DNA of 52,301 nucleotides from IMG/VR virus record IMGVR_UViG_3300017658_000249, positions 1 to 52,301 of that record; one strand, written 5' to 3'. The DNA comes from a virus. Taxonomy: Duplodnaviria > Caudoviricetes. This document shows positions 1-52,301 of the stretch, piece after piece (within the stretch, counting starts at the first letter, position 1; the number at the start of each line of letters is the position of its first letter). The notes beneath the pieces were generated by a model. The model saw only the letters and a list, made by a program, of their open reading frames with translations. It did no database searches and was not told the origin of the DNA. Both the position numbers and the translations under genes were made by a program.

Positions 1-164
1 GTGGAATTCCGGAACTGCCCGGCAGCGGTAAGTGGAAACGAACGCCGTCATCAAGCACTGGCTGACATTGAGATGCGTCTCAATCAGGTTGGGAAGCGAT
101 GGCTAGTAGGTGCAGGTGGAACTCCAGGGTTCACCCGCAAGTCCGCAAGTCCGAAGACCTGCCA
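1..164 (+). promoter_or_regulatory. Cobalamin (B12) riboswitch, 5'-truncated by window edge
   Basis: Contains conserved B12-element blocks (AATTCCGGAACTGCCCGGCAGCGGTAA, GCACTG, TGGGAAG, AGTCCGAAGACCTGCC) upstream of a B12-independent RNR. Confidence 0.9.
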
Positions 165-440
165 GCGACTGAGCAAATCGGAGTTCCAGGAGATCGACGG
201 TCGGATACTGTCGGGCCGGTTTGCTTATCTGTCGAACCTTCTCGGGAAAGGTTGGTCGGGGATGTTGCTGGCTTCATTCTGCGCGCTGGACATGGCTTCG
301 GGCCGCTGGTCCGAATTGATCCTCTTGGTCATGTTCTTCGATTCTTGTGCGCACATGGGCTCCTCGATTCACCGCTCCCCTGCTGCGTTGGGCATGTCGC
401 CAGATCCGCATCGGTGAGATGTGGAAGGGAGTTCAGGTTG

Positions 441-3260
<2,820 letters not shown>

Positions 3261-3356
3261 AGAACAGCTTTTCGAAGATCCTCAGCGGATTTCAAAACTT
3301 GTCACAACAAAATGTCAATAATTAAAAAGATCAACAATTAAAAAAGATCGATAATA

Positions 3357-4454
3357 ATGACAATTCTAAATATGTATCCTGATGCAATGAAATCCATCGA
3401 ATCTGAAACATCCTTTACGAATGCTTCCGATGGGATGGCAGGTCGAATTCGTGTTGGCGATAAGCGACTGATCAATTGCCATCAGGTCGATGTGAATCAG
3501 CTGATGCCGCTCAAATATCAATGGGCCTGGGAGCATTATCTGAACGGTTGTGCGAATCACTGGATGCCGACCGAAGTTCCGATGCACAAAGATATTGAAA
3601 CCTGGAAGTCGAGCAAATTAACAGATGATGAACGCCGCGTGATTCTGAGAAACCTCGGGTTCTTTTCTACAGCCGAGAGCCTTGTCGGCAATAATCTCGT
3701 GCTGGCGATTTTCCGGCATGTGACAAACGCGGAATGCCGTCAGTACCTGTTACGCCAGGCTTTTGAAGAAGCAGTCCATTCACACACATTCCTGTATGTG
3801 GTGGAAAGCCTGGGGCTCAACGAAGGGGAAGTCTTTAATATGTATCACGAAGTTCCTGCCATCGCCCGTAAGGACAAACTGGAAATGGAGCTGACGGCTG
3901 AAATCCTCGATACAAATTTCTCGACCGATACGTTTGAGGGAGCCCAGATGTTCCTGAAGAACCTGATTGGTTATTACCTGATCATGGAAGGAATCTTCTT
4001 TTATACCGGGTTCGTGATGGTGCTCTCGTTCCATCGCCGCAATCTGATGACCGGCATCGGCGAGCAGTTTCAGTACATCCTTCGTGATGAAACGATTCAC
4101 CTGAACTTCGGTATTGACCTGATCAACGGCATTCATAACGAAAATCCGGAGTTATGGACGCCGGATTTTCAACAGGCCATGATTGATCGGGTGCGGCAGG
4201 CTGTCGAACTGGAAATTGAATATGCCTGGGACGTTCTGCCGCGTGGCATCCTCGGCCTGAATGCCGACCTGTTCCGCGACTACGTGCAGTTCATCGCGGA
4301 TCGCAGGCTGGAACGGATCGGCCTGCCGACACAATATGGATCGTCGAACCCGTTTCCGTGGATGAGTGAAACGATTGATCTCTCGAAGGAAAAGAATTTC
4401 TTCGAAACCCGCGTCACGGAGTACCAGAGTGCGTCCACGTTGAGTTGGGACTGA
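3357..4454 (+). CDS. nrdB: Ribonucleotide reductase beta subunit, class Ic (R2c) signature
   Basis: Ferritin-like ligand motifs [29 protein letters not shown], and C-terminal [10 protein letters not shown]. Start could be 3372 or 3387. Confidence 0.95.
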
Positions 4455-4480
4455 TCAGGGCTCCAGCAGCTTGTTGAAAA

Positions 4481-4558
4481 TGGCACAGACAGAAATGTCT
4501 GTGCCGCCAGAAGCTTCTGGATCATTAAAGAAGTGGGCCGGACATTTCTGTCTGGCCG
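4481..4558. repeat. REP-like inverted pair of palindromes
   Basis: GGCACAGACAGAAATGTCTGTGCC and the related inverted copy GGCCGGACATTTCTGTCTGGCC lie between convergent genes. Confidence 0.55.
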
Positions 4559-4688
4559 GGATTCCATGGTTTTTCACAGGCGCCTCGTGCCTCGTCTACT
4601 CTAAAATTTGGGGTAGGCCTGAACGCAAAGTCCGACAACGGAGGACGTTTCGCGATCACGCATCCCAAATCCAAGCCCTGACAGGGCT

Positions 4689-5951
4689 CTAGCCGATTTC
4701 CACAACCATGGCGGTTGCATTGTCACGGCCATCCGCAGTCACAGAGGCTTCCACAATGCGCTGCGCGGAGGTCAGCATGCGCTGATCGGGGGTGGGAATC
4801 CGGATCAGGTCTTCCAGTGCATGTTCCCAGAGTCCTTCAGTGACTCCATCCGTGCACAGCAGCAATCGATCACCCGGACCAACTTTGATTTCTCCAATTT
4901 GTGGAACAACATATCGGTTGCCTGCCCCCAGTGCCTGTGACAGCACATTCTTGCGGGGATGATGTCGAGCTTCCCGTTCGTTCAGTTCACCGGCACGACG
5001 TAACCAGCCCACGTGTGTATCATCATGGGAAATCTGTTTCATACCCCCGCCACGAGGCAGATGATAAATCCGGCTGTCCCCGATATGACCAAAGTAAAAC
5101 CGGTCCTGGATGAACCAGACCAGGCTGAGCGTGGCCCCCATATTACGGCCTTCTTCATAGCTGTTGCCGAGGACCGTCAATTGACGATGAATGCCCAGAA
5201 AGAGTTCACGCAAACAATCGCGAATTCCGGCAGACTGATTCTTGAGTTTCAGGCTGAACCGCTGCCCCATCAGACGGGTGATATTATCAATCGCGAATTT
5301 ACTGGCAAACTCGCCGGACCGCTCCCCCCCCATGCCGTCGCTGACAGCAAAGACATAATCGAAATCCGTTAACGGAACTTCTCCATGACTGGCCAGGTAG
5401 ATGAATTCTTCCCGGTTGAAAGCAACTCCCAGAAATTCATCTTCGTTGTTGGCCCGGAACCGTCCGATGTGTCGAAAGCCGGACCAGCTCATGGAGGCCA
5501 GTGCCGGTGTTTCCAGAAACTCATCCAGGTTAATGGGAGCGGTTGCCGGTTCCGGTGATGGAGGAGCCCCGACAGCTGGATCGAGGATCGTAGCGAATTC
5601 AAAATCGATCAGACAAAATCGACCGTCCCGGGCACGATAGGTCACGTTCCTCAGATAGGGATCGTCGTGCCGCACGCCATAGGTTTCCAGTTCTGCGAAA
5701 AGTGCTTTGAGCCTGGCATCGTCCAGTTGATCGACTCTGGCGCCGCAATTGGTCGTCACCAGTTCGAGTTTATCCGGGTCGTAGCTCAGTACGCGGGGAA
5801 CGAAATCGCACTCTCGGCTTTCCAGATATTGCAACACCCGGAGTTCATTTTCAAACCGCTGTTGTGCGTTCTGATGCCGGAAGTATTTATGAACGGTGCC
5901 ATCATAGCCAATTTTGACCATCGCCCGGGCAGTGTTCTTGGCCTCTTCCAT
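4689..5951 (-). CDS. Fusion of a minimal kinase-like domain and a PP2C/PrpC Ser/Thr phosphatase
   Basis: N-terminal part has HKYF, NELRVL, VRHDDPYLRN and LIDFEFA. C-terminal part has RANNED, AVSDGMGG, GHIGDSRIY, LCTDGV and GRDNAT. ATG 5951 follows GAAGGTGAG. Confidence 0.85.
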   Translation of the reverse strand: MEEAKNTARAMVKIGYDGTVHKYFRHQNAQQRFENELRVLQYLESRECDFVPRVLSYDPDKLELVTTNCGARVDQLDDARLKALFAELETYGVRHDDPYLRNVTYRARDGRFCLIDFEFATILDPAVGAPPSPEPATAPINLDEFLETPALASMSWSGFRHIGRFRANNEDEFLGVAFNREEFIYLASHGEVPLTDFDYVFAVSDGMGGERSGEFASKFAIDNITRLMGQRFSLKLKNQSAGIRDCLRELFLGIHRQLTVLGNSYEEGRNMGATLSLVWFIQDRFYFGHIGDSRIYHLPRGGGMKQISHDDTHVGWLRRAGELNEREARHHPRKNVLSQALGAGNRYVVPQIGEIKVGPGDRLLLCTDGVTEGLWEHALEDLIRIPTPDQRMLTSAQRIVEASVTADGRDNATAMVVEIG

Positions 5952-6371
5952 CAACTCACCTTCAAAGATCTGGACCAGGACGCCCGCACACCGGCTGGGC
6001 CGCGTTCCAGGGTGCGGCGAGCAACATTTCACAAGACGAAATTTGCACGGGGGCAGGTCCAGGCGTTCCCGATTCTATCATGCCCATGATCCATCGGGCA
6101 GCGAAACGAGCAATCGTATGAAGAGGCGGGCCTCCATACCCGAAATGGGATCATACTGTCCTTCCACATTTGATCGAGTGGAGAAAAGGGTTCGGAGGTC
6201 AGCAGTCGGAGGTCAGCAGCCTTTTCAGGAGACAGGGAAAAAGCCTGCAAGTCGTTGCGTTTTCTGACCTCTGATCTTCGCCCCCTCTCTTCAACCGGCT
6301 GCGAGCGCATTACTCCCGCATCGACCGCGTTCCACCATGCGGCAGAGCTTTCGTTTTACTGAAAATGGCAT

Positions 6372-6451
6372 GGGAGTGCGAGGCTCCTGTCGAGCCGCAA
6401 ACGAAGGAAAGCATGATCACTTATGCGGCTCAGCAGGAGCTTCGCCTTCTC
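6372..6451. repeat. REP/REPIN-like inverted pair
   Basis: GGGAGTGCGAGGCTCCTGTCGAGCCGCA and the near-complementary TGCGGCTCAGCAGGAGCTTCGCCTTCTC. Confidence 0.6.
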
Positions 6452-6486
6452 GGAAGTTGCCCATTTTGAAACAGGCAAAACCCTGA

Positions 6487-6558
6487 CCACGCGGCGAGTC
6501 GCCTTTCATCAATCGAAACGCGAACGCTGCGCGGGCCAGAGTAACTCAACTTGCTCTA
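6487..6558. repeat. Dispersed ~70-bp intergenic repeat, copy 1
   Basis: CCACGC..CTTTCA.CA.TCGAAACGCG..CGCTGCGCGGGCC..CAACTTGCTCTA is shared with 9635-9705. Confidence 0.65.
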
Positions 6559-7575
6559 AACCTCCGGGACCATGCGGAGCGTCTGGGCCAATCGGGCCAC
6601 AATCATATATGGGTCCGCCTGCGAATTTGGACGGCGATCTTCCAGATAACCTCGATAGGCATCATCTTTGACAAACGCGAGCGGCACCCGCACGGAGGCT
6701 CCCCGATTGGCGACACCATAATTGAACTTGTCAATGGACTGCGTCTCATGCAGGCCGGTCAGTCGCAGATGATTATCTGGACCATAGGCAGCGATGTGTT
6801 CATTCTTATACTTGTCGAATGTTTCCATCAACTTCTCGAAGTAGGCACGTCCCCCTTTTTCTCGCATAAATTTCGTGGAGAAATTTGTGTGCATTCCTGA
6901 GCCGTTCCAGTCTCCCTTGATCGGCTTGCAATGGAATTCGATGTCCAGACCATATTTCTCTGCCAGGCGGAGCAACATGTACCGGGCCACCCACATGTCA
7001 TCGCCAATTTTGCGGGCTCCTTTGGCGAAGACCTGAAATTCCCATTGGCCCTTGGCGACTTCCGCGTTGATTCCTTCCAGATTGATCCCCGCAGCACGAA
7101 CCACGTCGATATGCTCTTCTGCAACGGCTCGGGCAGTATCTCCCATGAATTTGTACCCGACACCGGTATAATACTGCCCTTGTGGAGCAGGATAGCCGGC
7201 GTCCGGAAATCCTAGCGGCTTCCCCTCTCTCCAGAAGAAATATTCCTGTTCCAGGCCGACCCACAGGTCTGGATCGTCTGGGATTCCAGCACGATGATTG
7301 GTGGGATGCGGCTCGCCATTGGGCAGCAACACTTCATTCATCACCAGAAAGCCGTTCTTGCGGGTACAGTCCGGGTAGAACGCCACAGGCTTGAGCAAAC
7401 AGTCCGAACTGTGCCCTTCCGCCTGCATGGTGGAACTGCCATCAAACCCCCACATCGGAAGATCTTCCAGCGATTCCGGGGCCGATTCGACAATCTTCGT
7501 CTTGCTGCGAAGATTGGCCACGGGCTTATAACCGTCCAGCCAAATGTATTCCAACTTATACGTAGGCAAACTCAT
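6556..7575 (-). CDS. glnII: Glutamine synthetase type II
   Basis: LEYIWLDG, LRSKT, WGFDGSST, GLEQEY, PQGQYY, INAEVAKGQWEFQ, DWNGSGMHTNFS, RLTGLHET, NRGASVR and YLEDRRP; about 339 aa, typical of GSII. Confidence 0.95.
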   Translation of the reverse strand: MSLPTYKLEYIWLDGYKPVANLRSKTKIVESAPESLEDLPMWGFDGSSTMQAEGHSSDCLLKPVAFYPDCTRKNGFLVMNEVLLPNGEPHPTNHRAGIPDDPDLWVGLEQEYFFWREGKPLGFPDAGYPAPQGQYYTGVGYKFMGDTARAVAEEHIDVVRAAGINLEGINAEVAKGQWEFQVFAKGARKIGDDMWVARYMLLRLAEKYGLDIEFHCKPIKGDWNGSGMHTNFSTKFMREKGGRAYFEKLMETFDKYKNEHIAAYGPDNHLRLTGLHETQSIDKFNYGVANRGASVRVPLAFVKDDAYRGYLEDRRPNSQADPYMIVARLAQTLRMVPEV

Positions 7576-7908
7576 TTCAGTGCAACTCCAGCAAAATTGA
7601 GGTAGGCAAAGCGGCAGTAGTGTTCTAAGTGAGCAATGTTGTGGCAGCACGTCGGAAACACTTGCGAATCCACGTCGACACGCTGCTACGGCAGACTGAT
7701 CTGATCACTGGAAGGGGATGGTGTTCGAGATCCTTCCATCAAATCGTCACGAACAATTTCTTGAAATCAAGCCATTCCTTCTGTCAGACAGTGCCAGTTT
7801 TCAAGGCAATTTCGCCTGAAAATCACGCACTCTCCAATGGAGAGAGTTTGAGTTTCCCGAAGAAATCGTCGTTTTTCTGCTGCTCTACTTAGGAAAAGCA
7901 CTACTAAG

Positions 7909-7923
7909 GCAAACGTAATGCCA
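7909..7923 (-). promoter_or_regulatory. Candidate sigma-54 (-24/-12) promoter for glutamine synthetase
   Basis: Minus strand reads TGGCATTACGTTTGC (GG-N10-GC), pointing at the GS gene about 335 bp downstream. Confidence 0.5.
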
Positions 7924-8399
7924 GTTTGACCAGTGGTCTGACCATCTTGTTCTGATGGATGTTCGAGTATTGCCCGCACGGTCGTGGCCGTGCTCGCGGC
8001 AAGTTTCTGGTCCGCTCATCCCAAGAATGCTGCAACACTGATGAATTTGGGTCTGCCTGCGTCAGCTTCATTAAATTATCGTCATGAACATGAATTTTCT
8101 ATGCTGAATGTTCACTCCCCATGATTCATCATTTCCCTGGAGCCTCCGTTTGCATTCTGAGTACCAGGCAATTTGCGATCTGTACTGGAAACGTTTTGAC
8201 ATTTCACTTGCTGCGAGGATTTCGAGGTGCCTGGATCACTTCCGTCAGACTCTCAGCCACCCTGAATTCGCAACTGCAATTCAGCACTCATGATGAACAC
8301 TGAAATGCTCCCCCTGAATGCTGTCCAGAATATTGAGAATCTGTCAGAATGACGCGAAGCCAGTCGACCTCCCCAACTTCTGTCCCAGGGAAGAAAGAG

Positions 8400-9590
8400 A
8401 TGTGTAAAATGTTCTCATTCACAATGGCCAGGAGAAACTGCCGATTCTTCTGTCTGTCTCTCATTCTGGCAGCATGCCGATCCGGACTCGCAGCCGATCC
8501 CATTCCGTTCGAAGTGAAGGTTTTAACCGTCGACCTGAATGAAGCCTGTGACATCGCAGATTTCGATGGCGATGGCAAATTGGATGTTGTGGCGGGTCGC
8601 AACTGGTATCACAACCCGGATTGGCTGCCCCGTCCGGTGCGAAGCATTGAAGACAATGCCGGTTATGTGCATTCCAATTGTGACTTTGCTTATGACGTGA
8701 ATCAGGATGGTCGTCCAGATGTCATCTCGGGCGATTTCTTTACGACCGCCGTGTATTGGTATGAAAATCCCGGGGCAGATCATCTGCTGCAGGGCGTGCT
8801 GTGGAAAAAACATCTGCTGGTAGAGACCGGAATTGGTTCCAATGAAGGAACCTTGATGGCCGACTTAAACGGCGATGGCAAACCTGAATGGCTGACCAAC
8901 TCCTGGATCGATACCAATCCTGTGATTGCCTGGGAATTGGTCACAGCCGCCGCTGGACCAACATTAAAACGACACCTGTTGTCCGAAAAGGGACAAATGC
9001 ACGGCTTTGGAGTTGGAGACATCAACAATGATGGCCGGGTCGATCTCCTGACCGGAGCGGGCTGGCTGGAACACCCTGCAGAAGGGGGACTTGAAGGAGT
9101 CTGGAAATTCCATGCAGACTGGTCCCAGCCCTTAAGTGTTCCCGTACTGGTGCGGGATCTCAATGGAGATGGACGCAATGATGTGATTGTTGGAAACCCG
9201 CATGACTACGGACTGTTTATCTGGTTTGCAGAACCCCCCGAAGAAAATGGAAAGTTGAAATTCCGCAAGGAGCTGGTCGACAAATCTTATTCGCAACTGC
9301 ACTGCCTGCACCTGGCCGATCTGGACGGAGATGGCCAGCCGGAACTGCTGACCGGTAAACGGGTGCGAGCCCACAACGGAGGCGATCCCGGAGCAGCGGA
9401 ATCACCAATTATCTGCTATTACAAAATTGATGCAGCCGGGAAGTTGACCCGCTTTGTGATCAATGAAGGGCTTGTTGGAATCGGCCTGCAGATTCGCACT
9501 GCTGACCTGGATGGCGATGGAGACATGGATATCGTTGTTGCAGGCAAAGATGGTACACAGATCCTGTTCAACAAGTTAAAAACTGAGTGA
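8400..9590 (+). CDS. Secreted FG-GAP/VCBS repeat protein
   Basis: Signal-like N-terminus and seven D(F/L/V/I)(D/N)xDGxxD-type repeats. Start uncertain (8349-8424). Confidence 0.9.
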   Translation: MCKMFSFTMARRNCRFFCLSLILAACRSGLAADPIPFEVKVLTVDLNEACDIADFDGDGKLDVVAGRNWYHNPDWLPRPVRSIEDNAGYVHSNCDFAYDVNQDGRPDVISGDFFTTAVYWYENPGADHLLQGVLWKKHLLVETGIGSNEGTLMADLNGDGKPEWLTNSWIDTNPVIAWELVTAAAGPTLKRHLLSEKGQMHGFGVGDINNDGRVDLLTGAGWLEHPAEGGLEGVWKFHADWSQPLSVPVLVRDLNGDGRNDVIVGNPHDYGLFIWFAEPPEENGKLKFRKELVDKSYSQLHCLHLADLDGDGQPELLTGKRVRAHNGGDPGAAESPIICYYKIDAAGKLTRFVINEGLVGIGLQIRTADLDGDGDMDIVVAGKDGTQILFNKLKTE

Positions 9591-9634
9591 CCAAACAGGC
9601 TAGATCGCATCAACCCCGCATAGACAGCGTTCCG

Positions 9635-9705
9635 CCACGCAACAAGCAGTCTTTCACCAGTCGAAACGCGCGCTGCGCGGGCCCAGGCCAGAGCAACTTG
9701 CTCTA
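9635..9705. repeat. Dispersed ~70-bp intergenic repeat, copy 2
   Basis: Aligns with 6487-6558 and ends in the palindrome AGAGCAACTTGCTCT. Confidence 0.65.
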
Positions 9706-9799
9706 GTTGCTGTCATCTTGAAGCAAGTTGCCCTCGGCTCGACTCACACGGTGCATCGTTCTCATCTTGCCTGACGAGAAAACGATTCGCCATGTCGCG

Positions 9800-9921
9800 G
9801 AACAAGGTCCATATGCGCCGAATCGTCTTGACTCATCTGCGACCAGCATGAGAAATAAAGGAAATCCCGGATACGGTTTCACGGACTTGCCAGATGATTT
9901 TGAACGTGTAGACTTATCCAT
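9800..9921 (-). pseudogene. Relic of a tyrosine integrase N-terminus
   Basis: RBS ACAGGAG, then MDKST..KPYPGFPLF; after a 1-nt shift HAGRR*VKTIRR. This resembles the KPYPDFPLFPHxxGRWAKKIRG start recalled for planctomycete integrases. The 3' boundary is approximate. Confidence 0.6.
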
Positions 9922-10104
9922 CTCCTGTCCCCGCGAGATTTGCGGTTCAGGGGGAATCAACGGTTCTCGGCGGTCGCCGGCGAGCGCCGTTTTTCTGAGA
10001 AATCGGGTTTCCGGAAGCCAATCTGAGTGTCAATACTTTGTGTGTCAACACTTTGTGAAGTTCCGGCCAATTCAGCGGGCTTCTCCACAGAATTCCTGCG
10101 GTTT

Positions 10105-10178
10105 GGCGGTGTAGCTCAGTCGGTTAGAGCAGCGGAATCATAATCCGCGTGTCGGGGGTTCGAATCCCTCCACCGCTA
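10105..10178 (+). tRNA. tRNA-Met(CAT), elongator type; no encoded CCA
   Basis: Acceptor GGCGGTG/CACCGCT, D arm GCTC/GAGC, anticodon arm GCGGA-ATCATAA-TCCGC, T arm GGGGG-TTCGAAT-CCCTC. Ile2 is not strictly excluded. Confidence 0.95.
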
Positions 10179-10325
10179 TTTTCTTTTTTTTGAGGGCAAA
10201 TGAAACCCCAACTGGAAAAGAACTTATGAGCCGCGAGGTTCGGTCTGAGTGGACCGGATCACGCGGTTCTTGTTGCTTTTCGACTGTCCAATTGTTTCGC
10301 TGTTCGAAATGCCGATGATGGAGGC

Positions 10326-10562
10326 ATGGATGAAATGATTTTACAAAAGCGATTTACTGCCCGCGTTCTGGAACGTTTAGACCAGCTAAGCTGGAACAGA
10401 GCGCGTCTTGCACGCGAAATGGGGGTGCAACCTCCTTATCTGTCAAATTACCTGAACGGGCGGTTCTCACCTGGGCTCGACGTTGTCGAAAAGTTTGCGA
10501 ATGCATTGCAGATTGACGCTGGAGAACTGCTGCAGGAACACTCTCTTCACGAACATGTGTGA
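10326..10562 (+). CDS. Xre-family HTH transcriptional regulator
   Basis: WNRARLAREMGVQPPYLSNYLNGRFSPGLDVVEKFANAL HTH; RBS GGAGG. Confidence 0.9.
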   Translation: MDEMILQKRFTARVLERLDQLSWNRARLAREMGVQPPYLSNYLNGRFSPGLDVVEKFANALQIDAGELLQEHSLHEHV

Positions 10563-10630
10563 ACTCTGAAGCCGGCGGATCGCTTGCCGGCTTCAGAATT
10601 CCAATTTCTCTTTTCTCTGGACTGAATGGC

Positions 10631-11251
10631 GTGGGCAAAGAAAAAAAGAAGAAAAACGCTCTGGTTCAAGGTTGCATGACAATGCTTGCGTTGTCGCTGT
10701 TCGGGATTGCGGGATGCATCTATCTGTTGGAATCGTCCTTGAAAGATCGTCGGCCTGCCCATTCGGTTCATGCAACATCTCCAATTATTGAAGAGCCACA
10801 GCCACAAGTTGTGAATGTTAACCAGACCAAAGAGATTTCAGATGCCCAGATGCAACCTAAGGAGATTTCTCCTGAAGAGCGACTGGTTGAAAACATTCGG
10901 AAGTCGCTGACCGCTTCGAACAGAGGCCGTGAGCGAATTTCCGTGGCAATAGTTGAAGACTTCGTGAAAGTTCAGTTTTCCATCAATGACAACCTTACTG
11001 AAAGCATGATCAAGATTGGGGCACAGAGAGATATAGTGGACCTCCTCAAGGCTGCAATAGATTCAGGATCGGACTTTCGGGAAATCCGGATCGTCGGAAC
11101 ATTCCCTCTTGTGGACGTCTATGGAAACTCGCAGGAGTCTCGAATTCTGGATGTCGTCTATTCCAGTGACAATCTCAAACGAGTGAACTGGAAGAACTTT
11201 CAACGCGAAAACATCTATAAAATCGCGGACAAGCAGTCCAAGGTTCCATGA
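10631..11251 (+). CDS. Single-pass membrane protein (moron; candidate superinfection exclusion)
   Basis: Basic N-terminus, TM helix, linker and a C-terminal domain with LVDVYGN; followed by its own terminator. Start uncertain. Confidence 0.7.
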   Translation: MGKEKKKKNALVQGCMTMLALSLFGIAGCIYLLESSLKDRRPAHSVHATSPIIEEPQPQVVNVNQTKEISDAQMQPKEISPEERLVENIRKSLTASNRGRERISVAIVEDFVKVQFSINDNLTESMIKIGAQRDIVDLLKAAIDSGSDFREIRIVGTFPLVDVYGNSQESRILDVVYSSDNLKRVNWKNFQRENIYKIADKQSKVP

Positions 11252-11285
11252 GAATCAAATTTATGAGTTGATGGTGTGAGGCCTC

Positions 11286-11319
11286 AAAAGCCGCGAGCAA
11301 ATTGTTCGCGGCTTTTTTT
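11286..11319 (+). terminator. Intrinsic terminator
   Basis: AAAAGCCGCGAGCAA-A-TTGTTCGCGGC hairpin followed by a T7 tract. Confidence 0.85.
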
Positions 11320-11343
11320 GTGCGCGCACTTGCTCTGAGAGAC

Positions 11344-11371
11344 TTGACATAGTTAGAGGATTCTCTAACAT
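11344..11371 (+). promoter_or_regulatory. Sigma-70-type early promoter with internal operator
   Basis: TTGACA-16 bp-TAACAT, overlapped by the inverted repeat GTTAGAG-GATT-CTCTAAC. Confidence 0.65.
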
Positions 11372-11668
11372 CATCTTCGTTCGAGAAATGAAGTTCAACA
11401 AACTTGCGTTTCCCGGATGTCTGATACGAGCCGTGCGGATCGCATGAATTGCACAGTAGCGGATGGGTTTCCGCCTGTCATGTGATTGCCGGTTTTTAGT
11501 CTTGGCACACGTACACATTCGGAGCATGAATGATGGTACGACAGAAGTCGGGCGCTGGTCACGGGGTGATCAGTCATGGAGGCGGGATCGTTCCGCTCAC
11601 GCAGCTGCAGCAGGCGCGAAGGAGGTCGATGGAGTGTCGCGCGGTGCTGGCAATCGCAGACCATCGAC

Positions 11669-13054
11669 ATGACCACGGTTTCACTCCATTGCACACTTTC
11701 CCTCGACTCCGCTCAGTTGCTCGCGCTGACGCAACCCGCAAGACTGTCTCTGCAGGGGACTCATGTGGCCCGGCTCCCATTCACATCTTCGGAGGGCGGA
11801 CCCGCTCTCAGGCTGTTCAATCCGTTCAACGAACCTCAATCGGCAGCGTCCGGTGGATCGGTTCCACCGAGCACGCCGGTGCTCACGCTGCCGGCAGCTC
11901 CCGAGCCGGAGCCGGACAGCCTCGATCTCGAACAAGCCTGGCAAACGCTCCTGAAGCCGGAACTGGCGAGCAAGAGGTCCATTGTAACGCTGAGAGAGTA
12001 CGAAACACATCTCCGCAGGTGGCACGAATTCTGCGATTCCCAGGTCGACGAGCCATCAGATCAACATCCGGAAGGGATGCCGGATTCCGGGGGCGAGTGC
12101 CGGATGCACTATCCGGCACTCGCCAAAATCACCCGGGCCGATCTGCTCGGTTTCCGCGGCTGGCTCGCAAATCACGACGACGATTTCTCGAATCGGACGG
12201 TCAACAAGCATCTTGGATCGCTCACGGCGATCGGCGAATGCGCTGTGCTGCACGAGAAAATCGAGAGCTTTCCGAAGCTGCCACCGCTGCCCGCCATCAA
12301 GGCGGGACGGAAGCTGCATCTCTCCTACGACGAAGCGGATGCCCTCAAGCGGGCCTGCCAGGTGGCGACCTGGCCACACGATCTGGAGTTTCCCGCTCCG
12401 CTTTATTGGGAAGCGTTGACGGTCGGGTACTGCGTCTATGGGTTCCGCACTCAGGAACAGGTCAAGCAGATCTCGCGGATGACGTCGCTTACCTGGGAGA
12501 ACATTCGCGACGATCTGGAGACGCCACATCCCGACGGCAAAGCCCAGAACGACCATGGCTGGATCTGTTACACGCCCCAAAAGCAACGGGGCCGCAAGCC
12601 CGAACCGCTGGTCTTACCGATTGTGGCAGCGTATCGCCGGCATCTCGACGCCATTCGTCCGCTGGATCCCGATCCGTCCGATCTTGTCTTTCCATTCCCG
12701 CTGTCCTCTCGGTCGTTCTATCCGCAATGGAACGCGATTTTGGAAGCGGCCGGAGTAAAACCCAAAGCGGGACTCGACGGCACTCGACCGGAATATCAGA
12801 TCAAACATCTGCGGAAGACAGCCACGCGCTGGCTGAACGACCACGGTTCCACCATCGGGATGCCGGGCATCGGCGATCATGTGACCGGGCATGCAGCCGA
12901 CCGCTCACCCGATCGGGAAGTGCAGAGCAAGGTCACGCAAGTGCATTACGACTTCGCCGAGTCGCGGGTGTTGCGAGCGCTCACCACATTGCCGCTGCCG
13001 GACTCATTTGCCGGACCGCTTTGGTCTGGTCCTCGGCAACAACGGTTGTTCTGA
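11669..13054 (+). CDS. Tyrosine recombinase/integrase
   Basis: Core-binding region (TLREYETHLRRW; SNRTVNKHL) and catalytic motifs GFRT, PQK, KHLRKT, TGH, QVHY. Confidence 0.9.
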   Translation: MTTVSLHCTLSLDSAQLLALTQPARLSLQGTHVARLPFTSSEGGPALRLFNPFNEPQSAASGGSVPPSTPVLTLPAAPEPEPDSLDLEQAWQTLLKPELASKRSIVTLREYETHLRRWHEFCDSQVDEPSDQHPEGMPDSGGECRMHYPALAKITRADLLGFRGWLANHDDDFSNRTVNKHLGSLTAIGECAVLHEKIESFPKLPPLPAIKAGRKLHLSYDEADALKRACQVATWPHDLEFPAPLYWEALTVGYCVYGFRTQEQVKQISRMTSLTWENIRDDLETPHPDGKAQNDHGWICYTPQKQRGRKPEPLVLPIVAAYRRHLDAIRPLDPDPSDLVFPFPLSSRSFYPQWNAILEAAGVKPKAGLDGTRPEYQIKHLRKTATRWLNDHGSTIGMPGIGDHVTGHAADRSPDREVQSKVTQVHYDFAESRVLRALTTLPLPDSFAGPLWSGPRQQRLF

Positions 13055-13372
13055 GATCGGCGTCCGTTCTTTTTGCATCCTTCCGCCGGGCGTGTGCCCC
13101 GGCATCCGCAGCGGCCTGGTTGTGTTGCCTCCCAGTGCGCAGCCAGGCCGCTTTTCGACTTTCACGGAGATTGATTCATGACGTGCTGTTATCGAAAAAA
13201 ACTGGTCCGCGAAATCGTCTCCCTGCGTGAACGCACGGCGGCGAAGCGGCGACTGCACCGATCCTATTCCGGCGATGAGCGGATTGCCCGCTGCAACGAT
13301 CTGTTGCGACGTCTGCGCCGCTGAAGAGTTTTCCAATCCCTGTACCATTTTCTCCGGTGAAGGCCACTTCCA

Positions 13373-13723
13373 ATGCACAATGTCTCCTCACTACCCACGT
13401 TTTGTGACGTCGAACTCAGTGAATCACGAGCCCGCTTTGATCGACTGGTGATGAGTTTTCCAACCTTGCGCGGTTGTCCCGGCACGATGCCCTGGAATGC
13501 CGGACGGTTTGCCGCCTGGGCAAGCGGCTGCGATACCCGCGCTCAGCGCAATGCGGCGCAGTTCGTCCTCTCAGTCTGGAACGGCAGTACTCCCGACGAT
13601 GCCTGGTGGTGTGAAGATCCGCTGGAGGTGGGCCGGTTCGATCCGGTGGATGCGCTGGCTTACTGGGATCAGATGCACCGGGCCGCGTTCCTGCGGTGGT
13701 GTGAAGATCCGTTCTGGCCGTGA
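13373..13723 (+). CDS. Phage hypothetical protein
   Basis: Trp-rich, protein-like ORF (AAQFVLSVWN..W..DPFWP) in the early arm. Confidence 0.7.
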   Translation: MHNVSSLPTFCDVELSESRARFDRLVMSFPTLRGCPGTMPWNAGRFAAWASGCDTRAQRNAAQFVLSVWNGSTPDDAWWCEDPLEVGRFDPVDALAYWDQMHRAAFLRWCEDPFWP

Positions 13724-13949
13724 TCGATCGGTGATCACGCAAGAAATCAGATGTCGATGTCAAGGGAGTGTGTCATGAGTTGCCAGTGTTTTTTTTTACC
13801 AAATGGACAGATTGCCGTGTTGTGTGAAGCATGCCGCCGGCGGCAATGCCGCGAACAGGCGAAGCGAGTCACCAATGGTTGTCAGTCGCCGCTCCGAAAG
13901 TCTTTGAACGTGATTCGACGCTCCAAGCCCCACGAACTGTGAGTTCGAT

Positions 13950-14321
13950 ATGAAATCTCAAAAACCACAAGTTCTCAAGACGCTCGACCAGCTCCGTGCG
14001 GCTTTGCGTGAGTTGATTGATGAAAGCGAAGACGTTTCCTGCGAAGCGTGCAAGCATGTTTGCACCACTCACAAGCTGGGCAGCCGATCCGTATCGGTTT
14101 CTTATTCCGGTGCAATTTACTGGTTTCTCAGCGAGAAGCGCGGAGGAATCCTCGGGGTTCACCAAGCGGCCAAGACCATTCCGGAGGTCTATAACAGATG
14201 CCGCATCGCGCTGATGCACGAACTGGAAGAGCGCGGTCGAGCCCGCCGAATTGAGGCGGAGCGATCAGCGCGGCCTCGGCTTACTCCTCCGCCACCCAAA
14301 TGCTTGGAGTATCAGCCATGA
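13950..14321 (+). CDS. Phage hypothetical protein
   Basis: 123-aa ORF with CxxCxxxC, co-oriented with the early arm. Confidence 0.6.
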   Translation: MKSQKPQVLKTLDQLRAALRELIDESEDVSCEACKHVCTTHKLGSRSVSVSYSGAIYWFLSEKRGGILGVHQAAKTIPEVYNRCRIALMHELEERGRARRIEAERSARPRLTPPPPKCLEYQP

Positions 14322-14444
14322 CTACCATTGACGCCGTTTTGTTGTTTCTTGTGGTTTGCCTGATTGTTGATCGAGTTCGACTTGCGGGCCAGATTGCGTG
14401 GTGGCACCTGGAAGACAGCCGACGCCGGATCTATGGAGATGACG

Positions 14445-14696
14445 ATGAGTGAAACCTATCGCGAACCGGAGACTCGCGAGGAATGGCAGGATGCCGCAGA
14501 CATCGCACACGCCTGTCTGTGCCTGCATGCGGCGAAGCCTTACGGGGTGATCATTGCCGGCCCAGGAGTCAATGTGGATCGCTGTTCAGATCTGCTGGCC
14601 CGCGCGGCGGATCAAGGAATCTGGCCTCGATCAGACTCCTTCGATCGTTGGAGCGAACTCATCCAGGAGCACGCCCGGGAGGAGGGCAAGGCATGA
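14445..14696 (+). CDS. Phage hypothetical protein
   Basis: GGAG RBS; stop overlaps the next start (ATGA). Confidence 0.65.
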   Translation: MSETYREPETREEWQDAADIAHACLCLHAAKPYGVIIAGPGVNVDRCSDLLARAADQGIWPRSDSFDRWSELIQEHAREEGKA

Positions 14697-15427
14697 CGCC
14701 CGATGACCGTCGCCAGTTCCTGGAATCACGTGACTTTATCGTCGCGAAAAAACCATTCCCCGGATCGAGTGGACCTCTGTGGTTTGCTCAAGAGCCAGCA
14801 CTGTCTCCGGTCGCAAACAAGGATCGCTTCGGACCACACAACTTGCTCATTGACCTGACTACAGGCCGATGGCAGCGGTGGGGACAAGCGACTTGGTCGC
14901 CCTGGGATCGCGGTCCCTGGCACGAACAAGTCGAAATAGAGCAGGACGAACCGAGCGGACAGCAGACATCGACGGATCAGTCTGTTGCCCTCTCTGTTCG
15001 CCCGACGGGGACGGCATTCATACACGCCGGCCCTGTGAAGGAACGCCCTTACATTTTGGTGCCGAAAGTTACTGACGATGGCCGCCAGGTTGAATCGATC
15101 TGGCATCCGAATGCAGCGCAGTTTTATGTCGACTGCGTGGAACGCGCGGGGTTCGTGATCACAGATCCGGGCCCCGATCAGTTGCTTGATGGATTTCGCG
15201 ATCTGGCATCGCGCTGGGCCGTGCGCGATGGAGTTAAATACTTACTGATCGCGCAGACCAATGTGATTTCAATTCTTGGTCCGGGGCTTCGGGAATATTC
15301 GCTGGATGATTTCCTGAATCCGGAACCAACTCCTAGACCCGTTTTATCAACTCCTCGCCGCGAACTATCGGCGATAAAAGTTACTGTCCAAAGCAGCGGA
15401 AACACGCTGCAGAAAGGTTTGTTTTAA
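14693..15427 (+). CDS. Phage hypothetical protein ending in QKGLF
   Basis: ATGA-coupled to the upstream gene and TAATG-coupled to the downstream gene. Confidence 0.65.
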   Translation: MTPDDRRQFLESRDFIVAKKPFPGSSGPLWFAQEPALSPVANKDRFGPHNLLIDLTTGRWQRWGQATWSPWDRGPWHEQVEIEQDEPSGQQTSTDQSVALSVRPTGTAFIHAGPVKERPYILVPKVTDDGRQVESIWHPNAAQFYVDCVERAGFVITDPGPDQLLDGFRDLASRWAVRDGVKYLLIAQTNVISILGPGLREYSLDDFLNPEPTPRPVLSTPRRELSAIKVTVQSSGNTLQKGLF

Positions 15428-15711
15428 TGTGTCAAAAATGCATGCAAGATGCCGTGATGCTTAATGAAATCCTCACGGAAGCGTTGGGGCTCATGATGTT
15501 CACGCAGACGGTGACTGACATAGTTCGTCACCGGGGCAATGCTGAATCCCGCAGGCAGCGAATTCAGGAGATTGCCCACCAGTGGCTGGAGGAGATCCGA
15601 GCTGACGGAACGGCCTACGCGCAGCAGATCGCGGTGAAGCTATTACAGAAGCACGCGGAGTGGACCAGCAAAGAACTGGAGGGCATCACGCTGGCGCCGA
15701 ACCACAACTGA
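15427..15711 (+). CDS. Phage hypothetical protein
   Basis: Coupled start; helical 94-aa ORF. Confidence 0.6.
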   Translation: MCQKCMQDAVMLNEILTEALGLMMFTQTVTDIVRHRGNAESRRQRIQEIAHQWLEEIRADGTAYAQQIAVKLLQKHAEWTSKELEGITLAPNHN

Positions 15712-15981
15712 AAACACTGGGAGCACGGCGTGTGAGATTCGAGAACTCACTGCAATGCGAGGACGCAACTCTCGATGGGAGCTGACGAGATGGAAACCGG
15801 ACCCTGCATACGATCAACAGATCGTCGTCCGAGGGCAGGAGGTACCAATGCTCGGCAGTGATATCACCCTCATCAATGAATGACGCCTCGACGTAGGAAA
15901 GACGGCAACGAAACCTGCTTGGCCCCGTTGAAACGGAATGGGGCATTTTACTAACTCGCGATTAGAAATGAGGTATCGATT

Positions 15982-16152
15982 ACGAAAAGCCTTGGACACA
16001 TTGCTTATGACGCCTATTGCGAAAGCAGCGAAGGCAAGTCGCTTGTCAGTGGGGCGCCGCTGCCGCCATGGAGCGAGCTGAGCAAGCCAATTCGGATTGC
16101 ATGGGAAGCGGCCGCAGCTGCTGTTGCTTCACGATTCGCAAATAACGCCTAA
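15982..16152 (+). CDS. Small phage protein with non-canonical (ACG or ATT) start, or start-mutated gene
   Basis: Frame reads KSLGHIAYDAYCESSEGKSLVSGAPLPPWSELSKPIRIAWEAAA. GAGGT lies 7 nt before ACG and there is an in-frame stop at 15952. Confidence 0.55.
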   Translation, partial: TKSLGHIAYDAYCESSEGKSLVSGAPLPPWSELSKPIRIAWEAAAAAVASRFANNA

Positions 16153-16201
16153 CACATACATCGCCGACTTCCGGCTCCGGTTCAAAGCAACCGGGCATTT
16201 T

Positions 16202-16337
16202 GGTCCCGTAGCTCAGTTGGTTAGAGCGGGGTTTGTCAGAGTCGGAGGATGCGGGTTCGAGTCCCGCCCCAATTTGGGTAGCTCAATTGGCCGAGCCCGA
16301 CAAACCCAGGTCGCTGGTTCGAATCCAGCCGGGACCA
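16202..16337 (+). ncRNA. Double tRNA-like RNA: two cloverleaf bodies joined through anticodon stems
   Basis: Two D arms and two T arms; outer acceptor GGTCCCG/CGGGACC; inner hairpin CCCA-ATT-TGGG; cross-pairs GGGTTT/AAACCC and GTCGG/CCGAC. Confidence 0.8.
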
Positions 16338-16385
16338 CTGAAGAGTTAGCACTGAACTTAACTATCCAGGAGAAGGAGAGCATTG

Positions 16386-16595
16386 ATGCTCGTTTTGAGT
16401 CGCAAGACAAACGAATCCGTGCTGATTGGCGATGGCATCGAAGTCATCGTGATCGGAATTCAAGGCAACCGTGTCCGGCTCGGATTCATTGCGCCGGAAT
16501 CGCTCAAGATTAATCGAAAGGAGGTCTGGCTTCAGCTTGCGGATGACGCAGCCCGCGACGAGTCGCTTGAACTGTCCGATGCATCTGCTGCATGA
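16386..16595 (+). CDS. csrA: Carbon storage regulator CsrA/RsmA homologue
   Basis: MLVLSRKTNESVLIGDGIEVIVIGIQGNRVRLGFIAPESLKINRKEV. Confidence 0.93.
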   Translation: MLVLSRKTNESVLIGDGIEVIVIGIQGNRVRLGFIAPESLKINRKEVWLQLADDAARDESLELSDASAA

Positions 16596-17956
16596 ATGGA
16601 GTCGGCACGATGCCACCGAAAGAGAAGAGTCCGTGGTTGCTTAAGCTGGAACTTATCAAGAGTCTCTCGCTTGTGGCGATCGCGGATGAAATCAATACAC
16701 GCCGACTGTCGGCGCTGAATGATTTGCTGGCCGATACGACCCGGATCAAGCGAGCGTCCCAGGATCGGCGTAAACGAGAGGGGGGAGGTGATCAATATGG
16801 GCGACTGCTCAAACTGGTGGAACAGCAGGGATGGCCGCTCTATCAACTCCCCTCTGACATGCGCGCAGACGCAAACCGGATGAAGCGTTACCTGATCGCT
16901 CTGCATTCCCGGCTGGGAAATCAACGATGCAGACAACTCAGCGATGAAGAGATTGCGGAGGAGATGTGCGTATCGCCGCGGACGGCGAGACGCGGTGCCC
17001 AGGATTGCCGCGAAGCCTTCCTAGTCGATGTTGCCGAGCACAACCGCGCTCCGGCCAGCGGAGGGGGAAGGGATCTCAATGGCTTTATGATCGTTTGGCC
17101 GACACTCGCAGACCTCGCCGAAGGTCCACGAGTGCAAAGCCTGTTCGAACCGTCGCTGCCGGCCGAGATGACCCAGCGCGACGAACGGATTTTGCAACCG
17201 GAGAATCCGGTTCGACCATTCGATGATTTTGGCCACAGTGGCGAAACGCATGGCCACAGTGGCGAAACGCATGGCCACAGTGGCGAAACGCATGGCCACA
17301 GTGGCCTCGTGCGTAATACCGCGCGTGCGCCATCTCCTCTTTCTCTTTCAAATCTAAATACATCTTCTTCTTTGCATTTGCCTCCTCGAACTTCCAGGAG
17401 GAAGGACAAGGAAGAGGAGGATTTGATTTTTTTGAGGAACACAGAATGGAAATTGGCCTATGAAGCATTGAAAACATATCCGGTCGGTGACTCAGCCCGG
17501 GCAATCCGGAGTGCACGCTTGCTCGGCTGGACGGCAGAACAAGTGCTTGAATTTATCGCGGAATGCAAGGCCAAGGTGATCAACGGACGGCGAGCCTGGG
17601 AACCTGGTCAGGTGTGGTGGCAACTCAAGAACGGTTCTCCAGGGAGTCGCATTTCGATGCAGCCATCCGAGCTGTATCGTCGCGAAAAACGAAACCATGA
17701 AATTGCCCTGGAACGGAAACGGCGGGAAGCAAAAGCAGCGGAGGAGACAGCGCCACGTCAGAAGTCCAGTGAAATCGATCCACGCATCGCAGAACAGTTT
17801 GAAGCGATGCTGCCTGATCAGATCGCCGAACTCGCCACCGCGGCCGGTCCGTATGTCGCGAAATACTATCGCAACCACGGCCTGACAACGGTGATCCGCC
17901 AGGTCCTGCTGGACCAGCTCCAGAGAAACTCACTCTCGATGGAGGCGGAGCCATGA
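16592..17956 (+). CDS. Putative phage replication initiator (HTH, internal iterons)
   Basis: HTH LSDEEIAEEMCVSPRTARR, internal tandem repeats and an AT-rich tract; lambda O-like layout. Confidence 0.7.
   Translation: MNGVGTMPPKEKSPWLLKLELIKSLSLVAIADEINTRRLSALNDLLADTTRIKRASQDRRKREGGGDQYGRLLKLVEQQGWPLYQLPSDMRADANRMKRYLIALHSRLGNQRCRQLSDEEIAEEMCVSPRTARRGAQDCREAFLVDVAEHNRAPASGGGRDLNGFMIVWPTLADLAEGPRVQSLFEPSLPAEMTQRDERILQPENPVRPFDDFGHSGETHGHSGETHGHSGETHGHSGLVRNTARAPSPLSLSNLNTSSSLHLPPRTSRRKDKEEEDLIFLRNTEWKLAYEALKTYPVGDSARAIRSARLLGWTAEQVLEFIAECKAKVINGRRAWEPGQVWWQLKNGSPGSRISMQPSELYRREKRNHEIALERKRREAKAAEETAPRQKSSEIDPRIAEQFEAMLPDQIAELATAAGPYVAKYYRNHGLTTVIRQVLLDQLQRNSLSMEAEP
17230..17305 (+). repeat. 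About 3.6 x 21-bp tandem repeat (candidate iterons/ori)
   Basis: TGGCCACAGTGGCGAAACGCA x3 plus 13 bp; each unit has the dyad GCCAC-A-GTGGC. Confidence 0.9.
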
Positions 17957-18132
17957 AGCTGCGCACGGGGTTCTACCGGCACTGTGGTTGTCCGCGAACG
18001 TTCAACCAGCGGGAATCGGTGCGAAACGGTGTGGCGCATCCTTACCTGGAGTGTCGCACCTGTGCCCGCCACCAGACAGATCGGAAGCGAAAACCGTTTG
18101 TGAAACTGACACAGAGGATGCTGTTTCAGTGA
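17953..18132 (+). CDS. Small Cys-containing (Zn-ribbon-like) protein, 59 aa
   Basis: ATGA overlap with the initiator; HCGC and CRTC motifs; below the ORF-track cutoff. Confidence 0.55.
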   Translation: MKLRTGFYRHCGCPRTFNQRESVRNGVAHPYLECRTCARHQTDRKRKPFVKLTQRMLFQ

Positions 18133-18143
18133 AAGGATCAAGG

Positions 18144-19226
18144 ATGGCGACGTGCAAGCAAATGGAGGCGTCCGCGAAAGATGTCTGGAAACGCTATTGG
18201 AAAACACGAGCTGTTGCAGACCGCAATGCGCTGGTGGAAATCTATCGTCCGCTCCTGGCCGTCTGGGCACGCAAAATCAATCTGCCCGATTGGGCAGAAC
18301 TTGATCAGGACGATCTGCAGTCGGCCGGCTGTTTTGGTCTCATCGATGCGATCGGTTCGTTCAAGCCCTCTCGCGGAACGGCATTCTCATCGTTCTGCGG
18401 CCTGCGGATTCGTGGCGCAATGTTGGACCACGTGCGGCACATGGACTGGGTCCCGCGGCAAGTGCGGCAGCTGCAAAAACGCGGAGAAGCTGAACCCGTG
18501 CGACTCATTCGCCTGCAGCAGTTGCAAGCAAACCGAGAGGATGAAACAGACAGAGAAATGGAGATTGCAGATCCGCGCATCCCGTCGCCAAGTCAGAGAA
18601 TGGAGAATGAATCCTGGTGGCAGGAGATGCTGCAGCATTGCAACCAACGTGATCGTCTCATGCTCCTTCTGCTGTACAAAGAAGGTCTCAACATGCGTCA
18701 GGTCGGCTTGCAATTGCAGATCTCAGAGTCCCGTGTCAGCCAGCTGCACAGCATGCTCCTCGCCCAGGCCCGGACGCGGATCCAGACATCCGATGCAAGC
18801 AATTCCTCTTGCCCTTCACCACCACAACAACACTGGAATCATCTCATGAACAAAAAATCTGCCATCACGCTGCCGGCAACAATCCTGCCCAGCGCCGAAT
18901 CTCCTGATGAGCTGTCTATCGCAACATTTCTGCAACAGCTGAACAGGAATGAAGTCCAGAAACGGATTGAACATCACCGCCGGGAGTTGGCGGCCTGGCA
19001 AGAGTTGTTGCTGGTCGTTCAGATCAGGGAGAGCGAAGGATCAGCACGAACCAGGCGGCGGGACACGCCCAATCGGATTGAACAACTGCTTAAGGACAAA
19101 GGAGGAATGCGTCCCAAAGAAATTGCAGACAAGCTGGGACTCTCGGCGGCGAATGTGCATGCATGCCTGAAACGAAACGTGGATCGCTTTTCTAAAACAT
19201 CTGAAGGGTTGTGGGAAGTGGGATGA
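18144..19226 (+). CDS. FliA/WhiG-like sigma factor with C-terminal winged-HTH extension
   Basis: Region 2 DDLQSAGCFGLIDAI..RIRGAMLDHVRHMDWVPR; region 4 LLYKEGLNMRQVGLQLQISESRVSQLHS; extra HTH MRPKEIADKLGLSAANVHACL. Confidence 0.88.
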   Translation: MATCKQMEASAKDVWKRYWKTRAVADRNALVEIYRPLLAVWARKINLPDWAELDQDDLQSAGCFGLIDAIGSFKPSRGTAFSSFCGLRIRGAMLDHVRHMDWVPRQVRQLQKRGEAEPVRLIRLQQLQANREDETDREMEIADPRIPSPSQRMENESWWQEMLQHCNQRDRLMLLLLYKEGLNMRQVGLQLQISESRVSQLHSMLLAQARTRIQTSDASNSSCPSPPQQHWNHLMNKKSAITLPATILPSAESPDELSIATFLQQLNRNEVQKRIEHHRRELAAWQELLLVVQIRESEGSARTRRRDTPNRIEQLLKDKGGMRPKEIADKLGLSAANVHACLKRNVDRFSKTSEGLWEVG

Positions 19227-19564
19227 TCATCGATGGGGTAATCGAACTCGATGACGAAGAGTTTGAAGATCACCGGCCTGAGCTGGTGGACCTGGCTCGC
19301 GACTATTGGCAGAGGATCGTCAGAGGTCATCCCGAACGAATCGATCTAATGATCGAACTATTGGCTGCAGCCAATGACTTGTGCGGCCTGCAGTTGACTG
19401 ATCCGGAAGAGGAGTGGGACGCTGCTTATCGAGAATTGCGGCGAGCTCACTGGCTCGTCCGAAGTCGGGACGGCCAGGAACGGGGTGATTACTTTTTCAA
19501 CGTGCAATTCCGCGCCGCAATTGCACGTTGGGAGAAACACATCGCGGCGGCAGACACGGAGTGA
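19223..19564 (+). CDS. Phage hypothetical protein
   Basis: ATGA-coupled to the sigma gene. Confidence 0.65.
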   Translation: MIIDGVIELDDEEFEDHRPELVDLARDYWQRIVRGHPERIDLMIELLAAANDLCGLQLTDPEEEWDAAYRELRRAHWLVRSRDGQERGDYFFNVQFRAAIARWEKHIAAADTE

Positions 19565-19567
19565 ACA

Positions 19568-21541
19568 ATGACAACAGCAACGACATCAGCCCGGCGATCA
19601 CGCAAGAAATCAGCTACCGATTCGCAGACGATCACGCTGCGGATTGAACCGCGCTTGCGGGTCACGGGATTCGTGATGATCCAGCAGTCCGGAAGCAAAT
19701 GGGGCACGGCTTATGATGTTCGCGACGCCAAGACGAAGATGTCCTTTTGCCTGGAATTCACTTCCGAAAGCTATGACTTTGCCACGGAAGCGGAAGCCAT
19801 CCAGGAGGCATTCACGACATTACTGGACTGGTGTGATGACATCATCGAAGAGCATCCCGCGGAGACCGTCCGGATCATGGAGGTCAAGCAGGCACTGACG
19901 ACGCACCGGCTGCAGTTCCCCACGTCTGATGCAGTTGCTGCCGAGGCGTCTCCTGCGGGAGCGCTGAAACATGTCGAAACGATCAGCGTCAATCCGGAGA
20001 CCGTGCGGGATCATCCGCACCAGCCGCGTGTCAGCTATGCCGGCATCGTGCAACTGGCGGAATCAATGGCCAGTGTCGGACAATTGGATGATGCCTGGGG
20101 CCGCCGGCTGCCGGACGGTTCCATCGAGCTGATCCGCGGCCATCGCCGCAAGAGGGCGGCGATCTTCAAAGGGCTGGACCTGCGGGTCCGGATTGTGGAC
20201 TGCAGCGATGCCCAGGCTCTGGAGTTGATCGGCGTCGATGATGCGAACTGGCATGAGTTTGATGCTGTAGCCAAGGCTCGGTGGTACCGGTCGATGCTGG
20301 ACGAACTGCAGATTACGCAGCGGGAACTGGCCACACGGATCGGACGCAGCCAGGCGGATATCGCCAACCATGTGGGAATCTTGTCGCTGCCGGAAGACTG
20401 GCAACAGAAGGTGATCACGCAAGAAATCACCGCGACGATGGCCCGGGCGATTGCTCCCTGGTCCGGCCGGCGGGCGGTGCTCAAGAAAATGGAAGAGGCT
20501 CTGGCGGAGTGGAAGGAGAACGACGACGAGCCCACGTCGAAAGATTGGGAGCATCGTCTCCGTCATGTCGTGCGAGAGTTGACGCTCCCCTGTGATCTTG
20601 ACGTCTATTTCAGCGGCAATTATGGGCCCAACGGCAAATGGATGTCCGGAGACTGCCGACTGTCCGTAGATGACATCGAGGCGCATCGTACGGAACTCGA
20701 CATGGTCGAAGTTCCTTCCCGTTGGAAAGACGATCCCCCCGAACTCCGGGCGTTCAACATATCGCTCTGGCTCAAGCTGCAGGGCGCAGCGGCCGCTCGT
20801 CATGAGCAGCAGGCCACATCCGGTTCAACAAGTCGAAAGAAGTCCGCGGCTTCGAAGGCGGACACATCTCCAGAGCAACAAGCTGCCCAGGAAAAGGAGA
20901 AACGCCAGCAGCAGGCTAAGCAACTCAAAGAGAAGATTTTCCGTTATCAGATGCGGTGGTATCAGCAACGGATTATCGAAGTTCTCATCCAGGAAGAACA
21001 GTCCGATGCGCCGCAACATCGTGAGGTGCTGCAACGCCTGGTGTTGTACTGTTTCATCGGGAACGGTCCCGGTGAGGATGTGGCTCAGGCGGTGAGGGAT
21101 CAGTTGCCGAAGTCTCGCGGCGGAAGCTGGACTTGCAATCAGGCATGGAAGTTCCTCGAACAGGCGACCGATGCCCTGGCGCTCTCCCGCGCCATTACCG
21201 GCACGATCCGGCGGTGGCTGGCGCATGACCTGTTTGCCAGCTATTTCCATCTGGTTCCAGGAGAGATGCCGGCGATTGCCGAATCTTTGGGAGTCAGCTT
21301 CGAAACGGAATGGCGGATCGATGAAGAATTTCTTGAGCTGCACACGAAAGATCAACTGAACGCATTGTGCAACGACTGGAAGATTGCCGCAAAGATCCCC
21401 ATTGCCCGGGCCGCCCTCGGCAAACGCGCCGATCTGATTCAAGCCATCCTCATCGAAGACAAAGACTCTGGACCGCAGTTGCCATTGCCGAAATGCTTTG
21501 CCGGTAAATCCAAGGCCAAGGCCAGAAAGGGGGCGAAATGA
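19568..21541 (+). CDS. ParB/Spo0J-family protein with long extensions
   Basis: HPHQPR, LAESMASVGQL, ELIRGHRRKRAA and HTH TQRELATRIGRSQADIANHVGIL. Confidence 0.88.
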   Translation: MTTATTSARRSRKKSATDSQTITLRIEPRLRVTGFVMIQQSGSKWGTAYDVRDAKTKMSFCLEFTSESYDFATEAEAIQEAFTTLLDWCDDIIEEHPAETVRIMEVKQALTTHRLQFPTSDAVAAEASPAGALKHVETISVNPETVRDHPHQPRVSYAGIVQLAESMASVGQLDDAWGRRLPDGSIELIRGHRRKRAAIFKGLDLRVRIVDCSDAQALELIGVDDANWHEFDAVAKARWYRSMLDELQITQRELATRIGRSQADIANHVGILSLPEDWQQKVITQEITATMARAIAPWSGRRAVLKKMEEALAEWKENDDEPTSKDWEHRLRHVVRELTLPCDLDVYFSGNYGPNGKWMSGDCRLSVDDIEAHRTELDMVEVPSRWKDDPPELRAFNISLWLKLQGAAAARHEQQATSGSTSRKKSAASKADTSPEQQAAQEKEKRQQQAKQLKEKIFRYQMRWYQQRIIEVLIQEEQSDAPQHREVLQRLVLYCFIGNGPGEDVAQAVRDQLPKSRGGSWTCNQAWKFLEQATDALALSRAITGTIRRWLAHDLFASYFHLVPGEMPAIAESLGVSFETEWRIDEEFLELHTKDQLNALCNDWKIAAKIPIARAALGKRADLIQAILIEDKDSGPQLPLPKCFAGKSKAKARKGAK

Positions 21542-21761
21542 CTGTTCGTAATTGGACGAAATGCCTTTCGCGTGCAAGCCTGAATTGTCACCAGCCGGAA
21601 AACCCGTGATTGGATGTGTTGATTCACGGCGGATCCTGCTGTACCTGCTCAATGCCCGGGCAGCTCTGGAAAGAATAACTGGAGATCCCCGCCGATCCAC
21701 GATCCACGGCTGGGACTGGCTCGAACCGAAGTAACCGTTAACCCAAAGCTATAGCGCAGGC

Positions 21762-22208
21762 ATGATGAGAAAACTTGTCGAATTCTTTGAGCGACTTGGA
21801 TACGAGTTCAATTGGAACCCGGATGAGATGAAAGTCGAAGTCATGCATCCCGATGAATTAAATGGGATCAGCTGCGGACCACTAGCGGACTCGCAGTATG
21901 TTGCCATTCAGCTCCTGCAGCAGTTGCAGGAGTTCGATTCCAAAGAGCACTATTTCAATATCCACAAGTTCATACGAAATCGATATCTGCAGGCTGAGCA
22001 GCAGGCGATGGCCAAACTGGTTGGCGGTCCGTTTGACGGCGAAGCAATCCGAGTCTCGACACAGGGGCAAACCCACTGCCGGCAGATCCGCAAGGCGTGG
22101 TGGGCTGCCTATATCCAGGAGCATGGCCAGCTGCATGCGACGTTTCGCGGTTACGCGACCTCGGAAGTCAAAGCCAAGACTAAACAGTATTCCAACTTGG
22201 GGAATTAG
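21762..22208 (+). CDS. Phage hypothetical protein
   Basis: 148-aa ORF with LVGGPFDG motif. Confidence 0.65.
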   Translation: MMRKLVEFFERLGYEFNWNPDEMKVEVMHPDELNGISCGPLADSQYVAIQLLQQLQEFDSKEHYFNIHKFIRNRYLQAEQQAMAKLVGGPFDGEAIRVSTQGQTHCRQIRKAWWAAYIQEHGQLHATFRGYATSEVKAKTKQYSNLGN

Positions 22209-22267
22209 ATTTAGATACAGAGCATTGGGGAAAAGACTATTGATGGAACCCTTAGGAGAAGACTGAC

Positions 22268-22714
22268 ATGGCTAGCATTGCCGAAGCCAAAGGGCCACTG
22301 CGGGCAGCGGTGCAGGCCGTCATGCTCAAGGCCATCGCCGAGCATGGCCGCAACGGGGCCGTCGCATTGACTGGTGTGGCCCCACGCACACTGCTTGGAT
22401 GGATGCGATTCTGGGGATTCGCTGCAAGAGAAGTACCAGACGTCCCACAGTCCGCGATCGACGAACTGGCATCATTCCTGGAAATCAAAACTCAGATCAC
22501 TGTCAAAGAGGTCATCCAGGCGGATTGCTCACTCGTGCAAATGATCGAGATACCCGATGAGGTCCGGCAGTCCATCGAGCGGGCGACGGAACTGCTCATT
22601 ACCGGCAATCATCGTTCTGCATTGAGAACACTTTTGGAAATCGACCTTCCTACTTTTCCGCTGAAACACAATCCAACCACTCAACAGAAAGAACAGGTGA
22701 TACCATGTCAGTAA
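22268..22714 (+). CDS. Phage hypothetical protein
   Basis: AGGAG RBS; co-oriented with the early arm. Confidence 0.65.
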   Translation: MASIAEAKGPLRAAVQAVMLKAIAEHGRNGAVALTGVAPRTLLGWMRFWGFAAREVPDVPQSAIDELASFLEIKTQITVKEVIQADCSLVQMIEIPDEVRQSIERATELLITGNHRSALRTLLEIDLPTFPLKHNPTTQQKEQVIPCQ

Positions 22715-23109
22715 CGATGACACCACGAATGGAAATGGAACAAGCGCGATTTGAACAATGGGCACTGGTCGAAGTCTTCGGGCATCAGAAATATGCCGGC
22801 CTGGTCACGGAGCAGACGATTGGCGGCTGCAACTTCGTGCGAGTGGATGTTCCCGAGACCGCCAGCAACAAGCCCTTCACGAAGCTGTTTGGACAGGGAG
22901 CGATCTACGCGCTGACGCCCGTCGAAGAAGACGTCGCCCGGGCCTTGGCGGGCCAGTATGACCAGCGTCCCGTCAGTGTTTATGAATTGCCAGATGAGGT
23001 GCGCACGGCCATGAGAAAAATTACCCGGCAGCCGGCAGCAGGTGACAATGACTATGATCTTCCGGACATTTCGACAAACCCGGATCGAGATGGTCGAATC
23101 TGCTTTTGA
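22705..23109 (+). CDS. Conserved-looking phage hypothetical protein
   Basis: WALVEVFGHQKYAGLVTEQTIGG..VRVDVP..GQGAIY, a motif style recalled from phage early regions. Confidence 0.75.
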   Translation: MSVTMTPRMEMEQARFEQWALVEVFGHQKYAGLVTEQTIGGCNFVRVDVPETASNKPFTKLFGQGAIYALTPVEEDVARALAGQYDQRPVSVYELPDEVRTAMRKITRQPAAGDNDYDLPDISTNPDRDGRICF

Positions 23110-23136
23110 TCAGATTGTGGCATATCCAGCGAATTC

Positions 23137-23166
23137 AAAACCGGCCCATCGAAACCGATGGGCCGG
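23137..23166 (-). terminator. Intrinsic terminator at the convergence of the two arms
   Basis: CCGGCCCATCG-AAAC-CGATGGGCCGG preceded by AAAA on the plus strand. Confidence 0.75.
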
Positions 23167-23236
23167 CCGGCAAGGCGACGGTGTTGCAGCGAACCATTCA
23201 CACGAAAGGCGCTCCGCCACCAATTGCCAGATCACT

Positions 23237-23626
23237 TCAATGGGAGACCAGATGCCCTTGCAGGCTGGTGGACAGCTTGGCCAGGCACAACTGATTCAGG
23301 CTGACGCCTTCCTGCTCCGCTTCCAGCACGCAGGCTGCATGAATGGATTTCGGCAGTCGCACCACGAATGTTCCGCTGGCCTTTTCGGCGGCTCCCGCAA
23401 TCGCCGGGACTGAGTCCTTCTTCTTGCAGAGAGCATCGACCAGCTCATTCACCGCGGCGAACTCTGATGTCGCGGAGAACTGCACACGGCTGGACTTGTC
23501 CGGGAACAATTCCCCGAGCTTGCCGCCGATACCATAAATCGCGTTGTGCAGTTCCATCCAGTCGCTGGCGGTCTCCGCCCGCTTGCGGGCAAACTGCAGC
23601 ATTTTCTGTGCATTCGTCATGGTCAT
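23237..23626 (-). CDS. Protein with C-terminal HicB-type ribbon-helix-helix domain
   Basis: SGTFVVRLPKSIHAACVLEAEQEGVSLNQLCLAKL; GGAG RBS. Confidence 0.8.
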   Translation of the reverse strand: MTMTNAQKMLQFARKRAETASDWMELHNAIYGIGGKLGELFPDKSSRVQFSATSEFAAVNELVDALCKKKDSVPAIAGAAEKASGTFVVRLPKSIHAACVLEAEQEGVSLNQLCLAKLSTSLQGHLVSH

Positions 23627-23682
23627 CTCTCCAAGTTATAAAGAAGGGCGAGCGAGTTGCTCGCCCTTCGGATCGTTCAGCG

Positions 23683-23997
23683 TCATTCAATTTTCAGAAT
23701 CTGGACACCATCGTAATACCGCACCTCGAAGAACATGGCGAGTTGCCGCAGCTCGCGGCCGACCTGCATGACAGCCTGGTGGGCTTCTTCCAGTTGATCC
23801 TTTTCGCAGACAACCGAGAGGCAGACCACTTCGTCATGGTAGATCTGTCCGTTGTCGATCCAGACTCCCTGCATCGTGCCTTCGGTGGTACATCCACCAA
23901 ACTGGAGTGCCAGTTTGGTGGCCAGATTCTTGACGTACTCCGTTGAAACCGGCGTCCCATCGTTGAGTGTTGTCGGAATCAGTGTTCGAAATTGCAT
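23683..23997 (-). CDS. Small alpha/beta hypothetical protein
   Basis: AAAGGA RBS; IPTTLNDG..QFGGCT..GVW motif. Confidence 0.75.
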   Translation of the reverse strand: MQFRTLIPTTLNDGTPVSTEYVKNLATKLALQFGGCTTEGTMQGVWIDNGQIYHDEVVCLSVVCEKDQLEEAHQAVMQVGRELRQLAMFFEVRYYDGVQILKIE

Positions 23998-24038
23998 TGC
24001 GTTTCCTTTCGTGGTTTGAGTTCGCTGCAACGACTCAA

Positions 24039-24067
24039 ATAGTATCGTCCGCGATACCGCGATGCAA
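24039..24067 (-). promoter_or_regulatory. Sigma-70-type promoter with dyad in spacer
   Basis: TTGCAT-17 bp-TACTAT; the spacer contains CGCGGTATCGCG. Confidence 0.6.
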
Positions 24068-24287
24068 TATCACAGGCAGTACTATTCACGAAGATTTTTC
24101 AAGAAAAATGGCAGGGCCGCGGCGTCAGTGAGGCATTTTGCAACGCTGCGAAACGCTACTGGCCGCCCATCGACCAGCCAATAGGCCCCCCCTTCGGGTC
24201 CTTTTCGCGCCTCCCTCATGGGGGGACGGCACGCCGAGCCGCACGGTTTTGGTACACACTTTCTTTCGCGCGGGCGGGCGGCGGGAA

Positions 24288-24313
24288 TGCTTGATCACGT
24301 GCGTGATCAAGCA
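24288..24313. repeat. Palindrome with TGATCACG-TG-CGTGATCA core
   Basis: Perfect 12-bp arms; related copies at 35585, 44510 and 49748. Confidence 0.7.
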
Positions 24314-24329
24314 GGCACAATGCTGGAAC

Positions 24330-24524
24330 TTATTTCTTCGGCCAGGGGCGGCCACGAGGAGGCATCGTGGCGATGAGATCAGCTCGGCCAATTTTTTTGA
24401 GCACGCATTCGCGGATAAACTCCGAGCGCTCTAGATTGTGCTCGTGACAATATGAGTCGATTGCCGTTCTCATTTCTGGTGTCATCACCAGTTCGATCCG
24501 TGCTTTAGCCATGATGACCAGCAT
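24330..24524 (-). CDS. Ribbon-helix-helix (CopG-like) regulator
   Basis: RIELVMTPEMRTAIDSYCHEHNLERSEFIRECV and a terminal RGRP; AAGGAGG RBS. Confidence 0.8.
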   Translation of the reverse strand: MLVIMAKARIELVMTPEMRTAIDSYCHEHNLERSEFIRECVLKKIGRADLIATMPPRGRPWPKK

Positions 24525-24726
24525 GCTATTCCCCTCCTTGAGTTCTGGCAATGCTGGGCCGCCGTTTCGAGCGGCGCAACATTGGCGAAGGAAAACAGTC
24601 AGTCGCGGCGAACGGGGCCGCCGCAATCGGGGCAGACGTGGTGTGCTGCCCGTGTGTGCCGCGCCGACGCGTCAGGCGCCGGCGGATGCTTGTGGTCTTT
24701 ACCTTGTGGGCGTCGTCGTGAAATGG

Positions 24727-25017
24727 TCATGTCTGTTCCTTATTGGGGTTGTCGCAAGGTTGCGGGATCTTTTCACTGGCGGGCCGGAGGACGGTCTCCA
24801 GACCCCGAATGTAGTGGCCAAATGTAATGTTGCTCGATGCTGAACTGGGAGACGGGAGCGAATGCCCCAGAATCAATGCTCCAGCTCCGGGGTGTGCCGA
24901 CTCATAGGCTTCGCCGGCTGCGCGGCGGATGGCCTGGGGCTGCACTTGCGGGACGCCCAGCCGCAGGCACTGCCGCGTCAGTTCCCGGCGCATAATCTGA
25001 TTGCGTGAGGACGGCAT
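24727..25017 (-). pseudogene. C-terminal fragment of a tyrosine recombinase
   Basis: PQAIRRAA..ILGHS..ITFGHY follows HxxR/LGH/Y order; there is an in-frame stop just upstream. Confidence 0.6.
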
Positions 25018-25468
25018 GTTTTTGAGCGTCCCTCAAGGACGCCTTTGCCTCCGTGATTTCAGTGCGGAAGTGGCGTGTATACCCGGGTGCTTCATTCGCG
25101 CTGGGGCCAGTCTCTCGCCGAGCCCCGGAGGCTGTTTTATAGACTCTGCGAGTGGCAAATTTCGGATCGGCGGTTCCTATTTTGCGTCCCGCCTCCTCGG
25201 CACCGAACGTGCCGTCGTTGGTCTCGACGAGATGTTCTTTGATCTGCAGTGCTGCAATTTCCAGACGGACCTCGGCGATTTTTCTGGCGGATTCCCGCAC
25301 TTCCGCTGCCAGATAGCGCTCACCGTAAGCTTCCAGATTCTCGCAAAGTGATTCAATTGTGTCGTATCTACGGCACAATTGAGTTCTAAGTCGCAATTGA
25401 GTGTCTTCAATCCTCCCTACGAGAGATTTGCTGACGGCAGTTATGATTTGATGCGGGAGAGTGCTCAT
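24902..25468 (-). CDS. Hypothetical protein
   Basis: Helical N-terminal half; the 3' end overlaps the recombinase fragment in another frame. Confidence 0.6.
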   Translation of the reverse strand: MSTLPHQIITAVSKSLVGRIEDTQLRLRTQLCRRYDTIESLCENLEAYGERYLAAEVRESARKIAEVRLEIAALQIKEHLVETNDGTFGAEEAGRKIGTADPKFATRRVYKTASGARRETGPSANEAPGYTRHFRTEITEAKASLRDAQKHAVLTQSDYAPGTDAAVPAAGRPASAAPGHPPRSRRSL

Positions 25469-25546
25469 TATTTAGACCTTTGATTTATTGATTAGGACGA
25501 TGTTGTTGCCCCGGTCTGCGGACTTCGCCGGGGCTACTTTTGGGCA

Positions 25547-25804
25547 TCATTTCCGACGAGCGAACAGGCTAAAGTTGCCGGCGCCGGTGCGTACGGTTAG
25601 AAAATCGCTGTAGTCGCTCCAGCCAATCAGGCCAGAGGTGACGTCGATCGTCACATTTGCGTCTGCCTCAAAGTGCCCGATCGCGTGCCGAATTGGGGCA
25701 CGCCCTCCCCGAATCTCGTAGAGCCCGTCAATGCAAGATCCATTGGCGGCCAGGTCATAACGATCAACAGCCTGTGCGACGGTGATGGTTTCGTAGGTAA
25801 TCAT
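25547..25804 (-). CDS. Small hypothetical protein
   Basis: AAGGAG RBS, 85 aa. Confidence 0.7.
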   Translation of the reverse strand: MITYETITVAQAVDRYDLAANGSCIDGLYEIRGGRAPIRHAIGHFEADANVTIDVTSGLIGWSDYSDFLTVRTGAGNFSLFARRK

Positions 25805-25863
25805 TGTTTTTCGCTCCTTGTGTTTTTGTTTTTGACGATTGAGCTTCCACTTGGCCCCGGGAA

Positions 25864-26019
25864 CTACTCTGCGTAATAAATCGTGCCTGGCTCGGCGTTC
25901 TGATTAAGTCTGATCAGTTCTTCTCGGATGCGATGCACTTGCTTGTGGCTTCGTGCCGGTCGGACACCGACAACTTCTTTGCGTCCTGTGTTGTGCCACT
26001 CTTTGATGATTGTTTGCAT
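25864..26019 (-). CDS. Small hypothetical protein
   Basis: AAAGGA RBS; first gene after a consensus promoter. Confidence 0.6.
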   Translation of the reverse strand: MQTIIKEWHNTGRKEVVGVRPARSHKQVHRIREELIRLNQNAEPGTIYYAE

Positions 26020-26062
26020 TGTGCATTCCTTTTCGTGAGGTTGGATTGCGTCTGGCATGCTC

Positions 26063-26110
26063 TTATTATACGTACCTTTACAAGGCAGTCAATAAAGGTA
26101 CGTATAATAA
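26063..26110 (-). promoter_or_regulatory. Near-consensus sigma-70 promoter within a perfect 18-bp inverted repeat
   Basis: Minus strand TTGACT-16 bp-TATAAT; arms TTATTATACGTACCTTTA / TAAAGGTACGTATAATAA with a 12-bp spacer. Confidence 0.85.
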
Positions 26111-26173
26111 TTTTGAGGTTTTCAAAAAAATTTGAAATCGCTCGATCACGCATTATTATGAGTGGGTGAAGAA

Positions 26174-27046
26174 TCACTGCGGAACGATGATCTTCGCAAT
26201 GTGATCAAGATGCTCATTCGCCGCGAGGATCTCACTGTGTCGCACTTCCCGCTGACGCGCAGCCAGGGATCTCGCGTGCTGCACGGGATGTGTGCCGGCA
26301 TAGATCACTTCCGGAATACCGGACCGGGTCCAGTAGTTTCGCAGCTTCTCTTGCTGCTGATCGTTGCCGCGGTTCGGGCAGCAGAACGGTGTGCCGACAG
26401 CGAGAGCCAGGATCGACATGTGCAGGCTGAGTGTGATGACCGCTTTTGCCCGGGACAGGACGGCGGCAATGAGTTCGGGGCTATGAGTTGCCGGCAAGAG
26501 CCAGCCGTGCGACTCCCACGGCGTCCACGTATAAGGGGCGGGCTCGATGGCAATGACCTGCATGTTCCTCGCTCCGTTGGCGAATCCGGAAAGTTCCGGA
26601 CGTGCGTGGATGACCACGTAATCCCCCAGGTGTTGGAGCAGGCCCCAGCGCGGGACACTGCAGGCGAGTTCCCAGGGGGCTGGCTGGATCAAGGTAGCCG
26701 GGCAGGGAACGACATCCACGGGTCGGTCGACCTGGTCCGTGATGCGCTCAGCGGCAACGTGGTCTCTTGCAGAGAGCAGTTGATAATCTTGCAGGTAAGA
26801 CAGATCGCCTGGTTCGGATCGCACACCCACAGCGTTCAAGATGTGCGACCCCGGGACGCGGTAGATGTGGCCATGCGCATGTTCGCCAACTAGGTCACCA
26901 CCGCCGATGATTGTCCGGTTGCCCTGGAAGCTCGAGACTCTGCGGACTGGAACGCCCCGTTCCGCCAGTCCATTCGCGGTGGCCAGTGACGTGGCGACAT
27001 CGCCGGCATTACAACACCACGGGTCGGCACAGAGCAAGTCAGTCAT
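26174..27046 (-). CDS. Polysaccharide pyruvyltransferase-family protein
   Basis: NAGD, IIGGGDL, NAVGV, SARD, VPCPA and AVITLSLHMSILALAVGTPF; ATGA-coupled to the GT gene. Confidence 0.8.
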   Translation of the reverse strand: MTDLLCADPWCCNAGDVATSLATANGLAERGVPVRRVSSFQGNRTIIGGGDLVGEHAHGHIYRVPGSHILNAVGVRSEPGDLSYLQDYQLLSARDHVAAERITDQVDRPVDVVPCPATLIQPAPWELACSVPRWGLLQHLGDYVVIHARPELSGFANGARNMQVIAIEPAPYTWTPWESHGWLLPATHSPELIAAVLSRAKAVITLSLHMSILALAVGTPFCCPNRGNDQQQEKLRNYWTRSGIPEVIYAGTHPVQHARSLAARQREVRHSEILAANEHLDHIAKIIVPQ

Positions 27047-28962
27047 TGTGGCCACGTCCCTTTCGATTTCAGATACCTGATCGCTGCCATTTGCATCACT
27101 CTCCGGTCTTGGCCGGATCTTCTGAATGTGGACTTATGATCGTGATCAACGAAGGCATCGCAGGCCAGCAGGAGTTTCCAGCCTTTCGCCCGGGCTCGAT
27201 GTGCCCAGTCATCATCGGTCCCCAGGCCGTGTGTCAGGTGTTCGTCCAACACCCCGACGTCCGCCAGTGCTTCTTTGCGTTTGAGCTGGCAGAATCCGAC
27301 CAGCATAGACCTGTTGATCGAAAGCCGTTTGCCGCGGCTCTTCGCCAGGTCCGGGTGACGCTTCACCGATTGAGATCCGCCGTCAGACGTCAGAGGTCCC
27401 ACGCTGGCCACCTGGGGATCACTGAGGAGATGCCGCATCATCGCGGACAGGCAGCCCTTGTGAATGTAGCAGTCGTTGTTGAGCAAGAGGACATGACCTT
27501 TCGCGGCTTTCATCCCCGCATTGGCGGCCAGGCAAAATCCTCGGTTCTCAGGGAATGAAATCGTTCGCAATGGGAGGCTGAGAGAACGAGCCAGACTCTC
27601 GACTTGCTCGATCGTGCCCGGCTCGCTGCCGTTGTCGACATAGATCACGTCAAGCGGAAAGACGTCCGCGTTCGTCGCCAGTGCAGTCAGGCAGCGAGAA
27701 GTCAGGTCGAAACAGTTCCACGCTGGGATCACCACGCTGAGCGGTTGGGCCAGCCGCATGCTGCCATCGCTGTTGAATCTCAAAAACGGCAGGTTGCTTT
27801 TCATCGCTTCAAATGGCGTCACCTGCTCGCCGGAAAACTTGCCGCTTTTGCGATAGTGCTTCCCTTTGCGAATCTGGTTGTTTCCGCCGTGACCGATCGC
27901 TGATGTTGTGGCGACGTGCTGGCACAATGATGGATTGGGGTAGTAGACATGCAGCTTCTCGCCTGCCACAGCGTGACCGATCCAGGTATCGACCGCCTTT
28001 TTTTTGGTCTCATCTTTAATGGGTGGACCTTTCGCGCAGCCTCGCCAGTTGGTGTGACGGGTGATCATTGCCTCGGCCATCGTCCTGGGATAGACCATCG
28101 CGCAAGCCCCCATCAGATACTTGCCACCTTGGCGAGAGAAGCCGGCCGGTTTGTTGACCTCATAGCTGAAGAAATCAGGACTATAGAGTGAGACGGCACC
28201 GCATTTGTCAGACGGCCAGAGATCATGTTCCAGGAACAGCCGGGTTTCTCTGGCGACGATCACATCGTCCTGGAAGACGACAATGGCATCAGCATCAGGA
28301 TTCGCGGTCAGTAGATCTTTGAGCGTTTGCAAATAGTTGTGAAAGCAGCCCAGCTTTTGGGGACGCAGCACCACCGGACAGGACAATCCCGTTACTGGTG
28401 TGCCAGGCTCGGCAAACACGGTGGGAGCAAAGCCGGCGGCAATGACTGATCGTACACAGTCTGCCAACGTTGGCTGTGGTCGCGGCGCGGAAGTGATGCC
28501 GACTGCAAACTGCGTGACGTGTCGGGCAATGGGGTGCAGAAATCGTGGTGCTGAGTTTGCCGACGACTGTTCGATCTTGATCAGGTCTGGGCAGGTTTCG
28601 CACACCCTGAGAGCTGCCCGCACGTCCCGATCTTTAATCTTGCGATGTCTTTGAGCGGCCGCCACACAGCGTCTGTGCAGGCTGCAGGCGTGAATTGCGA
28701 CGGTTTGTTTCGCCCCACACGTACAGGGCTCGCGATGGATGATCTCGCCCAGATACTGGCACCTGGGCGGAGCTTGAGCATCAATGACTACGTCCTGAGT
28801 CGCAGTCGGGCGAGCCGGTTCGCGCCCCGGCTTAAATCGCACTCGCGGCGGCATGGAGTAGCCCTGCGCCGCGAAGAGTCGTCGGTATGCATCGACCCTC
28901 GCGTCTGGCAGTTCCGACAATCCTGCCGCAACCTGCAGCATGCGTCCAATGAGTTGTTTCAC
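27043..28962 (-). CDS. Multidomain glycosyltransferase (Cys-rich domain, GT-A domain, GT2 domain)
   Basis: First GT domain has VFQDDV and PSLCQHV. Second has SVVIPAWN, VDNGS, NRGFCLAAN, LLLNND and GTDDDWAHR. Confidence 0.88.
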   Translation of the reverse strand: MKQLIGRMLQVAAGLSELPDARVDAYRRLFAAQGYSMPPRVRFKPGREPARPTATQDVVIDAQAPPRCQYLGEIIHREPCTCGAKQTVAIHACSLHRRCVAAAQRHRKIKDRDVRAALRVCETCPDLIKIEQSSANSAPRFLHPIARHVTQFAVGITSAPRPQPTLADCVRSVIAAGFAPTVFAEPGTPVTGLSCPVVLRPQKLGCFHNYLQTLKDLLTANPDADAIVVFQDDVIVARETRLFLEHDLWPSDKCGAVSLYSPDFFSYEVNKPAGFSRQGGKYLMGACAMVYPRTMAEAMITRHTNWRGCAKGPPIKDETKKKAVDTWIGHAVAGEKLHVYYPNPSLCQHVATTSAIGHGGNNQIRKGKHYRKSGKFSGEQVTPFEAMKSNLPFLRFNSDGSMRLAQPLSVVIPAWNCFDLTSRCLTALATNADVFPLDVIYVDNGSEPGTIEQVESLARSLSLPLRTISFPENRGFCLAANAGMKAAKGHVLLLNNDCYIHKGCLSAMMRHLLSDPQVASVGPLTSDGGSQSVKRHPDLAKSRGKRLSINRSMLVGFCQLKRKEALADVGVLDEHLTHGLGTDDDWAHRARAKGWKLLLACDAFVDHDHKSTFRRSGQDRRVMQMAAIRYLKSKGTWPQ

Positions 28963-28968
28963 TTGTGA

Positions 28969-30510
28969 CTATTCCATGAGATTAAATGTGAATGAACGCA
29001 TGTCAACTGGTCCGCCGCATCCCCAAATTCCAAGATAGGTCGTGTCACCACTCCCCCAGAACGGGGCAGCATCGACGCAGCCAGAGATGATGGCGATCTC
29101 GACAGGCAGTATGAATGCTCCATTTGTGCAATAGAACAGCAGGCGACCTATGACATTTTGCTCGTGATAGTCCGTGCAGTAGAACCTGACTATTAATTCG
29201 GTGCCGCAATGTGATATTCGGCCTCCATCCCAAACGTGATACAATCCTGCCGGCATACCTGGGAAATACATTTCGCCCGCATATGCCAAGGTTGTGTCGA
29301 CGTCAGGGATCACATCGCATCCTCCAGCTTGAGGAGGTCCAGGCACCCCGATGAGATGCAGCGTGGCCGGCAGCTTATAGATGCAGCCACAGGAAAAGTC
29401 TGGAACTTCCGGCCCGCTAGAGCTTGATCCAGAGCCAGTACTGGACCAAAGCGAACCGGTTGAATCGACTGATCCGCCGACGCTGGCCGAAACCCCGCTG
29501 CCGCTGGCAGACCCGGAGCCGCCCGATCCGCTGTCACCCGATCCCGAACCATCACCGGAGCCGGAACCTGAACCGTCGCCTGACCCACCGGATCCCCCAG
29601 TTCCAGATCCACCAGAACCACCTGACCCAGAAGCATTCTCGGAACCAGACCCGCCGGTTCCGGATCCATCTTCTGATCCAGAACCGCCGCCTGTTCCCCC
29701 AGACCCAGAACCATTTGCCGATCCGGAACCGGCAGGTCCTGTTCCCCCTTCAGTCCCAGATCCGCTTTCAATCGTGTCGAGGCCCGAAGACACATCCGCC
29801 GAAGAGACTCCCCCTGAAGACTGCATGTCACCTCCGGAAGATCCTGATGAGGACGCATTGGGGCAGAGCGAGATGACTGTCCAGCAGCTGGAGCTCTCTT
29901 CTTCATCGTCCTCAACGGAACGAGTGCGCGTGGCCATGCCTCGAGCGCCAACGAGATCTTCGGTTTCAGCGTCCAAAAGGCAGCCCTGGAAGTCATAAAC
30001 AGTGATCTCTTTACTCTGGGTACCGCGATCGCTGCGGACCACTTTCGCTTGCCAGCCACCCGCACCGCAGGTCCCTTCCTCTTCGGCTTCTGGAGGCATG
30101 GGGGCAATGAGCTCGAACGCAACCAGCGACTCCTGGGACGGCGGCAGAACATAGCGTCCGGTGTGCCGATCACAGATCACGACTTCGAAACAGTTGCGTG
30201 CACTGGGCTCCGGCGAGAGGTTATAAATGATCTCTTCGACCGCAGCTCCAGATTCGTCGGTGACCTCGCTGAGTGGGCCGTCGTCATCGGTAATCTGGTA
30301 GATTGCCAGCGATCGTTGCCCGGGGATTGTGCTGCCTCCGGATTTGGTGGCGCCCGGCACTTCATCATCACCGATCCAGACAATGTAATTCCGCGTCTGG
30401 TCTGGCGGCGCGGATGCCGATCGAGAGGTCAACGATCCTCCCAAAGGAACCGTGTTGAGCAGCTGGCGGAGTCGCGGCAGGTCCGCCTTCTGAAGAATAG
30501 GCACAGCCAT
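28969..30510 (-). CDS. Ser/Gly-rich putative virion (tail-associated) protein
   Basis: Second gene after the tape measure; about 150-aa GSG-rich tract and a Cys-rich C-terminal domain. Confidence 0.7.
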   Translation of the reverse strand: MAVPILQKADLPRLRQLLNTVPLGGSLTSRSASAPPDQTRNYIVWIGDDEVPGATKSGGSTIPGQRSLAIYQITDDDGPLSEVTDESGAAVEEIIYNLSPEPSARNCFEVVICDRHTGRYVLPPSQESLVAFELIAPMPPEAEEEGTCGAGGWQAKVVRSDRGTQSKEITVYDFQGCLLDAETEDLVGARGMATRTRSVEDDEEESSSCWTVISLCPNASSSGSSGGDMQSSGGVSSADVSSGLDTIESGSGTEGGTGPAGSGSANGSGSGGTGGGSGSEDGSGTGGSGSENASGSGGSGGSGTGGSGGSGDGSGSGSGDGSGSGDSGSGGSGSASGSGVSASVGGSVDSTGSLWSSTGSGSSSSGPEVPDFSCGCIYKLPATLHLIGVPGPPQAGGCDVIPDVDTTLAYAGEMYFPGMPAGLYHVWDGGRISHCGTELIVRFYCTDYHEQNVIGRLLFYCTNGAFILPVEIAIISGCVDAAPFWGSGDTTYLGIWGCGGPVDMRSFTFNLME

Positions 30511-31424
30511 CAGAAATATGGTCCCAACAACAGAGAATTGAGTTCTCCAGGATAAAGCCGATTAAACTCCAGATAGGTGGGATCTGACGGGCCAACCTGT
30601 GCACCATTCAGCGCGAGGTTGCCGGTGGTCGGGTTGCCCCGCTTGTCCTGAAATGGATACACGCCGATGACGGAATGGTCAGAGCCAGGATCGGCGGAGA
30701 GTTCATAATATTTGGTGCCGTGGTTGAGCGGCTGGGCTTTCCAGCCGATCAGAGCTCCGGCTTGATTTCGTGCGAAATTAAATTTGATCTGATAGGAGAC
30801 CTGCCGGTAACGTGCGGAAGCACCATTGGCCAGTGTGACTGTGGTGCCACGGTCAGAAATTTTGGACATCCAGGCGCAGCCGGCCGGAGCGCCCCAGAAC
30901 GTGGTGATATTGATCCGGTTAATAAAATTCAGAATCACATCGGGACTAAAGAACGGCTCGAACCGCGTGATGGTGAGAATGGGGATGGCGACAGGACCGG
31001 TGATGATCAGTGGTTCGCCCACGGCGTTGACGATCGGTTTCCCGGTGACCGCATCACATTCCAGCACCGCGTCCACCATCTCCGCGTCCCATTCCCAGTC
31101 GGGCGTGCGGTCTTCCGGATCGAACTCACTTTCGTCGACCTGGTTGACGTCGATCTGTGAATCGAACCGACAGGCGACTTCCCACAGGCTCGCCAGGCTG
31201 GCGAGCTCTTTTGGTTCCCGGCTTACACAATAGGCACCGCGCAGCGTCTGCCCGAGCAATGGCAGACCAGTCGTGGCCAGGATATCTTCCTCGGTGACGA
31301 CATCGCTGGCGATGTCGCTGGCGTCGACCAGGTACGTCAGGCGCAGCCGCTTCTGCACACGTCCCTGGGTAAAGACCTGTTCGGCTCTGAAGTCATCCGC
31401 TTTAACATCAATGATGCGAGGCAT
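30510..31424 (-). CDS. Putative tail tip/distal tail protein
   Basis: Immediately follows the tape measure gene; translationally coupled to the next gene. Confidence 0.6.
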   Translation of the reverse strand: MPRIIDVKADDFRAEQVFTQGRVQKRLRLTYLVDASDIASDVVTEEDILATTGLPLLGQTLRGAYCVSREPKELASLASLWEVACRFDSQIDVNQVDESEFDPEDRTPDWEWDAEMVDAVLECDAVTGKPIVNAVGEPLIITGPVAIPILTITRFEPFFSPDVILNFINRINITTFWGAPAGCAWMSKISDRGTTVTLANGASARYRQVSYQIKFNFARNQAGALIGWKAQPLNHGTKYYELSADPGSDHSVIGVYPFQDKRGNPTTGNLALNGAQVGPSDPTYLEFNRLYPGELNSLLLGPYF

Positions 31425-31445
31425 GAGAGAAGAACACTCAACGGG

Positions 31446-33692
31446 TTAAACGGGCTCGAATCCGGCAGCAAACTCTTTCATGAAGTCCAGCATGTTCTCC
31501 ATGCCTTCCGCGGCCTCCACGCCGTTCGACGCGATCTGAGAGAGCAGCGAGATCTGTTTGTTTTCATGAGCCTTCTGTGCGGCCGCCACTGTCCCCCGTT
31601 CCAGCGATTCCGGCAGGGACTTGGAAACGAGGCTGGCCATTGCGGGGATCGTGGCGGTCCCCTGACTGAGCTGCTGAATTTGCTCACGGGGCGTAATGGG
31701 AGTCTCCGGCAGCCGCGGCCCTTGCCATTGGGCGGGATTCAGGAGAGCCGCCAGTTCCGTGCGGGCTTTTTCTGCAGATGCATCCGCCTCTTTCCGTTCC
31801 TCATCGAATTTTTTCGTCAATTTGGCCAATGCCTGGCCCGTGGTATCATCAACCTCATTCTGTTTGTTGGTTCCGATCTGCTGATTCGTGGCGAGTGCAT
31901 CGACCAGATCGCCACCTTGACCATCCTGGCCGACATGGATGCCCCAAGGATTGTCTTTCCCTCGGCGATCTGGCTCGCGCAGGTCCACGCCCAGCAACAT
32001 GCGGGCAATTTGTCCTCTTGCCAGCATGGTTCCATCCTTGTCCTTGTCGAGTGCAGCCCATTTAAGCAAGATGCTGGCGATGTCCGTTTGCACTTCGATC
32101 GTTTTTTTCTGGATCTTGTTCAGCATGCCCAGCCAGGCTTCAGCCACGGACTTCCTGAAACTGATCCAGATCTTGTGCATGCCCGCAATGGCATCGGCCC
32201 AGACCCCGCGCAGCCCGGCCATGGCAATCTTGCTGGCCGCTGACAGGTCCCCGCTCATGATCTTCTCGACAATGCCTCCCCAGGCGGCGAGGAACGTTGA
32301 AGACACATTGTTCCAAGCTTCCGACCAGCCATCCGTCAGCTGGAGGCAGACGTAGCCCACTGCGGCAATGAGACCGATCAGGACCCCCAGAGGAGAAAAC
32401 AGCAATCCAATCAGGTTCGGCAGCAGAATCAAGAGCGGCTTGAGCAACCCCAGGGCCAGGTGGAAAGGTGTCAGGGAAAAGGCAATCAACTTGATGATCG
32501 AACCGAGTGTGACGAGGCTGGCTCCCAAAGCCATCACTCCTCCCACGATCAATGCAAAGCTGACGACAAACCGCTGGTTCGCTCCGATCCATTCGGTGGT
32601 CGCTGTCAGGATTTCCGCTCCTTTGTCCAAGTAGCTCCCCATCCATTCCAGCGCTTTGCCAATTCCAATTTGGATTCCTTCCAGCGCGCTGGTGAACCGG
32701 CGAAAGGCACCGCCAATGCCGGAATCGAAATCCTTGGCGGACTTATTGGCCACGCCGCCCGCATTCTGGATCTGTGTCAACAGTTCCCGAATTCCGCCGG
32801 TGTCGCCGGCCAGGGCCGCTCCCCCGGTGATGGACCGAACGCCGAAGAGCTTGTTCAGGATCTCGGCACGCTTCCCGGTTCCCATCGAGGCGGTGGCTTT
32901 GTCGACATCATCCAGGATCTCGATCAAATTGCGCAGGTTCCCACCGGCATCCATCGTGGCCACACCGATGGCCGAAAAATCTTTGGGCAAGGCGGCCGCA
33001 CGGAGCTGCAGGTTCCGGAGGACGGTTCCCGCCATGCTGCCCTGAATCCCGATATTTCCCAGGGCACCGACCAGGGCCAAAGTTTCTTCGAATGACATGT
33101 TGAACTGATTGGCGATCGGGCCGGCATATTTGAGGGCTTCGCCGATATCCTGAACCGAATTGAATGTGCCGTTGGCCGCTTCCGTGAGACCATCCGCCAC
33201 GCGCTGAGTTTCCGTGGCATCCATATTGAACTGACGCAGGCTGGAAGCCACGATGCCGGCGGCGACATCTGTGGGCACATCGGCTGCGCGGGACAGGTCC
33301 AAGGTGTGCGGTGTCATGGCCAGCATGTCATCTGCGCTGAATCCAGCCTTCCCCAGCTCCTTCTGCAATGCCGCCACTTCAACGGCCGTGAAGGAGGTTG
33401 TGCGGCCCAGCTCTTTCGCCTGGGCGGTGAGAGCCTGGAACTCCGATTCTGTAGATTGCGACACGGCTTTGACGATCCGCATCTGGTCATCGAATTGCTG
33501 GTAACTGCGCAGCGACAACGCCATTGGTGCTCCGATGAGAGCTGTCGCCGTCATGATCCGTTTTCCCAGCGATTGCACGTTCGAGGCGAACTTGCCGAGA
33601 TTCGCCTGGGCGCGGCGGAGGACGCGGGCCGTGTTGTCAATCGCTTCAATGGCGACGAACGCTTTGCCGGCTTTGATGGCGGCTGCACTCAT
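31446..33692 (-). CDS. Tail tape measure protein (TP901-type core)
   Basis: QAKELGRTTSFTAVEVA, DIGEALKYAGP, GIQGSMAGT; hydrophobic repeats. Confidence 0.93.
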   Translation of the reverse strand: MSAAAIKAGKAFVAIEAIDNTARVLRRAQANLGKFASNVQSLGKRIMTATALIGAPMALSLRSYQQFDDQMRIVKAVSQSTESEFQALTAQAKELGRTTSFTAVEVAALQKELGKAGFSADDMLAMTPHTLDLSRAADVPTDVAAGIVASSLRQFNMDATETQRVADGLTEAANGTFNSVQDIGEALKYAGPIANQFNMSFEETLALVGALGNIGIQGSMAGTVLRNLQLRAAALPKDFSAIGVATMDAGGNLRNLIEILDDVDKATASMGTGKRAEILNKLFGVRSITGGAALAGDTGGIRELLTQIQNAGGVANKSAKDFDSGIGGAFRRFTSALEGIQIGIGKALEWMGSYLDKGAEILTATTEWIGANQRFVVSFALIVGGVMALGASLVTLGSIIKLIAFSLTPFHLALGLLKPLLILLPNLIGLLFSPLGVLIGLIAAVGYVCLQLTDGWSEAWNNVSSTFLAAWGGIVEKIMSGDLSAASKIAMAGLRGVWADAIAGMHKIWISFRKSVAEAWLGMLNKIQKKTIEVQTDIASILLKWAALDKDKDGTMLARGQIARMLLGVDLREPDRRGKDNPWGIHVGQDGQGGDLVDALATNQQIGTNKQNEVDDTTGQALAKLTKKFDEERKEADASAEKARTELAALLNPAQWQGPRLPETPITPREQIQQLSQGTATIPAMASLVSKSLPESLERGTVAAAQKAHENKQISLLSQIASNGVEAAEGMENMLDFMKEFAAGFEPV

Positions 33693-34339
33693 GGGTGCAC
33701 ACTTCCTTCCCAGAGTTCAGGGAATTTTGAACTGATCTGTTTGAGTGCGGGGAGCATGAACGGGCGGGCGGGATAATGCAGCGAGCCAGTCGGTTGTGGG
33801 TCACGATTGGGGAGTGCTCCCGATTCGACTTTGCGAATGTAGGCAATCGCCTGCTTTTTGCTGTGAGCACCCGCCTTGGTGGATTGACCACGACCGTTCC
33901 GCGCTGTTGGGCCGCGCCGCCGATTTTTCTTTTTCGCGGAGTCCCGCCGTAGCCGCGCCAGAAAGTGGCGATCCCATTCTGAGAGCTGGGAGGCGGAGAC
34001 GTTTCCCCCTTCCTCGTGCAACTCTGGAACCGTGTACTTGCCGATCTTCTGCCCACCGCCCACTGGACCGACGATCATCGCCTGGTTGTATGGATCCCAG
34101 ATGTAGAGGATTTTTCGCAGGTTGAAATCATCGGGGGCATGAGTTCGTGGAGGGCGACCTGGCTTTGAAGCGTGGTGTCGTTTTTGGACTCGACGCAGCG
34201 ACCGCCGCGCATTCTGCCTGGTCATGGCACCGGCGCGGCCCAGGCGATCGAAATCTCTTCCTGCACGTCGCACTGCGGCCTGGATCGCCGCGCGATCGAA
34301 AAACTGATCCGTCATTTTGAGCGTGATCTGAGCCGGCAT
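33689..34339 (-). CDS. Putative neck/tail completion protein
   Basis: Basic; SKPGRPP, ELHEEGG and C-terminal YPARPFMLPAL (HK97 gp10-like style). Confidence 0.65.
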   Translation of the reverse strand: MPAQITLKMTDQFFDRAAIQAAVRRAGRDFDRLGRAGAMTRQNARRSLRRVQKRHHASKPGRPPRTHAPDDFNLRKILYIWDPYNQAMIVGPVGGGQKIGKYTVPELHEEGGNVSASQLSEWDRHFLARLRRDSAKKKNRRRGPTARNGRGQSTKAGAHSKKQAIAYIRKVESGALPNRDPQPTGSLHYPARPFMLPALKQISSKFPELWEGSVHP

Positions 34340-34346
34340 GATCTGA

Positions 34347-34660
34347 TCATTCCCCTCCGACGAAGATCTGTTTCAGCACATGAAAATTCTCTCGGGTAAT
34401 TTTCAACTTCTCTCCGGAGGAGTGCTGCTGATTCCGCAAAGGGTGAAACGCCTGCATCGGCTTCGCTTTCATCTTTGGCGTCCCTCCCAGGTTGTTATGC
34501 ACCAGGCCCATCAGGTTGTGGATCACGGAGACAATACTGGCGGTGTGGTCCCAGCGGTCGAGCAAGTTGGTTTCGGCCCGCACATGCAGTTCACGCAGTG
34601 AGCAGCGTTTCCAGTCCGTCACGCCGGCATAGGTGGCAAGACGGTAGAGGTCGTTCCACG
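34347..34660 (-). CDS. Tail assembly chaperone GT extension (-1 frame)
   Basis: WNDLYRLATYAGV..SLREL..WDHTA lies in the -1 frame overlapping the chaperone end; no clear own start. Upstream boundary approximate. Confidence 0.6.
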
Positions 34661-35152
34661 CTTCACGACGGCCGCGAGGATGTCCTGCTCCAACTGCTCC
34701 AGTGCCCGGTCCAGCTCCTGGTCGCTCAGTTTCTCGACCTTGTCCCCCAGCTCGGCCAGCTTCTGATCGGCTTTGAGCAGATGCTTGCTGTGGATTTCGG
34801 CGAGGCGGACAAGCGAGGTCCGCAGGTGTGGGAAAAAATCGGCAATCGCCCTCCACAAGGCCTGTTTCGCGGGAGTCAGCACCGCCGGCTTGATCCCTTC
34901 ACAGAACGCGTCCTGATCCAGTCCCAGCTTCATGGCCTGGGGCTGAATGATGCACCAGATGATCGCGAACTGCAGTGATGTTTTTTGTAGAACCAGCTCG
35001 AAGAACTTCGGCGGCGGTTCCAGGAAGGAAATTTCTTCCTCGATCAGTTCGCTGAAATCACAGCTGTCGATCCGCTTGGCGGCGGCCAGCGAAATCTCCA
35101 GATCCCACTGCCGGCCGGCCGAATCCTGAAATGTGTATTCCGACAAGATCAC
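34619..35152 (-). CDS. Tail assembly chaperone (gpG-like)
   Basis: Lies between tail tube and tape measure genes; FQDSAGRQW start and AIADFFP. Confidence 0.7.
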   Translation of the reverse strand: MILSEYTFQDSAGRQWDLEISLAAAKRIDSCDFSELIEEEISFLEPPPKFFELVLQKTSLQFAIIWCIIQPQAMKLGLDQDAFCEGIKPAVLTPAKQALWRAIADFFPHLRTSLVRLAEIHSKHLLKADQKLAELGDKVEKLSDQELDRALEQLEQDILAAVVKRGTTSTVLPPMPA

Positions 35153-35168
35153 TCTCCGTGAGGCAATT

Positions 35169-35197
35169 CATTCACTGTTATTCACTGTTATTCACTG
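35169..35197. repeat. Short 10-bp tandem repeat
   Basis: (ATTCACTGTT)x2 plus ATTCACTG, intergenic. Confidence 0.6.
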
Positions 35198-35203
35198 GGC
35201 GAC

Positions 35204-35536
35204 TTATTTTTTCTTGAGCGTTTTGGCGGTCAATGTGACCGCCTCTTCGGTCTCCGGTTCGGCTGGCTCCACGCTGCCGATGGAGGCGACCGAGGATGGA
35301 CTGACTGTCGGCGCAGCCGGTGCTGCCCCGGAGGGAGGTAATTCGCCAGGTGCCTGCAGATCTTTCATCCGTACGGTGATCTTGGCCTTGGGCCCCAGCT
35401 TGGCGATCGCTTTGAGTAGTCGCTGCGCGGCCGGATCGGATCGCCCCCGCAGGGCGGCCCGCACGTCGGCGACACGCATGGTCGCCATCTGTACGCGGAC
35501 TTCAGAGACGACACTGGAATTTTCGAGTTCGAACAT
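35204..35536 (-). CDS. Hypothetical protein in tail module
   Basis: GGAG RBS; co-oriented with the late arm. Confidence 0.6.
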   Translation of the reverse strand: MFELENSSVVSEVRVQMATMRVADVRAALRGRSDPAAQRLLKAIAKLGPKAKITVRMKDLQAPGELPPSGAAPAAPTVSPSSVASIGSVEPAEPETEEAVTLTAKTLKKK

Positions 35537-35599
35537 GATCACTCCATTGTGATGGTTGGGATGATGAATTACGGAAGCCGGGGCTGATCACGTGCGTGA

Positions 35600-36088
35600 T
35601 CACGTCTCCCCACCGCCCCCCTCGGTGACCACCCACGCCGGTTCCAGCTCTTCCTCTTCCTCGGTGTCATAAAAATAAGTGGGGTCGAACTGGCAATCGT
35701 GCGAAGAGACTTCCTCGAGCTGCTGGTTCCAGGGGAACTGGGTGAGCAGACAGGGGAGTTTGAGCCCTTCGCTGCCGGCAGTCGCAGCGGGACCATTGAG
35801 GACCCAGACCTCAAGTGGCGTCTGCGCGAAGAACGCCGTCCGCAGGGCGTCGAACTTCGTCGGGCTGAGTTTGTGCCAGAGCTTGAACGTAATGGCCGCC
35901 GACAACGTGGTGGCCACTTTCAGGTTCCAGCGACTCTTGCGGCGTTTGAGTTCGGCCAGCGCATATTGCAGATCCGAGACGTTCACATCTTCGCATTCAT
36001 CGATCAGCGTGAGTGCGGGAGCTCCGCCGGCCACAGCAGTCGCGAAGTAGAGATAGAAGTCACGGCCTGTCCGGGCAATTTCCGTCAT
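35600..36088 (-). CDS. Major tail (tube) protein
   Basis: Position after the tail terminator; beta-rich with TGRDFYLY and FPWNQQLEE. Confidence 0.7.
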   Translation of the reverse strand: MTEIARTGRDFYLYFATAVAGGAPALTLIDECEDVNVSDLQYALAELKRRKSRWNLKVATTLSAAITFKLWHKLSPTKFDALRTAFFAQTPLEVWVLNGPAATAGSEGLKLPCLLTQFPWNQQLEEVSSHDCQFDPTYFYDTEEEEELEPAWVVTEGGGGET

Positions 36089-36127
36089 GGTCTGCTCCAC
36101 AAAGTTGGATTAGTGAGTTTCAGTAAA

Positions 36128-36625
36128 CTATGTGGTGCCGCGGCGGTAGTACGCCGTGAACACGCCTTCGAACGTGTGAGCATCCCGCAGTCGGACGAAG
36201 TCGTACGGGGTGCGACTGCGATCCTTTAGAGCTTCATTCCGCAGCCAGGTGAGACCGGGCTGGCTGGCAATGCGGGCACATTCCTGGAGCTGCTCCAGCA
36301 GGATCACATACATCTGGATCTCCGCATCGTCTTGCGGATCGATCTTGGCTTGCAGGCAGACCTGAACCGGCTGGTCAACCACATGCAGGCGTCCGCGGCT
36401 GGAGAGCGATTGATCGGCTCCCAGGCCAATCAACGTCACGCGCGGGGATTCCGCCAGTTCCGGCAATGATATGCGTGGCAGATAAGCCTGTTTCAGTTCG
36501 AATCTGACAATGAATGCCAGCAGCTCATGCTCTTCTTCAAACTGGTCATTCAGGCTTTCGAGGTCATTGGATCGCAGATCGATCATGTCAAATAATCGCT
36601 GACGAGCATCAACCAGAATGGACAT
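36128..36625 (-). CDS. Putative tail terminator
   Basis: Synteny and size. Confidence 0.6.
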   Translation of the reverse strand: MSILVDARQRLFDMIDLRSNDLESLNDQFEEEHELLAFIVRFELKQAYLPRISLPELAESPRVTLIGLGADQSLSSRGRLHVVDQPVQVCLQAKIDPQDDAEIQMYVILLEQLQECARIASQPGLTWLRNEALKDRSRTPYDFVRLRDAHTFEGVFTAYYRRGTT

Positions 36626-36629
36626 CGCT

Positions 36630-37007
36630 TCACTCCTTGACAACGCGGGTATGGATGCGGAGGAAGTGCCGGCCGGCCGAGTCATATCGGAAACAAGGCT
36701 CCTCCCCCATGCCCATCACCTCCCACCTGCGGATGCCCTGGGTGATGACATCGCCGGGACGCGGCTGTTCAATCAGGTCGATCAATTTGGCAGAGTCTTC
36801 AATGAGGGCGTCTTCCGCTTCGGTGGAGAGCATCACGGCCCGTTCACTGAACTCTTCGAATTCGGTCTTGCCCCAGGCGACCTGAATCGCCACGCAAAGA
36901 TTCTGCTCCCCTTCCTCTCGGGCGGCGCGACGATACACGGCCGCCGCACTGGAGAATCCATGCAGCAATTGCATTCCGGAGCCGAGGAGTTCGTTGAAGC
37001 CGTCCAT
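36630..37007 (-). CDS. Putative head closure/head-tail joining protein
   Basis: Follows the capsid gene; PRPGDVI..WEV..LRIHT motif. Confidence 0.65.
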   Translation of the reverse strand: MDGFNELLGSGMQLLHGFSSAAAVYRRAAREEGEQNLCVAIQVAWGKTEFEEFSERAVMLSTEAEDALIEDSAKLIDLIEQPRPGDVITQGIRRWEVMGMGEEPCFRYDSAGRHFLRIHTRVVKE

Positions 37008-37031
37008 GGGGGAGGGATCAGAGGTCAGGGA

Positions 37032-38003
37032 TCAGGGATTGACGCCGGTAATCAGGCGGCCGCAGGCGGTCTGGATCAGTTTCTGCTGCGTGTCATTCCG
37101 GGCGCGAGCGATGTCACCGCGGATCGTCTCATCGCGATAGGTCTCGATCGTGCAACCGATTTCCGATCCATCTTCGGACCAGTGAAACGTGCGACCGATG
37201 CAGGGCTCCTCGATGTCGTTCGACGTCGCGAACACCCCGACCATCACGAGGTTCTTGTTCCAGATGGCTCCGAATCCCGCTGCCTGGCCTTCCTTGCTGG
37301 TGTTCTTGGTTCCGCCGGCAATCATCACATTCGGAATATCAAACGCCAGGGCCAGCATGGCTGGCGTGACTTTTTCGGGGACAACGTCCCGGATGCCGTG
37401 ACTGTTGAGTCGTTCTGTCACCTGTTCACAGTTCCGGAGGTGGCGATAGGTCTGCCGCGTGATGATCATGCCATTGGCCCACAGACCGCAGGCCGACCAC
37501 AAACTCTGGACGGCATTCTCCACGTCCACCAGCGGCGTGCAGGTCCCGTAATTGGCAGGGGTCCAGGCACTGGCCGCGGCGGCATTGGCGAAGGTCCCCG
37601 TGTTGAACAGAGCGCCCGCAGCCCGCTTCTCCATATTACGGAGGACCTTGTCGCGAGCACGCCGAGCCGCGATGACTTCGACATCGAAGTAATGGTGATA
37701 CATCTTTGTCAGACGGTCATCGATCGGGGACTCGTGACCATGCTCGGAGACGGCATAGGACTCATCTTCGAATTCGAAATCGTCACGACTGTAACGAGAC
37801 TTAGGAGCCCGTTCCGTGCTTGCGTCGCGCAGCAGCTCCTCGACGGGGATCACTCCGAACGTGCCACTTTGTTCCGGTACGTCAAAGACCGGCAGGACCT
37901 GCAATGCGATGAAGCCCGCCCGGTCGGCCTCCAGGTTGAAGGCTTCCATGCTGCCACCCAGGTCCGGGCGGAGCGTCGCGAGTGAATTCTTGGAAGTCGG
38001 CAT
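37032..38003 (-). CDS. Major capsid protein (lambda gpE-like)
   Basis: 323 aa after protease and cement genes; FIALQVLPVFDV and ERAPKS. Confidence 0.85.
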   Translation of the reverse strand: MPTSKNSLATLRPDLGGSMEAFNLEADRAGFIALQVLPVFDVPEQSGTFGVIPVEELLRDASTERAPKSRYSRDDFEFEDESYAVSEHGHESPIDDRLTKMYHHYFDVEVIAARRARDKVLRNMEKRAAGALFNTGTFANAAAASAWTPANYGTCTPLVDVENAVQSLWSACGLWANGMIITRQTYRHLRNCEQVTERLNSHGIRDVVPEKVTPAMLALAFDIPNVMIAGGTKNTSKEGQAAGFGAIWNKNLVMVGVFATSNDIEEPCIGRTFHWSEDGSEIGCTIETYRDETIRGDIARARNDTQQKLIQTACGRLITGVNP

Positions 38004-38108
38004 GATTTGTCCGTGCAGTTGAAAGGAACAGGGAGGGCGAATGATTCAAGAGGCCGGAGGCATGGGAAACTGGAAGAAACCCAACGCCCCCGGCGCTCAC
38101 GGAGTGTG

Positions 38109-38489
38109 TCAGGTCTCTTCTTCGATCGTGGTGACTTGCACCGTCAGCGGCAGAACTTCGATGACGTCACCGTCCGCCGTGGCCTCTTCCAGAGCCGTGC
38201 CGACAATGATGGTGCCCTCGTCGTCAATTTTTCCGGACGCAGCGGCATAGACGTCGGCCCCTTCGGCGATGGCCCCGGCTGCCACCATTTTGCGGGTGCC
38301 TGGTGCGTTGCGGAGCCGCACGGCATGCAAATTGCCATCGGCATAGGCACGTCCTTCCACAGTGCCAATGTCGATGTCGGCCGCTCCCGCGAGGGCTGTT
38401 TTTCCGGAAGTGAGTTTCACCCGCAGATGGGGAGCCAGGGCCGCGCTGGCGGTGAACGTGCGGGTGGGGCCATCGGTATATTGAGACAT
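38109..38489 (-). CDS. Capsid cement/decoration protein (DUF2190-like)
   Basis: AAGAIAEGADVYAAASGK..VGTALEEATADGDVIEV. Confidence 0.8.
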   Translation of the reverse strand: MSQYTDGPTRTFTASAALAPHLRVKLTSGKTALAGAADIDIGTVEGRAYADGNLHAVRLRNAPGTRKMVAAGAIAEGADVYAAASGKIDDEGTIIVGTALEEATADGDVIEVLPLTVQVTTIEEET

Positions 38490-38542
38490 GGCGGAACCAA
38501 AGGAAAAGAGGTGAAGGAACAGAGGTCAGGACATCGTGGCTC

Positions 38543-39922
38543 TTACTTGCGGCGATGTTGTTTGTTGTGTTCCTGGAGGAACCGTTGATGACGATCCTTG
38601 TCTTCGACCACCGTTTTCGAAATCGCGTCCTGACGGGACATGCCACGTGCCTGTTTCTGATCGACAGCAGCCCAGAACTCTTCCGTGGCCGATCCTTCGG
38701 CTTGAGTTCCGTTGCTGCTGCCGGTGATCAGAGGATCGACGCCGGGAGCCGAGGCGGCATTTGATTTCGTTTTGATCTGCAGGTCTTTGACCTCTTGCTC
38801 GCGAGCATCGAGACGGGCTTTCAATGTTTCGGCCCAATTCTTCTGGATCGTGTCCAGATCCGCATTGCGTTCGAGCTGGTCGACGGCAAAGCGGGTATCA
38901 TCTCCGGAGTTCCGATCGAAGCCGGCGCAGGCCGCAATGACGGCGGCCATGGTCAGGAAAGTTGTGGTCTCAGGCATGGAGTTCGTCCGTTCGGTTTTAG
39001 GGTGAGAAATTGCCTTGCGGCCGGCGGAGCGTTTTCGGGATTGATCCGCCAGTTGCGAAAGTGTCTGGTCGAAGGACTGAATCCCGTCAATCAACCCCAT
39101 CGCGAGTGCGTCGTTGGCTGGCCAGACGCGACCGGTGGCCCAGTTCGTCGCCACGTGGTCGACCTTTTGTTTGCGGCCTCGCGCCACCGCGGCATTGAAT
39201 TCGGTTTGATGCTGATCGACCAGGCTCTGCAGGTATGCCTGCTGCTCTTCCGTGACTGGCATGCCTTCGAATCCGGTCCCTTTGAGCTGTCCGGACTTGA
39301 TCACCACCGGCTTGATCCCCTTCTGGCTGGCCAAACCAGAAAGGTCATAGAGTCCCATTAATGTGCCGATGCTGCCGACCAGCGCGGAGGGCTCATTGGC
39401 GAAAATCTGGTCGCATTCCACTAGCACGCGATATGCGGCCGACGCTCCCAGATCTTCAATGAATCCACAGACCGGCTTGGACTCATTCGCCTGGCGGACA
39501 TCCATCGCCAAGTCATGCGTGCCCGAGACAGTCCCCCCCGGTGAATCAAACTTGAGCAGAATTCCCACCACTTCGGGATTGCCGACTGCGTTGCGGATCT
39601 CCCGGCGGGCGCGAATCGTGGACCCGCCCTGAGACAGAGAACTGCCTCGTTTCGTCATCGCCCCATCGATGGAGATGACGGCAATGGCTCCGCCGCTGGA
39701 GCTTCCGGCGACTTCATCGGCGGCGACAATCCGGCTTTCCAGCTTGTCGATCCGTGTTTCGGAATTCAGGACCAGATGCGTAGTCCAGTTGAGCTGCTGA
39801 ATGTGTTGCAAGAGCTGGAGTGCATGGGTTTCGTCGATCGACCACAGTCCCATGAATTGAGACAGGTCGACCGGGGAATGCTCCAGCGGTGAGAGATCCA
39901 GTTGCAGCGGTGTGTCAGCCAT
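38543..39922 (-). CDS. S49 (SppA-like) prohead protease with C-terminal scaffold
   Basis: FDSPGGTV, GASAAY, VGSIG, TGRVW and GLIDGI. Confidence 0.9.
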   Translation of the reverse strand: MADTPLQLDLSPLEHSPVDLSQFMGLWSIDETHALQLLQHIQQLNWTTHLVLNSETRIDKLESRIVAADEVAGSSSGGAIAVISIDGAMTKRGSSLSQGGSTIRARREIRNAVGNPEVVGILLKFDSPGGTVSGTHDLAMDVRQANESKPVCGFIEDLGASAAYRVLVECDQIFANEPSALVGSIGTLMGLYDLSGLASQKGIKPVVIKSGQLKGTGFEGMPVTEEQQAYLQSLVDQHQTEFNAAVARGRKQKVDHVATNWATGRVWPANDALAMGLIDGIQSFDQTLSQLADQSRKRSAGRKAISHPKTERTNSMPETTTFLTMAAVIAACAGFDRNSGDDTRFAVDQLERNADLDTIQKNWAETLKARLDAREQEVKDLQIKTKSNAASAPGVDPLITGSSNGTQAEGSATEEFWAAVDQKQARGMSRQDAISKTVVEDKDRHQRFLQEHNKQHRRK

Positions 39923-39988
39923 AGGAGGCGACTTTAGAACGTCGCGGACTCGATCAGGCTGAAAATCCGGTTCGGAAAATCGGATTGA

Positions 39989-40843
39989 TCAGCCGTTTGC
40001 ACCGATCGCTTTGATGACCTGCAGTTCGAATCCGGTGAACTCCCGGATGTCTCCGGATGCAAATCGGACTTCTACACGAGCTCGGTAATGGCCGGGCGTC
40101 CATCGCGCGGTCTGCGCCGAGGTGCGTTCAAATCGCAGCAACTTCACATCGGTTGGCTGGACGATTTCACCCTCGAATTCAATCGGCGGCACTGCTGAAT
40201 CCGGCAGCAATGCAGCACAAAAGTAAGCCGAGTCTCCGTCAGTCAAATCCGGAAAGTCGATCCTGGAAAATTTGAGGGCACTCCCCAGCGAGTCGAGGTA
40301 GGCGTCTCGCTGGAGGATTTTCAGCCTGTTCCCAATGACTACACCGCAATCGAAGACGACAATTTTTCGCTGGCCCACCAATTGAGCCAGCGCGGCAGGC
40401 GTGAAGCTGGCGACAGCAACTGAAATACCATCGCCCATTGCCTCGCCAATGGCTCCGCTCAGTTCCTCCGGATTCACTTCAGCTGTGACGTTGAAGTCAA
40501 ACTTCGTGAGCGTCCGCTGGCCTGCGGACCAGATCGCACTGGCAATCGCATTGGCCGTCGGGCCGGCAGCGGGGATTTCAGCAGCCGGATCATCGATCCG
40601 ATAGACGCCGCTATCATTCGCAACTTTCACGCTGCCGGTATAAATAATATCATCATCCGCATCATAAATCTGGGCGAGATACCAGCCCGCCAATGCTTGC
40701 GATACGCTGGCTGCATAGCGGAGTCCGGCACCTTCCGCGAGCGATGTTCCACCACTATTTGCAATTGCACCGGCGGCATCACGCAAAATGAGCGTTAATG
40801 ATTCCCCTGGCGTGTCGTGATAAAAAACAACGGTGCAGCTCAT
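39989..40843 (-). CDS. Hypothetical beta-rich virion-associated protein
   Basis: ATGA-coupled to the fibre-like gene; IASAIWSAGQRTLT. Confidence 0.65.
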   Translation of the reverse strand: MSCTVVFYHDTPGESLTLILRDAAGAIANSGGTSLAEGAGLRYAASVSQALAGWYLAQIYDADDDIIYTGSVKVANDSGVYRIDDPAAEIPAAGPTANAIASAIWSAGQRTLTKFDFNVTAEVNPEELSGAIGEAMGDGISVAVASFTPAALAQLVGQRKIVVFDCGVVIGNRLKILQRDAYLDSLGSALKFSRIDFPDLTDGDSAYFCAALLPDSAVPPIEFEGEIVQPTDVKLLRFERTSAQTARWTPGHYRARVEVRFASGDIREFTGFELQVIKAIGANG

Positions 40844-42573
40844 GATGCGACTCTTCCACTTCCAGCAATAGCGTGAATTTTGAACTGCTTGCCATTCGAG
40901 GTGACGATCCGCAGGGCGAGTGATTGCCCCGAGGGTTGTCCGGAAACGTCAATTTCCGTTGCCCGCCACAATTTTAATGTCCCAAGATTGCCAAGCTGCT
41001 CGAGGTTCCCCTGTTGCCAGGTATTCCCCCCGTCGCGAGAAGCATAGAGCCGCACATCAGATCCTAATGCCTCGATTTCATTCACCAGGAAATGAGCATC
41101 AACCAGTGCCGGTTCGATATTCAATGTCTGGCCCGTAATCCTCAGATCGAGGTCATCATCTCCGTCATAAAGCACCCTAGTGGGGAAGAGTGACCCTGTG
41201 TCTGCCGTAAATCCGCTCACACTACTAGTAGTGACATCTCCAGCAATAAATGATCGCAGCTTGGGTGGGCCAATCGATACAGTCCCGGGATTCCCCGCAG
41301 AAGGATAATAATAGGCAATACGATAAGTTCCGGCACCGGGTACGGCATAGGGAGCATCTAATAATACCCTATTCCATCCGGATGCTACAGTTGAAACAGT
41401 TTGCTCCGTCACGTACGAGTAATTTGACGAAGAGTTCTCTAGCAAGATTTTTAATTTCAAATTTACCAATCCTACTGGAGTGTAGAAATAGATTTGCGTT
41501 AGATTCGCACTATTAGTAAGACTATAACTTCTATTAACGTTTGTGTACGCTGGGGGAACTGAGGCAGTTGCCCCCGTTGTCGAGGCGGGTAAGAACCTAA
41601 CAACTCCGCTTTCACTGATGTCAACATCCACAGAATTTACTGTGTCAATAATTGTTTTCGACGTAAAGTTGTTAGCAAAACCGTTCAGGCTATAGAACGG
41701 AGCAGCCAGAAATTTCGAGATCTGCATGTCACGTTGTGCAAAGTCGGCGATCGGTGACATCTCTGGCAGCTGAAATGCTGAAACTTTACCGTCTACCAAA
41801 TCCGCCTTCGCAGACAGAATATCTGCCAGACCTGCAATATTGTCATGGCTCAGTGAGTCCTGAACAGCGAGTTCGCCCAGACCGAGATTATTTCGAGCTG
41901 TTGCAGCATCATGCAGGTCCGACAAGTCTGCTGAAACCTTTAATTGAGCGTCATTGCTGACATTGCTCAATCCAATTTGTGACTGAGTGACATTGTGCGG
42001 GTTACTGGTATCTCCAGCATGGCTTGAGAGTGCTGATGCCGTCGCAGCTCCCACATCGCTGGCTGCCAAAACAACTGTTCCCGTCTGCCCGTTGACCGAT
42101 TGCACGCTGACGGAGGGCAAAGCCACCTGCAGCCAGTTCTCGGCATCAGTCGGATCGTCTGTCGTGAGCCAGACTGCAGACTGCAGGTCTGTGCGGTAAC
42201 AATAATCGCCCCGCTGACCAGACAGAGCTGTCATCGACGATTCATTCTCGACTGAGCCAAGAAATTCGCTAATAGCGATGGCAGGTATCTGCGCGGTCGG
42301 GATCACTCCGCTAACGAGATCCGCCTTGGCTGCTAATGCATTATCAACAGCAATGTTAAGGGCGTATTGCTGATGAGGATTTGGCTCAGCGACGTGACTG
42401 TCAACGGCAGCTGCTGCTGTGCCAGCCGCTTCGGCTCCGAGGCTTTGCAGCGTGACCCCCAGATAGACATGCTTGCCAGTCTCTGCATCCCAGGCAATCA
42501 CGTCACCATGAGATCGGGCTGAATCGTTGACGTCACGGAGTTTCGAAAGTTTCGGGCGAGAATAACCGTTCAT
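40840..42573 (-). CDS. Fibre-like structural protein inserted in the head module
   Basis: Fibre-shaft motifs NPHQQY, SVNGQTGTVVL, NPHNVTQSQIGL and NNLGLG; AT-richer beta-sandwich C-terminal part. Confidence 0.7.
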   Translation of the reverse strand: MNGYSRPKLSKLRDVNDSARSHGDVIAWDAETGKHVYLGVTLQSLGAEAAGTAAAAVDSHVAEPNPHQQYALNIAVDNALAAKADLVSGVIPTAQIPAIAISEFLGSVENESSMTALSGQRGDYCYRTDLQSAVWLTTDDPTDAENWLQVALPSVSVQSVNGQTGTVVLAASDVGAATASALSSHAGDTSNPHNVTQSQIGLSNVSNDAQLKVSADLSDLHDAATARNNLGLGELAVQDSLSHDNIAGLADILSAKADLVDGKVSAFQLPEMSPIADFAQRDMQISKFLAAPFYSLNGFANNFTSKTIIDTVNSVDVDISESGVVRFLPASTTGATASVPPAYTNVNRSYSLTNSANLTQIYFYTPVGLVNLKLKILLENSSSNYSYVTEQTVSTVASGWNRVLLDAPYAVPGAGTYRIAYYYPSAGNPGTVSIGPPKLRSFIAGDVTTSSVSGFTADTGSLFPTRVLYDGDDDLDLRITGQTLNIEPALVDAHFLVNEIEALGSDVRLYASRDGGNTWQQGNLEQLGNLGTLKLWRATEIDVSGQPSGQSLALRIVTSNGKQFKIHAIAGSGRVAS

Positions 42574-44129
42574 AAATTCTTCCCTTTCTCGTTGCCCCAG
42601 GCCAGCGTTGCCGCCACGGTGTCCGCGGTTGGCAATCGCAAGATTTCCCGCCAGTCGAGTTTGGCATTACTGAATTCGGCATTGATCAGACCGGCTTCCA
42701 GCAGTGCCTTGCGGATGATGTTGGCATTGTCCGCCACGATCTCGGAGCTGATTGTCTCCCAATCCCGGCCGCGGGCTGCCTGCAGTCGGCGCTTGCTGTT
42801 GAGCAGCTTCGTATCCTGCAGTTCATCCGCAGCGGCGTCCTTCAGGGGTTCAAGATATGGCCAGCTGGGAGGATTCCAGGTGTGATTGAACAGTCTGATG
42901 TCCGAGCGGCTGACCATCCGGGCGAGGACCGCATCCGTTGCCATCCACTGCCGCAGTTTCCATTCATAGACAGGCGTGTGGAAAACCTGGATGAACCATT
43001 GTTGGATTTGCCGCCAGCGTTGCCGCGCCTGGTCCATCGCGCCGCGCCAGCCCGAAAAATTGGTCTCACTCGGATCGAGCAACAGGACCGCCACCGGCAG
43101 ATCCAGGTTAATGGCGATGAATGTGAGAATCAGCATCGTGTGGTCGCGGAAATTCGGTCCGGGCACATCGGCCGAAAACATCGAGAGCTTCTCACCTTTC
43201 TCGCCAGCCACATCAAGGCCGGCCGCCAGTCCTTCGATGGCCCGCGTGTACCCATGAGTCTCTTCCTCGGATGGCTCACCGAGATGACTCGGCCGGGCCG
43301 GCGGCTCCCAGATCTCTCCCCGTTCGCGCACGATGGCAATCAGCGCACCAATCTGTTGCTTCACGAGATTGGCGAACTGAATATCATCATGCGCGCCGAT
43401 CGTGAACGAGGTCGGAGCAAAGCAAGTGATTCCACGGCGCTGAGAGAACCGGTAAGGTTCATAAATATGGAGCACCTGGCGATGCCCGTCCGTATCCCGG
43501 GCTTTGTATCGGGCCACATCCGAGACGCGGGAGAGCGGCTGGTTCAGCCCCAGGTCATCTTTCGTGATCCAATACTCTTCCCGCCTGGCTCGCTCGGAGA
43601 GCAGGACTCCATGCACCACATTGCGAGTGGTTCCAGAGGGAGTCCGCACGCGATGCGATTCCACCGGTTGCAACGATCCCTCGCGCAGCGGGAGGAAAAA
43701 ACAGTCTCCATCCGTGATGACCTGGTCGATCGTCAGGCGCTCGAGCTGCTGAAACGTCAATTCCTGCTCGGAGTGACACTGGTCCGGATGCTCCGACCAG
43801 TCAATCCAGCGGTCGGTCAGATCTTTGTCGAGCTCCTTATCACCTGTATCAACATCCAGATTGAAGCCATCTTGGATGATGTTTGACACCAGCCGACGGA
43901 CGCCCTGCCCCACAACAGGATCTTCCCGCCGATAGAACCTGGCCCGTTCGAGCATGTGGAGCCATTGGCGTTCGTTCCGGTAATGATAGTCCGCACCGGA
44001 TCCGCTGGGACGCACCCCCTTCAGCCGAGAGTGAAACCGCGAATCCTCACCCATTCGGAAATCGGATCGGAGATCATTCCAGGCTTGCTGGAAATCCAGA
44101 CGGGTGTGTGATGAGCGATGGCGCGACAT
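42570..44129 (-). CDS. Portal protein, lambda family
   Basis: SGADYH, RARFYRRED, DGDCF, QRRGIT, NFSGWRG and WPYLEPLKD. Confidence 0.92.
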   Translation of the reverse strand: MSRHRSSHTRLDFQQAWNDLRSDFRMGEDSRFHSRLKGVRPSGSGADYHYRNERQWLHMLERARFYRREDPVVGQGVRRLVSNIIQDGFNLDVDTGDKELDKDLTDRWIDWSEHPDQCHSEQELTFQQLERLTIDQVITDGDCFFLPLREGSLQPVESHRVRTPSGTTRNVVHGVLLSERARREEYWITKDDLGLNQPLSRVSDVARYKARDTDGHRQVLHIYEPYRFSQRRGITCFAPTSFTIGAHDDIQFANLVKQQIGALIAIVRERGEIWEPPARPSHLGEPSEEETHGYTRAIEGLAAGLDVAGEKGEKLSMFSADVPGPNFRDHTMLILTFIAINLDLPVAVLLLDPSETNFSGWRGAMDQARQRWRQIQQWFIQVFHTPVYEWKLRQWMATDAVLARMVSRSDIRLFNHTWNPPSWPYLEPLKDAAADELQDTKLLNSKRRLQAARGRDWETISSEIVADNANIIRKALLEAGLINAEFSNAKLDWREILRLPTADTVAATLAWGNEKGKNL

Positions 44130-44144
44130 GTGGAATCCTAGTTG

Positions 44145-44429
44145 TCAGTCGCGGCTGTGTCCCAGGTCGAAACACCGCGATCCGCCCCGCGCGGTCGATC
44201 GCCGCGCATCGATCCAGGACTGGGCGCGATCCAGTTCCCGGCGAATGAGATCGGCGTTGGTTTCGATCTGTTGGCCATCATTGCCGGCCCGCTTCGGCAG
44301 TCGCCGGAGCAGGATCCGGCAGGCGGCGACGAACATCTGGGCCTGCGAGACGGAACCATTCAGGTCATAAGCGGCATTGTCATCGTAAGCAGCGAAGACA
44401 TCTGCATTCGTCGACTGACTGTTGAGCAT
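44145..44429 (-). CDS. Putative head-tail joining protein (gpW position)
   Basis: Small gene immediately before the portal gene. Confidence 0.55.
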   Translation of the reverse strand: MLNSQSTNADVFAAYDDNAAYDLNGSVSQAQMFVAACRILLRRLPKRAGNDGQQIETNADLIRRELDRAQSWIDARRSTARGGSRCFDLGHSRD

Positions 44430-44524
44430 CACATCTTCCCACTGGAAAAAACGCACTCTATGAAATGTGCAGCACACGGGAACGCGGAATCCGCTTCGGA
44501 AAACCGGATTGATCACATGCGTGA

Positions 44525-44851
44525 TCAGGCTTGAGCGTCGAAGTCTTCCGGCATGGGGAGTTGATCGATCAGCCAGCGGAGCGCATCGGGTGCCCGCTGA
44601 ATCTCTTCCCCCTGGTGCATGAGTGAATACATCAGGGCGGTTATCTTGCGGGACTGGTCCGCGGTGAGCCGCATCTCAATGTGCCGCGCGCCGTAAAATG
44701 TGATCGGCGGAGTCAGCAGCACCGGCAATGCCAGCACGGTGCCGGAATCGGGATTTGGTGATGAAACCGCTGCGGGCTGCTCTCCGGTGCCTTCGCTTGC
44801 CGGCGGCACTTTCGTGGCTTTGGATTTCGTAGCTTTGGGCGATGTCGGCAT
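44525..44851 (-). CDS. Hypothetical protein (possible RHH-like C-terminus)
   Basis: GGAG RBS; RHIEMRLT..DALRWLIDQL. Confidence 0.6.
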   Translation of the reverse strand: MPTSPKATKSKATKVPPASEGTGEQPAAVSSPNPDSGTVLALPVLLTPPITFYGARHIEMRLTADQSRKITALMYSLMHQGEEIQRAPDALRWLIDQLPMPEDFDAQA

Positions 44852-44882
44852 GATTGACTCCGTGCATTGTTGTTGCGATGAG

Positions 44883-47237
44883 TTATCGACGAGTGATAAA
44901 AAAGGATCGACCATCAGGGAGTGGGGTGGCGCGGACGCGAGCCCGAGCACGTGGGGCAACAGGAGTCGGTACAGCATCCTTTCCGCCGATCCGAGCCCCC
45001 AGCATCGACGCCGCCACGCAGTTCCCGACGAAGCCATCCCACCAGTGGTTTTCCGTCTCGCCCGGACGCTTATCCCAGGCGTTGACTTTCGTGTCGCCTT
45101 CGAGTTGTCGCGCCTGTTCGGCCGCCAGTTGCCGCGCCAGAAACTCGTGATTCAGGCCACGATGGGCTTTGGAGCCGACCAGGGAGACACAGCCCGGATC
45201 ACCGATTGCCGTCAGCAAACGCCGCGCGGCGAAGTCCTTCCACGCGTAAGTGTCGATCAGGCAGTGCCGTCCCCTGTATTGGCCTCTGTAAGGTTTGCGG
45301 ACGAGCCAGCCGTCGCCGTGCAGTTCACCGGCGCGGGGCTTCCACTGGGCGAACGGCATCTGATTCGGTCCGATCTGTCGCCCCACCGATGGCAGCAGCC
45401 GCTGATCGTTTCGCGAATCGATCCATTTTTTGATGGTTCCGCCCATATATCCTGTATCGATGAGAATTTTTTCCGCTGACAGTTTCAGGCTGTCTTTTCG
45501 ACTGAACTGCTTTTCCAGCATGACATTGGCAAGTGCGTCCAGGCCCGCGGTCAAGGCGCCGTCCTGGCCAGTGCCGGGATGCTTCTCTTTAAGTGTCGGC
45601 CGAAAACTCCCCACGTAATAGGTCAGGCGGGATGTTTCCGGCCAGGAACCATAGGCCAGAATCGTCCCGGTGAAATCGGGAGCCCAGCTGCAGAGCATCC
45701 ACATCAGCACGCGATCGTGACAATCGATAAAACCTGTCACCCATTGTGTGTCCGGAGGCAGCACGCCGGGAGCATATCCGGAGTACTTCGAATTAATGAC
45801 ACTGGCATCCAGATGCAGATCCTCGGAAGTCGTCGGATCGGAGGGGGAGCCAGGCGTCATCAGCCAGTTCTGGTATTCGGAAAAAAATCCAACCGGGTCC
45901 CGGAAATAGAATTCCATCGCCTGGTGCAGCGCGGAAACGTGATAAGGCAGCTTCCGCGCATCCCAGGAGACCGCCCCATCGGTGTGCGCCTCCGCATAGA
46001 TTTTCTTGAGGAAGTCCGTCGCTTCGGGAGCCGGATCATCTTCATCGCTGTTGAGGTCGTCATCCTTCCTCAAGACTTTCCGGCGAAGTTCATCCCATTC
46101 TTCCCACAAGTCCATCCGCGTTGGCCAGCGAATGATCATGGCGGTGCGGTGTCCCTTCCATTCCGGATGTTTCTCCCGGTCCAGCATCCGGTCCGCCATG
46201 TCACCGCGCTGGATCACCGTGCAGGGCATGATCACGGAAATCTTTTGTCCCGGTCCCGCCATCCCCAGCACGGCGGAGGAAATCAGACGTTCCCGCTTCG
46301 CGGACTGCGTTGCACTTTCCGCGGATTCATCCGTCTGCGGATCGTCGAGGATCACCAGTGAGGGGCGATGCACTTTGTTGTCACGGGTGCGGAACTTCGA
46401 TCCGCGAATCGTCCCCGCTCCCAGGCCGCCTCCACCGATGATGGCGCCGCTGGCGGGAGAGCCCGCGACGGTCGGGAGAATCAGCCGGCGACCTGACCAC
46501 TGGATCGCCGTCCGTTCGCCATTGAGGGTCTGGCCCTTGGCTTTCTGGGCAATCCCTTCCAGGCACTGGATCGGATAGCAGACTTCGGGGAAGTCTTCCA
46601 GGAGGAGCTCGTTGCTCTCCAGCGCCGTCTTCATCGAGTCGAGCGCTTCATCCCGATATTTCTCGAATGTGCTGCAAATCAACATCACATAGTGATGATG
46701 ACCGTAAAGCACGGCCCACAGGACAGCCGCTTCACACAGGCAGGACTTTCCATTTCCGCGCGGCATCGCCACGGCGAACAGGCCGCCATGCAAGACGCAA
46801 CGTTCGATCCGCTGAATCACCAGCAGTTGTTCGGGAGACCAGCCGAGAAAAAAGATGTCCGGGAAATAGGATTCGCAGAACAACCGAAAGTTGTGCCGAC
46901 AGGCCTCCTTTCGCGCGGGATCGACAACATCCGGAAGGGGACCAATTTCCCGCCCGGCCCCGCTGATTGACGCCTGGCGTTTGCGAGTCCGTTCCTTGTG
47001 CCGTTCATACTTCTCAGCATCGGCAACCAGTTTGGCTGCATCGAACAGGAGCTGCGGATCCGGTTCATCAGCAACAGGCGTTTTCTGGCGACGTTTTCCA
47101 GACAGGTCGACCTTCTTTGGCTTGGTACCGGATCGAGCCTTCTTTTTGACAGCCTTCTTACGGACCGGTCGCGTGGCTGCGCGAGTTGAATTCCGCGCAG
47201 CAGCTTTCTTCACAGCTCGTTTTTTGAGAGCGACCAT
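44883..47237 (-). CDS. Terminase large subunit (gpA-like) with basic N-terminal extension
   Basis: Walker A MPRGNGKS, Walker B VILDDPQ, nuclease motifs GFIDC, LIDTGY and NHWWDG. Confidence 0.93.
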   Translation of the reverse strand: MVALKKRAVKKAAARNSTRAATRPVRKKAVKKKARSGTKPKKVDLSGKRRQKTPVADEPDPQLLFDAAKLVADAEKYERHKERTRKRQASISGAGREIGPLPDVVDPARKEACRHNFRLFCESYFPDIFFLGWSPEQLLVIQRIERCVLHGGLFAVAMPRGNGKSCLCEAAVLWAVLYGHHHYVMLICSTFEKYRDEALDSMKTALESNELLLEDFPEVCYPIQCLEGIAQKAKGQTLNGERTAIQWSGRRLILPTVAGSPASGAIIGGGGLGAGTIRGSKFRTRDNKVHRPSLVILDDPQTDESAESATQSAKRERLISSAVLGMAGPGQKISVIMPCTVIQRGDMADRMLDREKHPEWKGHRTAMIIRWPTRMDLWEEWDELRRKVLRKDDDLNSDEDDPAPEATDFLKKIYAEAHTDGAVSWDARKLPYHVSALHQAMEFYFRDPVGFFSEYQNWLMTPGSPSDPTTSEDLHLDASVINSKYSGYAPGVLPPDTQWVTGFIDCHDRVLMWMLCSWAPDFTGTILAYGSWPETSRLTYYVGSFRPTLKEKHPGTGQDGALTAGLDALANVMLEKQFSRKDSLKLSAEKILIDTGYMGGTIKKWIDSRNDQRLLPSVGRQIGPNQMPFAQWKPRAGELHGDGWLVRKPYRGQYRGRHCLIDTYAWKDFAARRLLTAIGDPGCVSLVGSKAHRGLNHEFLARQLAAEQARQLEGDTKVNAWDKRPGETENHWWDGFVGNCVAASMLGARIGGKDAVPTPVAPRARARVRATPLPDGRSFFITRR

Positions 47238-47261
47238 GGGCACAAGCCAGAGCAACTTGCT

Positions 47262-47903
47262 TTATGCGGCGGACGTTTCCAGGCGATCCGGCGCGGCATA
47301 AGGCTTGACCGCATAGGTCTCGCCGGCAGCAACCACGGTCAGACCGGTCGGCAGGTCTTTCTTCTTCAGCTTGCCGCTCCTGAAACGCTTCTGGATTGCG
47401 GAAAGATCCAGCTCGAACTTCAGCCGCAACCAGCCTTCCAGGCCGGTCTGTTCTAGGAGCCCATTGAGCAGATCCATCAACTTCTTGCGTTTCGCCAGCT
47501 TGTCGGCGACTTCCGCCGCCTTGACGGATTCTGCCAGGGCGACCGCGGCTGACTTCGACTTGTAGGAGACTTCTCCACAGGGGAACCGGGCTGTCTGAGT
47601 GTCGCCGAAGATGTCCTGTTTTGCTTTGGGCAGATAGGATTCAATCGCGGCAATGAGGGTTGATCGATATGTATCGGAGGGCGTGAGCACGCCGTCGACG
47701 TCCATCTGCAGTTCGGCGGCGCAGGCTTCATTGAGCTGATCGGTTTGCACTTTGCGATGGGCTTCGACCGCCTGCGTGCGGGCATCGATCGAGCCGATCA
47801 CAGCCACGGCCGCTGCCAGGTCCGCGGGAGTCTTCAGCCTGGGTTTGGCCCCGAACGTGGAAGCCGTGAAATTCGGGAATGCGTGTTTCACCATGTTCGT
47901 CAT
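47262..47903 (-). CDS. gam: Mu Gam-like host-nuclease inhibitor
   Basis: QTARFPCGEVSYK..LRLKFELDLSAI..GLTVV..ETYAVKP parallels Mu Gam. Start could be 47945 or 47894. Confidence 0.75.
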   Translation of the reverse strand: MTNMVKHAFPNFTASTFGAKPRLKTPADLAAAVAVIGSIDARTQAVEAHRKVQTDQLNEACAAELQMDVDGVLTPSDTYRSTLIAAIESYLPKAKQDIFGDTQTARFPCGEVSYKSKSAAVALAESVKAAEVADKLAKRKKLMDLLNGLLEQTGLEGWLRLKFELDLSAIQKRFRSGKLKKKDLPTGLTVVAAGETYAVKPYAAPDRLETSAA

Positions 47904-47941
47904 CCTTGACTGGTGCTTGACTGGTGGTGGAGGCCGCCGAT

Positions 47942-48166
47942 TCATTCGGCGGCGGGATCGAAAAAAAGTTGCCGCAGGATCCACTTGATGATCCAGCTCA
48001 GCAGCCAACTGGTAATCAGCGGGAACGCCCCTCGAACATCCTGCTCGATCTGCGTTTCCCCTTTACGCTGCCGGCCGGCCTGCAGTGCGGTGAGTTCGCC
48101 GTTGACATATTGCTCCGCCCAAGCCTTCACCTGGGATCGCGTGGGACGTTTACGGCGATGACTCAT
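47942..48166 (-). CDS. Small protein with amphipathic C-terminal helix
   Basis: FPLITSWLLSWIIKWILRQLF. Confidence 0.6.
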   Translation of the reverse strand: MSHRRKRPTRSQVKAWAEQYVNGELTALQAGRQRKGETQIEQDVRGAFPLITSWLLSWIIKWILRQLFFDPAAE

Positions 48167-48177
48167 GAGGGGCTCAC

Positions 48178-48363
48178 TTACTTGAAAAACGGCAACTTGT
48201 CGAATCTCGCTTTGAAGTCGGCCGCCGTCTGATTGGCGGCGCGAATCTGCTGCAGGAACTCAGGAACCTGCCGGGCCACCGGCGCGAGAATCAGGCACAG
48301 CCAGATCACCGCACCGGCCAGTGCGGCCCGGATCAACATCGAGATGGGAGGCTCTTGTTGCAT
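48178..48363 (-). CDS. Small single-pass membrane protein
   Basis: TM segment LIRAALAGAVIWLCLILA. Confidence 0.6.
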   Translation of the reverse strand: MQQEPPISMLIRAALAGAVIWLCLILAPVARQVPEFLQQIRAANQTAADFKARFDKLPFFK

Positions 48364-48370
48364 CGCTAGT

Positions 48371-48625
48371 TTACCTGGCCAGTGTCGGTTGTGGTTCGTC
48401 CGCTGCTCCCAGCGGAGAGCCAATCGGATGGCCGGGACGCACGACGCGCAAACTGGACCGGCAGTTCTCGAGAGATTCCGCCAATGTAGCTGCGCGGGCC
48501 TTGGTGTCCGCCAGCTCCTGACGAATCACTTCGTCCTGACTGACATGCCGGGCGGCCTGCCAGGCGATCACGCCGGTGATCACGGCTGCAGCGACAACGA
48601 AAAAAACGGTTCGAGGCTCATTCAT
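48371..48625 (-). CDS. Membrane-anchored coiled-coil protein (i-spanin-like layout)
   Basis: N-terminal TM segment then coiled coil. Confidence 0.55.
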   Translation of the reverse strand: MNEPRTVFFVVAAAVITGVIAWQAARHVSQDEVIRQELADTKARAATLAESLENCRSSLRVVRPGHPIGSPLGAADEPQPTLAR

Positions 48626-48715
48626 GGTGTCGAACTCCAAAGGTCAAGGTGCAAGGGGTGGGGAGGTTTCGATTTCGACTTCGCCGCAACGGGGGCAATG
48701 CATTTCCGGGTCCTA

Positions 48716-49726
48716 TCAGCGAAACAGTCGGAACAGCCGGCCACGCGGGCGGCAGACTCCACGCCGGCAGAACCTGGTCGCTGGCGCGTAGGATTGCTGT
48801 GGAACGTTGTTCACAGAACAGGACGGTGCCGCACAACTGGGGGCCTGGTCCCGGGCCGGCTCCGGAGGATCGAATGCCAGGGCATCCGCGTTGAACGTTG
48901 CGGCCCGGGGAACGTGCTGAGCGAAGACGGTGGCTGCACACATCTTGGCCACGTTGGCATTGGTCTGGTCCGATCCGGAGATGATCCCGATCAGGCTGCC
49001 ATCTTCTCCGACGATCGCGCCTCCCGAGTCGCCTTGCCGCGTCCCCGGAAACTGGGGATCCAGCGAGACGGTGCGATCCGCCGTGACAAATCCGGTCTGC
49101 ACCTGGTTGGTGCGCAGTCCGTACAGCCGGGCGGGCTCGAAGTACTCCGGCTCACGGATCGAAAGATAGGGGAGCTGCACTCCGGAAATGGAAAGGAACG
49201 CCGCGTCCCGCAGCCGGTTGTCAGCCCCAGGTATCGGTGTGATTCGGGCCAGATACTGTTGGCCGTTGACGGTCACACGGCATTGCGAGCCAGCCCGCTC
49301 CACCACATGCTGCGCGGTCACGAGCGTGGTGGGCCCAATGGCGACCGCCGATCCCCCATCCCCATTCGCACATTGAACGGGGAAGACGGCCTGGGTGAAT
49401 GAATGATCGACCGCTGCGGCCGGAGCGATGCCGGCCACTGGCTCAGGCGGTGCCGGCAATTCTTCGACCTCCGGAAACGCCGGAGCATCGGAGTCCGCAT
49501 CCGGCTCGATGTCCGGAGCGGGAGCCGCTGCGGCAACGGACTGGGAGGATACATCTGCCGGCGCTCCCAGCAGTTCCCCCACAATTCCCACGTCGCCAAA
49601 GTCGGTTGGCACCACGGCGGAAATCTCCGGCGTCTGCGGAGTCGCGGAGACATTGGGATCGGGGGCAGCCAGGGCCAGGAGGCCGATGACGCCCAGGAGC
49701 AGCAGATGGAGACGATTGGGTTGCAT
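48716..49726 (-). CDS. Secreted trypsin-like (S1) serine protease
   Basis: Signal peptide; catalytic motifs TAQHV, RDAA and GDSGG. Confidence 0.9.
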   Translation of the reverse strand: MQPNRLHLLLLGVIGLLALAAPDPNVSATPQTPEISAVVPTDFGDVGIVGELLGAPADVSSQSVAAAAPAPDIEPDADSDAPAFPEVEELPAPPEPVAGIAPAAAVDHSFTQAVFPVQCANGDGGSAVAIGPTTLVTAQHVVERAGSQCRVTVNGQQYLARITPIPGADNRLRDAAFLSISGVQLPYLSIREPEYFEPARLYGLRTNQVQTGFVTADRTVSLDPQFPGTRQGDSGGAIVGEDGSLIGIISGSDQTNANVAKMCAATVFAQHVPRAATFNADALAFDPPEPARDQAPSCAAPSCSVNNVPQQSYAPATRFCRRGVCRPRGRLFRLFR

Positions 49727-49762
49727 GATGATTGTCCTTTCCAAAGTTGATTTCGCGCGTGA

Positions 49763-50617
49763 TCAGCCAGCCAGGCGGTACTCGCGTGTCCGCGAATCCG
49801 CCGTTTCATCGCGAGGCAGAACGCTGATCGGATAGAACATGTCGCCCCTGGCTTTCTCCGGTGTGAGGACGCCATAGCCGTTGTCTCCCCATCGCGTGCC
49901 CCACGAATTGCGGAACACGAACCCGATCACTCCGCCTGCCAGCAGAACGACGTCGATGATCGTGACCTGGTGCCCCCACCAGTTCAGTCCGATCGTGACG
50001 GGGATGTTGAGCAGAACAGCCGTGGCCAATTGATTGAGATCACCACGAGGCAGCTCGCCCCACTGTTCGAGCCGGTGACGTTTGCAGGATTCCAGCACGG
50101 CCGGCGTGCGCAATCGCAAATTGATCTGATGTTCCCGCCATTCGGACTCCAGGCAGGTGCCATGCTGCGCAAGAAACTCGATGGCCTCGGCACCGTATCC
50201 TCCGCGGTTCCGTCCTCCGGTGATCATCGTGCCGGCGGCCGTCGCGGAGAGAGCCACATATCCATCCCCTTGCGTCGCTGACATGATCTGCTGCGTGTCC
50301 ACTGTCGAGTAAATCCAGCAGTAAAGAATCGGCCCTTGATCTTTGACGGGAATGTTCATCCCCTGGGGCCCGAGGATGTGCCGGAGTCCTGATCGCTCTT
50401 CATCCCGTTGCTTGATCTGAGCAATGATCTCTGACTTGGAAAACGGCTTGAGCGGTCGCAATGCGGCAAATCCACAGTTTCCATCGGGATGCCGCTGCTG
50501 GTCACGAGGCAGCATCGCACAACGGCGCACGATGCCATCGACTCTGGGATCGATGAACTTGTGAGCGTTGTTGTGGTCGATAATCGGCATGATGCCGATG
50601 GGCGAACAGTAAGGCAT
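49763..50617 (-). CDS. Papain-like (C1A) cysteine protease
   Basis: VKDQGPILYCW, WGHQV and FRNSWGTRWGDNGYG. Confidence 0.92.
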   Translation of the reverse strand: MPYCSPIGIMPIIDHNNAHKFIDPRVDGIVRRCAMLPRDQQRHPDGNCGFAALRPLKPFSKSEIIAQIKQRDEERSGLRHILGPQGMNIPVKDQGPILYCWIYSTVDTQQIMSATQGDGYVALSATAAGTMITGGRNRGGYGAEAIEFLAQHGTCLESEWREHQINLRLRTPAVLESCKRHRLEQWGELPRGDLNQLATAVLLNIPVTIGLNWWGHQVTIIDVVLLAGGVIGFVFRNSWGTRWGDNGYGVLTPEKARGDMFYPISVLPRDETADSRTREYRLAG

Positions 50618-51009
50618 CAGTACGACTCCACCAGCGTTTTAAATTCGGAGAGCGATTTGGGAGCTGCCTGCGAAGTCCCATTGCCGTCGTGATCCAGCAC
50701 GATCCAGGGAAGGGATTCCCGGGGTAGTTGCATTGCTTTTTGGACCCAGTCCTCTTTCGCGGCGACATCTTGTTTCTGGTCATACATGTATTTGGGATGC
50801 CCCCCTTTGGACTGAATCAACTTGTCGATCTCGACCGACATCAATCCGCTGAGTTGCCCGGCCGGCAGGTCGCGACGTGCCAGACGATCTTCCACAATCA
50901 GCACGTGCAGACCTTTGCCGGGGCAGGGCGAACGGGCGATGATTGTCTGCTCTGGCAGCCACCAGAGCAGAGCAATCGCAATCAGACAAATGAGGCGATC
51001 CTGTTTCAC
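50617..51009 (-). CDS. Exported/membrane-anchored hypothetical protein
   Basis: Signal-like N-terminus; VLIVED and SLPWIVL; coupled to the papain gene. Confidence 0.7.
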   Translation of the reverse strand: MKQDRLICLIAIALLWWLPEQTIIARSPCPGKGLHVLIVEDRLARRDLPAGQLSGLMSVEIDKLIQSKGGHPKYMYDQKQDVAAKEDWVQKAMQLPRESLPWIVLDHDGNGTSQAAPKSLSEFKTLVESY

Positions 51010-51392
51010 GTGGACTCCTGGGACTGAACCTTCTTCCGCAGATCCTTCACTTCCGCGAGGAGTCGTTCCTGGAACTCCTGGCCGGCCTGCTCGATGTCGA
51101 GCCCTTTTTCCACCCAGCTCATGAGCAATTGTGGTTCGGCATCCGGGAATGCTTTGCGCAAGTCTGCACAGCGGCGTTTCACGATCAGGCTTTCATTGAG
51201 CGCCTGTGTGGGCGGCGACCCGTTGAACGTCTGGGCCATCGCAGTTCCGAGCAGCCAGTTCCGCAACTGCTGCGTGGCCGTGGGCGCGAATGTCGAGAGC
51301 ACGAGATACGCCGTCAAGGCGGCGATGGCCCAGCCGTTCATCGTCGTAGGCCATTGCAGATTGAGGCCGTTAGCCAGCAGCATTTGCATCAT
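51006..51392 (-). CDS. Membrane protein
   Basis: TM segment WAIAALTAYLVLSTFA; AAGGA RBS. Confidence 0.6.
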   Translation of the reverse strand: MMQMLLANGLNLQWPTTMNGWAIAALTAYLVLSTFAPTATQQLRNWLLGTAMAQTFNGSPPTQALNESLIVKRRCADLRKAFPDAEPQLLMSWVEKGLDIEQAGQEFQERLLAEVKDLRKKVQSQEST

Positions 51393-51714
51393 TGGTTCCT
51401 TCGTTTTTCTGAGATGGATCTTCCGCACCACGGTGCTTGCGGACGCGCTGCATCACATAAGCCACGGCCAGGAACGTGAGAATCTTCACGGTCATTGTCG
51501 TGGCTTGCTTGGCCTGCAGCGTAAGTTCGGGAATCAGGCTGTCGGAGACGTTCAGGATGAGTGAGTCAAGAAATTCCCCGACGTCAGTGAAAAACTCCGT
51601 CAGCGAGAGTCCGATCCCCACGCACCAGACCCACAGGCGGTCCCGCCAGTCGAGGGCACCTTTGGGCGATGTCACTTTCGCAGTGCTGGCCAGCAATTGG
51701 AGATGACGTTTCAT
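51370..51714 (-). CDS. Two-TM membrane protein (holin-like)
   Basis: Two hydrophobic segments and a basic C-terminal tail; SPKGALDWRD; ATGA-coupled. Confidence 0.55.
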   Translation of the reverse strand: MKRHLQLLASTAKVTSPKGALDWRDRLWVWCVGIGLSLTEFFTDVGEFLDSLILNVSDSLIPELTLQAKQATTMTVKILTFLAVAYVMQRVRKHRGAEDPSQKNEGTNDANAAG

Positions 51715-51947
51715 GAGGCATCTCCTTGTTGATGAACACGCGAGAGCAGCGCAGCGCGAGACCGCTGACATTCCTCAAAAGCCATGCGGTAATAATTGGC
51801 AATCCGCTCGAACTCCTCAGCGCGCGCCTTGAACTCGGCGACAAGTTCCCACAACTCGTCCGTGACAGCCTTAAAGTCACGACGATCGTCCGGACGCGAA
51901 GATGGCCCGATCCGGATATTCGCTAGAAGATGTCGAATCCATTCCAC
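51711..51947 (-). CDS. Small coiled-coil hypothetical protein
   Basis: GGAGG RBS; first gene of the leftward arm. Confidence 0.6.
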   Translation of the reverse strand: MEWIRHLLANIRIGPSSRPDDRRDFKAVTDELWELVAEFKARAEEFERIANYYRMAFEECQRSRAALLSRVHQQGDAS

Positions 51948-52112
51948 GTTGTCTGCCTCCCATCCTGGGGGCGATCACTGGCCTTGCCAGCATTGTCCGA
52001 TCGATGAAAAATGTCTCGACGCGTTGTCCTCGCATCCGTGCGACGTGCCGAGACCGAATCCCTTCACAGGTCACCACACGTCCCGAACAACCCAGTGTCA
52101 AGAGGAAACGCG

Positions 52113-52301
52113 ATGCCGCGCCGCATTCCGGGCTCAAAACGCCGCTATGTCGATGTCCAGCTGCACGATGCCGAATATTCCGCGATCCAGGCCGCGGCCG
52201 CCCGCCGGAAAATCTCGATGGCAGCCTGCCTGCGTTCCATGCTTGAGCGCCCGTTGAAATCGCTCCTCACCCGCCAGCAGCGGGGAACGAAATCCAATTA
52301 A
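52113..52301 (+). CDS. Ribbon-helix-helix regulator, divergent from the late arm
   Basis: YVDVQLHDAEYSAIQAAAARRKISMAACLRSML; GAGG RBS. Confidence 0.7.
   Translation: MPRRIPGSKRRYVDVQLHDAEYSAIQAAAARRKISMAACLRSMLERPLKSLLTRQQRGTKSN

What the first reader, a model, noticed from the sequence alone, without database searches (positions are those of the whole stretch)
16202..16337. Anticodon-less double tRNA: a tRNA carrying a circularly permuted tRNA in place of its anticodon loop
Seen: the sequence parses as GGTCCCG-TA-[D: GCTC AGTTGGTTA GAGC]-G-GGGTTT-GTCAGA-GTCGG-AGGAT-[T: GCGGG TTCGAGT CCCGC]-CCCA ATT TGGG-TA-[D: GCTC AATTGGCC GAGC]-CCGAC-AAACCC-AGGTC-[T: GCTGG TTCGAAT CCAGC]-CGGGACC-A. Read as two tandem tRNAs, neither acceptor nor anticodon stem pairs. 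Read crosswise, every helix is Watson-Crick: outer acceptor 7 bp, GGGTTT/AAACCC, GTCGG/CCGAC, and an inner acceptor capped as a 4-bp hairpin. The result is two elbows (GG D-loops, TTCGA T-loops), one open acceptor end, no anticodon loop and a 6-nt bulge that can slip (GTCAGA or AGAGTC). Perfect cross-pairing argues against simple decay. Inference: a functional tRNA mimic, for example a decoy for tRNA-targeting defence or elbow-binding factors, or an RNase P processing element for the csrA-replication mRNA 48 nt downstream. I do not know a described family like this.
Basis: partly seen in the sequence, partly recalled or inferred. Interest (0 to 1): 0.9.

Follow-up and report, generated by a model that had tools for sequence, protein, structure and literature searches.

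The report
Nested double tRNA-like phage RNA
A rare RNA gene carried by prophages folds as a tRNA whose anticodon loop is replaced by a second, circularly permuted tRNA-like module; the design is conserved with compensatory changes but fits no described family, and its function is unknown.

Summary
ARAGORN and Rfam (gathering scores) call nothing there. The inner part (T arm, closed hairpin, D arm) matches the tRNA-like domain of the bacterial Y RNA YrlA (32.8 bits; gathering score 69).

I found seven more copies of the same nested design: five in other viral contigs and two in Kitasatospora prophages. On the 8-sequence alignment 92.5% of pair cells are paired (shuffles 73%, slid controls 35-46%), and 22 of 40 pairs change on both sides. 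That includes 6 of 7 pairs of the "crosswise" outer acceptor stem. The tertiary 15:48 pair also fits only the crosswise reading.

Five of the seven relatives lie inside phage tRNA gene clusters. None of the six viral records searched holds Ro60 or RtcB. It is therefore not a YrlA family member and not two decayed tRNAs.

Most likely it is a non-decoding tRNA mimic that is processed like a tRNA. No expression data exist, and its target (decoy, tether or repair cofactor) is inferred only.

The parts
16176..16201 (+). Terminator-like hairpin (16176-16195) and T-run ending 1 nt before the element's first base
   Evidence: Consensus scan, (3 terminator-like sites in 1.1 kb; shuffles give 1.1 +/- 1.3). 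Whether it terminates is not shown.
16202..16208 (+). Outer acceptor stem, 5' strand (pairs with 16330-16336)
   Evidence: In the 8-sequence alignment 6 of 7 pairs change on both sides and 96.4% of cells are paired; 95.9% on the MAFFT alignment, which was not fitted to the structure.
16211..16227 (+). D arm 1 (4-bp stem, 9-nt loop with GG)
   Evidence: Invariant stem in 8 of 8. tRNA model alignment.
16229..16234 (+). Outer 'anticodon' stem, 5' strand (pairs with 16302-16307)
   Evidence: An anchored stem of 3-9 contiguous pairs is present in 7 of 7 sequences tested (per-sequence p 0.008-0.1). The registers differ between members, so the column counts (64.6%) understate it.
16235..16240 (+). 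6-nt bulge; can slip because GTC occurs twice
   Evidence: L736 has a similar duplicated inner-strand motif (read).
16241..16245 (+). Inner stem, 5' strand (pairs with 16297-16301)
   Evidence: 86.8% of cells are paired on the model-fitted alignment, but only 59.4% on MAFFT. Anchored test p 0.05-0.49 per sequence. This is the weakest helix.
16246..16250 (+). Variable loop 1 (its last base U pairs in tertiary fashion with A15 of D arm 2)
16251..16267 (+). T arm 1 (5-bp stem, TTCGAGT loop)
   Evidence: 100% paired; 2 of 5 pairs covary.
16268..16278 (+). Closed 'inner acceptor' hairpin (4 bp, 3-nt loop)
   Evidence: aligned to the closed stem of the YrlA model. 100% paired in 8 of 8, and 2 of 4 pairs covary.
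16281..16296 (+). D arm 2 (4-bp stem, 8-nt loop with GG)
16297..16307 (+). 3' strands of the inner stem (16297-16301) and the outer stem (16302-16307)
16308..16312 (+). Variable loop 2 (its last base C pairs with G15 of D arm 1)
16313..16329 (+). T arm 2 (5-bp stem, TTCGAAT loop)
16330..16337 (+). Outer acceptor 3' strand and discriminator A; no encoded CCA
16386..16595 (+). csrA homologue, 48 nt downstream. It is a neighbour; no functional link is shown.
   Evidence: Pfam CsrA E = 1.1e-20.

Best explanation
**What it is.** It is a gene for a small, stable, non-decoding tRNA-like RNA carried by temperate phages. The outer part is a complete tRNA body: a 7-bp acceptor stem with free ends, D arm 1 and T arm 2. 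Where the anticodon loop should be, its 'anticodon' stem runs on into a second, smaller L-shaped module (T arm 1, a closed 4-5-bp stem-loop, D arm 2). This inner module has the same permuted order as the tRNA-like domain of YrlA Y RNAs. The result is two tRNA elbows joined stem to stem, one open acceptor end and no anticodon.

**How it probably works (inferred steps).**
- It is transcribed together with its neighbours, which in five of the seven relatives are tRNA genes.
- It is cut out by RNase P and the 3' tRNA-processing enzymes, and it receives CCA.
- It then acts by shape: as a two-headed tRNA mimic it occupies or bridges proteins that recognise the tRNA elbow or acceptor end. Candidates are tRNA-targeting defence nucleases, modification or repair enzymes, or the partners of YrlA / b7a-tRNA in RtcB-type RNA repair.

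**How it probably arose.** It likely came from a tandem tRNA pair by a 'domain-swapped' pairing of the two anticodon arms.

**What is shown and what is not.** The fold and its conservation are shown. Processing and target are not.
For: **Fold in the window**
- 40 of 40 Watson-Crick pairs.
- MFE z = -3.33.

**Relatives**
- Seven more loci have the same nested order: L103, L150, L371, L033, L051, L566, L736.
- L736 was not used to build model R2, yet it scores 99 bits, E = 3e-20.

**Covariation, 8 sequences**
- 92.5% of 318 cells are paired, against 73.2% in shuffles (0 of 500 reach it) and 35-46% when partners are slid.
- 22 of 40 pairs change on both sides.
- In the outer acceptor stem, 6 of 7 pairs do so.
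- The MAFFT alignment, which was not fitted to the structure, still gives 87.3% paired and 19 such pairs.

**Tertiary 15:48 pair**
- The crosswise assignment gives G:C or A:U in 8 of 8.
- In the two informative cases (the window and L051) the tandem reading would give G:U and A:C.

**Outer 'anticodon' stem**
- It is present at the anchored place in 7 of 7 tested.

**Inner module**
- It aligns to YrlA model positions 27-81.
- That domain was shown by crystal structure to fold like tRNA (Wang et al. 2018, passages).

**Genomic context**
- In L150, L371 and L103 the RNA lies between tRNA-Leu(CAG) and tRNA-Pro(UGG) on the same strand.
- In L051 it lies between tRNA-Asp and tRNA-Asn.
- In L736 it lies about 100 nt before a tRNA-Thr.

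**Breadth**
- It is found in prophages of two phyla: a Pirellulaceae-like host flank and Kitasatospora.
Against: - There are no expression data: no RNA run holds the stretch. Transcript ends, CCA addition and stability are therefore all inferred.
- The family is small and rare: 8 loci after pattern scans of 2.9 million viral contigs and 185,579 species genomes. With 8 related sequences the shuffle control can overstate significance.
- The inner stem is weakly supported: 59.4% paired on MAFFT and anchored p 0.05-0.49.
- In L033 and L051 the 5' linker can alternatively fold on itself into a 5-bp stem with a 7-nt loop.
- D loop 2 of the window ends in CC where the relatives have A.
- No protein partner is conserved next to it.
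- The six viral records hold no TROVE/Ro60 (window and three others searched) and no RtcB.
- In the window a terminator-like hairpin sits directly upstream and no sigma-70-like promoter was found.
Confidence: 0.5

Rival explanations
1. A neutral relic. A tandem tRNA duplication lost both anticodon loops and the junction between the two genes. The crosswise pairing is then only the automatic complementarity of two copies of one tRNA, and the locus has no function of its own.
For: - The linker after D arm 1 is 17 nt in the window, the length of an anticodon arm.
- In L033 and L051 this linker can still fold into a 5-bp stem with a 7-nt loop.
- The family is very rare: 0 of 151 Pirellulaceae genomes and 2 of 151 Streptomycetaceae genomes, both already known from the pattern scans.
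- Partial tRNA duplicates at prophage ends are common.
Against: - The two halves of one element are not copies of each other. The stems of T1 and T2 and the D loops differ.
- The outer acceptor, the outer stem and the closed hairpin keep pairing through changes on both sides, across sequences that share only about 73% column identity.
- The same short closed hairpin (4-5 bp; a UUCG loop in 4 of 8) and the same spacing recur in prophages of two phyla.
- The 15:48 partners co-vary crosswise.
Confidence: 0.15
2. A cis-acting processing or punctuation element. RNase P and 3' processing at the tRNA-like body cut a polycistronic transcript, here releasing the csrA-operon mRNA with a defined 5' end. 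The excised RNA itself would be a by-product.
For: - The element sits between a terminator-like hairpin and csrA, 48 nt upstream of its start.
- No promoter-like site was found nearby.
- The outer module has the 7-bp acceptor plus T arm that RNase P needs. This requirement is established knowledge and is also stated for M. smegmatis YrlA in Chen et al. 2014 (passage).
Against: - A single tRNA-like body would be enough for punctuation. The conserved inner module, closed hairpin and second elbow are then unexplained.
- None of the seven relatives was seen next to a csrA (no dedicated csrA search). Five lie among tRNA genes, which already provide processing sites.
Confidence: 0.1
3. A chargeable tRNA-like RNA. 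After CCA addition the outer acceptor is aminoacylated by a synthetase that ignores the anticodon (as AlaRS charges tmRNA). The charged RNA then serves a non-ribosomal or ribosome-interfering purpose.
For: - It has an open 7-bp acceptor with an unpaired discriminator in 7 of 8; in L103 the first pair is A opposite C, leaving 6 bp.
- G3:U70 is present in 3 of 8 (L371, L033, L051). L033 and L051 also have discriminator A, which is the alanine identity set (recalled knowledge).
Against: - The window has U3:A70, three members have G3:C70 and one has C3:G70, so no single identity element is conserved.
- G:U pairs are frequent throughout these acceptor stems (8 of 56 cells), so three at position 3 may be chance.
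Confidence: 0.08
4. A true YrlA-type Y RNA that binds Ro60 (Rsr) of the host.
For: - The inner module matches the YrlA model (32.8 bits, E = 2e-5).
- YrlA genes occur in phages (Chen et al. 2014, passages).
- The Kitasatospora hosts have TROVE-domain ORFs elsewhere in their genomes.
Against: - The score is far below the gathering score of 69.
- There is no GNCGAA motif in the element or within 500 nt upstream.
- There is no TROVE gene in the window or in 3 of 3 other viral records searched.
- In the closest Pirellulaceae genome searched (G006) TROVE was not found.
- The 5' and 3' ends form a tRNA acceptor stem, not a Ro-binding helix.
Confidence: 0.05
5. An assembly artefact: a chimera of two tRNA genes made by the metagenome assembler.
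For: - The D and T arms are repeated within the element and shared with many tRNAs of the same sample. Short contigs break inside it.
Against: - A 7110-nt contig spans the stretch laid (15700-17200), and so the whole element, with 0 differences in each of two runs (these may be the source sample).
- A second sample gives identical contigs that join each half of the element to its unique flank.
- The same design occurs in two isolate Kitasatospora genome assemblies and in five other viral contigs.
Confidence: 0.02

Closest known systems
YrlA (Y RNA-like A, Rfam RF02553), the tRNA-like effector domain of bacterial and phage Y RNAs
   Same: - The module order is the same permuted one: variable loop, T arm, closed 'acceptor' stem-loop, D arm, closed by a stem in the place of the anticodon stem. 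Window 16247-16296 aligns to model positions 27-81.
- There is no anticodon loop.
- It also occurs in phages (Chen et al. 2014, passages).
- That module folds as an L like tRNA (Wang et al. 2018, passages).
   Different: - In YrlA the stem leads to the RNA's 5' and 3' ends, with a GNCGAA motif for Ro60. Here it leads into a complete second tRNA body with an open acceptor end.
- There is no GNCGAA motif.
- There is no Ro60 gene nearby.
- The score is below threshold.
- The closed stem is 4-5 bp, against 6 bp or more in YrlA.
b7a-tRNA: predicted tRNA-like RNAs beside Band-7 and RtcB genes (Burroughs and Aravind 2016, known to me only through the passage in Wang et al. 2018)
   Same: - They are non-decoding tRNA look-alikes with canonical D and T arms.
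- The loci I met in passing fit this description. In Pseudomonas L254, two tandem tRNA-likes with a tetraloop in place of the anticodon loop lie between rtcR and Band-7/rtcB. In Bacteroidota L133, an array of T-hairpin-D modules lies next to Band-7 and rtcB.
   Different: - Those units are tandem, not nested.
- They are chromosomal and operon-linked to RtcB.
- The window and the five other viral records hold no RtcB, and the window holds no Band-7.
Canonical tRNA (RF00005) and tandem tRNA genes
   Same: - Acceptor stem of 7 bp, U8, D loop with GG, T loop TTCRANY, a 4-5-nt variable loop and a 15:48 pair. Each of these occurs twice, except the open acceptor, which occurs once.
- Five of the seven relatives lie in tRNA clusters.
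   Different: - There is no anticodon arm.
- The two halves do not fold as separate cloverleaves: ARAGORN finds none, and Rfam gives 28.8 and 22.2 bits.
- The 5' end pairs with the far 3' end.
Phage T4 species 1 and 2 RNAs (rnaC, rnaD): stable RNAs of unknown function in the T4 tRNA cluster
   Same: - They are phage-encoded and sit at the end of a tRNA cluster.
- They are of similar size (139 and 119 nt as annotated).
- The 3' part of rnaC has a T arm and an acceptor-like stem.
   Different: - They have no second D or T arm and no nested module.
- Model R2 gives rnaC only 16.4 bits, over the acceptor and T arm alone.
tmRNA (including permuted tmRNA)
   Same: It is a tRNA-like RNA with an open acceptor end and no anticodon. 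Three relatives carry the G3:U70 pair that tmRNA uses for alanylation (the tmRNA fact is recalled).
   Different: There is no mRNA-like reading frame and no pseudoknots. The best hit here is tmRNA_permuted at 9.6 bits.

Membership tests
tRNA (RF00005) | 7-bp acceptor stem formed by the 5' and 3' ends, plus an unpaired discriminator | tested here: met
   16202-16208 pairs with 16330-16336, and A16337 is unpaired. The stem covaries in 6 of 7 pairs.
tRNA (RF00005) | D arm and T arm with the conserved loop letters (GG; TTCRA) | tested here: met
   Two of each are present.
tRNA (RF00005) | Anticodon arm: 5-bp stem with a 7-nt loop | tested here: not met
   There is no such hairpin. The linker pairs with the distal strand instead. 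ARAGORN finds no gene here.
tRNA (RF00005) | Rfam gathering score of 29 bits | tested here: not met
   28.8 bits (partial, model positions 7-64) and 22.2 bits. Nothing is found at gathering scores.
YrlA (RF02553) | tRNA-like domain in the order T arm, closed stem-loop, D arm | tested here: met
   16247-16296 aligns to model positions 27-81, 32.8 bits, E = 2e-5.
YrlA (RF02553) | Rfam gathering score of 69 bits over the whole model | tested here: not met
   32.8 bits over 55 of 114 model positions.
YrlA (RF02553) | GNCGAAN0-1G motif near the 5' end (Chen et al. 2014, passage) | tested here: not met
   There is no GNCGAA on either strand between L001 positions 1000 and 2416, which is window 15701-17117.
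YrlA (RF02553) | Encoded within about 4 kb of a Ro60/TROVE gene on the same strand (Chen et al. 2014, passage) | tested here: not met
   No TROVE match in the 52-kb window at E <= 1, and 0 of 3 other viral records. The provirus is estimated to be 66% complete, so a Ro60 gene elsewhere in the phage is not excluded.
YrlA (RF02553) | Binds Ro60 (Rsr) | not testable with these tools
   This needs immunoprecipitation.
b7a-tRNA | Encoded next to a Band-7 (SPFH) protein gene and RtcB | tested here: not met
   No RtcB and no Band_7 match in the window. No RtcB in 5 of 5 other viral records.
tmRNA | tRNA-like domain plus a tag reading frame and pseudoknots | tested here: not met
   ARAGORN, which also seeks tmRNA, finds none. 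Rfam gives only tmRNA_permuted at 9.6 bits.
Nested double tRNA-like RNA (family proposed here) | Order: acceptor 5' strand, D arm, linker, T arm, closed hairpin, D arm, linker, T arm, acceptor 3' strand. The ends are paired and the two linkers are paired. | tested here: met
   8 of 8 loci fit. Model R2 scores them 99-133 bits. Ordinary tRNAs and tandem tRNA pairs in the same and other searches scored at most 95 bits.

The most novel reading that the evidence does not exclude
A new class of phage-encoded RNA effector: a covalent head-to-head 'tRNA dimer' with two elbows and one free acceptor end. During infection it would either capture or bridge host tRNA-recognising machinery. One possibility is that it jams an oligomeric tRNA-targeting defence nuclease that grips the elbow or acceptor. 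Another is that it recruits the host's RtcB/YrlA-type RNA-repair system to mend cleaved tRNAs. Either way it would be an RNA anti-defence factor built from tRNA parts, and an evolutionary bridge between tandem tRNAs and the permuted YrlA module.
Probability: 0.2. Interest if true: 0.85.

Novelty: new variant of a known kind. Interest (0 to 1): 0.62.

Why it matters
**Relation to known tRNA mimics.** Known tRNA mimics (tmRNA, YrlA, viral 3' tRNA-like structures, the predicted b7a-tRNAs) each imitate one tRNA. This RNA joins two tRNA-shaped bodies through their 'anticodon' stems in one 136-140-nt chain. The design is kept by compensatory changes in prophages of two bacterial phyla.

**If it is expressed, it offers three things.**
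- A natural two-elbow scaffold with which to find proteins that read tRNA shape.
- A possible RNA-based counter-measure to the many anti-phage systems that cut tRNAs.
- A plausible route by which the circularly permuted YrlA module arose: a domain-swapped tandem tRNA pair.

**A practical point for annotation.** Gene finders for tRNA skip the element completely, so such genes go unannotated inside phage tRNA clusters.

Tried and rejected
**Close relatives of the window's phage.** The search for related loci with the 454-aa neighbour found none in IMG/VR.

**Cultured phages.** blastn of the window element, L150 and L051 against 50,697 phage records gave only partial hits to ordinary tRNA genes, with 0 records covering 80% or more.

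**Pattern scans.**
- The strict four-module patterns gave 3 and 0 stretches in genome contigs.
- They gave 3 and 0 stretches in viral contigs.
- Of the long R2 matches in those loci I inspected 21. Twenty were a tRNA plus a partial duplicate (prophage att sites) or tandem tRNAs, and one was L566.
- The scans were cut off, so more members may exist.

**Host relatives.**
- In 151 Pirellulaceae genomes, 7 matches at E <= 1e-11 were all ordinary tandem tRNAs. Six were tRNA-Gly/tRNA-Thr pairs, and one was a pair next to RtcB.
- In 151 Streptomycetaceae genomes, 109 had matches at E <= 1e-13. Only the two known Kitasatospora loci were 136 nt long and above 130 bits.
- The other Streptomycetaceae matches (147-200 nt, 78-95 bits) I did not inspect one by one. 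I take them for tandem tRNAs by analogy.

**L096/L110.** This element in a 33-tRNA phage cluster has the outer acceptor and both T arms, but an odd D arm 1 and no convincing linker pairing. I left it out of all counts as a doubtful variant.

**T4 rnaC/rnaD.** They do not have the same fold.

**Protein-coding reading.** The ORFs that overlap the element (16097-16513 on +, 16213-16410 on -) match no Pfam family at E <= 0.1.

**Conserved protein neighbour.** None was found among the loci beyond ordinary phage genes: serine integrase, HNH, terminase subunits and portal.

**Expression.** No RNA holder was listed. The 'joints' are ordinary tRNAs of other organisms aligning to D arm 1 and T arm 2, not spliced forms of this element.

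**Duplex energies of the two linkers.** Compared with shuffles they are only modestly low (z from -0.1 to -2.6). Energy alone does not establish the linker helices.

**Papers, and what I saw of each.**
- Chen et al. 2014: passages.
- Wang et al. 2018 preprint: passages.
- Wang J. et al. 2026 preprint: outline and abstract only.
- Hughes et al. 2020 and Kotta-Loizou et al. 2022: search listing only.
- Burroughs and Aravind 2016: not seen.
- Supplements are closed. Supplemental Fig. S1 and Tables S1-S2 of Chen et al. 2014, which list YrlA variants including phage ones, could hold a similar RNA that I could not see.
- Full-text searches listed no paper whose title or abstract describes a nested or double tRNA-like RNA. 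I did not open most of them.
Full report
**What is in the window.** The window is an IMG/VR provirus record of 52,301 bases.
- Its first 10 kb are host genes: a cobalamin riboswitch, both subunits of class I ribonucleotide reductase, and others.
- A tRNA-Met lies at 10104-10179.
- The rest is phage: tape-measure-like protein, lambda-type portal, and a large terminase.
- The reductase small subunit is 90% identical to that of an uncultured Pirellulaceae genome.

**The observation.** From the sequence, positions 16202-16337 parse exactly as the finding says.
- There are 40 Watson-Crick pairs in eight helices.
- The 5' end (16202-16208) pairs with the far 3' end (16330-16336), followed by an unpaired A.
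- D arm 1 is followed by a 6-bp stem (16229-16234 with 16302-16307), a 6-nt bulge, and a 5-bp stem (16241-16245 with 16297-16301).
- Inside lie a variable loop, T arm 1, a closed 4-bp hairpin with a 3-nt loop, and D arm 2.
- After the returning strands come variable loop 2 and T arm 2.
- ARAGORN calls nothing here, and Rfam at gathering scores calls nothing either.
- The tRNA model reaches only 28.8 and 22.2 bits on the two halves, against a threshold of 29.
- RNAfold gives -61.4 kcal/mol, z = -3.33, with 0 of 200 shuffles as low. Its MFE misfolds the D arms and uses the slipped register.
- csrA (Pfam E = 1.1e-20) starts 48 nt downstream.

The best Rfam hit under an E-value threshold is YrlA, the bacterial Y RNA with a tRNA-like domain. 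It scores 32.8 bits, E = 2e-5, over 16247-16296, which is model positions 27-81. That stretch is the permuted module: T arm, closed stem-loop, D arm. Chen et al. 2014 defined YrlA by three features (passages):
- this module;
- a GNCGAA motif near the 5' end;
- a position within about 4 kb of a Ro60 gene.

Wang et al. 2018 showed by crystal structure that the module, closed by a stem in the place of the anticodon stem, folds like tRNA (passages). The inner half of the element is therefore a known kind of module. The new part is that its closing stem leads not to the RNA's ends but into a complete second tRNA body.

**Relatives.** I scanned the collections with IUPAC patterns built from the D-arm and T-arm consensus. 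I screened the roughly 600 loci fetched with scripts and with two covariance models. R1 was built from the window alone; R2 was built from seven members. Seven further loci have the same nested order:
- L103, L033, L051, L566 and L736 (viral contigs);
- L150 and L371 (two Kitasatospora genomes).

L736 was found last and was not used to build R2. It scores 99 bits, E = 3e-20. The eight members score 99-133 bits. Ordinary tRNAs and tandem tRNA pairs scored at most 95 bits in all R2 searches.

The family is rare.
- The strict four-module patterns found 3 stretches in genome contigs: the two Kitasatospora loci and one Lachnoclostridium array.
- They found 3 stretches in viral contigs.
- 0 of 151 Pirellulaceae genomes hold one.
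- 2 of 151 Streptomycetaceae genomes do, both already known.
- No cultured phage record matches over its full length.

**Is the crosswise fold conserved?**
- *Model-fitted alignment of 8 sequences.* 92.5% of 318 cells form standard pairs, against 73.2% in shuffles (0 of 500 reach it) and 35-46% when the partners are slid by 1-3 columns. Twenty-two of 40 pairs change on both sides.
- *Outer acceptor stem.* This is the helix that only exists in the crosswise reading. It is 96.4% paired, and 6 of 7 pairs change on both sides.
- *MAFFT alignment of 7 sequences, not fitted to any structure.* 87.3% paired, 19 pairs with change on both sides, and the acceptor stem 95.9% paired.
- *The two linker helices.* They score lower in column counts (64.6% and 86.8%; 54.8% and 59.4%). 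Members differ in register: variable loop 2 is 4 or 5 nt, and there are 0-2 unpaired bases after D arm 2.
- *Anchored per-sequence test.* The outer stem has 3-9 contiguous pairs at the expected place in 7 of 7 sequences (p 0.008-0.1 each). The inner stem has 4-5 pairs, but p is only 0.05-0.49. The inner stem is the weakest part of the model.
- *Alternative fold.* In L033 and L051 the 5' linker could instead fold on itself.
- *Tertiary evidence.* Pairing base 15 of D loop 1 with the last base of variable loop 2, and base 15 of D loop 2 with the last base of variable loop 1, gives G:C or A:U in 8 of 8. In the two informative members the tandem reading would give G:U and A:C. The window is G:C outside and A:U inside; L051 is the reverse.
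- *Caveat.* Eight related sequences are few, and the tool warns that relatedness alone can beat the shuffles. The slid controls and the held-out member speak against that here.

**Context.**
- In L150, L371 and L103 the RNA lies between tRNA-Leu(CAG) and tRNA-Pro(UGG) on the same strand.
- In L051 it lies between tRNA-Asp and tRNA-Asn.
- In L736 a tRNA-Thr follows about 100 nt later.
- L103, L150 and L371 are related prophages. L033 and L051 share the large terminase with L103, and L033 also shares the portal.
- In these phages the tRNA cluster lies between a serine integrase and the HNH / small terminase / large terminase / portal block.
- L033 ends 90 nt upstream of the element. L566 shows no tRNA in the 5 kb held.
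- In the window the element stands alone between a terminator-like hairpin (16176-16195 plus a T-run) and csrA.
- No protein gene is a shared neighbour of all members.
- TROVE/Ro60 was not found in the window or in 3 of 3 other viral records searched. The two Kitasatospora genomes have TROVE-domain ORFs on other contigs.
- RtcB is absent from all six viral records, and Band-7 is absent from the window.
- There is no GNCGAA motif in or near the element.
- The element therefore fails three of the defining tests for YrlA.

**Mis-assembly.**
- One 7110-nt contig in each of two runs of the probable source sample spans the stretch laid (15700-17200), and so the whole element, without a difference.
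- In a second sample, identical contigs join 15954-16245 and 16285-16660 to their unique flanks, though none crosses the middle.
- The same design occurs in isolate genome assemblies, so an artefact is very unlikely.
- No RNA run holds the stretch, so expression is untested.

**What it most likely is and does.**
- *Shown:* a conserved, covarying, nested two-module tRNA-like fold with one open acceptor end, carried by temperate phages, often among their tRNA genes.
- *Inferred from established knowledge of tRNA maturation:* the outer module has the 7-bp acceptor plus T arm and elbow that RNase P and the 3' processing and CCA-adding enzymes recognise. An RNA embedded in a tRNA cluster should therefore be excised and matured like its neighbours. 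Chen et al. report such cleavage and CCA addition for the M. smegmatis YrlA with a 7-bp stem (passage).
- *Inferred by analogy:* it cannot decode, so it should act by shape, as a two-elbow mimic that occupies or bridges tRNA-recognising proteins.
- *The analogy:* YrlA joins a tRNA-like module to a protein-binding module and is thought to tether partners. YrlA and the predicted b7a-tRNAs are proposed cofactors of RtcB repair (Wang et al. 2018 discussion).
- *Host genomes:* all five searched (three Pirellulaceae-like, two Kitasatospora) have RtcB.
- *Limit:* I cannot say which protein is the target.
- *Confidence:* about 0.85 that this is a real structured-RNA family with this fold, about 0.6 for tRNA-like processing, and about 0.3-0.35 for the decoy or tether mechanism.

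**Origin.**
- The 5' linker of the window is 17 nt, the length of an anticodon arm.
- In L033 and L051 the two linkers face each other across an internal loop of 7 by 5-6 nt.
- In a tandem pair of like tRNAs, the 5' strand of the first anticodon stem is complementary to the 3' strand of the second, and vice versa. The first 3' acceptor strand is likewise complementary to the second 5' acceptor strand.
- A domain-swapped fold of such a pair, followed by trimming of the loops, gives exactly this architecture, and also gives the permuted YrlA-type module. This is inference.

**Novelty.**
- No Rfam family reaches its threshold.
- Five full-text searches listed no paper whose title or abstract describes a nested or double tRNA-like RNA.
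- The supplements of Chen et al. 2014 could not be read.
- I rate it a new variant of a known kind (tRNA-mimicking non-coding RNAs of the YrlA / b7a-tRNA type) rather than categorically new.

Noticed in passing
L254:5119-5261 (+) (Pseudomonas peli); similar pairs in L240, L273, L293, L304, L322, L352, L355: Two tandem tRNA-like genes in which a tetraloop (UCCG or UUCG) caps the anticodon stem in place of the anticodon loop. In L254 they lie between rtcR (3228-4838, -) and a Band-7 gene (5507-6652) followed by rtcB (7075 onward). This fits the predicted 'b7a-tRNA' mentioned by Wang et al. 2018.
   Followed up: partly
L133 about 6760-7000 (-), and about 100 other Bacteroidota loci (L119-L238); related forms in Acidovorax and other Betaproteobacteria (for example L135): Arrays of two or more T arm / closed hairpin / D arm modules in tandem, following a conserved 5' domain (roughly CAGUGCAG...CUGUAUGCUG). 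In L133 the array is followed by a Band-7 gene and rtcB on the same strand. ARAGORN calls nothing, and Rfam gives only one weak tRNA hit. TROVE was found in 2 of 5 such genomes, on other contigs. Whether multi-module arrays are described in print I could not check.
   Followed up: partly
L686:1500-1670 (-), which is G006:C40:46173-46342, in the Pirellulaceae genome closest to the window's host: Two tandem tRNA genes begin 97 nt after the stop of an rtcB gene (G006:C40:46439-47773, -) on the same strand. ARAGORN calls them tRNA-Ser(ACU) and tRNA-Pro(UGG); both have 3-nt variable loops. They could be RtcB-associated tRNA-likes rather than decoding tRNAs.
   Followed up: no
L022:2782-2908 (-) and L025:1955-2384 (+) (viral contigs): A tRNA-Lys is followed by repeated T arm / hairpin / D arm modules. 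In L025 a tmRNA-model hit follows (57.8 bits, with most of the model deleted).
   Followed up: no
L523:1308-1443 (+) (viral contig): A tRNA-Asn is followed at once by a mini tRNA-like with acceptor, D arm and T arm but no anticodon arm at all.
   Followed up: no
Acceptor pair 3:70 of L371, L033 and L051: G:U at the third acceptor pair occurs in 3 of 8 nested RNAs, with discriminator A in L033 and L051. This is the alanine identity set used by tmRNA (recalled). The window has U:A there.
   Followed up: partly
window 16235-16245 and L736:498-636 (5' linker): In both, the 5' strand of the inner stem is present twice (GTC...GTC in the window; GTCGC-A-GTCGT in L736). Two pairing registers are therefore possible, so the junction may be bistable. 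With only two cases this may be chance.
   Followed up: partly
window 16243-16251: The inner stem's last bases, variable loop 1 and the first T-stem base read GGAGGAUG. This resembles the GGA-containing CsrA binding consensus (recalled), and a csrA gene follows 48 nt after the element. The csrA leader (16360-16385) is also GGA-rich. The seven relatives were not seen beside a csrA gene.
   Followed up: no
window 16386-21541: The prophage carries its own csrA, then an unknown 454-aa gene with no Pfam or PHROG match and no relative in IMG/VR by pattern search, then a sigma-70-like factor with extra HTH domains and a ParB-like protein.
   Followed up: partly
window 1-180 and 99-4454: A cobalamin riboswitch (54.7 bits, cut by the window's start) lies directly upstream of the large and small subunits of class I ribonucleotide reductase.
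   Followed up: no
window 10104-10179: tRNA-Met lies at the border between host genes and phage genes and is probably the integration site of the provirus. No repeat of its 3' half was looked for.
   Followed up: no
L456, L441, L444, L472, L427, L483, L478 and others: Many metagenome hits are a tRNA followed within 10-40 nt by a copy of its own 3' half. These are the usual footprint of prophage or island integration.
   Followed up: no
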